From the NCBI RefSeq assembly GCF_902713615.1, contig NC_052162.1:71621686-71685685 (forward strand): a stretch of 64,000 bases of DNA, written 5' to 3'. The notes below the pieces were generated by a model. That model was not told the origin of the DNA. It ran no database searches and saw only the letters and a list, made by a program, of their open reading frames with translations. The position numbers were made by a program, and so were the translations under genes. Positions 1 through 64,000 of the stretch are shown one piece after another (positions within the stretch are counted from its first letter, which is position 1; every line of letters begins with the position of its first letter). This stretch comes from Scyliorhinus canicula (taxonomy: Eukaryota).

Positions 1-256
1 ATATGAACAGTGGTTTTAATCTACTTACTACAGAGCCAGCCTGTTACCCGTTGAACTCTCGATGAACTTCAGGTTGGCTCTGGACAAGGCTATTTATACA
101 GTAGTCCAGGGGGAGGAGTCGTGAGCGGACCCAAGGGTGGAGCCCTGTACAAACTCCTGAGCATTCCCAGAGCTACTCCCCCTAGTGGTCGGATAACACT
201 ACTGCGCTTACAATGGTATTGGTAAATACAGTGTGAATTACTAAGTTACATTCACC
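1..256 (-). repeat. 3' LTR of Gypsy element (partial)
   Basis: Aligns to 3552-3807. The LTR/PPT junction reads ttacattcac-cccct instead of ttacattcaccaca, so a few terminal bases appear lost. Confidence 0.93.
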
Positions 257-270
257 CCCTTCAAAAAATA

Positions 271-2998
271 TCAAGTCCGGCGGGGGTGGTGGTCTACAAA
301 GTAAGTCTGTCCGGTGGTCGAACTGTCCGCTGTGATCTGCGGAGCACCGGGGTTGCAGCCTCTTGTGGTGGCTGAATGGGTGTTGTGTGCTGGGGTACGA
401 TGGCGGACTCCAGGGAGGGTTGTATCCGAGGACTGGGGGTGCTGGGGGCTGGCCGGCGCGGGTGCACGGAACTGGTGGAGCGAGCTCGTGGGCTTGGGAG
501 CGCGAGGGGGCGGCTGCATGGGGTGTAGGGTGTGGGGTCCTTCTGTGGGGGTAGAAGGGGCGGGTGAAGGGGCCAGATCCCGGAGGGATACCGTGTCCTG
601 ACGGCCGTCAGGGAACTCGACGAAGGCGTACTGGGGGTTGGAGTGGAGCAGGCGCACCTTCTCAACAAGGGGGTCGGTTTTGTGTGCCCTGACGTGTTTC
701 CTCAGGAGTACCAGGCCCGGTGTCCTCAGCCATGCCGGACGTGAGACCCCCATGGTAGTGCCCCTGGAAAAAATGAAGAGCCTCTCGTGAGGGGTCTGGT
801 TGGTCGCTGTGCATAAGAGGGTCCTAATAGCGCGGAGCACGTCTGGGAGGACTTCCTGCCACTGGGAGACTTGGAGCTTTCTAGACCGGAGGGTCAGTAG
901 GATGGTCTTCCAGACCGTCGCGTTCTCCCTCTCCACCTGCCTGTTCCCCCTGGGGTTGTAGCTGGTAGTCCTGCTCGAGGCAATGCCCTTGTCGAGCAGG
1001 CACTGACGCAGCTCGATGCTCATGAAGGACGAACCCCGGTTGCTCTGCACGTAGCTGGGGAAACCAAACAGGGTGAAGACACTATGCAGGGCCCTAATGA
1101 CTGTGTGGGAGGTCATGTCGGGGCACGGGATAGCAAATGGGAAACGGGAGAACTCATCTACGACGTTTAGAAAGTAAACGTTCTTGTTAGTTGAGGGGAG
1201 TGGCCCTTTGAAATCAATTGCGAGGCGTTCAAAGGGCCTTAGACGCCTTGACCAGGTGGGTCCTGTCTGGTCTATAGAAGTGCGGTTTGCACTCCGCACA
1301 GATCGGGCAGTCCCTGGTGACCGCTTTTACCTCCTCGTTGGAGAAAGGCAGGTTTCGGGCTCTGATGTAGTGGGCGAGCTGGGTGACCCCCGGGTGGCAG
1401 AGGTCGTTGTGGATGACTTTTAGTCGGTCAATCTGCACGCTGGCGCATGTCCCGCGGGATAGGGCATCCGGGGGCTCGTTGAGCTTCCCGGGTCGATACT
1501 TAATATCGTAGCTATAGGTGGAGAGTTCGATCCTCCACTGAAGAGTTTTATCATTTTTTATTTTGCCCCTTTGCGAGTTATCAAACATAAAGGCAACCAA
1601 TCTTTGGTCTGTGATGAGGGTGAACCTCCTACCTGCGAGGTAGTGCCTCCAGTATTGAATAGCCTCCACAATGGCTTGTGCTTCTTTCTCGACTGAGGAG
1701 TGTCGGAGTTCTGAAGCGGAGAGGGTACGGGAGAAAAATGCGACTGGTCTCCATGCCTGATTTAGTGTGGCTGCTAGAGCTACCTCTGAGGCCTGGAATG
1801 GAGTGGATTCATCCACCGCCCGCATGGCCGCTTTGGCGATGTCCTGGCGTGCCTCAGCTGACAGGGGAAATCGTGTGGCCTTAAAGAGTGGGCGGGCTTT
1901 GTGCGCATATTGAGGGACCCACTGGGCGTAGTAGGAGAAGAAGCCCAAGCATCGTTTGAGGGCCTTGGGGCAATGGGGGAGGGCGAGTTCTAAGAGGGGG
2001 CGCAGACGGTCCGGGTCTGGTCCCAGGACTCCGTTTTCCACGACGTAGCTGAAGATGGCCAGTCTGTTTCTGCGAAAAACGCATTTCTCTTTGTTGTAGG
2101 TGATGTTTGATTTCTGTGCCGTCTGGAAAAAACAGTGGAGGTTGGCGTCATGGTCCTACTGGTCATAGCCGCAGATGGTGACATTGTCCAAGTACGGAAA
2201 CGTGGCCCTCAGCCCATAGTGGTCCACCATTCGGTCCATTGCTCGTTGGAACACCGAGACCCCATTAGTGACGCCGAAGGGGACACGGAGGAAATGGAAG
2301 AGGCGGCCATCGGCCTCGAATGCCGTGTAGTGGCGGTCCTCCGGGTGGATTGGGAGCTGGTGGTATGCAGAGTTCAGATCCATCGTGGAAAAGAGCCGAT
2401 ACTGGGCGATCTGATTTACCATGTCTGCAACCTTGGGGAGGGGATACGCGTCGAGGAGCGTAAATCTATTTATGGTCTGACTATAGTCGACAACCATGCG
2501 GAATTTTTCCCCGGTCTTAACGACCACCACCTGAGCTCTCCAGGGACTATTGCTGGCCTCTATAATCCCCTCACTGAGAAGCCTTCGGACCTCTGATCTG
2601 ATAAATACCCTATCCTGCAGGCTGTATCGCCTGCTATGAGTGGCTACGGGTTTACAGTCCTTTGTGAGATTGGCGAAGAGAGGAGGGGAGGAGATTCGCA
2701 GCATAGCGAGGCTGCAGATAGTGAGTGGGGGCAGAGGCGCGCCGAAGCGGAGGGTGAGACTCTTAAGGTTACACTGAAAATCTAGGCCTAATAAGAGTGG
2801 CGCGCAGAGGTCGGGCAAAACGTAGAGTTGAAATTTTGAGTAGCTCGTGCCTCGGATTGTGAGTGTCGCGGCGGTACGTCCCTGGATCTGGACAGAATGG
2901 GAGCCTGAAGCGAGCGAGATAGTTTGCCGCACGGGGAAAACGGGGAGCAAACAGCATCTTACCAGGTCTGGGTGTATGAAGCTCCATCGTGGTAGCAA
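271..2998 (-). pseudogene. pol: Gypsy pol (protease remnant, RT, RNase H, integrase), frameshifted
   Basis: RT motifs SPWRAQVVVV, RMVVDY, DLNSAYHQ, PFGVTNG, YLDN (ORF 2156-2998). RNase H motifs VAFFSRTL, EKEAQAIV, ITDQ. Integrase HHCC (HNDLCHPG..CPIC) and core IDFKGP, VVDEFSRF, QVER (ORFs 1229-2041, 271-1299). Confidence 0.95.
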
Positions 2999-3481
2999 GT
3001 TCCGCAGTTGTTTCTAAGACTTGGGCCCCTTTTTCCAGCAGTCGTTGGCGCACATAATTAGACCTGAGGCCCGCTACAAAAACATCACGTACAGCAAGTT
3101 CTCTATGTTCAGCTTGATATAACCGCTTGATAGTCACAGTCATTTGACAGATTATTGAGCTCTCTTAAAAATTCGGCGAGTGATTCTGTAGGCCGCTGGT
3201 GGCGAGTCGTGAACACATGGCGTGCGTAAACTTCGTTAATGGGCCTTACATACATCTTATCGAGAATCGCTAGCGCTGCAGTATATGAACCGGCCGAGTT
3301 TAGATGCGTAGAGATTCTGTGGCTCACCCTCGCGTGCAGTAGACTTAACTTATGTTCCTCTGTTGTTTCGGCTGTGCTCGCTTCTGCCAGGTCGGCCTTA
3401 AAGCACCGCAGCCAGTGGGAGATAATTTATTTTGCCTCTGCATCCTGTGGGTCGAGTTCCAGGCTTGAGGGCTGATTCCAT
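2985..3481 (-). pseudogene. gag: Gypsy gag, disrupted and 3'-deleted
   Basis: ATG at 3481 (MESALKP..LELDPQ), ARHVFTTRHQRPTESLAEFLREL, VRDVFVAGLRSNYVRQRLLE; contains stop and frameshifts. Confidence 0.88.
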
Positions 3482-3514
3482 GATCGATCCTGACTGTTCT
3501 TAAGTAGATTAAAT

Positions 3515-3810
3515 TGATGGAACCATCAATTCACTAGACACGTGCTTTAAGATATGAACAGTGGTTTTAATCTACTTACTACAGAGCCAGCCTGCTACCC
3601 TTTGAACTCTCGATGAACTGCAGGGTGGCTCTGGACAAGGGTATTTATACAGTAGTCCAGGGGGAGGAGTCATGGGCGGAGCCAAGGGTGGAGCCCTGTA
3701 CAAACTCCTGAGCATTCCCAGAGCTACTCCCCCTAGTGGTCGGATAACACTACTGCGCTTACAATGGTATTGGTAAAGACAGTGTGAATTACTAAGTTAC
3801 ATTCACCACA
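3515..3810 (-). repeat. 5' LTR of Gypsy element
   Basis: Minus strand begins TGTGGTGAATG and ends CCATCA. TATAAATA on minus at ~3642-3649, ATTAAA on minus at ~3566-3571. Confidence 0.92.
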
Positions 3811-4057
3811 GTTCTTAACATGTAGTCTGTGCTAATACAATAGCCTAATGGATTTCTTCTAATCCAACTGACTTCTTGTTTGAAGGGGACCTGGCATTAA
3901 AGTAGATTGCAATAATCCAACACACTGTTCTTATCTCACTAAACAGAATTTAATGGTCAGGAAATGGATTAATTTCTCTCCTTTCCCGATTTAAGTTGGG
4001 TGTGATGACATTGGGTCAAGTTCCAATGTCACGGAAGCTGACCATAGCAGAAATCAG

Positions 4058-4236
4058 GGGCGTGATTCTCCGTCCCTCCAGCCCCGTTTTCTGGAGCAGC
4101 ACCAGTAGTCAGATTCTCCATTCCCGCCGCCGGCCAATAGGGCTTCCCATTGGGGCCACACCAAGCCGTCAGGAAACCCCGTGGGCGTGAGTGTGCTGCC
4201 GCCGAAGCAGAGGCTCCCGCTGACGGAGAATCCCAC
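4058..4236. mobile_element. Short Harbinger-type MITE
   Basis: Inverted ends GATTCTCCGTC / GACGGAGAATC and a CAAT..CCCATTG core shared with 7845-8035, 48928-49088 and 53217-53408. Confidence 0.75.
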
Positions 4237-4299
4237 AGCAGAAATCTGACCACCTTGTATTTCAGGTCAATTATGTAGTTGTTGTGACAATGACATCAA

Positions 4300-5470
4300 T
4301 TCCCTGGTATGTTTTTAGCTGCATGGTCAGGCAGGTTTGAAGGGCTCCAGGGTGGGATAAGAGCCAGCACCAGAGACACACGTTGCAGGGTAGGAGGCTG
4401 CAGTGAGATCCACAAGAGAGCTCAGAGAAGTTGCCTTCTGTTCACCTTATCCTAAGGATTGATGTTGAGCCAATGAAGGTGCCTGAGGGGTCACTGAAGG
4501 CCTGAGCAAAGGAGGGACAATTGCACAGCAGGCTGCAGCAAAAGGAGGCAAAGGTGACATGACACTGGTCCACGCCAGGGAAGAAGAGCTGCTGTCCAGT
4601 GGTGTTAGGAACCAGCATCCCTGAGTTATAAGCAGCACTGAAAGTTCAGAAGCCAGCAGGGGGAAAGTGGGTAAGTACTACCAAGAAGAAGACACGATCC
4701 TGAAGAAAGGATGTACAGGCTACACTCCAATTACCTGAAATGACTGTGACAAATTATCTGGAGCGGATAAGTACCAAGTGCATGGGTAGCATGTGGCTCT
4801 AAAGGTCATAGATGCCCTACAGTTCTCGGCCTTAGGGTTTTTTCAAGGATCACCAGGAGATCTTTGCAGTAGCCTGCAAGCTTCAGCTCATCCCTTGATC
4901 AAAGACAAAGTAGTGATAGATGCATTGTTCAGGAGAGACCTTCCTAAAGTCCATTACTCATGATGAGTTTCATGAGAGGTTCTGGGGCTATTGCAAGCTT
5001 TCCGAAGAGGCTATCGGTTGCTTCTGTGAGGCCATGAAGACACCCAGGAGTTTTCATTAATCAGAATGGTTTTTCCTTCTTTAATCCTCGGATTGTCGGC
5101 GATTACCGTCCGAATATTCTGCAGGCTTGTGCAGGGTAGCCTTGGAGTAACCATGATGCCTATATCCTCAGACATTCCCAGGAACCACAGTTGTTCTCGC
5201 CTCCTGCTTAACTTGATGCCTGGTTAATGGGAGACAAAGGCTATCTGATAACGAAATTGGCTTATGACACCCATAAATCACCAATGTCCTCAAGCAGAAG
5301 TGAGGTACAATTCAACCCAGACCTCCATCAGGATGACTACAGAGAGAACCATAGGCCTGCTCAAAATGAGGTGATTTGCTGCTTTGCCTGATCTTGTAGC
5401 ACCTTGCAGTCTGCCCCAGATTGTGCATCCTTGATTGTTGTCATTTGCTGTGCACTGCACAATTTTTCAA
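4300..5470 (+). pseudogene. Degenerate PIF/Harbinger (HARBI1-like) DDE transposase
   Basis: Manual translation gives remnants GFFQGSPGDLC, FINQNGF, GSNHDAYILRHS, WLMGDKGY, WLMTP, RYN, IERTIGLLKMR; many stops and frameshifts. Confidence 0.88.
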
Positions 5471-5489
5471 TAGTGATGAGAAGAACCTT

Positions 5490-6131
5490 GGGCGGGATTT
5501 TCCCTTTTGGGAACTAAGCCCCCACGCCCGCCGGAAAACGGGCGAGAATCATTCCGGACATTTTCCTCAAAGGTCTGGAGTGATTCTATGTTTTCCAGGG
5601 GGCTAGCAGGGCCCCGGCATGCGTCCCGTGGCTCTGGCTGTCGGCAGGACCCTGCTGTCCAGATTACGTGGCCTCGCATACGCACGGCAGCCGCAAGCCA
5701 GTGCGCGCATGCGCGCGGCGGCCCACTTTGGCGTGGGCATTGCCAACATGGCGGATCCACACAGTGGGTCCGCGCAGCGTAAGGTTAGTCCCTCCCAGAT
5801 TGCGATGGCTTGCCAATCAGTGACCCCCGATCGCGAGTCTGGCCACCGCTGAGGCCCCCACCGGAGTCAGATTACCCCCCGCCCCCCACCAGGACTGCTA
5901 CCGTGGCTGCGGGTCCAAGCCGCCGCCGGGTGGTACCAGATGTAAACCACGCCGGAAGGAGTTCAGTCGGTCGACCGCGGAGAATCGCCGCGGGGGCCTA
6001 TTCCAATGGCCCCCGGCAGGCGCCACATCGAATCACAGAAGCGCAGTTGCGCCAGATTTCCAGCATGAACGGCTATTCTCCACCCCCGCGCCGGGCGCGA
6101 TTCCGCCGCAGAGGGTCGGAGAATCCTGCCC
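5490..6131. mobile_element. Harbinger-type MITE (CpG-rich)
   Basis: Ends GGGCGGGATTTTCC / GGAGAATCCTGCCC; central palindrome GCGCGCATGCGCGC at 5703-5716. Confidence 0.85.
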
Positions 6132-6869
6132 CACTAATTGTCATTTGGAAATGTCACAGCATTGCAGACTCTATCAATATCTGGTAGGTTCAAATAACTC
6201 GCCTTTTGATTCTGGTAAGCAAAGAGAAAGTTTACATTCTAAATTCTGATGCAAATTAAGTAGCTTCACATGGATATGATGTGGCACTATCCAAAGAAAA
6301 TCTATTAACCAATAGAAGGGTAAGAAGGTTGAGAGAACTTGCTTGTGTCATTTTAGTGTCAAGTTGTTCTGGAACCCAGCTTACCTTAATCTTGAGCATG
6401 GAGGTCAGGAACTTCAAGTGCTGACCGTCTTTGGACTTCCCCCACATGCACAGGCTGGGAGGGCGCAACACATGCGCAATACTGTTTCTTTATTTTCTTC
6501 AGGCCCTGCATGCCTGCCCAGAGAGAGAAAAGCAGAAAGGTGCAGGAACCCAGATTAGGTGACGGAGTGCAGAATGTCATGGCCAGCAAGTGTCTCAAGG
6601 GAGGGACAAGGGAGAGGAGACAGGGAGGGGTAGCAAGAAGAATAGTCCCAGATGAGGGACAAAGATAGGAGGCAGAAACGGTAGAAGAAAAGTTCAGTTA
6701 AAAGGAAGGAGCAGAGAAACCAGCTTCAAATTAGGGAAAAGGGCTGCGGGGAGCAGACTTGTAAGTGAAGTAGGATCCAGAGAAGCCCTGAGAAGGCTAA
6801 CATAGGTTCATGACTCAGTGCTGCAGGTCAATCGCTTATGAGCGAGTCGGAGTTTCAGGCCAGGGCAAA

Positions 6870-7830
6870 GCTCCCCTTATGGAACAGTGGTATTCTGCTT
6901 GGCGCAGCCGAAGAACTAAAATTGTGCTTGTGAATTGGTTCTTGAGCAGACTCGGAAATCTTGGGGAATGGAATCTTGGGAGACGTGATTGAAACCCTGC
7001 ATTGTTGAAGCTATCCGAGTTTGAGCATCCTTTGGAGTGAATTACAAGGAGAAATCTTCGAAGGGAAGATTGAAATCCCTTGAGAGAGGGTCAGTTTCAG
7101 TGAGATTGGTTGACTCACAGTGTTACTTGCTTCTGAGTTGGTTGTTAAGAAATCTACTGATCTGTTTTGCATTCAAACATACGAAAGAGGAGCATGGGTA
7201 GATCAGTCAGCAAAGAATATAATGGCTGATCTGATTGCAATGTTAACTCCACATTCCCACCGACCCGATAACCTTTCACATCCATGCTTAGAAAAATCGA
7301 TCTAGCTCTGCCATAAAATATTCAAAGGTTAATTGACCACAGTCAATCACCCAAGGTCAGAATTGAACCCAGGTACCTGGTGCCATGAGACAGCAGTGCT
7401 AATCTCTGTGCCACCGTGTGGTGTGCATAATAGGCTCTCTCTCTGAACTCTCTGCTGTTTTATGAACACTCTCTCCTTCTGAATTCTACATTGCGTTATG
7501 GGCTCTATCTCTCTCTCTCTCTGAACTCCAAGCTTTTTTTCTGCACTCTCTCTCTCTCCCTGAACTCCATGTTGCTTTATGGGCTCTTTCTCTTGCTGAA
7601 CTTCACACATTTGGTGTGCAGTGTGGTATGTTTGAACACTGTTCGTCTGGTAATTAATAAAAATCTCATATTTACCCTGAATGTTAGGGCTACGACAGAT
7701 ATAAATTGTATTATCTTTTTGAATTAGAAAGTGTCCAGAATCTGAAACATGCCCACTTTAAACTAAACGTTATTGGTCCCTCACCAGATCTCACCAATAA
7801 CTTGGGGGTCTGGCCAAGGATCATAACAAA
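6870..7830 (+). mobile_element. Old LTR-like repeat with nested fragments and a minisatellite
   Basis: The 3' part (accctgaatgttag...ttatcttt...aacttgggggtctggccaaggatcataaca) recurs at 9210-9320, 9720-9900 and 47860-48103; ends in ACA. Confidence 0.55.
7430..7610 (+). repeat. Minisatellite, ~30-40 bp unit (gctttatgggctct(ct)n ctgaactcca)
   Basis: About 5 diverged tandem units. Confidence 0.8.
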
Positions 7831-7844
7831 GTGTACAAACAATC

Positions 7845-7873
7845 TGTGCGATTTTCAGTTGGCAGGACCCTCC

Positions 7874-7906
<33 letters not shown>

Positions 7907-8035
7907 ACAGCGCACCCACGCCCACACGTTTCCCAATAGCGTGGGGTGGCCACAATGGGAAATCCCATTGTCTGGCTCCGGGAATGGAAAATCCTGCTGC
8001 CGGCGGGGGCCCGCCGGAAAACGGGGCTCGGGACC
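7845..8035. mobile_element. Short Harbinger-type MITE
   Basis: CAATGGGAAATCCCATTG core; resembles the reverse complement of 4058-4236. Confidence 0.65.
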
Positions 8036-8075
8036 AATTCTTTTTTCGTGTTATGTATTAAAATGTATGATAGCA

Positions 8076-8299
8076 GGGCAGCACGGTGGCACAGTGGTTA
8101 GCATTGCTGCCTACGGCGCTGAGGACCTGGGTTCGAATCCCGGCTCTGGGTCACTGTCCGTGAGGAGTTTGCACATACTCCCCGTGTCTGCGTGGGTTTC
8201 ACCCCCACTACCCAAAAAGATGTGCAGAATAGGTGGATTGGCCACGCTAAATTGCCCCTTAATTGGAAAATATAATTGGGTACTCTAAATTTTTTTTAA
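8076..8299 (+). mobile_element. tRNA-derived HE1/V-SINE-type SINE (short form)
   Basis: A/B-box head and V-domain-like core; TSD AAAATGTATGATAGCA at 8060-8075 and 8300-8315. Confidence 0.92.
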
Positions 8300-8612
8300 A
8301 AAATGTATGATAGCATAATATGTTGGGAAATTATTCATTCTCAGATCTTGCATTCTTCATGCAATCTTTGAGAAATAATTGGGTCAATTGTAGATAAAAA
8401 AGCATTTGCGCTGACAAGAGTTCCAAAGGAATAATTTCCGGCAGGCTTCGCAATACTCTGAGCATTTTGTTTTGTGTACCCATCAGCGTTCCTTTGTAGC
8501 CTGCCCCATCAAGGTGCTCAGCTGAGTCTATTTGCAGCAGACCCAATGTGCAACTCCACCCTCCGGCAAGTTAACTCTTATGTAATTCTTGCCCCTTGGC
8601 TTGGAAGAGAGA

Positions 8613-8950
8613 ATCATAGAATCATAGAATGTACAGTGCAGAAGGAGGCCATTCAGCCCATCGAGTCTGCACCAGCCCTGACAAAGAACACCCTACACAA
8701 GCCCACGTATCTACTCTATCCCCGTAACCCTGTAACCCCCACTTAACCTTTTTGGACACTGAGGGCAATTTAGCATGGCCAATCCACCTAACCCATACAT
8801 CTTTGGACCATGGGAGGAAACCGGAGTGCCCGGAGGAAATCCACGCAGAGATGGGGAGAACATGCAAACTCCGCACAGATAGTGACCCAGCCGGGAATCG
8901 AACCTGGGACCTGGAGCAACTGTGCTGACCACTATGCTACCGTGTTGCCC
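8613..8950 (-). mobile_element. HE1/V-SINE with CR1-like tail
   Basis: Reverse complement of SINE head and core; (ATTCTATG)n tail. Confidence 0.92.
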
Positions 8951-8959
8951 GACAGGTAT

Positions 8960-9470
8960 TGGAGAGGTATTGGAAAAGTTCATGAGGGTGATGCATCGAA
9001 ATGCTATGTGTGAGTCCTGATTAATAGAGATGGCTGGTAGGTGAGTGATGGCGTTGTGTTAATTTGAGCAGTGTATGAGGCTAATGGTTTGGTTTATTGG
9101 CATATGGCATTTGAAGATTCATACACTGACTTTAATCGCTGATGCAAGGTAATTGAAATTATTGCAGATCTACTTCAAGGTCTTAAAGAAGCATGGCTCT
9201 AACCTTTGGATGTACCCTGAATGTTAGAGCTATGGTAGGTGTTATAAATTATGTTATCTTTCTGACTTTGTATCGTAAAGTTTATTTTGTTTGTTCAAAA
9301 CCATGAAATCTGTGGCTATCTCCTCCCATTGCCTTTTGAACATGCGTCTGAGGGGGTCTCCTAGCTCCATGCAACTACAGGACATCTTTCTTGTTTTCCC
9401 CCTCCTGCAAACCAAGGCCTCCAGTACAGCATCCAAAAATCTTGCTGGTCCACACTCCCATGTTGTGTCA
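8960..9470 (-). pseudogene. Harbinger Myb/SANT-like gene relic (exon 1 plus intron)
   Basis: ORF 9254-9550 contains PARFLDAVLEALV..RRMFKRQWEEIA; continues past an LTR fragment to a GTCAGT donor near 9130. Confidence 0.65.
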
Positions 9471-9509
9471 TTCTTCACTGTTTCACAGGTCAGTTTAATT
9501 TCCTGCATG

Positions 9510-9715
9510 ACTGCTGTTTTATGGGCTCTCTCAATCTCTCTGAACTCCACACTGCTTTATGGGTTCTCTCTCTCTCTCTCTCTGAACTCCACACTGCTTT
9601 ATAGGCTCTTTCTCTCTCTGTCTGAACTCCACACTGCTTTATGGGTTCTCTCTCTCTCTCTCTCTGAACTCCACACTGCTTTATGGGTTCTCTTTCTCTC
9701 TGGCTGAACTCCAGA
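9510..9715 (+). repeat. Minisatellite (ctgctttatgggttct(ct)n ctgaactccaca)
   Basis: Five well-preserved tandem units; same unit as 7430-7610. Confidence 0.88.
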
Positions 9716-11656
9716 GCCCTCTGGTATTTGGTGTGAAAGTTGGTATGTTTGACCACTGTTTGCCTGTCAACTCATAAAAATCTCACATAGACCCTGAATG
9801 ATAGAGTTGCGATAGATATTATAAATTGTATTATCTTTCTGACTTTTGTATAGTAAAGTTTATTTTTGCTTCTTCTAAACCAGCGGAATCTATGCCTTTG
9901 TTCCCCAATCAACTGCCCAGCCACAATGCACCATCCCTTTAGAATGTGCACCCTAGCTTTACCTGGTACATAAAACTATAATTATAGGGGTCATGCTGGT
10001 GTGTGCAACTAATGTGCAACCAGTTAGCAGTGGTCATTTAATTGAGCAGCCAGCGTGCAGTTAACCTGTTGACTGCATCATTGACATTTAGAGAATATAT
10101 TTCAAAGGACTAGCTATCAGCCCTAAGCCACAGCACTTGCTTCTTCAGATCCTCACAATCCCAGATAACAGCAGTCGCATTAGTTCACCTTTTCCACTCA
10201 GATAAGTCTACCCTCCCCTTTTCTTTAGCTCCTGGATCTGATCTGACAATAGCCACAATAAATCAGTGTACAGCCAGCAGCAGTGTTTATTTTCTAATTG
10301 GTCTGGCCAATAAATTGATTGAGCTGATCATTTGAATAAGCCTTGCAATGAAGTTGAGATAAATAAACCCATAAATCAAAATTTTATGATCCAGTTCGAA
10401 GTTCTGAGCTATAATCTAATTATCTAAATAGTCTGTGTTATGATCATAAATTGCTCGATTCAAGTTTGATGTGCTGTTTTCAGCATACAGAGGAGTACTC
10501 TGGCAGGGTTTCTCCTCATCTCATGGAATATCAGCAAGTTTCATTATCTGTGTAGTAATTGCATACGTTAATGAAACTAATTTTCCATTTAACCGCTTCA
10601 GTCCTACTTTGCATGATTGGGCTGCCCTCTAGAGACTGTCTGTGGAAGCATTCACATTCTTCTGCAATAACTTCACTCATGACGCATAGGCATTCAAACT
10701 AGATGTGCTGAATTAAACATTAATGGAACATATAATGTGTACAGTAAAGAAATGGAGAAGAGGAGAATATTAAACAGACAGAAAGAAATCCTGTTTTGTG
10801 TTCCAAATGCCCATGTAATCAATGACATCGAAAGCCTACATAACTTTTTTTATGTGCCTTACCTTCAGACACCTTTTCATTTTTAAAGAATGTTTTAATT
10901 GGATCCTATGAAATTCCTTTTAAAACAGTTTGTTTGTTTTATCCCAATTAAAGAAGCCCTTTTCCATTAAAAATGCAGGTTTACAATTTGAAAATCCTTT
11001 CATCCCAGTTTTTCCTATTAGAGATTAATGTAACCCTGACGCCTGATTCATTTTCACCTACTAGTAATGGTCACTGCCTGTTGAACTATTTTGCCGCTGG
11101 GATTAAGACTTGTAGTAATAAGTACTTGCACTCAGATGGTTGGCTGCAAGTTGTCTGAATTCCCGTATTCCCAAGCGGAAAAGACATTTTCATACATTCT
11201 GAATTACTTTCCTTAATCCAACTTGCAGAGAAATGACCCAGCTATGAAATGAGATACAAAACATGGAGAGGTTTACAAGCTGATCTTAAAAAAAAAAGGC
11301 AGTGGAGAATTGAAAGAAGAAAGTGCAGTTCAAACTTTATTGTCAGAGAGGGCTCGTCTACTGACTTGCAATTATGTAGAAAATAAATCAGAAGCTTGAC
11401 GTACGCTGTTTGAAACTCGTTTTGAAACAGGATTAATGAAGCATTCACCAAAGCATGCGGACCAAATTCAATTGAATGACAAGGATGAAAACAATAAACT
11501 GGATCAATATGTGACATTTCTGGAAGTGTCACATGAAGAGGAATAACTTAAAATAAATTGAGTGGGAAATTAAGGATCAAGAACCTGTGTTAAAGGCAAA
11601 AACAAAGAAAGATAACTTTCGCAACCTGATTGAACAATCTACTTAGGACTCCAGGG

Positions 11657-11989
11657 CATATAGAACATAGAACATAGAACAGTACAGCACAGAACAGGCC
11701 CTTCGGCCCTCGATGTTGTGCCGAGCAATGATCACCCTACTTAAACCCACGTAACCCGTATCCCAACAATCCCCCCATTAACCTTACACTACGGGCAATT
11801 TAGCATGGCCAATCCACCTAACCCGCACATCTTTGGACTGTGGGAGGAAACCGGAGCACCCGGAGGAAACCCACGCACACACGGGGAGGACGTGCAGACT
11901 CCGCACAGACAGTGACCCAGCCGGGAACCGAACCTGGGACCCTGGAGCTGTGAAGCATTTATGCTAACCACCATGCTACCGTGCTGCCC
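11657..11989 (-). mobile_element. HE1/V-SINE, young subfamily
   Basis: Nearly identical to 51378-51730; (TTCTATG)n tail. Confidence 0.93.
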
Positions 11990-12225
11990 CTTATGCTAAC
12001 CACCGTGCTACCTTAAATCTATGCCCCCTGGTTATTGACCCCTCTGCTAAGGGGAACAGTTTCTTCTTATCTACCCTATTTTTGTCACTCAGAATTTTCC
12101 AGTATATAATAGGGCGTACACTTTCAAAAACACTTTTATACTGTATCTGAGAAATACTTTCTTCATGAAGTTGCGAAAGGGGGAACATAACAATTGGTTA
12201 AGACCAACTGTGCGCTTGCATTGCG

Positions 12226-12625
12226 GGCTGCACGGTAGCATAGTAGAGGCAGCACGGCGGCATAGTAGGGGCAGCACAGCAGCATAGAGGGGCAGAACGG
12301 TAGCATAGTGGTTAGCACAATTGCTTCACAGCTCCAGCGTCCCAGGTTCGATTCCCGGCTGGGTCACAGTCTGTGCGGTGTCTGCACGTTCTCCCCGTGT
12401 CTGCGTGGGTTTCCTCCGGGTGCTCCAGTTTCCTCCCACAGTCCAAAGATGTGCAGGTTAGGTGGATTTGCCATGGTAAATTGCCCTTGTGTCCAAAAAG
12501 GTTAAGTGGGGGTTACTGGGTTATGGAGATAGGTTAGATACGTGGGCTTGAGTAGGGTGTTCTTTGTAAGGACCGGTGGAGACTCGATGGGCCAAATGGT
12601 CTCCTTCTGCACTGTAGATTCTCTA
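12226..12625 (+). mobile_element. HE1/V-SINE with quadruplicated 5' end
   Basis: Four tandem GGCAGCACGGTAGCATAG-like starts followed by a full SINE. Confidence 0.9.
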
Positions 12626-12691
12626 ATTGCATCATACATTCAAAACTGGCATTATAACATCAAAACAGGTTGTCAATTTATAAATGTTTTA

Positions 12692-13563
12692 GGGCAGCAC
12701 GGTGGCCTAGTGGTTAGCACAGCTGCCTCATGGCGCTGAGGTCCCAGGTTCGATCCCGGCTCTGCGTCACTGTCCGTGTGGAGTTTGCACATTCTCCCCG
12801 TGTTTGTGTGGGTTTCGCCCCCACAACCCAAAAAAATGTGGGGCGTGATTCTCCGAAAGCTGGAGAAATCGTGAGGCTGGCGTCAAAAACGGGCGGGTTT
12901 GACACCAGCCTCCGTCCCCTCGACCGGGAACCGATTCTGGTCCCCGGTCGGGGCTAGCATGCCGCGGCCGTGAACTCCGGCATCGCGGGCTTAACGAATT
13001 TCGTTAAGCCCGCTTGCCAGAGTTTGCGACGGCTGACGCGTCACATGACGTCAGCCGCGCATGCGCGGATGACGTCATCGCGCATTTGCGCGAAACCCAC
13101 GCATGCGCGGGCCGGGATGCCCCTCAGCTGCCCGCGAATGGATACAGCGGGGCGGCGGAAGGACAAAGAGTGCCGTGGTACTGCCGTGCCAATCGGTGCC
13201 ATGGTTCCCAAGATCACAACTTTACGGCCGTTTTTATGAACGGTCAGACTAGGTGTGTTTGACGTTCCTAAAAACGGTCGTAAAGGGCTTGGACTTCGGC
13301 CCATCGGCCAGCTGAGAATCGCTGCTCGCCGTAAAAAAACGGCGGGCAGCGATTCGTGTCGGGAGGCGGGCGTGGGGGGGGGGGGAGAATAGCGGGAGGG
13401 CATCAGACCAGCGTGGCCGTAAAAATTTACGACCCCCGCTATTCTCCGCACCGTCGTGAGTGCGGAGAATCGCCCCCCCGGAGTAGGTGGATTGGCCATG
13501 CTAAATTGCCCCTTAATTGGAAAAAATAATTGGGTAATCTAAATTTATTAAAAAAAAATTAAA
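12692..13563 (+). mobile_element. HE1/V-SINE short form interrupted by a MITE
   Basis: Perfect 17-bp TSD AATTTATAAATGTTTTA at 12675-12691 and 13564-13580. Confidence 0.92.
12841..13476. mobile_element. Harbinger-type MITE (CpG-rich)
   Basis: Ends GGGCGTGATTCTCCG / CGGAGAATCGCCCCC; splits the SINE body. Confidence 0.9.
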
Positions 13564-13629
13564 AATTTATAAATGTTTTAAGTGCTGTTTGTCCAACACA
13601 AGTGTTATAAAATCCAGGGTTGCCTATAT

Positions 13630-13818
13630 AGTGCTGTGGATACTTGGACATTGAGTAAATTTTAGGAGGAGTTAGACAGATTTTTAATTGGTAATGGGTT
13701 GAAGGGTTATGGAGAACAGCAGGATGAGTTAAGGGCAGGATGGGATCAGCCATGATCGAATGGCGGAGCAGACTCATTGGACGAAATCGCCTAATTCTAC
13801 TTCTATATCATATGAACA
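13630..13818 (+). mobile_element. CR1 LINE 3' end fragment
   Basis: Typical CR1 3' UTR (gatcagccatgatcgaatggcggagcagactc). Confidence 0.8.
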
Positions 13819-13966
13819 TATAAACTTTACTGTGCAAAGAGGCTGCATTAAAAAGGAATAATGCTCTCATTTACTCTGCTGAGCTGCGAGAAAGAATCAT
13901 AACAGTTTAATCCTATGGGTGCTCTCCTTTTCGTCCACTGTTTATTTTGTGGAAGAGCCGCAAATA

Positions 13967-14253
13967 GGGCGGCACGGTGGCACAGTAGTTAGCACTGCTG
14001 TCTCACAGCGCAAGGGACCAAGGTTTGATTCCAACCTCAGGTGACTCGAGTTTGCACATTCTTCTCGTGTCTGCGTGGGTTTCCTCCGGTGCTCCAGTTT
14101 TCATCCACAGTCCAAAGATGTGCAGGTTAGGTGGATTAGCTATGCTAAATTGCCCCAGTGGGGCTACAGGGAAGGGTGGATTTTGGACCCAGGTCGGAGA
14201 CTCGAAGGGCCAAATGGCCTCCTTCTGCACTGAAGGGATTCTATGATTCTATG
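13967..14253 (+). mobile_element. HE1/V-SINE
   Basis: Head, core and ATTCTATG tail. Confidence 0.9.
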
Positions 14254-15099
14254 AAGTATGGCATAAGTAATTATTTTGGTGTTTGAATAGAAGAAACACA
14301 ATGAGAATTCACTCCCATCAAAATTTTACAACACAGAAGGATGTTGGTTGTTGATTGTGCCTGCACTGCTTCTCTGAAAGAATCATCAAATCCATTCCAT
14401 TCACCCATCCTTTGCCTTTTAAATGTTTATTTTTCTAAAAAATACATTTCTCTTTGAAAAGCCATTAGGGATTCTGCTTACACCACTGTTTCTGGTCAGA
14501 CATCCATGCCCTCATAATCCTCTGCATAAAACTAAGTCTTCTAACTTTGGTCCCTAATTCATTTTGCTGCTCATTTTAAATTGATTCTCCCTCGTTACTG
14601 ATCTAACAGATTTACTTTGCAAAAGCGTCTCACAATGTTAAATCCCTTCTTTGTTCCAAGCAAATGAACTCGGCTCCTCTCGCCTTTCTTCACATTAATA
14701 GACCACATCGCTGGTATAATCCCAGTAGTAACTTCTGTATTTTTTCACAATCTTGATATCCTTTCTGAAGTAAGACACCCAAAATTGGGTTCAATGGTCA
14801 AGAAATGTATGTTATCACACGTTGACAGCACTGTGGATGAACAGCATGGACTGCAGTTGTTCAAGACGTTGGCCCACAACCCCTTCTCAAAGGCAATTAG
14901 AGATGAATAACAAACACTGGCCTTGCCAACAACACATTAAAAAAATGAAAAGAACAATGGAAATGAACTGAATTTGAATATTTCTAGCCACTGCTGTCCT
15001 ATTTCTGCCCAGGTTAACTAGCGAAAATCTACCCTCCACGTTTTGCTTTAGATTGAACACATATAAAGATTAATATTCCAGAGAACTATCTTTGTTGAA

Positions 15100-15470
15100 A
15101 GATCATCAGAAAGTTATACATTCAAATCCCATTTCAGGATTTGATCATATAACCAAATTTGATGCATCACTTTCATACATTGTCATAGGTGCAATTCTTT
15201 GGGATGAGATGTTAATCTGAGATCCCATCTGGCTGTTCAGTTGGATTTAAAATATTCCATGACATTCGCCGAAGAAGACCAGGGAATGTCTAGTGTCTGA
15301 GAAAATAGTATTCTTCAGCCGCTATTAAAACAAATTAACTAGGCATTAATTGAATTGCTTTTTATGGGACCTTGCTTTGTACATATATGTCAATGTAATA
15401 ATAGTCATTACGTACCATAGTCATTGGCTCTTTGGAATAACCTATGGATGTGAAAATGAATCTTGGTGCA
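15100..15470 (+). mobile_element. Old DeuSINE/SacSINE1-like SINE
   Basis: Diverged tRNA-like head and central GATGAGATGTTAA motif; homologous to 44665-45115 in opposite orientation. Confidence 0.55.
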
Positions 15471-16089
15471 AGGTTTTAATTTTAGAAAACAAATTTGGTG
15501 TGGAAATGTAAATGGTATTATTGTGGGAGACAGAAGAATACTGTCATATGCATATATGAGACCTGGATGAACGGGATTGTTAAGTTAACAGCTGAGATCT
15601 GAAAAATGGTAACTCTGGTGTCAAATTCACTGAAATGAGAATTTATACTTGTTGTAAAAACTTTAAGAAGAGTTGGTTACACTTGCAGGAAGTGCGGAGG
15701 TTTACCACACTGAGATTTGAAGACTTTTGGAGTTCACTGGACTAATTATTTGTGGAGACATGGACAAATTGAAATGGCCAGTTATGAACTATTATGGTAT
15801 GGTATTTGCTAGTGAGGAAGAAGTAGAAATAATCTGTACTGAAAAACAACACAAGATTCAAGGCAGTTAATAAAAAAGCTAAGAAGTTAGGAAAAGTTAT
15901 GTGGTAAAATATGTGAATGCTCTATATGCTCTTAATAAGGTGAATTAAATAAAATGCTCGAAGGTAAGATATTAAAGGCAGTGACTCCTTTGTTACAAAT
16001 ACGAAGGCTATGGACAATTCTACACCAGGTGAAAAATATCCATTCTGCAAGATTAATGCTTAGCTGTGATGGTGAAAACTATCGCCACT

Positions 16090-16520
16090 GTTATAGAGTC
16101 AAAGAAGTCTACAGTACAGAATATGCTCTTCGGCCCATCCCATCTGTGTCATCAAAAACAACCACCTAACTATTCTAATCCCATTTTCCATAGCCTTGTA
16201 TGCCTTGGCATCGCAAGTGCACATCATCTAAATACTAAGTCAATGTTGGGAGGGTCTCTGCTCCCACCACCCATCCAGGTAATGAGTTCCAGACTCTCAC
16301 CACACTGAGTAAAAACATTTTTCTTTACATCCCCTCTAAACCACTACCGGGGGGGGGGAAAGTTTATTTCTATCTCCTCTATCCGTGCCACTCGTATTTT
16401 TAGTACATCTCAATCATACCTCCCCCTCATTCGCCTCTGCTCCAAGGAAACAATCCCAGTCCATCCAATCTCTCTTCATAACGAAAGCTCAGTAGTCCAG
16501 GCAACATCCTAAATCTCCTT
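16090..16520 (-). mobile_element. CR1 LINE 3' fragment
   Basis: Reverse complement of CR1 ORF2 end (RMLPGL..FTQCG) and 3' UTR. Confidence 0.75.
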
Positions 16521-18890
16521 TGTCATTTCAAGTAATTCATTGAATCTAAAATGCTGCGAGCTGTTTCCAAGACATGTGGTGAGGCACCGTGTTAGTTTTT
16601 TCTAAATGGAAGGTTGAACACGTTGCTGGCCTCACCGTCCTGAATGCGAGTTTGGTTCCTCCTCTGTCCAAAGCTCTATGCTGCGTGTGCCAATTCATAA
16701 AATGTATTTTGTTTTCTCCCCACAGAATCTTTGTTCTTCCATGATGTTTTGTAAAATAGAGTGATCTACCTCTGATTTTAGGAAGTGATAGCAATTTTGT
16801 ATTTTACCAGCACTAGGAACATAGGGATTATTAGAATGAATAAAAAAATTACAAATATCTCGTTCACCTCCAATCAAACTGGCAGTCGCATGGTATAACA
16901 ATCATTGAGTTGCTGACGAATCGTAGCGATCAAGCGTTCTCAATTGGTATATAATGACACAGAAATGATGCGAGGAAAACCCCAGCAGTGGAACGCTTTG
17001 GGAATTATGGCCTTCATTTAACCTCCGCATAACAGGAAGGATAGTGTCATAGGAGGTGGGGTTAAAACATCAAATGTGCAATCCTAAATAGCTGAGTGGT
17101 GCAGAAGTCTGCAGGCATGTTTGAGCCACTGCCTTTAATTCTTTGCGTTACAGTATTTTGTTTTTTCTTGCCCTTGTAAAAGTATATTTCCCAGATTATT
17201 TTTCCTAATTTCAAGCACAGGTTTTTTATTGAATGCCTTGAATCTTGTGGTTTGTTTCTTTCAATATAGACAATTTCTGCATCTTCACTGATCTACTTAG
17301 ATTGGGTTCTCACTGTACATTTGGGAGGAGGAGGTAAAATTCACCGCTGTTGCATGGATTTCCCAGAACTCAGATAACCCAGCAGTGGGTAGGAGACAGG
17401 GTTCTCTGGTCCCACGAATTAAGGGCCTCTGTCAGCGTGCCTTGTGATGCAGAAGGAACAGCAATGCTTCTTCTGGAGCATCCTTCAATTCACAGTATCC
17501 TCTTTTCTATTATTTCTGCGATACCTCTCTTCCCCTCTCCGTGATGTTTGATCTTCTCCTCTCCTGTCATGATGGATGACCTCTCCCCCTCCAAGTTGCC
17601 TGGCTGTAACCTCCAGTCACTGGTTCTTCCTTCCTGCTGTCAATTTGATAGGTTGGAAACAGATCCAAAAAACTGCCATTGCGTTTGGAAGGACCTCTGC
17701 GTCCTTGGCTTTGATATGTTTTTCATCAATTTTCAACCTCCCTCGCACCTTCCCCACCCCCCCATAAATAACATGGCCCATCGGCCCAAAGCTTACCACA
17801 TATCATGTTGTGAATTATTTGGTTCTCCCACATTGAATGAATCAGTAATTTCCCCAGGAGATTAACCATTCATTCACTGTTTTGAGCTTACCTCCCTTCT
17901 CAAGTGCAGGTTGTATTCTCCTGTTTTGGACGAGGAGAAAAAGCTTGTCATGGTCCACATAACCTAAAAAATGACAATTGTATCTCCTTTCAGCTTTCTC
18001 CTTTTCAGTGAGAACTTGCACAATTAAAATGATCCCTCCTTATGATCCCATCTCATCATCCCCTCCAACATCGTGGTTGCTCTTTGTCCTTTCAATAGCT
18101 GAAATATCTTTTTTTCTTCTCAGGAAAGGTTCAAGATAAGTGATGGCATATGCAGGAACAGAGCTGGATACTATCCAAAGTTTTAATAGTGAGGTTGGCC
18201 AAGCATAATGGAAGGCTAAGGGTAAGTCATATTACTTTTTATTCACACTTGTATAATAATTACCGAATGTTCACTTCCTTGTTATGGCACAGGTTTTAAC
18301 CTATGCACCTGTATGCATTGTAATGAACGTTCTCAATCCACTCTTCAATCCTTCATGGTGCCACTTTAATGAAACCTTATTAAAAAACAAAGATGAACTG
18401 CAGGTTTGTTGATCACTACTAAAACACTTGTTCTGGGAGGCGGAGAAGTCAGTGTGGAGGTATCAGATGCTTTCAAATTGGGGCTAATAATTAAAAGAAA
18501 AAGAAAGAGGTTAAAAAATTCACATAGATCTAAAAGAATAGGAATATCATTATTCTCAGGAGTCAAGTAGAGATACTTGAGATAATTTAAAATCTAAATT
18601 TGAATTGAAAACCATTATCAGTGGAAGACAAAGGCGATATATTGTGAACATGGGCAGATCTGGAGATCTCCCAGATTACTCAAATGTGTATTTCATTATT
18701 TTCAAGGGGCAAGTAGAGATACTTGAAATATGTTAAAAGGCTAAATCTGAATTTGAAGCTATTATCGATGGATAATAGGATAATATATTTTAAACATGAG
18801 ACAGATTTTGAAAACTCCTATACTACCTGATTTTCAAAAATAAAACCTTGATAGGGAATACCTGAACCTTTGACACTAAAATAGTAGATA

Positions 18891-19411
18891 GGGTGCAGGA
18901 TTCTCCATTGGCTGACGCTAAAATCGGGAAACAAAATCGCAGCGGGCACCAATTTAACACCAAATCACAACCTCTGTTGCAGCTGGAAATGCAGCCATGT
19001 AGCTGCACACGCTGCTGACAGCCCACTGTGAACTTATGGCCCCGGGTCATTTGGTTGTCCCCCTAGGCCACCCCCCATCCCCACCTAGGTGCCCTCTGGC
19101 ACCAGACGACCCATCAGCTGCATGGGCACGCTCCATTTTAACCAGTGCCATCTTGTTGACTGGAATGAGTGGGTGTGGGGATTGTAATGTGTATATGCAG
19201 CCACAGCTTGTCAGCCCCTTGTGTGTCAATCACGGACCCGCCAAATCCCTCACCGTTTCTCATTGGAATCGATTGTGTTCCATACATCGCTGGCGTTAGC
19301 TCTCCACAGTTGCTGAATCGGTCCAGGTTCGGCGCCAGTTTTGCTGTCATGAAAGTTCATGAGTCCTGTCCCGGTGCCAACACTTAGTCTCAGGAATGGA
19401 GAATCCTGACC
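18891..19411 (-). mobile_element. Non-autonomous Harbinger derivative
   Basis: TIR CAGGATTCTCCATT / AATGGAGAATCCTG; homologous to 26365-27020 and to the left end of 32292-35790. Confidence 0.85.
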
Positions 19412-19585
19412 AGGAGCTTTCATTTTTGTGGCAATCTTCAGCAAATTAAATTTTAGCCACCTTAAGCTGTGAAACAGCTATTTCCTCCTTCACAGTTCTC
19501 TTGAAGTAAGAGTGTGCAATATCTAAATGATATGTTTTTGCATCTGTACCATTTTTAATGGTAGCGGCTAGTATGAGTCAATCTG

Positions 19586-19943
19586 AAAAAATGAAAATCG
19601 CTTATTGTCACAAGTAGGCTTCAAATGAAGTTACTGTGAAAAGCCCCTAGTCGCCACATTCCGGCGCCTGTTCGGGAAGGCTGTTGCGGGAATCAAACCG
19701 TGCTGCTGGCCTGCCTTGGTCTGCTTTCAAAGCCAGCAATTTAGCCCAGTGAGCTAAACAGCCCCTGAAATCAAAATCGCTTATTGTCACGAGTAGGCTT
19801 CAATGAAGTTACTGTGAAAAGCCCCTAGTCGCCACATTCCGGCGCCTGTCCGGGGAGGCTGGTACGGGAATTGAACCGTGCTGCTGGCCTGCTTGGTCTG
19901 CTTTAAAAGCCAGCGATTTAGCCTTGTGAGCTAAACCACCCCC
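19586..19943 (-). mobile_element. Tandem dimer of a second tRNA-derived SINE family (~180 bp units)
   Basis: Two head-to-tail copies (~19586-19766, ~19767-19943); further copies at 36932-37108 and 51895-52070. Confidence 0.88.
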
Positions 19944-21734
19944 AATCTTATCATTGCATTAATGCTGCTCATATAAGCTGTTATTAATAAAATGCATGAG
20001 CATTGTAAACATTTAAGAAGTACCAATAATATCAATTACGCAATGTTTTGGGTATGAAATAGTCCAAATTAAAATCAAGTCATGAAGAATTGTAATTAAA
20101 TCTTCAATCTGGTGGTAGTAGAACTGATTTTGAATTAAATGTGGCTACATCCTTAGTCCAATTACAGCCAAGAGCTGGCACAGTGTCAAACCAGTATTGT
20201 AATGTATGCTACCTCTAGTCATACGAAATTGTGAATACATTCATCTAATCTTACTGCCTGCCCCTGCTGACTTTTCAATGGATCTTGGTTGGGCAGGAAC
20301 AGTAAACTGCTCAAAGACATGTTCTGCCATATTCTCATTTTGCTGTGCCTCTACTGGCCTAATTCCTGGGTTTAATGGTGGATAGCACATACATGTGGAA
20401 AGGGAGTACAACTGTGTCTTCAAATTCATTCTCAGGATTTGAGCTTCATGGACCAACCTGTAATTTACCTGTAGTTTCCCTGAGAAGAAGGTGGTGGTCG
20501 GATGCTTTCTTGAACTGCTGCAATCCGTATTGTTTGTAAGCAAAGGGTCTGGATGCTGGAGACAATGGATAGCAGCAAAATAATGGATTTACAGGCAGAG
20601 GAGGCCGGGAATTTGCTTGTGGGGCCCAGAGGACCATTTCTTCTCCTCCTCCATCCGCAAAACAAATCTTTTGACTTTTTTTGAAGGAATTCCCTCCATA
20701 CCGCTGCAGCCTGGCAGGTAAGTCGCCACTCAGATCCAAATTTAGACACAAGTCAAGTGACATTAACCTAAAGGATGCTCAATTTAATATACATTTATGA
20801 GGTTCTCACCTAGTTCTCTTAGCCACTGACCTGCAATGAGCAGTTAAAATGGTGGCCAATGAGGTTCAAACATGAATGGTGAGGTCAAATGTTCCATGTT
20901 GAAGGTTCTCTACACTGCTGTCTTAATTGGCTTAAAACTCCCGCAAGACCTCTGGCAAGTAATTATGTTCTTCAGACACAATACAACCCAGTTTTATGCT
21001 ACACAGGACGTAGTTATCATTGATCGGTTTAGAACCGCAAAGGGCGTTTTTATATTGTTCATGGGGAGTTCATGTAACTTATTTATTACCTGGGTTTGTC
21101 TACAAAGTTTGTTCATTTTCAATGACCTTATTAAAGAAATGGATTTAATATAATTGGGTACATAATTCTTATTACTACAATCATCATGGATTGGAAGGTA
21201 TATGCATTTGTATAATTTAGGCTTTTTATCATGAGGAAGCTTTATCTATAAAAACTATTTGGTTTCTCTAATTAAAACTATTCTGCTGAAAGACTATCGG
21301 TCTGCACACATTTAGAAACTCAAAAGGCCACGGCTCCAAAACTGTATTGGTTCTGTAACTAACATTCTAATAGCACAAAATATCAGGAGCTCTGTTTCTC
21401 ATTGTTATTATACTGCGTTAAACATATGTATCTCCTGCTTTCTCGAGGTTTTCATTTCTTACTCATGTAACAGCACAGAAAATAATGACTTAAAACAAAT
21501 CATTTACGTGCATGTAATATTATCAATTTTGAAAGAATTGGGGACATTTTAAACCCAGACCCCAGTGATGGATGGATGAGGATCATAGGAAAGGTGGAAT
21601 TTAATCCTCACGATTGACAAAGCCCAACCACAATGCACACGAATTGATATTTATGGAATATTATTGTGTGTATATTGGCTGGAAGATTGACTTGCATATA
21701 AACAGCGACTACCTTTCTTGTTACTGACAGAAGG

Positions 21735-22756
21735 GGGTTAATTGGCCACAGAGTTAAGGGCAGATTGAGTAGCAGGTGACAGAGAGTGGGGATAATGAGT
21801 AATTACTCTTATTGGCAGGAGGTAACTAGTGGTGTGCCACAGGGATCTGTGTTGGGGCCTCAATTATTCACACTATTCATTAATAACTTGGATGATGGCT
21901 CAGTCAGTCATATATCCAAATTTGCAGATGATACAAAGTTAGGTGGCATTGTAGGCAGCCTAGAAGATAGCATACAATTGCAAGGAGATATTGACAGACT
22001 ACATGAATGGGCAAAATTGTGGCAGATATCCATTTTGGACCAAAAAGGATAGAGCAAAGTACTTTCTAAATGGAAAGAGGTTAGGCACAGTGGATATCCA
22101 AAGAGGCTTGGGGGTTCAGGTGCCAGGAACATGTGCATAAAATAATCAAAAAGGCTAATGGAATGCTAGCTTTTATACCTAGATGATCAGAATATAAAGA
22201 TACAGGAGTTATGCTGCAGCTATACAAAACCCTCGTTAGGCCCCACTTGGAGTACTGTGAGCAGTTCTGGGTGCCATACCTTTGGAAGGACATTTTGGCC
22301 TTAGAGGGGATGTAACAAATATGATACCAGGATTACAGGGGTTGAGTTACGAGGAGAGTTTACTCAAAATAGACTAGTTTTTGCTAGAATTTAGAAGGTC
22401 AAAGGGTGATCTGATCAAAATATTAAAGGTATTAACAGGGAAAGACAGGGTAGATAAACTATTTCTACTGACAGGAGATTCTAAAACTAGGGGGCACAAT
22501 CTAAAGATTAGGGCTAGACAGGAAGAACTTCACTCAAAGGTGGTAGAGTTTTGTAACTCTCTCCCACAAACAGCAGTCGAAGGTAGATCAGTCATTAATT
22601 TTAAATCTGAGACAGATAGATTCCCGTTAAGCAACGATATTAAGGGATGTAGGCCAAAGGCAAGTATATGGTTAGGTCACAGATCAGCCATGATCTCATT
22701 GAATGACATGATAGGCTCAATGGGCTGAATGGCCTACTCTGGCTCCTATGTTCCTA
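21735..22756 (+). mobile_element. CR1 LINE (HER1-like), 5'-truncated, decayed RT
   Basis: VTSGVPQGSVLGPQLF, KFADDTK, LVRPHLEYC; CR1 3' UTR. Confidence 0.93.
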
Positions 22757-23968
22757 AAATTTAAACAGCTCTATTTTTTTTCTTTGGCCATCCATTCGTA
22801 AAGCGAAAGGTGTTTTTATTTGCTTTCCCTTTTATAAGGGGCATTTCCCAATCCCTCAGTTTTGGTGTGATCCAATGTCTATTACTAATCCTACAGTAAC
22901 TTGTAATAGGATGAATTCAAAAGATCAGCTTCTTTGCACACATTGAAAATGCAAGAGGGATGTGACCATGTAACCCCTGTGCACTCATGCAGTAAAAGAG
23001 TAGAGAAAATAAAAATTCACAGGGCAAAGGCCACAGAGAAAATGATTAGTTGTTCTCATATATCTGGATTTGAGAATCAATGTCTAATGAGATATTCCAC
23101 CAGCGAGGCAATGAACTGATTCTTCAGAGAGATTGGCAGGTTGAAAGCTGATGCTGTATAATTTTCCAGTGGAGTTGACTTCACATGAGGTGATGGACAG
23201 ACAGAGCTGAATCAGTATTTTAGGTGATGGTACAGAAGTTCCAGTGGAAACAATGTAGATGGGTCAGTTGTTCAATATGGGCAGAGACCCTTTTCAGTGC
23301 TGCTACTTAGAGATGGTAAATGGCAGGCTGTCAGTTACACTATAGCAAGATCATATAATTGATTCCGCCAGCTAGTGGGTCATGTCACTGTGTCTTTGAC
23401 AACAGGCACATATAATCCATCTAGGTTTCCTAGATGGTTAAATGTTCAAATTATTATGAATTGAAAAGCGTGTAGTGCAGTCCTTTGCCCTGGCAGATGA
23501 ATAGGCCTCAGTTGGCTAGGCCTAGCTTATGAAATAGCTGTTGTATCTTTGAATTTGGCCTCTGCAGCCCATGTGTCATTAGTGTCTCTTCAGCGGTAAT
23601 GTGGTGCGCGCTTCTGGTATTGACATGGTAGTGCCTTTTGTTTTAAGGTCACAAACAGACAGAGCTTCAGCTATACTAAATTTTTTAACATTTTAGATAT
23701 TAGTCATGAGGATATCTAAATAGGTTTTGTAAAATATATACTATGAGGTCTTAATAATAAATGATTTGTGAAAATTTGATAAATTCCTCCTGCCTCGGAA
23801 ACACAGCAGTATTTGTTAACATGGTGGTTAACAACTCGACTAGTAATCCAGAGGCCCCTACTACTGATATGGTTCAATGGATTTTAATTTTACCATGGCA
23901 TCAAGGAAAGTTAAATACAATTAATTAAATAAAAGTGAAATTAAAATGCTGGTATCGAAAATGATCAT

Positions 23969-24594
23969 GGGCTGGATTATCCAACCCCCCGCCGGGTCGG
24001 AGAAACGCCGGGGGGCGGCATGAATCCTGCTCCCACCGGCCGCCGCATTCTCTGGCACCGTGATGGGCCGAAGTTCCGCTGCTGTGATGCTGATCCCGCC
24101 GGTGTGAATTAAACCAGCTCCCTTGCCGGTGGGACCAGGCGGCGCAGGTGGACTCTGGGGTCCTGGGGGGGGCGCGGTGCAATCTGGCCCCGGGGGGTGC
24201 CCCCACGGTGGCCTGGCCCGCCATCAGGACCCACAGATCCGGGGGCGGGCCTATGCCGTGGGGGCACTCTTTCCCTCCACGTCAGCTGTGTCAGCCTCCG
24301 CAATGGCCGACGCGGTGACCCCCCTGCACATGCACGGGGATGACGTCAGCAGTCTCTGATGCTCCCGCGCATGCGCCGACTTCCGCCTGCCGGCAGAGTC
24401 CCTTCGGCCCGGCTGGCGTGGCGCCAAAGGCCTTCCACGCCGGTCGGTCGGTGCGCAAACCACTCCGGTGAGGGGTTGACCCCTAAAGGTGCGGAGGATT
24501 CCGCACCTTTGGGGCGGCCTGACGCCGGAGTGGTTCACGCCACTCCATCCCGCCGGGTCCCCTCCACCCCGCCGGGTAGGGGAGAATCCTGCCC
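23969..24594. mobile_element. Harbinger-type MITE (CpG-rich), inside an older SINE-like repeat
   Basis: Ends GGGCTGGATTATCC / GGAGAATCCTGCCC; 3-bp TSD CAT (1-nt ambiguity at the boundary). Confidence 0.87.
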
Positions 24595-25299
24595 ATGTTA
24601 TTTCTGGATCCTAGTGTTGTCTACATGTGACTCAAGCCACACAACACTGTGGTTGACTCTTAACTTCCATCTGAAATATCCAACAAGACATTCAGTTGTA
24701 CTAACCGACTGTAACAAAGTTCAATGAGAATTACATGGGATGAATGGGCCACCAAACATGACAAGAACACACCCATCCGGAGGATCAACCCTCCCATCAA
24801 TTGAAGAGTATAAAAGAGTATGCCAGGAACAGCACAAGCCACATATAAAAATGCGGTATCAACCTGATGAGGCTACAACACAGGTTTTCATCCATGCTAA
24901 ACAGCCAGAGCAGCATACAATAGAGTAGTTCTAATGAAAAGCATCAGATCTGAAACTTTGGCCCAAAACCTCCGTGAAGTGATGATCACTGCTGGACGTC
25001 ATTTTCGACTGACACTGGAATGGAGAAGCAGATTTCTTACCTGGACTTCTGTCCTGGGCCTGGTGAAAAGTGTGCAGCACAGTGGACAGACAGAGTCCCT
25101 CTAGTGCATTGCAGCAGCATCGGGTCGAGTGAAGCCACACCCCTGTTTAACAGCGCTAGCTGCCGTAAACCTGGTACATTTAAAGGTTTCAGTCACTTTA
25201 AGGAGAGAAGGTGAGTGTGTAGGATGGGTAATGGGGTGGGTGTTCAGGGATGTTGTGTTACGGGGGAGTTGGGTTCAATAGTTGGGGTGAATGTTGGGT

Positions 25300-25830
25300 G
25301 GGAATGCTGAGAGGTCTATGTAGAGTGAACGTGCATAGGATGTTTCCACTAGTAGGAGAAACTAGAACCTGCGAGCACAGCCTCAGACTGATGGGACAAT
25401 CCTTTCGAACAGAGATGAGAAGGAATTTCTTCAGCCAGAGGGTGGTGAATCTGTGGAATGCATTGCTGCAGAAGGCTGTGGAGGCCAAGTCAAATAGTGT
25501 CTTTAAGACACAGATAGATAGGTTTGATATACCTTCAATTCACAGTGAGGCAGAGAGAGTGAGTGAACAGTAGGTTTTATTAGTCATGAACTTGCGCAGC
25601 CAGAGTCAGTAGTACGGATGAATGCCGGGCACAGGAGGCCGGCCTGTATATGACCCCGGTGTGGGCGGAGCCAGAGGCGGAGCCATACCGGGGTTACAGT
25701 ACAGTACCTGGAAGCAGTTCATATCACCACTTCCAGGTCATAGGTCACAGGTTACGGTATCATGCATGCATTATGGTGAATACATTCACCATAAGGTTCT
25801 TGATTATTAAGAGGATCAGGGGCTAATCAG
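25300..25830 (+). mobile_element. CR1 3' fragment interrupted by a solo LTR
   Basis: FRTEMRRNFFSQRVVNLWNAL..FKTQIDRF; sequence resumes after 25798. Confidence 0.88.
25525..25793 (-). mobile_element. Solo Gypsy LTR
   Basis: 5-bp TSD AGGTT (25520-25524, 25794-25798). Ends TGAT..TCAATTCAC and ACATTCACCATA resemble those of LTR 3515-3810. Confidence 0.88.
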
Positions 25831-26364
25831 GAGGGAGTCAGCTGATCGGAGTTTGGGTGATCAGGGTGGATCGGGTGAGATGGGTCAGGGGGTAAAAGTG
25901 GGAGTAGGTGGGGTAAGAATGGTTTACTTGTAACAATTCTTCTCAGAGGGTTGGGACTATCCGGAGTCTGTGCAGTGTGATTGCCATCCGAAGTTTAAAC
26001 TTACAGTCAATTTTTGCACAGTCCTTGCATGTAGATTTGTAGTTTGCAAATTTGATGTCGCATTTGACCCAAAGATGAGCTTCCAATCTCATATCTGCAC
26101 CATCAACTACCCGTCAACTTTCACCTTCGTAATATTGTTCAACTCCGCCTTTACCTCAAAACATCTGCTCATTTATGCCATGGTCCCTGAGACTTGATAG
26201 TTTGAATGGACTGTTGGTCAGACTTTCATCTTATACTCTCCATAAACTTAAGTTACCTACAACTCTATTGCCCCTATCCTGTGTCCTCATTGTCCAATGC
26301 CCTGTTATCATTGACATATGCTTATTACCACTTACACAATGCATCAATTTCAAAATTCTTCAGT

Positions 26365-27020
26365 GGGTTTTTACGTTCTTGAGGCTATGTGTTGACGCTG
26401 GGGTAGAATTTGTGGGCATCTATACCCGCACAACTGGTGCCACATCTGGACCGATTCAGCAATCGCTGAGGGGCTGGCTCCGGCACCACATGGAACACAA
26501 TTGATTCCAATGGGAAACAGTGTGGGTCTGTGATTGACACTCAGGAGGCTGACAAACTGTTACGCACACTTCACTCCCTCCACACACCATCACAGCCAAC
26601 AAGATGGCACTGGTTGCACTGGAGCGCGTCCATCCTGCTGATGGGACTACTGCAGCCAAAGGACAAAAAGGGGGGGGTGGCCTGGGGCGACACCCAATAG
26701 ACCTGTGACCCTAAATTCACAGTGGACAGTCAGCGGCATGCACAACTGCATGGTTGCCTTGCAGGCTGCGGCAATGGTGTTCTACCCTGACCCCACAATC
26801 CACCTCCTGGCCAAACCCCGGTACTCCCCCGGGCCCTGGAAGAAGCCACCCCACCAGCAGCACAACTGTCAGCAAACTATGGTGATATTGGACACTTTCC
26901 ATACTGCCTCTTTACCTCAGTAGCCACGATGCCTGTTTAACAATTTTTAAAAGCACAAGTGAACCTCACCATCAGGGATTTAGCCCACTGGAGGCGGAAA
27001 ATCGCAGAGGCCCTGGAGAA
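26365..27020 (+). mobile_element. Non-autonomous Harbinger derivative inside an L2-like relic
   Basis: Colinear with 19411->19030 and 32292-32790 through AACAAGATGGCA. Confidence 0.78.
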
Positions 27021-27329
27021 CAGCCTTAAACTGCCAAGGACTTGAACTCTTTTGATCTTGACCTCTCTTTCATCCTTTAAAACACTCCTTTAAATCCACC
27101 CCTTTGAAAACATTTTGATAATTGCCCTAATATCTCCTTCTTGATTCAGTGCTAAACCTTGTTTGCTGATGTTCATTTGAAGCACCTTGGGATGTTTTAC
27201 TGCCTTAAAGGTGTTGCACAATGGCAAGTTATTTTTATGGTATTGTTTAGTGTATCAGTAGGCTGAATTTTGTGGTCAGTGATGAAGCTAGGAAGGGTAA
27301 AGATAGCTAAACTACAGTGCTCATTTCTG

Positions 27330-28220
27330 ACAGTGAAGAAAGAAAGATCGAGGGTGGAATCTTACCAGAATATGATAAAGTGTCGAGATCAGACTGAAAA
27401 CCGGTTCACAACTCTGCAAGTTGCAAGAGTCTCGTTCATGAAAAATAATGAATGGACATGGTTTATGCCATCACTTTGGCACGGCGGGACTGGATAGAAC
27501 TGGCAACCGGCTCCACAGAGTTCGGGGTGCCATCTTTAAAAGCTCCCCGATCAGCACTGAAACATAACGCCTCAGTCCCCACCACGGAGGCATCAGGGCT
27601 CTTCCTGCCCCCACACAATCATTGCCAGCATTCCCCTCCCACACTCCGCCCCCCCCCCCCCCCCACCACTGTGGACGTTTCAGCAGCATTCATTCACTCC
27701 CACAGTGCCAACTCTCCCTCCCCCTCCCCGCCCCCGCCAAACACACAAATGAACTCCCCTCATGGGACTTCCAAAAGGGCTGCCGCCTGGCATAGTTAGG
27801 CACTGTCAGCTTGGCACAGTGCAAACTGGCAGTGTCAACCTGTGCTGGGAGGCATTCCAGCGACTACCTGGGGATTCGACTCCCTCCCCCTCTCCCTCCA
27901 GGGGCTATACTTATCTCTGTGCTCCCAGAAGGGTCCCCTCAAGTGATTCCCCACCTCGGCGAGGTATGAATATTTAGTGAGGGGGCAGTGAGGGGGGGGC
28001 GGGGGGGGAGATCATGTGGCCGGGGCCCATTTAAATTCATTAAAGTCTATTTAAATGAGTTTCCTACCCTTTGTAGGCATGACCGTCGTGACATAGCTGC
28101 CGAGGAAAATTGGGAACCGCGACCTCTCCGGAGAGAATCGCATTTCTCTATACTCTTCGGACTTCCCGCCCGCCTCACAAACCCAGAGCGCTGGCTGGTG
28201 TGGGCTCAAAATCACCCCCC
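27330..28220. mobile_element. Older Harbinger-type non-autonomous element
   Basis: GGCAC/GTGCC-rich interior also seen at 43400-43990 and 57120-57590; TIR-like right end AAAATCACCCCC. Confidence 0.5.
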
Positions 28221-31200
28221 TAGTGATCCACATGCTGTGGATCTCACATTTCCTTATCTGCATCCAAGCAGTGTAAGCAGCCAGTCACATTGAAATATTC
28301 TCACAGACAGCAAACCAGGAAGTGAAAAGCACAACTGTTCTTCACGTTTTATTGAATTTTTCAGGAGATGATTTATTGGATCAAGGTAGAGGCTAAAATA
28401 TCATAAGCATAAATATATATTTCAAAAATGTGTGGATTTTTTAAACATAAAGAACCTTGATGTTTCACCAATATAAAATTAGTTTTGCAAAGATAGGACT
28501 GAGTGTTTAGCGGTGATTATAAACTTAACATGTCATTGCACCTCATAAAACAAGGTTTAACATCGATTGTTTTGGGATTGCTCTCTGGAGGGAACCTCAG
28601 CAAACACACACTCTGGAGGAATCTGAAATGTTTCACCATCTCTGCCATGTAAAACCCAAGACGTGAATTTTTGTTAATGCAAGGTGGATAAAATAGACAA
28701 TTACATTCAAAAGCACTGCCCAATTACACTGGATTATGCAAAATGGTACATCTGCGATAATGGAAATTAGTTTGAGTGGAATCTTGAACCATATCTTCAC
28801 TTAGGAAAACCAATGCAATCTGCATTCAGGCTGATAAATGCGCCCATAGTGAAACATCAAATGTTGAACAGAATAAACTGCAAGTTAACTCTCTTAATTG
28901 CAACTGTGTGTCAATTCTAGGAAGTATGTGTCATGGGAGATTTTCAGCTTTCAAAAAAGATTATGATGACTTAGTTTTTGTTCTTTGAGAAGACTGGTAG
29001 CCAGATGTTATTGTTTGAGTTGCTCCTCAATCCTTAAATTGCTTAATTAAAGTGAAATAAAATGAATAAACAAAGGTTTAGTTGAATTAGCAGTCAGAGC
29101 TTTGCTGGGATGGTTTAAAATATATACTGGTACCAGTTATGCACTCACAGTGACCAATAGATCACAATGGAAATTTAATTACTTTTGTTACCAAGCAGAA
29201 ATTGACGTGACTGTAACATGTGCCTTGTTTACCATGCATTGTCTATTGTGCTGTATAAGAAAAATTAATTAGACATGTATGGAACCAGGTGAACAAGAAT
29301 AGACCCTGCAAATGAAAAGATACCTGAAACATATGCTCTGATTCTCTCTTCACCGATGCTGCCTGACCTGTTGAGTATTTCAAGAATTTTCTGTTTTTAT
29401 TCAAGAAAATAATGTTGTGCAAACAATCCAAAACTCACTCCCCTAAAGATTGAAGTTTAAATTTAAGTCTTGAAACCATGATGAAATGTAAAGGGACTGG
29501 AGTTGTCCCAATTTAAAATGTCTCAATTAAAGATGGCTGGAATAACATCTGTTTTTACAATTGATTTGTTGTTTTTTTCAGGGTGATTAGCCTAAGGGTT
29601 GGCACTCTGGAAACAGGGCAACAGTATGCAAATAGTAGTCAGTGCTCTGAAATTGATAGCTGTACATAACGCACCGGACCGCTGCAATAGTTACACGTGC
29701 GAACTTAGTTCCTTGTCCGGATATACCTACAATATATTCCTTCTTCATGATTTGCCAGAAGTTGCAAAACACACCCTCACTTGTTTGATGCCTGCAGAGA
29801 ACTAAGATAATGACTTGTTCAGTAAATCTGAAGTTGGAGGTTAGGGAGCATTACATGTCGTGACTCACAGACTAGTTTAACCTGAATCTAGCCCTTGTTG
29901 CAATTGTCGGCATTGGATTCCTCACATTGATGAAAATAAGCTAATTTTAAAATGTTAAAAAGCACACGGACACATACAAATTAGCAGTGCCGAGAGGCAA
30001 GCATGTCTATCCACATGTGTGAATATTGCTTATTGTGTATTTAGGGAAAAAGACCATTGCAGATTTGCTGACATCTCTTTCACACAAACAGATGCCATTC
30101 AATTGTGTGCGATTAAAGTTGTGTTTCTCCACACATATTTAGCATTACTTGTCATTGTGTCAGTAGTGTCTCAGTGCTTAAAAAGATTAATGGGTGGAGT
30201 AAGTTTTGTTTTGTAGCACACGTGATCAAGAATGGTTTCTTGGGTGGGGGGGATAAAAGAATGAAAAGCTGCTTGGAGTTTATCATAAAAGTCAACTTTT
30301 AAAATGGCAAAATAATGACCACTTAACAATGGCTTCAGGTAATTGAAATAAATGTTTCTCGAGCCCTGAGTTGGAAGGTTGTGAATTATTACCCAGGAAT
30401 ATCTTTACTTCACATGATCAACTGAATTGCATCAATTTGTATTCTGGATCCCAAGTGAAGTATTATGTTCAACCAAAATGCTCCACTTCTGGAAGGAGCG
30501 AAACCCACACATCCTGGGGCTCAATCTGCTTGAACGGCATCTCTTGATGCCTATTAGTGAAGCAGCATCAACAGTGAACGTGAAGACATCTGTGGCCTAG
30601 AATTTAAAAAAAACTTTAAAAGTCACATTATAATTGTATTTTCAAAATGCTCTACCTTCCATAATATGCAACAAAAGTTCTTTCATAGAACAAAAAGTCA
30701 GTAATTTAATATTCAACGTTTTGACTGCCCTTCTTGTCCGCCAAGTAATATCTGTAATGATCCTTCCCTATGATGGTGACATTTATATCACAGCTTTTTC
30801 TTCAAAACCAAAATCTGTTAGACCTCCCTGATCCTTGAGGTTTGCTGTGGATAACCTCCGCAATTAAATTTAATAGTTTTTGGACTTAAGGCATATCTCG
30901 ATATGACTGCTTACCAAACATAGTTATTTCCCCCTCAACTAGACTCCCAAATGGGAGCAGATAAACATTCACAAACAACTAGTATTTCCACGTTGAGGTT
31001 TGACTAATCCTCTTTGCTCAGTTTAATTATTGCAGAATTAGAAACTCAGCATTATAGAGTGATGGGCTCACACTAGGCTTCAGCTTAAAGGAAAACACAA
31101 TAATCAGAGGAACAAACAATAATCCATGAACTAAGCTATCAGACGCCGAAGGAAAGTTAAAGCTTGAAATTCTTCAGTCTATCACACGTAATTGTTAAAC

Positions 31201-32350
31201 GGGAAGTTAAACTCAGCACAAAGTATGTGCCTACTTTCGGGGTTCAGGATGTTATTAGTAGGTGATCGAAGTGAACAATTTAATTCGCCAGAATTTACAT
31301 CCCTTACCTCAATGAATACCATCGAGGAAGATTTGCTCTAGGGAGAAGCAATGTGCTAAAATAATTTAACTCTCTTTCCCGTTTTAATTTTCAATTTAGA
31401 TTCTGGACAGCATTACTTGATTACACATCGTTTGTAGCCACATTTGTCCCTATTTTAACCCTGCCCACTTGGTGGGAATGGTGCTAATGGGAGGGTAGAA
31501 ATGCAGATTGGGCATGAACTGTGGTGCACTGATACATTTGCGCAAACTCAGCAATTCAGACCAAGGAGCAAGCATGTGGCAGGTTAATAGGTATCCCATC
31601 TATTATTATGGCGATGATGCCATATTTGGACATTTATTTGTGGGGCAGGAGAGTGGAGTACTCTTCCAGTTCCCACAATTAAACCATCTGCCTCCCCCTC
31701 CTTAGACCCCCCCCCCCCCCCCCCCAACTTCCTCTCCCACTTGTCCTCCCTATTTTATTAGACACAAGAACAATCCTTCCTCAGATATCTTCTGCCAGGA
31801 ACTGTTCCCTCAGGTCGTCAGTGGCAGACATCTACCACTATAAAAATCCCATTCAGCCAATAATTCTCATTGAGCTTGGACAAAAGCCAATTTCTATTAT
31901 TTGAAACAGGCCTTGGGTTTATTGCATGTCCTATGTTTTTCATGTATGGAACAAACTGGCTGGACTGTACGCAGAACAATACTTTTCACCGGACAATAAA
32001 TAAATCAATCTAAATGGTCAAAGTTCCATGCTGGTACATTATGCATGCTTCACTCCTCCACGTTATGTTTGGAATGTTTAGCTGTCTGGTTTGTACTTTT
32101 AAAGCTGATACAAAGTGAACTTCAAGACACACACCGCTGACCTGTCTTAGAGTCAGCGTGCAGTGGAACGTATTTAAGGGTAACTTTAGGTACCAGAGAC
32201 AACTTCAACAAACTATCTCATGGAAGTATCTTGTTCAAGAGTTTCATATGTTGGATGTAGATCATTGTAGAGCAATAAATAACTTGCTTCATGGGACTAT
32301 ACCATTCCTGAGACTAACTTGACGGCGGGGCAGGATTTGTGGACTTTCAT

Positions 32351-32576
32351 TTTTTTTTAAATTTAGAGTACCCAATTAATTTTTTCCAATTAAGGGGCAA
32401 TTTAGCGTGGCCAATCCACCTACTCTGCACATCTTTTGGGTTGTGGGGGCGAAACCCACGCAAACACGGGGAGAATGTGCAAACTCCACACAGACAGTGA
32501 CCCAGAGCCGGGATCGAACCTGGGACCTCGGTGCCGTGAGGCAACAGGGCTAACCCACTGTGCCACCGTGCTGCCC
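32351..32576 (-). mobile_element. HE1/V-SINE short form inserted in the Harbinger left end
   Basis: 15-bp TSD TTTGTGGACTTTCAT at 32336-32350 and 32577-32591. Confidence 0.93.
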
Positions 32577-32788
32577 TTTGTGGACTTTCATGACAACAAA
32601 ACTGGCGCCGCACCAGGACCGATTAAGCGATTGTCAAGGGGCCAGCACCGGCGCCACGTGGAACACAATCGACTCCAATAAGAAATGGCGCCGAATTTAC
32701 TGGATTCGTGATTGACACTCAGGAGGCTGACAAGCTGCAGCTGGATATTCAGACTTCACGACCCACACACACAATCCCAGGCAACAAG

Positions 32789-34735
32789 ATGGCAGCAAGA
32801 TGGCCTCATGTTTCATGGATGCCAAGTTTGAGACCCTCCTGGATGCCATGGAGGAGGGGCAGGCCACCCTGTACCCCGACCCAGCAGCTGTTGCCATTCA
32901 CTTTGCCTGGGCATAGGTGGCAGAGGCGGTGAATGCCAGGAGCAACACCTTCCAGACCGGCCAGCAGTGCAGGAAGAAACTTTACAGCCTGCTCAAGACA
33001 GCCAGGGTGAGTAGGCAGAACTGTGACCCTGGCGTCAACCCCCATTCCACAAACCACTAACCCCACCTTGAGGGCAGCCGAGACCATACCCTGCACCACA
33101 TGTCGACATCCATACCAGCTGCCATAGCAGGGTGCCCTGGCCACTGAGGCCACCGGCCACACCACCCCGCCCCCCCCCCGCCCCCCCACCTCCCGCCGGG
33201 GCTGCATAGTTCGGACTGTCTAACACTGTCGCTTTTAGTTCCTCACCTCTACCCTAGGCAAAGCTTGCCCATAATCGGCAGGAGTGGGAGAAAACTGAAG
33301 GGGGTTCACTGGAACTGCTGCCCATCACCGTGGCTGAGCAGAGGACCCTGGAAATGGTTGGCGGGCCAGAAGAAAGGGAAGTCACCGGGGTGGAGGTCGG
33401 CCATGGGTGAGGAAGTGGGACTCCGCCTAGTTGCGATTTTCCGTGAGACGTGTGTCAACGTCCCCAACACCAGCTTCACCAACCTCACCCCCACCCTCAC
33501 TCCACACCACCCACACCCCCATACCAGCCTCACCGCTAGTCTGTGGTCTAATCATGCGTCTTATCTTGTTTGCTGCTGTTGAGATGTGTCCATCTGGTGA
33601 TCTCCGCCCCTACCCAGTGCCACAACTCTAGCTGACCAGCGACGAGGACAGCAGCACAGATGGGAGCCATATTATGCCTGAGACCTAAGACACCCCAGAG
33701 CTCGAGTCCGGGGATGATACTGATTTCCCATTACAGCTGTCTCCAACACCCTCCACCATCCCAGAGACACTCATCTCGGTTGGGCACATGAGTGAAGAGG
33801 CTGCCTCTGGTACACACCACACAGCAGCTCCGGTACATCAGGTGGAGGTCAGAACTCCCGAGGGATGGATGGTCGGATGGCGGGCTGACCCTACAAACTA
33901 GCTACCATCCAGATGGGTTTTGGGATTCTGGAACAGACAGTCCCATTTATAGTAGAGATGCAGTTGCAGAGGCAGTGATTACATGAGGGGTTGCCAGCGA
34001 GCACCCAGCACCTGCAGGTGCAGTTGGGAGAGTCCAACCGAGTGCAGGAGAAGGAAGTGCTGCTACTCAGGCAACACTGCATGGGTGGTGTTCGCAGTGG
34101 AGGCATTGGGGGCAAGGGCATTGGCTGTGGATCAGCATGTCCAGGGCCTGGGGAATTCTGTGCAAGTGCTGGCCGAGGCCCAGAACAGGGTTGCCCTCTC
34201 ACAGGCAGCCATGTATCAGAGCCATCTAGACATTGCAGCAGCGCTTCTGGGTGTGGCCCAGTTACCGCGGGCCATGATTGAGAACGTCAGTGGCATTGCC
34301 CAAGCGTTGGCTGACATAGTGCAGACACAGAGAGCGGTAGCCCAGTCCCAGGGGGAGATGACGCAGTAGCTGGCTGATGTGACACAGACCCAGGTGGCGG
34401 TGGCACAGTCAATAGGTGATGTGGTGCAGTTACATTCAAAGATGGACCACTTCCTGTGCTCCATGGCCACAAGCATGCAGACCCTGGTCGAGACATGAGA
34501 GGGCCTCCAGGACTGGCAGCGCCAGGTGGCGTGGGTGTCTCAGGGGACAGCAGCGCTCGCACCCCCATCCCAGGGAGTAGCGCGGGGGCAATCAGGCACC
34601 CCGAGGGAGGAAGAGAGGATCGGGTCCATGGCGGTGACTTCTGCTGGGGATGTGGCGAAACACTGCATTATCCCAGACTCTGACCCCTCCACCCTCCCTG
34701 TCCCTGGTGCATCTGGTGTGAAGCAGGCCACCTAG
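32789..34735 (+). pseudogene. Harbinger Myb/SANT-like (trihelix) DNA-binding protein gene, ~3 exons, disrupted
   Basis: FMDAKFETLLDAMEE..AW..VAEAVNARSNTFQTGQQCRKKL followed by GTGAGT; TAG acceptor then AKLAHNRQEWEKTEGG; coiled-coil-like C-terminal part. Confidence 0.85.
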
Positions 34736-35439
34736 GACACCCAAGCAGCAGCCGGAAAGACCCAGGCCCAGTCGCTCCAGAAGATGACCAGGTCAAAGGG
34801 CAGGAATCATAGCAGGCGCCTGCATTCCTGATGTACTGTCTTGGGATCCATCAAGACATAGTGTCCGGGCCCCTCAGGCCAGAAAGTTAGACACCAGTTA
34901 AGTTAGCACGGATGCAGGGTATTGTTTAGTTATAGGGGCTAGGGCACATATATGTACATTTATGTGCAAATTAAACACCTCTTCACACTGTTACAACCTA
35001 CCTCTATGCTCTGTCAGTGGGGTGTGAGGGGTGGGTTGGTCCGGGCTGGCCAGAGAGGGGGCGTGAGCGAAGGCTTTCGGGCAATGGGTAGACATTGTGG
35101 GTGGACTGGGCCACCCACCCTCCTTGCAGACCGTCCCCACCTCCGCCACCTCTGGGTTCCGATGGCACTGTGTGATGGAATGGCCAGCTCGAATGCAGGG
35201 GTCACTCAGGTGGACGATGGAAAGTGTTGGCGGGGGCAGGAGACAGACATTGTCAAATCCTATGGAACACCAGAGCTCATCGCAGTGCAGGTTGTCATCT
35301 TCCTCCATCCCATGGACCAGACCCGCTGTAATTGCCAACCCAGGGCCCACACACCATAGTGTGGCAGGAATGTATCCCGAAGGTGAGGGGGAGGGTTGGG
35401 GCACTTGGTGGCCATGGCCAGTGCCCTCCCGCCTCTCCA

Positions 35440-35790
35440 GCCAGTGAACCTGGATGCGTGAGAGTGCCCCGTGTGCGTTAGCCCTGGCGCACACTTTGAG
35501 CGACCTCCCATGTCTGCCTGGGCCCCATGTCCTGCCCATCCTCACCTTTGCCCTGCTCTTTGGAGGAGGCCTGACGTTCATCCGACTCCTCCAGCATGTC
35601 GCCCCTCTGCTGCACGATGTTGTGGAGGACACATCAGACAACCACGATGCGGGCGACCGTCTCAGCATACTGGAGGGCCTATTCAGAGCGGTCCAGGCAC
35701 CTGAACCGCATCTTCAGGAGGTCAAAGCACCGCTCGATTATGCCCCTGTCACTGCAAGGGCATCATTGTAGCAGGTCTCCACTTCAGTCT
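35440..35790 (-). pseudogene. HARBI1-like transposase C-terminal fragment
   Basis: IERCFDLLKMRFRCLDRS..ALQY..CVLHNIVQQRG with stops. Confidence 0.9.
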
Positions 35791-36155
35791 GTGGCTCATG
35801 TTCAATTTGGACCTTGGGTGACTTTGTAGCGTTTCTACATTCTCGCCGTATGTCATGCTTGAAAATGTTTGTAGGTTTGAATTTAGATTATGGTCATAAG
35901 ATTTTAAAAGCACCCCAGGGCTTTTTGCTGTCACTGTCCTTGTAACATCTGTTTTTTTAATTCATTTTTATAGAATTATTGCAGTGCAGAAGAAAGCCAT
36001 TCGGCCCATCGAGTCTGAACTGTTATTGATCTTGTTTCTACATGTTTGTCATGAAATACATTTTTAAAAAGTCTGCACTGACACTCCGAAAGTGCACCCT
36101 ACCCAGGCCCACACCTCCATCCTATCCCCATAACCCCCCCTAACTTTTGGACACT

Positions 36156-37523
36156 GGTACAAAAGGTGAAGTCACACGGGATCAGAGGTGAGATGGCAAG
36201 ATGGATACAGAACTAGCTAGGTCACAGCAGGCAGAGAGTAGCCATGGAAGGTTGCTTTTCTGATTGGAGGGCTGTGACTAGTGGTGTCCTGCAGGGATCA
36301 GTGCTGGGACCTTTGCTGTTCGTAGTATATATAAATGATTTGGAGGAAAATGTAACTGGTCTGATTAGTAAGTTTGCAGACGACACAAAGGTTGGTGGAA
36401 TTGCGGATAGCGATGACGACTGTCAGAGGCTACAGCAGGATTTTGTTGTTTGGAGACTTTGGAGGTGAGATGGCAGATGGAGTTTAATCCGGATAAATGT
36501 GAGGTAATGCATTTTGGAAGGTCTAATACAGGTAGGGAATATACAGTGAATGGTAGAATCCTCAAGAGTATTGACAGTCAGAGAGATCTTGGTGTACAAG
36601 TCCACAGGTCACTGAAAGGGGCAACACAGGTGGAGAAGGTAGTCAAGAAGGCATACGAAATGCTTGCCTTCATTGGCCGGGGCATTGAGTATAAAAATTG
36701 GCAAGTCGTGTTGCAGCTGTATAGAACCTTAGTTCATCCACACTTGGAGTATCGTGTTCAATTCTGGTCGCCACACTACCAGAAGAATGTGGAGGCTTTA
36801 GAGAGGGTGCAGAAGAGATTTACCAGGATGTTGCCTGGTATGGAGGGCATTAGAAAGGAGGAGAGGTTAAATAAACTTTGTTTGTTCTCACTGGCACGAA
36901 GGAAGTTGAGGGGCGACCGTAGAGGTCTACAAAATAATAATAATAGCTTATTGTCACAAGTTGGCTTCAATGAAGTTACTGTGAAAAGCCCCTAGTCACC
37001 ACATTCTGTCACCTGTTCGGGGAGGCTAGAATGGGAATTGAACCTGCGCTGCTGGTCTTGTTCTGCATTTCAAGCCAGCTGTCTTAGCCCACTGTGCTAA
37101 ACCAGCCCTTGGTGTTGTGAGGCAACAGTGCCAACTAGTGTGTCGCCTTTTAATTACTTAAATTATAGGGGGCATGGACAGCGTGGAAAGTCAGAGACTT
37201 TTTCCCAGGGTAGAGCGGTCAATTACTCGGGGGCATAGGTTTAAGGTGCGTGGGGCAAGGTTTAGAGGCGATGTAAGAGGTAAGTTTTTTTTACACAGAC
37301 GGTAATGGGTGCCTGGAACTCACTGCCAGAGCAGCTAGTGGAAGCAGGGACGATAGTGATGTTTAAAGGGCATCTTGACAAATACATGAATAGAATGGGA
37401 ATAGAGTGATACGGACCCTGGAAGTGTAGATGATTTTAGTTTAGAAGGGCAGCATGGTTGGCGCAGGCTTGGAGGGCCGAAGGGCCTGTTCCTGTGCTGT
37501 ACTTTTCATTGTCCCTTGTTCTT
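36156..37523 (+). mobile_element. CR1 LINE, 5'-truncated, interrupted by a SINE
   Basis: QGSVLGPLLF, KFADDTK, WQMEFNPDKCEVMHFG, LERVQKRFTRMLPG. Confidence 0.95.
36932..37108 (-). mobile_element. Second-family tRNA SINE
   Basis: Same unit as 19586-19943. Confidence 0.85.
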
Positions 37524-37678
37524 TAAGGGGAAATTTAGCAAAGCTAATCCAACCATCACTGCACATCTTTGGACTGTGGGAGAAAACCGAAGCACCCGGA
37601 GTAAACGGTGGCAGCAAAATGGCACAGTCGTTAGCACTGTTGCTTCATGGCATCAGGGACACTGGTTCAATTCTGGCC

Positions 37679-39640
37679 TTGATTTTGATTTGATTTGATT
37701 TGATTTATTATTGTCACACGTATTAGTATACAGTGAAAAGTATTGTTTCTTGCATGCTGTACAAACAATGCATACCGTACATAGGGAAGGAAGGAAAGAC
37801 TACAGAATATAATGTTACAGTTATAGCAAGGTGTAGAGAAAAGATCAACTTAATATGAGGCAGGTCCATTCACAAGTCTGATGGTAGTAGGGAAGAAGCT
37901 GTTGGTTGGTCGGTACATGACCCAAAACTTCGGTATCTTTTTCCTGACGGAAGAAAGTGGAAGAGAGTATGTCTGGGGTGCGTGGGGTCCTCAATTATGC
38001 TGGCTGTCTTTCCGAGGCAGCGGGAATTGTAGACAGAGTCAATGGATGGGAGGCTGGATTTGCGTGATGGATTGGGCTACATTCATGACCTTTTGTAATT
38101 TCCTGAGGTCTTGGGCAGAGCAGGATCCATACCAAGCTGTGATACAACCCAAAAGAATGCTTTCTATGGTGCATCTGTAGAAGTTGGTGAGAGTCGTAGG
38201 TTACGTGCCAAATTTCCTTAGTCTTCTGTGAAAGTAGAGTCGTTGGTGGGTTTTCTTAACTATAGTGTCGGCATGGGGGGACCAGGACATGTTGCTGGTG
38301 ATCTGGGCACCTAAAAACTTGAAGCTCTCGACCCTTTCTACTTCGTTCCCATTGATGTAGACAGGGGCATGTTCTCCACTACACTTCCTGAAGTCTATGA
38401 CAATCTCCTTCATTTTGTTGACATTAAGGGAGAGATTATTGCCATCGCACCAGTTCACCAGATTCACCATCTCATTCCTGTACTCTGTCTCATCATTGTT
38501 TCAAATCCGACCCACTACTGTGGTGTCATCAGCAAATTTGAAAATCGAGTTGATGGGGAATTTGGCCACACAATCATAGGTGTACAATGAGTATAGTAGG
38601 GGGCTGAGGACACAGCCTTGTGGGGCACCGGTGTTGAGGACGATCGTGGAGGAGGTGTTGTTGCCTATCCTTACTGATTGTGGCCTGTGGGTTTGAAAGT
38701 TCAGGATCCAGTCGCAGATGGAGGGGCCGAGGCCAAGGCCATTGAGTTTGGAGATGAGTTTCGTAGGAATGATGGTGTTGAAGGCCGTTTCAGTGAGACA
38801 TTTGTAGAAGCTTGTAAGGTTTAATATAAAACATTTATTCACAAACTAGTTTTATAAATACAAAACTTTGAAACCGGTTTAATATAAAACATTTACTCAC
38901 AAAATAATTTTATAAATACAAAACTTTGAAACCTGTTAACATTTAACTTAATATTTAACTTTATCAGCTTTACAAATTTCTTCTGTTGTCAATAAACAGG
39001 AGTCTGACATAGGTGTCTTTTTGTCTAGGCATTCCAGGGTAGAGTGCAGGACCATGGAGATGGTGTCTGCTGTAGACCTGTTGCAGTGCTGGGCAAAAGT
39101 GGATCAAGGCAATCCGGGAGTCGAGTTGATTCGTGCTGTGACTAATCTTTTGAAGCACTTCATGATGATGGATGTCAGAGCCACTGGACGATAGTCATTA
39201 AGGCACGCTGCTTGGCTTTTTTTGGTACAGGGATGATGGTCGTCTTCTTGAAGCAGATAGGGACCTCAGATTGTTGTAAAGAGAGTTTGAAGATGTCTGC
39301 GAATACCTCCGCCAGCTGATCCGCGCAAGACCTGAGTGACCGTCCGGGTACCCCATCCGGGCCAGTGTCTTTCTGAGGGTTGACCTTTGAGAAGGCTGAT
39401 CTGACGTCTGCAATGGTCATCTCATACAAGTTCTTCTCGGGTGGAGGGCTTTTCCCTCGCTGACCTCTTTTTCAAAGCATGCATAGAATGTGTTGAGCTC
39501 ATCAGGGAACGGTGCATTGGAGCCGGTTCTTTTACATCCCTTCGTCTTGTAGCCCGTTATGTCTTGCAGACCTTGTCATAGTCAGCGGGGGTCTGTGTGG
39601 CCAGCCTGGGACTCGAGTTTGGTCCCGTACTGTCTTTTGG
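37679..39640 (-). mobile_element. Rex1/Babar-like non-LTR retrotransposon, decayed
   Basis: [59 protein letters not shown]; (AATC)n 3' tail. Confidence 0.88.
38787..38978 (+). repeat. Local copy of 40109-40242 with an internal ~58-bp tandem duplication
   Basis: Near-identical direct copy that interrupts the LINE RT. Confidence 0.93.
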
Positions 39641-39669
39641 GTGACTGGCTTCGTGGAATGTCTGTGTAT

Positions 39670-39917
39670 ATTCTCCCTGTGTCTGCGTGGGTTTCCTCCT
39701 GGTGGGCTGGTTTTCTCGCACAGTCCAAAGTTGCCCAGGTTAGGTGGATTGACGATGCTAAATTGCCCGTTAGTGTCCAGGAATGCACAGGAACTGATTT
39801 GGGGATAGGGCAGGAGTGGATCCAAGTGGACTCTTTCCGAGATTCGGTGCAGACTTAATGGGCTGATTGGCCCCCTTCTGCACTGTAGGAACCCTATGGT
39901 TCTATTTCATGATTCTA
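39670..39917 (+). mobile_element. HE1/V-SINE, 5'-truncated
   Basis: Core and tail motifs. Confidence 0.8.
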
Positions 39918-40425
39918 GGATACCCATGCAGACACAGAGAGAATGTACCAACACCACACAGTCACTCAGGGTCTGACCTGAACTGGTGTTGTGAGGCAGC
40001 AGTGCCTCACACAGAGCCAGTGTGTCACTTTTTAAATATGTTTCTGCCTTGTTTACTTCAATTATCTTATTCATCGATAATTATCTCAATTAAATGTTGT
40101 GTTCTGATGTTTCAGTAAGACATTTGTAGAAGCTTGTAAGGTTTAATATAAAACATTTATTCACAAAATAATTTTATAAATACAAAACTTTGAAACCTGT
40201 TAACATTTAACTTAATATTTAACTTTATCAGCTTTACAAATTGCTTGCAAAGGAAATGTTTTCTTACTTAAACACAATGGCCCTGTCTCTTGTAAAGTGG
40301 AGGGACGGAAGAGGGGGAAGGGAGAGAAGGGAAGTGGAGGGTTTGGACATTGATAATTGACAAGATCAACATCCAAAAGCAGCAGCTGCTGAAGCACAGT
40401 TCCCTGGCACACATCTCCTCTGACA

Positions 40426-41380
40426 TCATTTTGGAATGTCTTTGGCATTCTTAGGTGTGAGTGGTTGATTTTCTGCAACACCTGTCAGACAGATAGCTCA
40501 CATTAGCTTACACGAGGCTTGCATATATCAACTAATGCTTTAAACTTTTTCAAACCATTTGAAGTAATCACTGAGGCTTCTAAGGATGAACATTACATCA
40601 GGGAGATTCTGAAACAACTCAGCCTAAAATACATTGCCAAATGCACTTTAGCTCTAAATCAGCTGGGAGGAAAGGCATGCTAACATTTCTGTTCTTGAAG
40701 GGGTCAAGAGCACCAGTGTCGAGATCATGATCATCCAAAATTAACTCCGCTGTGCCTCGCATATACTTAGGATGTCAGAGTCCGACTGACAAATAAAATC
40801 TTCTTCACCCAGCTGCTCAAGGAAGGAACGTGAACATGAGGAGGACAAAGGGAGCTCATCTTAGACAGCTTTTAAGCTTATCTCACGAAATGGAACATAG
40901 ACGTCAATGCCAGCGAGCCTTTGCTCAGATGATACCTACTTGGTGGAACCTCCTGATTGAACGGTCACAATTCTTCAGAACATCTGACATCAAGAGGAGG
41001 CCTGGAAAAGGAGCCTGAGAAAGGAATACTTAGTGTCCAAGGACCGATCCCACCTTTTAGAAACTCCTGCCCAGTGAGTGATTTGAGGATGCGGCTCTAG
41101 GCTCGGGCTCAGCAGCCACACAAGGACACACAGAAACCATCACCAGCAACACAGAGGATCTTAGGCGGACAATCATATCCATTAGCGAGTGATCACTGCA
41201 TTCTACCCATTATAGTTCCTTTAATGGAATAACATCCTCATGACAAACCAAAGTTTTAAAAAATGTATTTACCTTTCATTTTATTCTCATTTTACACATG
41301 TGTATAAATGCTAAACACTAATAATGTAAAACATGAACCTACCAAAAATATGTCTCACGATGTCTCCTGCTTCTGCTTGG
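40426..41380 (-). CDS. Candidate last two coding exons of an unidentified host gene (41343-41380, 40426-40481)
   Basis: TTTTTCAG acceptor and GTAGGT donor; CTAAT..ACAG acceptor; phase-compatible join QAEAGDIVRHIF-GVAENQPLTPKNAKDIPK*; downstream AATAAA. No homology recognised. Confidence 0.25.
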
Positions 41381-42464
41381 CTGAAAAATTTCCATACAAA
41401 TAAAAAGATGTCAAAACTCACCAAATACCTGGGTAAGTGATCCAAGTTCACGCTGCAGCTGGATTTTTCATTTAGCAGCATTGCTTCAAGCAGTCAAAAA
41501 TAAAATGACCAGGAGTTTAAACACCGTGTGCTCCCAGCATGAATGCCTGAACGTCCGCACTTCCAGGTTGCCACGCCACATGTATGTGCGGCGCACCAGC
41601 GACTTAAGTCGCGAATGATGCAGGACGTTTAGGACCAATGTCTTCTGCTGTTCTGAACTGATGAGCCTTTGTACAGCTTAAGCCTGTTCTCACAGAAGGA
41701 CCCAGTTATTCAAAAAGCTCACAAAATGATTTGGTGTAAATAGTAGGGATATAATTGCAGAGCTAATTTGAAAGCTAACCTCTTGGGATCATTAAAAATC
41801 ATTTATTTGTTGGAGATGTTAAGCACGTGGAGGTCTTGCAAACATTCATCAAGTTCCTCCACAGAATTGATATATTTGTTCTCATTTTGAGTCAGAATTT
41901 TCCTGAAGTAAAGGTAGAAACAAAATAATGTGAGCGGCATTACCAATTTATGAACTCCTTCAATTAAATCCATTAGCCAACTTAGAATTAAAATGAAATT
42001 GTTGCGAGGTGAATCTATTCATTCACATGCTTCAGCATAAAATGTTAGATTTACTTCATATTCAACTCTTTCTGGTAAGTAAAGCCTGGCATGAACTGAT
42101 GTAAGTAAATTTCAGGCACAGAGAACCCACTGACATGATTTTTCAACCAATAATCACATCAGGTTTACAATAAGTTGCTCAATATTATGGTCCATTAGTC
42201 TGAGATCTATCTTGTCAGTTGTATGGGTGGCTGACCCTAGTTATAATGCTGGGACACTATTCAGCCATTGCGTTGCATCCCACGTACAGCCAGGGGTGAC
42301 AGGTGAATTCTGGGAGAGTCCCAAACTGTGCTTTGCAGCGCACACTGGGCTTTGCAGCGCAAACTTTGGTTTGCCAATCGCAAGTCACCTGACTCGCGAC
42401 TTCTACAAAGAAAGAATAATGCATTATTCCTTAGAAACCTCTGTTGGGGTTCAACTTTTTAAAA

Positions 42465-42684
42465 AATCAATTTCGAGTACCCAATACATTTTTTCCAATT
42501 AAGAGGCAATTTAGCATGTCCAATTCACCTAGCCTGCACATCTTTGGGTTGTGGGGGCAAAACCCACGCAAACACAGGGAGAATGTGCAAACTCCACACA
42601 GACAGTGACCCAGAGCCAGGATCGAACCTCAGACCCCGGCGCCGTAAGGCAGGCGGGCTAACCCCCTGCACCAACTTGCTACCC
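42465..42684 (-). mobile_element. HE1/V-SINE short form
   Basis: Same type as 32351-32576. Confidence 0.88.
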
Positions 42685-43057
42685 TGTTGGGGTTTGAATT
42701 AATGACTCAAACCGATTTGAATGTTTTAAGTCAATAATGGTTAGAAGCTTTTTCAGAAATGTAAAAAGTAAGTTGCTAACAATGCATGAATTCCCTGCCC
42801 ACGTTTAAAATGCAGCATATCTGTGGTATGGAGTTGTGCTGGACAAACTGCGAAACCCAAACTGTTATTTATCAGAGATGGTTTTACAAAATTTTGGGTG
42901 ACTTTGGAGTCAAATTGTGTGGATATATATTGTACATACTCTGTGGCTGAGCTCAGACACATGATTCAATAGAAAAATTTCATGTGTGATTTTGGGCACA
43001 TTTGGCGGGCTATTTTACAACGGCGGCAATGTTGAGATGGAGACCGCTATTCAATGG

Positions 43058-43384
43058 TAGAACATAGAACATACAGTGAAGAAGGAGGCCATTTGGCCCA
43101 TCGAGTCTGCACTGACCCACTTAAGCCCTCACCTTCACCCTACCCTCGTAACCCAATAACCCCTCCTAACCTTTTTTTGGACAGTAAGGGCAATTTATCA
43201 TGGCCAATCCACCTAACCTGCACGTCTTTGGACTGTGGGAGGAAACCGGAGCACCTGGAGGAAACCCACGCAGACATGAGGAGGACATGCAGACTCCGCA
43301 CAGACAGTGACCCAGCGGGGAATCAAACCTGGGACCTGGCGATGTGAAGCCACAGTGCTATCCACTTATGTTACAATGCTGCCC
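43058..43384 (-). mobile_element. HE1/V-SINE inserted in an older Harbinger-type element (~42990-43990)
   Basis: Head, core and tail motifs. Confidence 0.88.
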
Positions 43385-44424
43385 ATTAGAATAGTACTTA
43401 ACCATTCTTTTGGGCCTTGGGTGGGTTTCTCCCTGGTGGAGGCCACACTCTGAAATTTTTCCAGCACTGGGGAGATGAACACATCGGCGAGACCAGCTCC
43501 TCAGAGATCAGCGCGGCAGTTGAAAGGCTGTCCCGATCTCCAGACCCAACCCCTATTCAGAGCCCTCCCTTTCAGGATCCCACCCTTCAACCCCCAACCT
43601 TTCTGCAGTCTCTTCATTACCCCCCTCACTCCCATTTCATGGGTATTGCCCCCTCAGGTCCGAACCTTGGTTGTGCCAACCTGGAACCTGGACACATTGA
43701 CACTGCCAGCCTGGCACCTGGGCAGTGCTGTTGGCATCCTGGAAGTGCCAATCGAGCATGCTACCACTCCCCGGTTGGCACTGCCAAGGTGCCCAGTTGA
43801 AACTGCTGGGAGGCCCAGGTGGCACTGCCAGGGTGCCCAGGTGCCAATGAGGTGCCAGGGTAATACCCTGCCCTGTCCCTAAACACCTGGGAGATTCTAA
43901 TGGCATCCAAGAACCCCATGTTGCCATCACGCTTGGTCCATGCTTGCGGAAGCCAGTACTAGTCATCACCTGCTGAGGCCTCGCAAGTGTGGCTTCGGGA
44001 TTTTTTCATTATCTGGATTTCTAAAATAATAAATGTCCAATCTTTATGAGCTTGAAGGATGTTTCACCAATGCCTCAGGTTAATATTTTCAGCTTTGTGT
44101 TTAAATCCCTTTTATGGCCACACCCCTTATTACCTTGTAACCTCCGGCACTTCAACTCTGGTGCCTAAAGTTTTCATTCCTCCAGCTGCGCGCCATTTGC
44201 ATTCTCCCACTTTGTTCCACTACTGACATTCGTTCATCTCATTGAACATCTATCTCTCTCGCTTTCTCAACCTTTCCGCAACCTGACAGTGCACAGATCA
44301 GACTTTCGCCTTTTTAATGAGCTAATTATTCCTGGAACAGGTCGCTAGTCTGTCACCAGGGGCCTATAGCTTGAGAGGCATTACACCACATCAAGCTTAG
44401 TCACACTCACAAACAGAAAAACTA

Positions 44425-44621
44425 AGGGGTAATTGAGCATTGCCAATCTCCCGAACCTTCATGCCTTTGGACTATGGGAGGAAACCGGAACACCCGGCAA
44501 AAACCCACACAGACACGGAGAGAACGTAGAAACTCCGCACAGACAGATCTCAGGCTGGAATCTAACCCGGGTCCCTGCACTGTGAGACAGCAGTGCTAAC
44601 CACTGAGCTACTGTGCCACCC
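44425..44621 (-). mobile_element. HE1/V-SINE fragment
   Basis: Head and core motifs. Confidence 0.85.
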
Positions 44622-44664
44622 ATCATTGAACATAGTAAATGTTGAATTTATCTAAATAAAGTCT

Positions 44665-45115
44665 CACATTTTATTGCCCCTTTCACAGCCTCAGGGTATT
44701 GCAAAGCACTTTACAGCCAGTTAAGTAATTTTTGAAGTGTTGTAACTGTTGCAATATAGCAAACATAACAGCGATTTTATGTGCATCAAGTTACCACAAA
44801 CAGCGCTGAGATGAAAACAATATGATTTGTTTCTTAATGACGTTGATCGAGGGCTAAATATTGGCCAGGTGTTGGGGAAAAAACTCCCCCGCATTTCTTC
44901 ACAATAGCGTACAGGATTTTATTTTATGCCTCTGAAAGGGCGGGAGGGACCTTCATTTAACAGCTCCTGCAAAAAACAACACCTTTTACTGTGTACCTCC
45001 CTCAGTGCTGCACAGGGATGTCAGCCTAGATTATCCGTTCAAATCTCGGGAGTGGAACTTGAGCATTCACACTTTTCACTCAGAGATGACAGTGCTACCA
45101 TTGAGACACAGCTGA
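44665..45115 (-). mobile_element. Old DeuSINE/SacSINE1-like SINE
   Basis: Homologous to 15100-15470. Confidence 0.55.
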
Positions 45116-47239
45116 CATGTGTTTTGTTTTAAATGGGCTGCACAAATTGTGCAGAGTCTGTCAACTTCTGTGAAGTCAGACAATCTCAAAATTCATCAGT
45201 ATCTCTAACAATTAACGTAAAGGATTGTGAAATTTGTTGTGCATCACATTAAATGATCTGAGACTGGTGCCTGTGGTACAATCACAGCTTAACTCTGCAC
45301 GCATGCAAAAGACTTTTAAAGGTCGTGTCAAGTCAAGGGTGACTATCCATGAGAGTTGGTCTCACAGATCTTGCTTCAGTAATGTCATGCGTTGAATTGC
45401 TGATTCGACCTGACTCCTGAGTCATAGTCATTTCCAGAGGGATATGAATCAGAACCACTTCACACCAATGGACAAGTGTATTGGCAGACCTAAATTGAAT
45501 ACCTGAACATGAAGGATTCACAGAGCTATGAGAGCTAACTGCGATTTGGAGGCAATTAGCCTTGGGGCCTTGTGACTCTGCTATAATGAACCACTTTATA
45601 ATGAAAAGTGCTTTTTGATATATGAGGTGGAATTTTCTCAGATAAAGGAAGACAGATTTGGGCATACACAGGGAGTCAAATCCCCTGAAAGTGATTTCAG
45701 GTCAGATTCCAACACCATTTTATCAACTTCCTGGTTTTGCCTGGGCGGGATTGAAGGCAACCGGTAAACCCCCAGTGCAGCTGTTGGCTCAGGCATTTCA
45801 GTATTATTGTGGGTGCTGATCACTTTTGTAACCCAACATTCTGACTTCAAAAGCTAACATATGTTTCTCAGCCTGTTGGCAACTCCAAAGTGCCATCAAA
45901 GTGAGTGCAAATTATCAGAACTTCTTCAGTGAAACTGAAAGGCTGGGAAGCCTTTAATCAGTGAAACGGAAGAGCTCTAGCCATGGCCAGGTGAGAGCAG
46001 CTGCTCACAGCAGTCCTTCTCAGAGAGCGCCTGACTGGGATTGTCAATTTCTTGGAGGTCACTTCACCTGTCTTACACTCCACTCACCTTCAGCTGTGCT
46101 TTTCTCCTGCCAGCCTTCACCATGGCATGGGGACAGTTTATGCAGCTCTATCTTGCACCTCTAATGACAAGAAGGAGGAGAAGCACACCAAAAGCTGCAG
46201 GAACAACTCCAGTAGCAGCACTGGCAGTCCTCTCCTCATACCATTCGAAGGGGAAGAGAAAAGTTGGAAGATGGTGAAAGACCCAGTAAAGGGTCTATAA
46301 TCAGAAGATTACCTCTCTTAACATGCCTGAGCACCAGTGCGTCAGGAGGCTCAGGCTTTCTTGGCAGGTTGTTGCCAATATCTGCAGTTTCCCGGAACAA
46401 AACCCCCTTTCCGGTGAAGCAGGTGGGCACACTTTGTCATTGGTTAACAAGGTGCATTCATTTGATGTTTACCCTAAACCCCGGGTCTCAGCCTCCTCCC
46501 TGGTTGTGCACTCTTTTCTCTTACAAGGAGAAGCAGCAGAGAAGTATGCATATTTGTAATGGCTTGCTTACAAAGCATGGAAGGGCAACATTGGTGAAAG
46601 TTGACTGAGACATGGGTGCAAGAAAGATGTGCGCTACACTATTCAGTATAAAGCTAAAGTGCAAAACTTGGTTCTACAGAACTCTAAACTTACAGCAATA
46701 TCCATTCATCCACTTGTCCTAATATTCACCTACCTTCCTGTAAAAAATAATAAATCTATGCATTGCATAGTCACATATGCTTGAAATTTATGTCAACTTC
46801 AATAAATATGGCTAGCAAAAGTACTACTTGTAAAGTCACCACTATCATTATCACTAACAAATTGAGCTAGACTACCTTTAAGACCAGGGGATTCATTCAT
46901 AGAATTTACATTTTCTCATAAACCCATTCCTGATGTTGTTAAAATGGTAGCATGACTAACTTGTAGTCATGGAAGTTATGATGGTACTTGGCATAGCTTT
47001 CTACCTTCATGTTTGAACCTGAATTGCATAACAGTCATCCAGCACTGCAGTTCTTTAGTCTGAAGCAAGCTGAGGAACTTAATGTCCACTGTATCTCTGC
47101 TCATCATGTAGCCACGAGGATTATTACAAATTGTTATAAAATCGGTACATTCTGTATCATTATATGCTACGTAAGCTGTCTGGAAATTGTAACATTAAAG
47201 GTACAGGATGTTCCATTGCTTGTTACATTTGTTCCTGTC

Positions 47240-48103
47240 AAGTAACGAGGGTGGAACTCTCTCTGAGTGTTTCGATAAGTCAGCAGATCAGGTCAAGAGT
47301 CAGTGAACAGTCAGTCTGAATCAGTTGTCAGTCAGTTTTAATCAGGGACAACAATGGATGGTCCCAAAAGGAGGTTCCAGGTAGGGAAAGAAGACAGGTT
47401 CCAGTTAAGTTAAGAAAAAAGAAAGGAGTAGAGGAAAAGGCTCCAGGTTAAAGAAAGGGTGGCAGCAGCAAACTTTAACTAAAGAGGGATGTCAGGGAAA
47501 AGGTACCACTTTGGATTTGTGATGTTACTTGGCAGAGCTGAAGATCTGAAACTCTTGCTTGTATATTGCTGATTGGGTGTATTCAGACATCCAGGGGAAC
47601 ATGAGCTCAGCATATGAAATTGTAGCCCTGCAAATTGGGCCATCGTTGAAGCTGTCCACATTGGACTGATTTTTGGAGGGAAATTCAAGGCACAATATTT
47701 GAAGGTGAAGATTGGAGGCCCTTGGGGGAAAGATGGCGTTTCAGTGGGATGGATTGACTCAATGTGAGTAACATGTGGGTGGATTGTAAAGAAATCCATG
47801 GAATTTGTGTTGGTTGCATCTATCATTTATTGTGTAGTGTGGTATGTCTGACCTCAGTTTCCTTGTTAATTCACCTGTACATCATACGTACCCTGAATGT
47901 TAGAATATAAGGCAAATATTGTATATTGTTTTATCTTTCTGACCTTGTATAGTCCAATTTATTTCTCAAAACCTGTGGAATATTGTGGCTTTCTACACTT
48001 TGTAGGTGTCTTAAAATTCAAACTTTGTCTACCTTAAACAAAATATTATCAGTCACTAACGTGACATCACCAACAACTTGGGGTCTGGTCAAGGATAATA
48101 ACA
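47240..48103 (+). mobile_element. Old LTR-like repeat
   Basis: 3' end matches 7670-7830; 5' boundary uncertain. Confidence 0.5.
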
Positions 48104-48582
48104 ATGTGAATAATTCAAAAAGAGAATAGCATTTTCCAAACTCTTGTTTCATTGGTCCCTTGCTAAAGTTGACTCCTGAAAACTTCCTCTATTGCTTTAT
48201 TATGTTCCAGCACTCGATCACAATAAAGTCTTATTCCGACTCAATAACCCTGATGCAATCCTTGCCATTCACCTAAGAAGTATGCATCCAAAACCATCCT
48301 TTGCCAGATTTTCAATCTCTCTTAATCCCTAACCTCCTTTACTTCTCTTTGAAAATGTGTCATTATTTGCCTGTATCTAAGAAACATTGTGTCTCTAATC
48401 CTTCCAATAATCATTTTATTTATCTCACTTTTTTCATTTTCCACAAGTATATAAACTATTGTTAATCCTAAAGCTGCAGTGATAATCCACTTGTTGCAAA
48501 CACAACTGGCGTAAAGCAGTCTACTACAGGGGTACTTATACATTTTTTGGCTCTTGAATTAGACATCTTACAATGAAGTTCT

Positions 48583-48896
48583 CGGTAGCACAGTGGTTAG
48601 CACTGTGCTTAACAGCGCCAGGGACCCAGGTTTGATTCCCAGCTTGGGTCACTGTCTGTGGGGAGTCAGCACATTCTCCACAAGTCTGTGTGGGTTTCCT
48701 CCGGGTGCTTTGGTTTCCTCCCACAAGTCCCGAAAGACGTGCTGTTAGGTGAATTGGACATTCTGAATTCTCCCTCTGTGTACCCGAACAGGCCGCCGGA
48801 GTGTGTCGACTCGGGGATCTTCACAGTAACTTCATTGCAGTGTTAATGTAAGCCCACTTCTGACAGTAATAAAGATTATTGTTATTATTATTATTA
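48583..48896 (+). mobile_element. V-SINE head and core joined to the tail of the second SINE family
   Basis: V-domain followed by CCCGAACAGG..TTCACAGTAACTTCATTG and (ATT)n. Confidence 0.85.
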
Positions 48897-48927
48897 AATT
48901 GTCCAACGCCTTCAACCAGCTGTTCAT

Positions 48928-49088
48928 GGCAGCGGAATTATCCACCGTGGGTTTCCCGCGGCAGGAGGCAGATTCAATAGGAAATCCCATTGACAGCAGC
49001 AGGACCTGAAGATCCTGCTGCCAGCCAACAGTGGGCCACCTCCCACCACCGAGAAACACATGTCGGAGAGGCCAGAGAATCTTGGCCA
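48928..49088. mobile_element. Short Harbinger-type MITE
   Basis: CAATAGGAAATCCCATTG core; right end GAGAATCTTGGCC. Confidence 0.6.
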
Positions 49089-49534
49089 TTATCTAATGGC
49101 CATCAGTCTGGATTTAAAGGCATCTAAGTCCACTGCAGATTATCCCTATGTTATATATACCTTTTAAATTATGCATCAAATAGTTTAATAAACTCTAAAT
49201 CAGTTGCAATTATAGTCTTTAATCAAAATTATGTCCATGTATATTTAATTTCTTCTTAAAAAGCTCTGATATTTCTCCACCCACACAGGGTGTTTTCTAT
49301 GTCTCTGTCCTTTCTCTTTCTCAATAATTTCGACTCATCCGCCAACTTTTGTCACCATTTACTAATGATCGAGTTGCGTATTTGCCAATTTCCTTGAGAT
49401 AAATCTCTCAGCAGAGAGAACCTCCGTTGGCTTTCCAAATTAATTCTTAAATTATTACAGCCAGAAATGTCCTCAGTCGCTCCGTTCCACCACCGTAACC
49501 TTGCTGCACATGAGATAGAAATTTCTAGTCATGT

Positions 49535-49843
49535 AGGATCCCTAAAGTGCAGAAGGAGGCCATTCGGCCCATCTAGCCTGCACCAACCCTCTGAAAGACC
49601 ACACTACCCAGGCCCATTCCCCCACCCTGTCGCCGTAACCCCACCTACCCTGCACATCTTGGGACACTAAGGGGCAATTTTAGCATGGCCAATCCACCTA
49701 ACCTAAACATCTTTGGGCTGTGGGAGGAAACCGGAGCGCCTGGAGAAACCTATGCATACCCGGGGAGAACGTGTAATCTTCACAGACAAGGCCATATTCG
49801 AAACCAGGCACTGTGAGGTAGCAGTGCTGAGCACTGTGCCGCC
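49535..49843 (-). mobile_element. HE1/V-SINE
   Basis: Head, core and tail motifs. Confidence 0.85.
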
Positions 49844-50435
49844 TCTTTTCATTAATTTCACAGTCCTGAGGTTAAAACAAAATTATTTAACTTTTGCTGG
49901 TGTTGGAAACAAAAGCAGGGAATTGATGTTGAATCTGTACAAGTTTCTTGAATAAGCTGAAAAAATACAAGAGCAAAGTACTGTGGATGCTGGAAATATG
50001 AAATAAAAATGAAGAGAAACAGAGATTACACTTGAGGATGATGACATTTCATGAGAACAGAATAAACTGCAGTTGGGCTACTGCATGCTGTCCCGATCAT
50101 TCATTATAGGGTTCTAATTAGACTCATGGAAATATCTGGTGAAAAAAACAATAAAATTATGCCAGGGATGAGTGGTTATATTCATAAAGGGTGCCAAATA
50201 TTGTTTTTTTATTACTGGAACAGAGAGGGTAAGCAAACATCTAATAAAGATTTTCAAAATTGCAAAAGACTATCGAAAAACGAAATAGTTAAAGCTTGTT
50301 CCTTCTGAATTTCTGAAAAGTGGGAATAAATTCAGGATCATCATTAGAATAATGAAAGAAAAAAATCAGATGACTTATTTAGCTTTGAACATGGAATGCC
50401 ATTTTGCATGTTGCCAGAACATAACTAACATAATT

Positions 50436-50760
50436 GGGTGGCACGGTGGAACAGTGGTTAGCACTGCTGCCTCACAGCTCCAGGGTCCTGGGTTCCATTC
50501 TGGCCTCGGGTGACTGTCTGTGTGGGGTTTGCACTTCCGCCCCGTGTCTGCGTGGGTTTCCTCTGGGTGTTCAGGTCTCCTCCCACAGTCCAAAGATGTG
50601 CAAGTTAGGTGGATTGGACACGCTAATTTGCCCCTCAGTGTCCAGAAAGGTTAGGTGGGGTTACTGGGTCACGAGGATAGGGTAGAGGCATGGCCTTAAG
50701 TAGGGTGTAGACTTGATGGGCTGAATGGCCTCCTTCTGCACTGTAGATTCTATGATTCTA
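50436..50760 (+). mobile_element. HE1/V-SINE
   Basis: Head, core and ATTCTATG tail. Confidence 0.9.
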
Positions 50761-51377
50761 CAAATTGGACAAATAAAGTTTGACTGAGACAAAGAAGGAG
50801 GGCGCTAGCATTAATTAGATAACTAAAAACGGGTAGGGAAACCAGGTTTGTTGGATTATTTCTGCAAATATATTTGTCATCAACTCGATTTGAGTATGAA
50901 GTTTACTCATCATTATGTCATTTGTCTTCATGTGATTGAATCAGCTGACTCTCAACCCACCAGAGCTTTGACACCTGGGACAGAATTGTCTACTTTTCTT
51001 TCCTTCTCTGCCTCATCATTAAGACGTTGTGATTCAAAGCGTGTCGCCATTTTGAATGATTGATAGCAAACTTCTCCCACTCATTAATATCAATGCTGCT
51101 GTATTTCAAGAAGAGCTGCGGACTGTCACTGCAGCATTTACTTTATCCTCGCCTGGAATGCGGGCCACTTGATAGTTGGAAAAACAGGATGTGGCGGAAG
51201 AGTTGTGTTTTAGTCATCAAAGTGGATTTTGCCTGGATGCTTGGGAAACAGGTTTCCAGAAGGGCACCAATATTTGTCTGATGGCCCTCCCATTCAATCT
51301 AGAGGATGAACTTTCATATGAAAACTAAGCTGTCCACTGCTGTCAATGTAATCAATTTAATCAAATTAATCAATTTA

Positions 51378-51730
51378 AGGGCAGCACGGTAGCATGGTAG
51401 TTAGCATAAATGCTTCACAGCTCCAGGGTCCCAGGTTCGGTTCCCGGCTGGGTCACTGTCTGTGCGGAGTCTGCACGTCCTCCCCGTGTGTGCGTGGGTT
51501 TCCTCCGGGTGCTCCGGTTTCCTCCCACAGTCCAAAGATGTGCGGGTTAGGTGGATTGGCCATGCTAAATTGCCCGTAGTGTCCTAAAAAGTAAGGTTAA
51601 GGGGGGGGGGGGTTGTTTGGTTACGGGTATAGGGTGGATACGTGGGTTTGAGTAGGGTGATCATTGCTCGGCACAACATCGAGGGCCGAAGGGCCTGTTC
51701 TGTGCTGTACTGTTCTATGTTCTATGTTCT
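51378..51730 (+). mobile_element. HE1/V-SINE, young subfamily
   Basis: Nearly identical to 11657-11989. Confidence 0.93.
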
Positions 51731-51894
51731 AATCCCCAGGATTTAGATACAGCATAGGAAGACGTTTAATGACCTTACAGAAATATTCAAGGTCAGTGAA
51801 TGCATCTTCACATGTCATATCCTAAGAAAATCAACTTCAGGCAGTACTCAATTTATCACCCACTTTCACTCAACAATAACATGAAAATTAAATG

Positions 51895-52070
51895 AAATGA
51901 AAATTGCTCATTGTCACAAGTAGGCTTCAAATGAAGTTACTGTGAAAAGCCCCTAGTCACCACATCCCAGTGCCTGTTTGGGGAGGCTGGTACGGGAATT
52001 GAACCGTGCTGCTGGCCTGCCTTGGCCTGCTTTCAAAGCCAGGGATTTAGCCCTGTGCTAAACCAGCCCC
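51895..52070 (-). mobile_element. Second-family tRNA SINE
   Basis: Same unit as 19586-19943. Confidence 0.88.
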
Positions 52071-52074
52071 TAAC

Positions 52075-52864
52075 ACCCTCCACCATCCATAACTGACAGA
52101 TAATATTCATAACCTCACTTCAACCTCACACACTTAGCACTACTGCAAGCCTCACACTCGCATCTCTCAATTTAAACACACCACGAGATATTCAAATATG
52201 ACCGGCCCAACACCAAATCACATTGCACCACACTTACTGGCACAGTTCCCTCTCCCTTGCAAGACAAGGTGGCCTACAACTGAGGCAGCAATGCCTGACT
52301 GACAGTGACCAGGCACAGTTGTGTTCTTCGCACTCTACAAGCAACCTGTCCTCCACTGTATTGCCTCTGCTCCATTGTCCTCTCATGTTTGTGGCCCAGG
52401 CGGATAATCACTGCAGCACGCATTACTGGGAGTAAGTGGACGGCCCAGAATCCTTAAAGTCAAATAAGGCATTCAATATGCACTACTCCCTGAAAGTGTT
52501 ATCAACTTTAAGCAACTCTACAGGCCATGCACAAACTCAGAAGGAGCCAGCACAAAATAACCAACAGCCAATGTAATAGTGGCTAATAGTCCTTTAAATA
52601 GCACTGGTGGTGGGTCCTTCCTGTTGCTGAACATGTACTCAGCTGAAGAGGGAGGGTTTGAGCTGGAGTGCAAGGTCAAATCAGCATTACATGTAGTCTA
52701 GATGTGACAATCTGCATACTCTATCTACTTCCAGCACAGACTCTGAATGATAGCGTGACTGATCTTCTGTAAATGGCGTCTAGCATGGGCCCTGCTGGAA
52801 GTCTATTTGCATGGTGGGGACAGCAAATATAGCACTGAAACTAAGGGGAGCCAAATTTCTAGCC
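52075..52864. mobile_element. Old internally deleted Harbinger relic
   Basis: Intron-like sequence then DKVAYN..RQQ, resembling Myb exon 2 (KLAHNRQE); TIR-like end AAATTTCTAGCC. Confidence 0.45.
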
Positions 52865-53216
52865 GACATGCTCGAATAATTTGTGTTAGGTGAAATGATG
52901 GGGACAGCAGTACCGGAGAACATCTGTAGACAATCAATTGATCAAAAATATTATTTCTTTATCTAAAAAAAGCAAGCCTAGATTCGACAAACAAAAAATG
53001 CTGAAGGGAGTGCATTAACAATTTAGTAACTGTCATGTTGATTGTCCATCACTGGAACTCAGAAAAGTACTGCCATAATGCAGAAATATTCACTGATTTC
53101 TTCATCTCTAGTTTGAAGAATTCATCTTCCAGCCCGTAATAGCCTGGAGCATTAGCTGCCGTACTGCGAAAACTACACCTTCTTTTGAGCGCATCCCTGT
53201 TACTGATTGCAGTTAA

Positions 53217-53408
53217 GAGCCGGAATTCTCTGGCCTTGCGATTCACTTTTCCCATCAACAGCGCACCCCTGTCCGCAGGTTTCCCGGTGGTGAGAGATGG
53301 CTTCAATGGGAAATCCCACTGACAAGCAGTGGGAGTATAGAATCCTGTTGCCATTGAACGGCGCACCACCAAGAAACACGAGGGTGGGGGGACCGGAGAT
53401 TCCAGCCC
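53217..53408. mobile_element. Short Harbinger-type MITE
   Basis: Ends GAGCCGGAATTCTCTGG / CCGGAGATTCCAGCCC; CAATGGGAAATCCCACTG core. Confidence 0.72.
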
Positions 53409-53946
53409 CATGAATCAGGGTATGTAGAATGTTGTTCTTATCACTATTTCTGTAATCAAAGATATTTTCAAAAATGTTTTTCAAAAATAATGTCACGAGT
53501 ACAATAAGGCAAATATGAACAGTTGGTTCTGAACATTATTTTAACCATTCCTGCTTGTGTTATACGAGTGAACTGAAATATGCAACATTGGCTTCAAATT
53601 TCAATCAATTTTGGCCTTAAAGAAACAATCAATGGCTTATTTTCCAGTCTTCACACTCAAATCTAATCATAGTTTTTTCAGCACAGTAAAAATGATTTTT
53701 AGAAGTGTGCATGTAGTTTATTTAAGCATTGCATACATATGATTTGTGGCGAAGCATAGCCTCAATACTCCCTATCCATCCAGTCCTATAGCGACCCCTC
53801 CAGCTGTTTATTGCTACGACTCTAACCTTATGTACATCTCCCTCCCCCGCTTCATTATTAGTTGTGGTCTCATCCACCAAGATCCCAAATTCTGGAAAGA
53901 CCTCTCTAATTCCCCATCCTCCTTTAAAACTCTCCTGAAAAACAAG

Positions 53947-54587
53947 GGGCGAAATTCTCCTCAACGTCCGACGCTGTTGTGAAACCCGGAGTGTTTCAAG
54001 ACGCCGTCAGAGGCTGTTCCTCGCCCCCTATTCTCCTCCTCCCCCCCCCCCCCCCCGCCCCCCGGGGGGCTAGGAGCGGCGTTTCGTGAAACTCGGCCGC
54101 CGGACGCTGGCGGCAAGGTGGCGCGCCGATAATGACGTGGCCGGTGACGTCAGCTGCACATGCGCAGGTTTACCACCGCCAACCCGCGCATGCGCGGTTG
54201 CCGCCTTCCCCTCCGCTGCCTCCGTGGCGGCTTGATCTTTCGGGGCGGCAGAGGGGAAAGAGTGCGTCTTTTGGAGACGCTGGCCCGACGATCGGTGGGC
54301 ACTGATCGCGGGCCAGACCCCTCCCTAGCACGGCCGTGGTGCTCGATCCCCTCTCCACCCCCCACAGGCCCCAAACTTACCTTTCGCGCTATGTTCACGC
54401 CGGCAGCGACCAGGTGTGGTTGCCGCCAGCGTGAACAGGTCGGGAACGGCAGGCCGCTCGGCTCATCCGGGCCGGAGAATCGCGTTTTGCGACACGCCAT
54501 TTTGGGGGGTTGGGAGAATCGCGGGGGGTGCCAGAGCGGCCCTCCAGCAATTCTCCCACCTGGCCTGGGCAGCGGAGAATCGCGCCC
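53947..54587. mobile_element. Harbinger-type MITE (CpG-rich)
   Basis: Ends GGGCGAAATTCTCC / GGAGAATCGCGCCC; 3-bp TSD AAG. Confidence 0.92.
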
Positions 54588-57500
54588 AAGCTTTCAGACG
54601 TGACCATATCCTTCTTTGACTCAGTGCCTGCTATAACCCCCACAAGACCCCAAGGGAATGACCCAATTGATTTCCCTGTGTTGAGGGGCGTAGGCCCAAC
54701 AGCGGAGCTCGTTAATTTCCCGAGATAAAAGCCGACCCAGGAAGGAGCCGGCATTTCAGAATGGTTGGGCTAGGACTTGGATTGTTGTTCAGTTGCTATA
54801 TTTTCTAGCTGCAAGTCGGAAATAAACTACTTTTGACTCACTTTTTTGGACTCTTCATTGACTGCAATAATGCCCAATTGTGTTTTGATTGTGTCTCTCT
54901 AAAGTACTTTGGAATATTTTATCTGTCGGATGTTATATAAATGCAAGCTGTTGTTAAGCAGAGGAAGGCATTTGCACTATTTGCTATTTGATTTTCCAAT
55001 GTCATTTTTTAAAAAATCACAAAGGCATATTTTCACATGGTTCCTGCACGGAATAGAGACAACGGTTGAATATTTCTTGATGTGAAAATGATGTAAAGCA
55101 AAATGCATAATTCACTTACAGAGATGATTTTCACACAACTCTTTTCCTTCCATAACCTGACATTGGAGAAAGGCTCATGTTTAAATGTTAAAAGCAGGCT
55201 CTCGTTCATCGTTTCCTTTGTGGGAGGAGAAATAAATAATGTGCTGAAGAAAACAAATGTTCCCTTGGCAACCGCATTGACACCAATGCACAGACAAATA
55301 TTAATCAATGAAACTACACTAGTCCCGACAGTCACCAATGAAATTAAAGCCAGAAATATTTTGGCTGCTTTGCGAAAATTTCAGATGTTCTCTCATTCTA
55401 CTCTCCCCATCACTTTTCCCAACAGAATAACTGCAAATAAGATAAATAACAGTAAATCACTCTACTCCAGAATTGAAACCTAATAACTTTTATTTATTAG
55501 AGTGTTTTTAATAAATGCAGTTAAATTCTCTAAGGTCACACTTCAGCATTGATTGTGTTTAAAGTGCTATTCATAGCTCAGCTAATTTAATGCTGTTGCT
55601 GCTCCAGGTGTCAATGCATTTTGTACATGCAGTGGTATGCCAGCACATTGTTCACTCAGACAGTTAAGTCACATTAGTATGCCGCACACCAGTGTTATTA
55701 TTCGCTTAATCAATAGAGGCACTAAATACCCAATGTCCATTCTATTACTTACACCAAATGATTGTGGTACAAGCAGTAGTAACATGATTGCAGCCTATTT
55801 TCATTGCATGGATAGCAAATTTCAAATTGAAGAATAGTTTTCCTGGCGCTATCTTGACTGCATTAAAGAAAGGCCAACACTCCTCAGGCCCTACACAGTA
55901 TGGATAACTTTATATTGATTGCTGTGCTTTTCCTTTGGAGATGCAGATTAACTAACTGGGGCAGTTTAGCCTCTGTCTGGAATTCAGAGATTTAGGGCAC
56001 TAGAAAGCCACAAATTGGACTACTGTATTCAGGTGTCAATGCAGGTAATTACACACCTCTGCTTATTAGGCTTCAATGTAGGTATCAAATTACTTCACGA
56101 TATTCAAAGTAAATTTCCAGCAGCTCACTGCTATGTTGATCAGGAGGATGCATTTGTTATACTAGCTTCTATATCTGGTCACAGCAGTAATTAGCAAAAA
56201 AAAACGTAGCTTAAACTGTTCACGTTTCCTTTTATATTTCAATATGCAGGTTGAATTGAGGCTTGGCCAAGCAGTGTGCCGAAAGTTACCGACTTGTCAT
56301 TCCAACTGCATTCATTTTAATGGACCATTTTCACCAAGGAGCCAGTGTTTTACAAAAAGAGAGCTCCAAACTGCTGTGACTGAAAATAATGTATGAAGAA
56401 TTCTTAGACAATGGATAATTTTGCTCGGTTAGAATGAATCCTTTGAAAGCAAAATTGTCTCAATTTCCATCTGAATGCTCCGGTTCAAATTTGAATGCTG
56501 ATCATTGAGCCGCAGAAATTCTGTTCAGTTTATCTCTCCAAATGTATAATTAATAGCTGAAGTGGGTTGATAGAGATTAATATCATTTAAACAGGCTTTG
56601 CGGTGCAGATCATTGTTTTTGTCATAATAGCTTTGTAAAATGAATATGGTATCAGAATCAACAGCAATGGAGACAAAAGTTTCATATTGTGAAAGCCACA
56701 AATGAGACAAAATCAGACTTTCTCCCATCACAAACCTTGGACACAAGGGACCATTGATTGTATCTGATATTAACTGTTGTACCATGATGATGTACTTTGC
56801 TAACAATGGCACTGATTCTGAGTTATTTGAAGGCATTCTTCCTGGTTCGATTTCATGATGCTATGAAATGCTTCTTGTTCCTAGCAGGTATAATCGAGCC
56901 TTATGGAAAACAAATTAGCTCACCATAATGGGAACCATAAATAAAGGCAACTAAAGGATAGCAACCCTTCTTTGAATAGACAATGAGAAAATTCACCTTT
57001 TATTTGTATATTATTAGGAATTCACCGTGGCATTGCTGTCTGAGAGTGTAATAAAAATGAATAATGCTGGAAATACTCAGCGGGCTTGGACGTATTTGTT
57101 CAGAGAGAAACAGAGATAATGGCAGCGAATCGCGATTGAACCCAGAGTCCGTTCGAGGCGGGATTAGTGGGTCTGTTCCCGGTGCTTATAGTGTCGGGAA
57201 CAATCCTGCTAACTAACGGCACTCTGTCTTGTTTTCACGCCCAGACAGAGAACGGCCACCACCTGCCGGTACCGAACAGCTCAGACGAACAGAGCTCCTC
57301 AGTGCAGCAAGAGATCAGGACGCTCTTTTTAAATGGCGCCCTGATCTCTCGGCCCCCGACGCAACTCCCGGAACGTCCCAATGCCCCAATTCACCTATAA
57401 GAGGGTCCATGATTCCCCCCCCCCCTGCACTCCACCGCATATCGGCATGGCACCCTCGGGACCGATTCCCAGTAGGGGAACAATGCCAGCTTGGCACCCT

Positions 57501-59106
57501 GGCTGTGCCTTAGCCAGCCTAACTGTGCCACCTGAGCATCCTGACAGTATCAGGGTGGCACTGCCAAGGTGCCAAAGTGCTTGGGACCATTGTCGTTCGC
57601 TTCAAGTCCCATTGGTCATGCGCATGGACCTGACCAACATAAGAAATCCAAACCACACATGTGCGACTCTTTTCCAGCTAGCACATGCACGGGAGGCCCA
57701 AGATTCGTCAGGTTGTGGAGATGCCAACCACATAGCTGAAGACAAAGGTTAGTTTTAGTTTAATCATATGAATTTTGAATCTTTCTGAATCTTCTTTGCA
57801 GCACACTTGGGGTTTCTTCATGGCACACCTATGAGCCATGGCTACACCGTTGGAGGAGACTGGTTCTCTCTGTGCTACGACAATGGCAGGTATTGACTTC
57901 TCACTGGTGGTATAGTTCTTTGCCAATACTTCCTGACCTTTCTGATGAACACTACGTTTAGCCCTGCTCTCACCTCGCAAACCCTGACATTGCTGTTTAC
58001 TCTCAACAATTTCTCTTGTCTTAGGGTATCTCTTGGAACCACGCAGGTGTGGGCGTGGTGCTAAATGGGTGCTTTTTATTTCTGAATATTTATTCATGTG
58101 TCAAGATTGTTAACTATTGTTGTGAATCTACTCTACAGGCTGTTAAGATAGACTGTCTGTTTGCCTGCGTAAACAGCCGATGTCATCATCAATGCTCCAC
58201 GTGATCGGACTTTTAAAGTGACCATGTTCTAACTAGGAACAAACATGAATACACAACAACTCCTTCTAAATTAATCCTACAACTTCCCTCTGTGCCTCTC
58301 TTGGCATTGCCTGAATGGGTCTCTTGAGGCATGTGATGTTGTTCTATTTGTGCAGCAATCCCAATTAACCTCATCCTGCTCATCACACACATTACTTATT
58401 ACTCCCAGTGCTGATTTACTGAACGCTGCCAGTGGATTGGCTACCAATACCCCTCTCTGTATCTCTTCCCACAATACACACGCACTTGGGAACAAAGTTC
58501 TTGCATTTGTGAACTTCTTGTGGATAACCACATCTACTTCAAAGCCTTGATCAGTACTTGACTGACCTTCACTTTAATGAAGCTGCCCCACCTGGCTGTA
58601 CCTAATATGACTTGTTCTTTTCCAAACCACACTGTTGCAGTGGAGCTCTTTTCATGAAATCACAGCATGATCCATCTCTTTACTCCTCTGGCAAATTCTG
58701 TTCTGTTCAACATCCCACATTTTCCATCTGTAACATCTCTCATTTAAAATTCTTCCTCTTTGATGCTCGACCAAGTTTATCATGGAGATATCTTTTCTAC
58801 TTTCTTCCCTAAGACTTGTCACTAAGTAACTTCTCATCTTTGGTGATTTCAACCATCATTCAAGTCATCATGATCTTTCTCCTCTGAGTTTACTGCCCTT
58901 GGGCGAAATTCTCCGCGGACCGACATGACGCCTATTTCCGGCGGGAAAAAGCGGTGTGCATGACTCCGGCGTCCGGGCCTTCTTTTAAGCTGGCAATCTC
59001 CGTTCCCGGAAGGGCCAGCAGCTGACTGACGCGATACGCGTCAGTTTCACCAGCTGCGGAAGTGGTGAGACCCGGCGTTTTTTGGAGGAGGAGGAGAGAG
59101 ACAGAC

Positions 59107-59648
59107 CCGGCATTGGGGGAGGGGGGGGGGTTCCGGCATTGGGGGGGGGGTTCCGGCACGGGGGGGGGGGGTTCCGGCATTGGGGGGGGGTGTTCCGGCA
59201 TTGGGGGGGGTTCCGGCATTGGGGGGGTTCCGGCTCCGGCATTGGGGGGGGTTCCGGCATTGGGGGGGGGGGTTCCGGCATTGGGGGGGGGGGGGGGTTC
59301 CGGCATTGGGGGGGGGTTCCGGCATGGGGGGGGGGTTCCGGCATTAGGGGGGGTTCCGGCATTGGGGGGGGTTCCGGCATTGGGGGGGGGGGGTTCCGGC
59401 ATTGGGGGGGTTCCGGCATTGTGGGGGTGTTCCGGCTCCGGCATTGGGGGGGGGGTTCCGGCATTGGGGGGGGGTTCCGGCATTGGGGGGTGGGTTCCGG
59501 CATTGAGGGGGGGGGGGGTTCCGGCATTGGGGGGGGGGGGTTCCGGCATTGGGGGGGTTCTGGCATTGGGGGGGGTTCCGGCATTGGGGGGGGTTCTGGC
59601 ATTGGGGGGGGTTCCGGCATTGGGGGGGGGTTCCGGCATTGGGGGGGC
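59107..59648 (+). repeat. G-rich minisatellite (TTCCGGCATT G7-14)n
   Basis: Roughly 25-30 units. Confidence 0.97.
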
Positions 59649-59815
59649 GACTGATGCCCGGGGCCAACGCACCATCGCCCCCCCTCTGCACGCAGCTGCC
59701 CCTACCCCAACCCCCTCCCCTCACCACCCCTACCCCCTTCACCCACCCCTACCCCCCTCCAACGCCGCACCCCCCCACCCCCCACCCCCACTAACGCCGC
59801 TCCCCCCCCCACTAA

Positions 59816-60467
59816 CGGAGGAAGGAAGGGGGGGAGGAGGAAGGGGGGGAGGAGGAAGGAAGGGGGAGGAGGAAGGAAGGTGGGAGGAGGAAGGAAGGGG
59901 GGAGGAGGAAGAAAGGGGGGAGGAGGAAGGAAGGGGGGAGGAGGAAGGAGGGGGGAGGAGGAAGGAGGGGGGAGGAGGGAGGAGGGGGGAGGAGGGAGGA
60001 GGGGGAGGAGGAAGGAGGGGGGAGGAGGAAGGAGGGGGGAGGAGGAAGGAGGGGGGAGGAGGAAGGAGGGGGAGGAGGAAGGGGGGGAGGAGGAAGGAAG
60101 GGGGGAGGAGGAAGGAGGGGGGACGGAGGAAGGAAGGGGGGGAGGAGGAAGAAGGGGGGAGGAGGAAGAAGGGGGGAGGAGGAAGGAAGGGGGGAGGAGG
60201 AAGGAAGGGGGAGGAGGAAGGAAGGGGGGAGGAGGAAGGAGAGGGGGGGGAGGAGGAAGGAGAGGGGGGGAGGAGGAAGGAGGGGGGGAGGAGGAAGGAG
60301 GGGGGTAGGAAGGAGGGGGGGAGGAGGAAGGAGGGGGGAGGAGGAAGGGGGGGAGGAGGAAGGAGGGGGGAGGAGGAAGGGGGGGAGGAGGGAGGGCGGG
60401 GAGGAGGAGGGAGGAGGAGGGAGGAGGGGGGAGGAGGAAGGAAGGGGGGGAGGAGGAGAGAGGGGGG
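59816..60467 (+). repeat. Polypurine (GGA/GGAA) tract
   Basis: ~650 bp almost entirely A and G. Confidence 0.97.
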
Positions 60468-60825
60468 TGTGTGGGTACCGGCCTTCAGAGGGAGGGGGAC
60501 GGGGGGTGGGTACCGGCCTTCAGAGGGAGGGGGACGGGGTGTGGGTACCGGCGTTGAGGGGGGGGGGGTTGCGGCGTTGAGGGTGGGGGGTTGCGGCATT
60601 GCGAGAGATGGGGGGCGGCGTTGGAGGGGGGTAGGGGTGGTGGGGAGGGGGGTAGGGGTGGGGAGGGGGGTAGGGGTGGGGAGGGGGGTAGGGGCGTTGG
60701 AGGGAGGGAGGGGTGGTGAGGGGGGTGGTTGGGGTAGGGTGGCAGCGGCGTACAGAGGGGGGGGGCCGACGGTGCGTTGGCCCAGGGCATCCGTAGCCCC
60801 CCCTCCCTGCACGCCGCTGCCCCCA

Positions 60826-61866
60826 AAACCCCCCCCCCCCCCGATGCCGCAACCCCCCCCCCCGATGCCGCCAACCCCCCCCCCCGATGCCCCCCCCGGA
60901 TGCCGCAACCCCCCGGATGCCGCAACCCACCCCCCGGATGCCGCAACCCACCCCACGGATGCCGCAACCCACCCCCCGATGCCGCAACCCACCCCCCGGA
61001 TGCCGCAACCCCCCCCCCGATGCCCCCCCCCCCCCCGATGCCGCAACCCACCCCCCGGATGCCGCAACCCACCGGATGCCGCAACCCACCCCCCGATGCC
61101 GCAACCCACCCCCCGATGCCGCAACCCACCCCCCCGATGCCGCAACCCACCCCCGGATGCCGCAACCCACCCCCCCCGATGCCGCAACCCACCCCCCCGA
61201 TGCCGCAACCCACCCCCCGATGCCGCAACCCACCCTCCCCCCGATGCCACAACCCACCCCCCCCCCCGATGCCGCAACCCCCCCCCCGATGCCCCCCCCG
61301 GATGCCGCAACCCCCCCGATGCCGCAACCCACCCCCCGGATGCCGCAACCCACCCCCCGGATGCCGCAACCCACCCCCCGATGCCGCAACCCACCCCCCG
61401 GATGCCGCAACCCCCCCCCCCCGAATTGCCCCCCCCCCCCCCCCCCCCGATGCCGCAACCCACCCCCCGGATGCCGCAACCCACCGGATGCCGCAACCCA
61501 CCCCCCGATGCCGCAACCCACCCCCCGATGCCGCAACCCACCCCCCGATGCCGCAACCCACCCCCGGATGCCGCAACCCACCCCCCCGATGCCGCAACCC
61601 ACCCCCCCGTGCCGCAACCCCCCCCCCCGATGCCGCAACCCACCCTCCCCCCGATGCCACAAACCCACCCCACCCCCCGATGCCGCAACCCACCCCCCCG
61701 ATGCCGCAACCCACCCCCCTGATGCCGCAACCCCACCCCCCCATGCCGCAACCCCCTCCCCCCCCATGCCGCAACCCCCCCCCATGCCGCAACCCCCCCC
61801 CCCATGCGGCAACCCCCCCCCCGATGCCGCAACCCCCCCCCCCCCGATGCCGCAACCCACCCCCCG
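60826..61866 (+). repeat. C-rich minisatellite (GATGCCGCAACCCA C5-8)n
   Basis: Roughly 50 units; its reverse complement resembles the 59107-59648 unit. Confidence 0.97.
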
Positions 61867-62899
61867 ACACTGAACGGCGTCAACCATCATCAATGGTTGA
61901 CGCCGTTTTAAAGCAACTGTGATTTTCGCGAACGTGACCCGTGGCCACGTCGGCGGGACTTTGGCCCATCCGGGCCAGAGATTTGTGGACACTAAAAAAA
62001 AAATGAAATCCCGCCGGCGCCAGCTGTTTTCAGAGGCTGCCGGCGGGATTTGCACAACGCCGGTTTTTGGCCGGTGGGAAATTTAAAAACCCTGCGGGAG
62101 CGGAAATAACGCCGCTGCCCGCCGATTCTCCGACCCTGCGTGGGGTCGGAGAATCCCGCCCCTTGTTTCCTTCCTAAACCTCCACGTCCATATAAACTCA
62201 CCTATCCATCTCAACTTTGCAATATCACCTGGCTTTGCTATTCCAATCGTGGTAGTCACAGGTAAAGCCCTCTTTGTATCCCTCGCTCAACTCGGATTCC
62301 CCTTCCCAATCCCAAACCCATTTCCTTCTGTGTCGACCTCTAAAAAACTCTCCCTCAAGCCACATATAATTAGAATTTCAAATTCCCAACTGTCCAACCA
62401 TTGGCCTTCCATTCATCATGACGTTTCTGCAGCTATGGATCTGCTCAATCTCATCCTTACTTTCACCTTTGATTCCTTTATTCTCATTAAAACCAGTAGT
62501 TTATTTCTCACCCTGATTATCCTCCATTGTATGGTTTTTATGCCCAATCCCTTAATCCCAAGAGATGCAGACTTGACTCTCTATAGCAGACAGTCGACTT
62601 AAACATTCATTGTTACATCTTGCCGGACTACATGATGCTCTATTGGACCCTGCTCTCCATTTCCAAACTTGTATGCTGTTCAAAGATCATCCAACAGTGC
62701 AAGTATACCTTCGGTTTCACATCTCAACTGCCTCTTCCATTCCACCTCTAATAACAAGTGCAAGAAGCTCAAGAATCACTTCATAAATTGGTTTCAACTT
62801 TAGTCTCTGGGTTTAAGACATCAGATGAACTCCTTCAAAGTATTGTCTTGTACCAGACCCTTGGCTATCTTCTATTTTGTTGTCTTTCATTTATTCATG

Positions 62900-63540
62900 G
62901 AGGTCTCTGTTAAGTCCAGTTATTGACCCTCCATAATTGCACTTGGGAAGACGATGGTGATCTGTCTTCTTAAACCTTTGTAGTCCATATAGTGTAGCTG
63001 TACTCATCGTGTCATTAAGAAAAGAGTTCAGGTTTTTGACCCAGGGTGGCATGTGACTTGGAAGGGAACTTAGAAGTGTTGGTATTCCTAGGTGCACCCT
63101 TGTCCTTCTTGATGGTAGATGCTGTAGATTTGGAAGGTGACATCAAAGGAACTTTGGTAAGTTGTTGCAGTATACCTTGCAGACGGTACACACTATCATG
63201 TCCAGCAGTTGCGGTGGAGGTAGAAAATGGGATGATGTCCCACAGATGATGGGGTGATAATCAACCAGGTGACTTTGACCTGGATGACGGTAAGCTTTTT
63301 GAGTGTTGTTGGAGCAGTGCACACCCAGCAAGTAGGGAGAATTCCGTCGTACTCCTGATTTATGCCTTGTAGATGATGGACAGCCTTTGAAGAGTCAGGA
63401 GATGAGCTCTCACTGTGGAAGTCCCAGTCTCTGAATTGCTCTTGTGGCCGTAATATTTACATGGCTGATCCAGTTAGGTTTTTGGTTACTTGTAAATCCC
63501 GTGTTGATGGTGAGGGATTCAGCAATGGTAATGCTGCCTA
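62900..63540 (-). mobile_element. CR1-clade LINE 3' fragment
   Basis: Tail TTTAAGAAGACAGATCACCATCGTCTTCCCAAG resembles fragments near 14840-14935 and 20460-20530. Confidence 0.6.
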
Positions 63541-64000
63541 AAACCTTACTAATATCTAAAATCTTCAACAGCTTGCCAAAAATCTCTGTTAAACATTTTT
63601 CCTTGGATGCTCATATAGTTAGCAGAAAAAAACCTGCATGAAGTGTAAATTCAGCTTTGCAATGTGTTACTGTTTATATTATTTTAATTAATGGGATAAG
63701 TTCACTTTGGGCACAAGGAAAATGTGATAAAGTTTAACAGACGTACATAATGATTGAAACATACACTGTTAAACCAAGTGAATGGAATTGGTTACGCTGT
63801 ATACTATTGATTATCTTGTCAGTTCCGGCACATACCTTTAGTCACTTGCATGACTATTAATTACATGTTAGGTGGTAGGAATGTAAATGACCTGCAATGC
63901 AAAACTACATCTCAATTTCCACAGAATGGAAGATATAATTCTCTATTAAAGCAAGACAGTTACTTAAATTAATCATGAATTATAAAGTACAAATTCTCCC

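What the first reader, a model, noticed from the sequence alone, without database searches (positions are those of the whole stretch)
58901..62161. Foldback-like giant palindrome inside Harbinger termini: mirrored minisatellite arms around a polypurine core
Seen: Harbinger-type TIRs and a CTT TSD enclose, in order, array A (GGTTCCGGCATTGGGG)n, a unique segment (~59645-59765), a 650-bp A/G core, an inverted copy of the unique segment (~60620-60802, which is why VRWPRASVAPP appears in ORFs on both strands), and array B, whose reverse complement is (GGTTGCGGCATCGGGG)n. The arms differ by nearly fixed substitutions within each array, so they were homogenised or expanded separately after the inversion. 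Known: Drosophila FB and sea-urchin TU foldback elements have inverted arms made of outer tandem and inner unique domains. Inference: this may be a foldback-type family mobilised by a Harbinger transposase that spreads expandable G4/i-motif minisatellites.
Basis: partly seen in the sequence, partly recalled or inferred. Interest (0 to 1): 0.75.

Follow-up and report, generated by a model that had tools for sequence, protein, structure and literature searches.

The report
Transposon copy with mirrored minisatellite arms
One copy of a common, non-coding cut-and-paste transposon in a catshark genome has grown a 2.8-kb interior of two opposed G-rich repeat arrays around a purine tract; the structure is real and apparently self-derived, but nothing here shows it is a mobile "foldback" family.

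Summary
Window 58901-62161 (3261 bp) is bounded by a 13/15 inverted terminus and a CTT/CTT duplication. Inside lie array A (about 27 units, + orientation), segment U, a 644-bp 99%-purine core, six more + units, U' (an inverted copy of U, 84% identical) and array B (about 50 units, - orientation).

The arms differ by fixed changes: TTCCGGCATT in A, TTGCGGCATC in B. Array B also holds a 99%-identical internal duplication of about 410 bp. That argues against a simple palindromic assembly artefact and shows each arm evolved on its own.

New here: every internal unit is a variant of one motif. That motif grades into native transposon sequence at both edges and matches the arms of a native perfect hairpin abutting array B. 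So the interior most likely grew from the element's own hairpin module.

It is not a true foldback element. The outer 200 and 294 bp are not inverted repeats, and the TSD is 3 bp. Five other copies with these termini in the window carry no arrays.

An unchecked first-reader note (s1-195963) reports a similar element on another piece of this genome.

The parts
58898..58900 (.). Left copy of the 3-bp target-site duplication, CTT
   Evidence: Sequence. It matches 62162-62164. The chance of a 3/3 match is 1/64.
58901..58915 (+). Left terminal inverted repeat, GGGCGAAATTCTCCG
   Evidence: It matches the right end at 13/15. The motif is shared with at least 5 other elements in the window.
58901..59100 (+). 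Left unique domain of the transposon. It is CpG-rich (observed/expected 1.13) and contains hairpins, for example at 59020-59055.
   Evidence: dG -13.6, z -5.0. It is not an inverted copy of the right unique domain.
59064..59130 (+). Native unit (ACCCGGCGTT followed by a purine tract) and a proto-unit (ACCCGGCATT followed by G/A). Together they grade into array A.
   Evidence: Alignment; motif map.
59101..59647 (+). Array A: about 27 units of TTCCGGCATT plus a run of 5-15 G. It is G-rich on the + strand and has a higher-order repeat of about 205-222 bp.
59641..59808 (+). Inner unique segment U. It is C-rich and its inner end holds two units in - orientation (AACGCCGC).
59817..60460 (+). Middle domain: a polypurine core, 17-bp unit GGAGGAAGGAAGGGGGA repeated about 37 times, 99% purine.
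60461..60612 (+). Three 35-bp units and three 22-bp units of the same motif in + orientation. They form the series TACCGGCCTT, TACCGGCGTT, TTGCGGCGTT, TTGCGGCATT.
60613..60803 (-). U', the inverted copy of U. The local alignment covers 60626-60803; the stretch from 60613 adds a mirrored partial unit seen by eye.
   Evidence: 84% identity over 167 ungapped columns, score 89 against shuffles 24.9 +/- 3.4.
60742..60820 (.). Nested hairpin at the U'/array B junction. A 39-bp stretch present only in this arm folds back on part of U'.
   Evidence: dG -35.3, z -5.6; extra block in U'.
60833..61867 (-). Array B: about 50 units. Read on the - strand the unit is (TGGG)TTGCGGCATC(C) plus a run of 5-20 G. 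It is C-rich on the + strand.
60866..61702 (.). Recent internal duplication within array B: 60866-61290 against 61270-61702, 99% identical outside homopolymer gaps.
61873..61907 (.). Native perfect hairpin with 15-bp stems. Its arms (TTGACGCCGTT) are a variant of the array unit. Array B abuts its left arm in the same orientation.
   Evidence: dG -19.2, z -8.6.
61868..62161 (+). Right unique domain of the transposon. CpG observed/expected is 1.24 and it is a chain of hairpins.
   Evidence: 61990-62085: dG -28.7, z -5.2. Its last 66-71 bp match another family copy at 23969-24039 at 77-79%.
62124..62155 (.). Subterminal hairpin with 14-bp stems. It contains the right terminus motif, so the terminus motif occurs three times in the element.
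   Evidence: dG -15.6, z -5.5.
62147..62161 (-). Right terminal inverted repeat. It reads CGGAGAATCCCGCCC on the + strand.
62162..62164 (.). Right copy of the target-site duplication, CTT
   Evidence: Sequence.

Best explanation
This is one copy of the abundant, non-coding, hairpin-rich cut-and-paste transposon family of this genome. The family is Harbinger-like: a 15-bp terminus and a 3-bp duplication.

Its interior has turned into a nested palindrome of minisatellites that derive from the element's own sequence. The building block is a short native motif (GGGT-nn-CGGC-n-TT followed by a G or purine run). This motif also forms the arms of a native hairpin at 61873-61907.

Inferred steps:
1. 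The motif was duplicated in tandem.
2. A block made of units plus segment U was copied once in inverted orientation, by fold-back or template switching at a hairpin or a stalled fork.
3. Each arm then expanded and was homogenised on its own by replication slippage and unequal exchange. The purine spacer grew into the 644-bp core.

At least the latest growth (the 99%-identical ~410-bp duplication in B) is far younger than the inverted duplication (U and U' differ by 16%). I take it to have happened at this locus.

The arrays encode nothing and need no transposase. Their expected effects are structural: cruciform or hairpin, G-quadruplex/i-motif and triplex potential, and hence instability.

Shown: the anatomy, the unit homology, the arm-specific fixation, and the fold-back potential. 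Inferred: the order of events, the mechanisms, and that most growth was local rather than inherited from a mobile progenitor. I put about 60:40 on local growth.
For: - Boundaries and family: the terminus motif occurs 11 times against 0.23 expected, there is a CTT/CTT duplication, and other copies lie at 4059-4237, 5491-6130, 12842-13476 and 23969-24593.
- All internal units align to one motif with invariant C, G, C and T columns. They form graded series: native ACCCGGCGTT, then ACCCGGCATT, then array A on the left; TACCGGCCTT, TACCGGCGTT, TTGCGGCGTT, TTGCGGCATT on the right, then array B. TTGCGGCATT is one substitution away from both the A and the B unit.
- Array B abuts a perfect native hairpin whose arms carry the same motif.
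- The purine tract plus unit at 59085-59114 recurs at the right edge of the core.
- U and U' are inverted copies at 84% identity.
- Arm-specific variants are fixed, each arm has its own higher-order repeat, and B has a 99%-identical internal duplication.
- No arrays occur in the other family copies or anywhere else in the 64 kb.
- The long ORFs are repeat translations with no Pfam match and no relatives by the word search.
- The single-strand fold pairs 462 of the 547 bases of A with B.
Against: - Only one copy could be examined, so 'local growth' against 'inherited from an array-bearing master copy' is not decided.
- An unchecked first-reader note (s1-195963) describes a similar 2.3-kb element elsewhere in the genome. 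That would favour a family trait or a recurrent process.
- The unit is short and G/C-rich, so part of its resemblance to native sequence could be convergence on low-complexity sequence.
- The other family copies in the window are only 42-55% identical to this one. No close 'unexpanded' relative was available to show the ancestral state.
- No reads were available to confirm the assembly.
Confidence: 0.55

Rival explanations
1. This is a member of a multi-copy, foldback-like subfamily. The opposed arrays were already present in the transposing progenitor, and a Harbinger transposase moves them around the genome. Unit numbers vary between copies.
For: - Intact terminus and a perfect 3-bp duplication around the whole 3.26 kb.
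- The size is within the range of autonomous Harbinger elements, about 4.1 kb on average (PMC4482050).
- The modular layout parallels Tetris, FB and TU elements (PMC4079207).
- An unchecked note, s1-195963, reports another 'foldback Harbinger-type element with two opposed G-run minisatellite arrays' in this genome.
- Other notes report opposed G-rich arrays near histone and MHC loci.
Against: - No second copy was seen. None of the five other elements with these termini in the window has arrays.
- The units grade into native sequence at both array edges, and array B contains a 99%-identical duplication. Both point to at least partly local, recent growth.
- The outer 200 and 294 bp are not inverted repeats.
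- No transposase gene was found in the window.
- The earlier notes are unchecked and may concern other motifs or other subfamilies.
Confidence: 0.3
2. There are two elements. An independent foldback-type element, whose arms are tandem repeats right up to its ends (about 59103-61862), inserted into an ordinary copy of the transposon.
For: The arrays reach both inner boundaries. A 4-bp GACA lies at both junctions (59099-59102 and 61866-61869; sequence).
Against: - A 4-bp match with free positioning is weak evidence.
- The sequence just outside both junctions already carries the unit motif: native ACCCGGCGTT at 59070 and the hairpin arms at 61873-61907. That is expected for birth in place, not for an insertion.
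- No such arrays occur elsewhere in the window.
Confidence: 0.07
3. Assembly artefact. A chimeric or palindromic long read, or a collapse or expansion in a hard-to-sequence G-rich array, created the mirrored structure.
For: - If the window comes from sScyCan1.1, that assembly was built from PacBio CLR reads with Falcon-unzip (PMC11979771). CLR reads are error-prone in homopolymers and can hold missed-adapter palindromes.
- The G-run lengths vary widely.
- The 99%-identical ~410-bp duplication could be a mis-join.
- No reads could be laid on the region.
Against: - An artefactual palindrome would have arms that are the same apart from random errors. Here the arms differ by fixed substitutions in every unit (about 27 A units, about 50 B units) and by an extra TGGG in most B units. 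They also differ in length (547 against 1035 bp), in higher-order structure, and by 16% between U and U'.
- The structure lies inside a contig and has clean transposon ends and a clean duplication.
Confidence: 0.06

Closest known systems
Tetris, a foldback-type element of Drosophila virilis (PMC4079207); also the classical FB (Drosophila) and TU (sea urchin) elements
   Same: The modular order is the same: flanking domain, outer domain of tandem repeats, inner unique domain, then a non-coding middle domain, all mirrored on the other side. Repeat number differs between arms. The element is non-autonomous. It is a source of satellite-like arrays.
   Different: - In Tetris, FB and TU the whole arm, including the flanking domain, is a long terminal inverted repeat. 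Here only 15 bp at the tips are inverted, and the outer 200 and 294 bp are unrelated to each other.
- Tetris has a TSD of 8-10 bp and a suggested Mutator affinity. Here the TSD is 3 bp.
- Tetris units are about 220 bp. Here they are 18-21 bp with G-runs.
- Tetris is known from several copies. Here only one copy was seen.
Galileo (P superfamily), and the idea that foldback structure evolves independently in several superfamilies (Marzo et al. 2008, as cited in PMC4079207; PMC3688188)
   Same: A cut-and-paste element of an ordinary superfamily that has acquired long, repeat-containing inverted arms.
   Different: Galileo's arms are true long TIRs, carry transposase binding sites and are a family-wide trait. 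None of this is shown here.
MITE-borne tandem repeats: Xenopus Xmix/Xstir and miDNA4, bivalve pearl/CvA, DINE-1 central tandem repeats (review PMC9659126)
   Same: A short internal motif of a non-autonomous DNA transposon is amplified into tandem arrays inside the element. The arrays then evolve by slippage and unequal exchange.
   Different: As summarised in that review, those cases involve a tandem-repeat motif amplified within the element. Here two homologous arrays face each other around a mirrored unique segment and a purine core.
The catshark 'hairpin-chain' Harbinger-type MITE family, noted earlier in this scan (s1-223462, s1-198251, s1-203737)
   Same: The same kind of terminus, a CpG-rich body, and unique domains made of successive hairpins.
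   Different: Those copies are 620-735 bp with no arrays. This copy is 3261 bp and 2.8 kb of it is repeat.

Membership tests
PIF/Harbinger (PHIS) non-autonomous element | 3-bp target-site duplication | tested here: met
   CTT at 58898-58900 and at 62162-62164. This is a single copy, so the chance is 1/64. The other, older copies in the window show no clean duplication.
PIF/Harbinger (PHIS) non-autonomous element | Target consensus TWA, or ANT, CWG or TNA in the other PHIS groups | tested here: not met
   CTT fits none of the consensuses listed in PMC4482050. An earlier scan note (s1-216922) reports variable 3-bp duplications for this family.
PIF/Harbinger (PHIS) non-autonomous element | Short terminal inverted repeats (most under 60 bp) that start with G or A | tested here: met
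   15-bp terminus, 13/15 match, starting GGGCG. Criterion from PMC4482050.
PIF/Harbinger (PHIS) non-autonomous element | Termini shared with an autonomous element that encodes a DDE transposase and a Myb-like protein | not testable with these tools
   No transposase lies in the window. The only Pfam hits are retrotransposon pol domains at 271-2998. The genome could not be searched.
Foldback elements (FB, TU, Tetris type) | Long terminal inverted repeats that run from the element's very ends and make up most of it | tested here: not met
   58901-59100 and 61868-62161 share only the 15-bp tips; the best other local match is 23 bp. The mirrored arms are internal (59101-59808 and 60613-61867).
Foldback elements (FB, TU, Tetris type) | Arms built of an outer tandem-repeat domain and an inner unique domain around a middle domain | tested here: met
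   The order is A, U, core plus six units, U', B. The single-strand fold pairs A with B.
Foldback elements (FB, TU, Tetris type) | TSD of about 8-10 bp (Tetris; suggested Mutator affinity) | tested here: not met
   The duplication is 3 bp, against 8-10 bp in PMC4079207.
Foldback elements (FB, TU, Tetris type) | Several genomic copies with the same ends and variable repeat number | not testable with these tools
The protein word searches and the metagenome scans were blank. The only lead is the unchecked note s1-195963.

The most novel reading that the evidence does not exclude
The hairpin modules of this catshark transposon family are seeds for palindromic amplification. Array-bearing derivatives such as this one would still be mobilised by a Harbinger transposase. 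A foldback-like lineage would then have arisen inside the PIF/Harbinger superfamily and would scatter opposed G-quadruplex/i-motif minisatellite pairs across the genome. These might include the opposed G-rich arrays that other first-reader notes report near histone and MHC class II genes.
Probability: 0.2. Interest if true: 0.6.

Novelty: new variant of a known kind. Interest (0 to 1): 0.33.

Why it matters
If this is only a one-off, it is a clean worked example of how a transposon's own hairpin motif can grow into a kilobase-scale palindrome of minisatellites. The intermediate units are still visible at the array edges.

If such copies are mobile and numerous, it would add PIF/Harbinger to the superfamilies that have evolved a foldback-like form independently. 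It would also give a source for paired G-rich arrays that can form cruciforms, G-quadruplexes and triplexes. Structures of that kind are associated with replication stalling, breakage and rearrangement.

Tried and rejected
- Fetching other copies through repeat-derived ORFs: the search for homologous proteins with the right-end ORF and with the array A/U ORF found nothing. This says little, because such ORFs are unlikely to be in that collection.
- Two exact-pattern scans of metagenome contigs for two-unit patterns of A and of B returned 0, as expected for a vertebrate repeat.
- The search of earlier findings by sequence was blank.
- A paralogous empty site was sought by blasting the flanks and the joined flanks against the rest of the window; there were no hits.
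- Coding function was rejected. The 886- and 714-aa ORFs are translations of the repeats and have no Pfam match.
- Rfam and tRNA scans of the window found nothing.
- Homology between the array site and a long hairpin in the copy at 12842-13476 was considered, but the family copies are too diverged (42-55% identity) to align the interior reliably. I dropped it.
- A literature search for the terminus string found no paper.
- One whole-element fold attempt timed out and then succeeded.
Full report
**What is there.** The sequence shows a 3261-bp, 71-77% G+C block at 58901-62161. Its flanks are about 42% G+C and CpG-poor.
- The block starts GGGCGAAATTCTCCG and ends with the complement of GGGCGGGATTCTCCG, a 13/15 match.
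- It is flanked by CTT on both sides (58898-58900 and 62162-62164).
- The terminus motif is a family signal. With up to 2 mismatches it occurs 11 times in the window against 0.23 expected.
- It pairs up into other elements at 4059-4237, 5491-6130, 12842-13476 and 23969-24593, with a further right end at 54573-54586.
- Earlier notes of this scan identify the genome as a catshark and this family as an abundant 'Harbinger-type' hairpin-chain MITE. I did not verify the species.

**Anatomy, left to right.**
- Left unique domain: 58901-59100.
- Array A: 59101-59647, about 27 units of TTCCGGCATT plus a run of 5-15 G.
- Segment U: 59641-59808, C-rich.
- Purine core: 59817-60460, a 17-bp unit repeated about 37 times, 99% G+A.
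- Middle units: three 35-bp and three 22-bp units in + orientation, 60461-60612.
- U': 60613-60803.
- Array B: 60833-61867, about 50 units. On the - strand the unit reads (TGGG)TTGCGGCATC(C) plus a run of 5-20 G.
- Right unique domain: 61868-62161.

- U and the reverse complement of U' align at 84% over 167 ungapped columns. The score is 89 against 24.9 +/- 3.4 for shuffles.

**Arms evolved separately.**
- Every A unit has TTCCGG and every B unit has TTGCGG. A ends in CATT and B in CATC.
- Most B units carry a TGGG interruption of the G-run that A lacks.
- B contains an internal duplication of about 410 bp (60866-61290 against 61270-61702) that is 99% identical outside homopolymer gaps. A has its own repeat of about 205-222 bp.
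- U and U' differ by 16%, so the arrays are much more homogeneous than the arms are old. They have therefore been expanding or homogenising long after the inversion.

**Where the repeats came from (new here).** An alignment of 15 representative units shows that all of them share one motif, GGGT-nn-CGGC-n-TT followed by a G or purine run.
- The aligned units came from both arrays, the 35-bp and 22-bp units, the two inverted units at the inner end of U, the sequence just outside array A, and both arms of a native hairpin.
- On the left, native ACCCGGCGTT (59070) is followed by ACCCGGCATT (59105) and then by the A units.
- On the right of the core the series runs TACCGGCCTT, TACCGGCGTT, TTGCGGCGTT, TTGCGGCATT (60473-60600). 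The last is one substitution from both the A and the B unit, so it is a plausible ancestral form.
- Array B runs directly into a perfect native hairpin with 15-bp stems (61873-61907; dG -19.2, z -8.6). Its arms, TTGACGCCGTT, are the same motif, and the left arm has the same orientation as B.
- The purine tract next to the native left unit (GGAGGAGGAG...AGAG) recurs at the right edge of the core, again followed by a unit. This hints that the core grew from that spacer. The evidence is low-complexity and therefore weak.

Repeat units that grade into flanking native sequence are what one expects from birth in place, not from insertion of a foreign element.

**Not a true foldback element.**
- The two outer domains are not inverted copies of each other; the best local match is 23 bp. 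Only the 15-bp tips are inverted.
- Both outer domains are chains of strong hairpins (z -5.0 to -8.6), like the family described in earlier notes.
- The right terminus is itself half of a 14-bp-stem hairpin (62124-62155).
- The layout nevertheless mirrors the domain order of Tetris: flanking domain, tandem outer domain, inner domain, middle domain (PMC4079207).
- As a single DNA strand the element folds with 462 of the 547 bases of A paired to B (MFE -1028 kcal/mol with DNA parameters). G-runs can pair with C-runs in any register, so this shows potential only.

**Superfamily.**
- A 3-bp duplication and a short G-initial terminus fit PIF/Harbinger.
- CTT fits none of the PHIS target consensuses (PMC4482050).
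- No transposase is in the window. The only Pfam hits are retrotransposon RT, RNase H and integrase at 271-2998.

'Harbinger-like' is therefore a reasonable label but not a demonstrated one.

**Artefact?** If the window is from sScyCan1.1, the assembly rests on PacBio CLR reads (PMC11979771).
- Exact G-run lengths should then not be trusted.
- The 99%-identical duplication in B also deserves read support.
- A missed-adapter palindrome cannot explain arms that differ by fixed substitutions in every unit, by length (547 against 1035 bp), by higher-order structure, and by 16% in U and U'.

I put an artefact at about 6%.

**Family or one-off?** This is the point I could not settle.
- ORF-based searches and metagenome scans were blank.
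- There is no paralogous empty site in the window.
- Within the window, none of the other family copies has arrays, and no similar array exists elsewhere. Those copies are only 42-55% identical to this one, so they are other subfamilies.
- The scan's notebook holds an unchecked first-reader note (s1-195963) of a 2.3-kb 'foldback Harbinger-type element with two opposed, homologous G-run minisatellite arrays around nested hairpins' on another piece of this genome.
- Other notes report opposed G-rich arrays at a histone locus (followed up as a segmental duplication) and around an MHC II exon.

These are leads, not evidence. They could mean a mobile subfamily. They could equally mean that this genome's hairpin-rich transposons repeatedly generate such structures.

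**Verdict.**
- The best-supported explanation is a transposon copy whose own hairpin motif was amplified, inverted once and then expanded separately in each arm by ordinary replication and repair errors. Part of this growth was recent and local.
- The stronger claim of a Harbinger-mobilised foldback family remains possible (about 0.3) but untested.
- The phenomenon belongs to known kinds: transposon-borne tandem repeats, and foldback-like architecture evolving within ordinary superfamilies (PMC9659126, PMC4079207).
- Its particular form is new: opposed arrays inside short-TIR, non-inverted outer domains.

Noticed in passing
window 271-2998 (- strand): Three adjoining ORFs carry integrase core (rve), RNase H and reverse-transcriptase domains. 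This is a fragmented pol region of an LTR retrotransposon, probably Ty3/gypsy-like. I describe it only and did not reconstruct it.
   Followed up: partly
window 4059-4237, 5491-6130, 12842-13476, 23969-24593, right end at 54573-54586: These are other elements with the same GGGCGnGATTCTCCG-type termini. They are only 42-55% identical to each other internally, so they are several subfamilies. None shows a clean 3-bp duplication.
   Followed up: partly
window 58901-59100, 61868-62161, 12841-13478, 5490-6133: These transposon copies keep CpG at observed/expected 0.9-1.24, while the flanking DNA is at 0.16-0.45. They are either young or escape methylation-driven CpG decay. Earlier scan notes mention NRF1/CRE-type motifs in this family.
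   Followed up: no
window 62124-62155: The right terminus is half of a 14-bp-stem hairpin. The terminus motif therefore occurs three times per element: once at the left end and twice, inverted, at the right end. The same arrangement is visible in the copies at 12842-13476 and 5491-6130.
   Followed up: partly
window 4048-4058 and 4238-4247: The short 179-bp copy is flanked by an almost identical 10-bp stretch (AGCAGAAATC) on both sides. This is far longer than a 3-bp duplication. It may be an insertion into a repeat, a deletion derivative, or chance.
   Followed up: no
window 7435-7593 and 9514-9713: Two related CT-rich tandem repeats with periods of 42 and 81-82 bp, sharing the motif GAACTCCACACTGCTTTATGGG. 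They lie 2 kb apart.
   Followed up: no
window 60866-61702: The ~410-bp duplication inside array B is 99% identical. It is either a very recent unequal exchange or a local assembly duplication, and it needs read support.
   Followed up: partly
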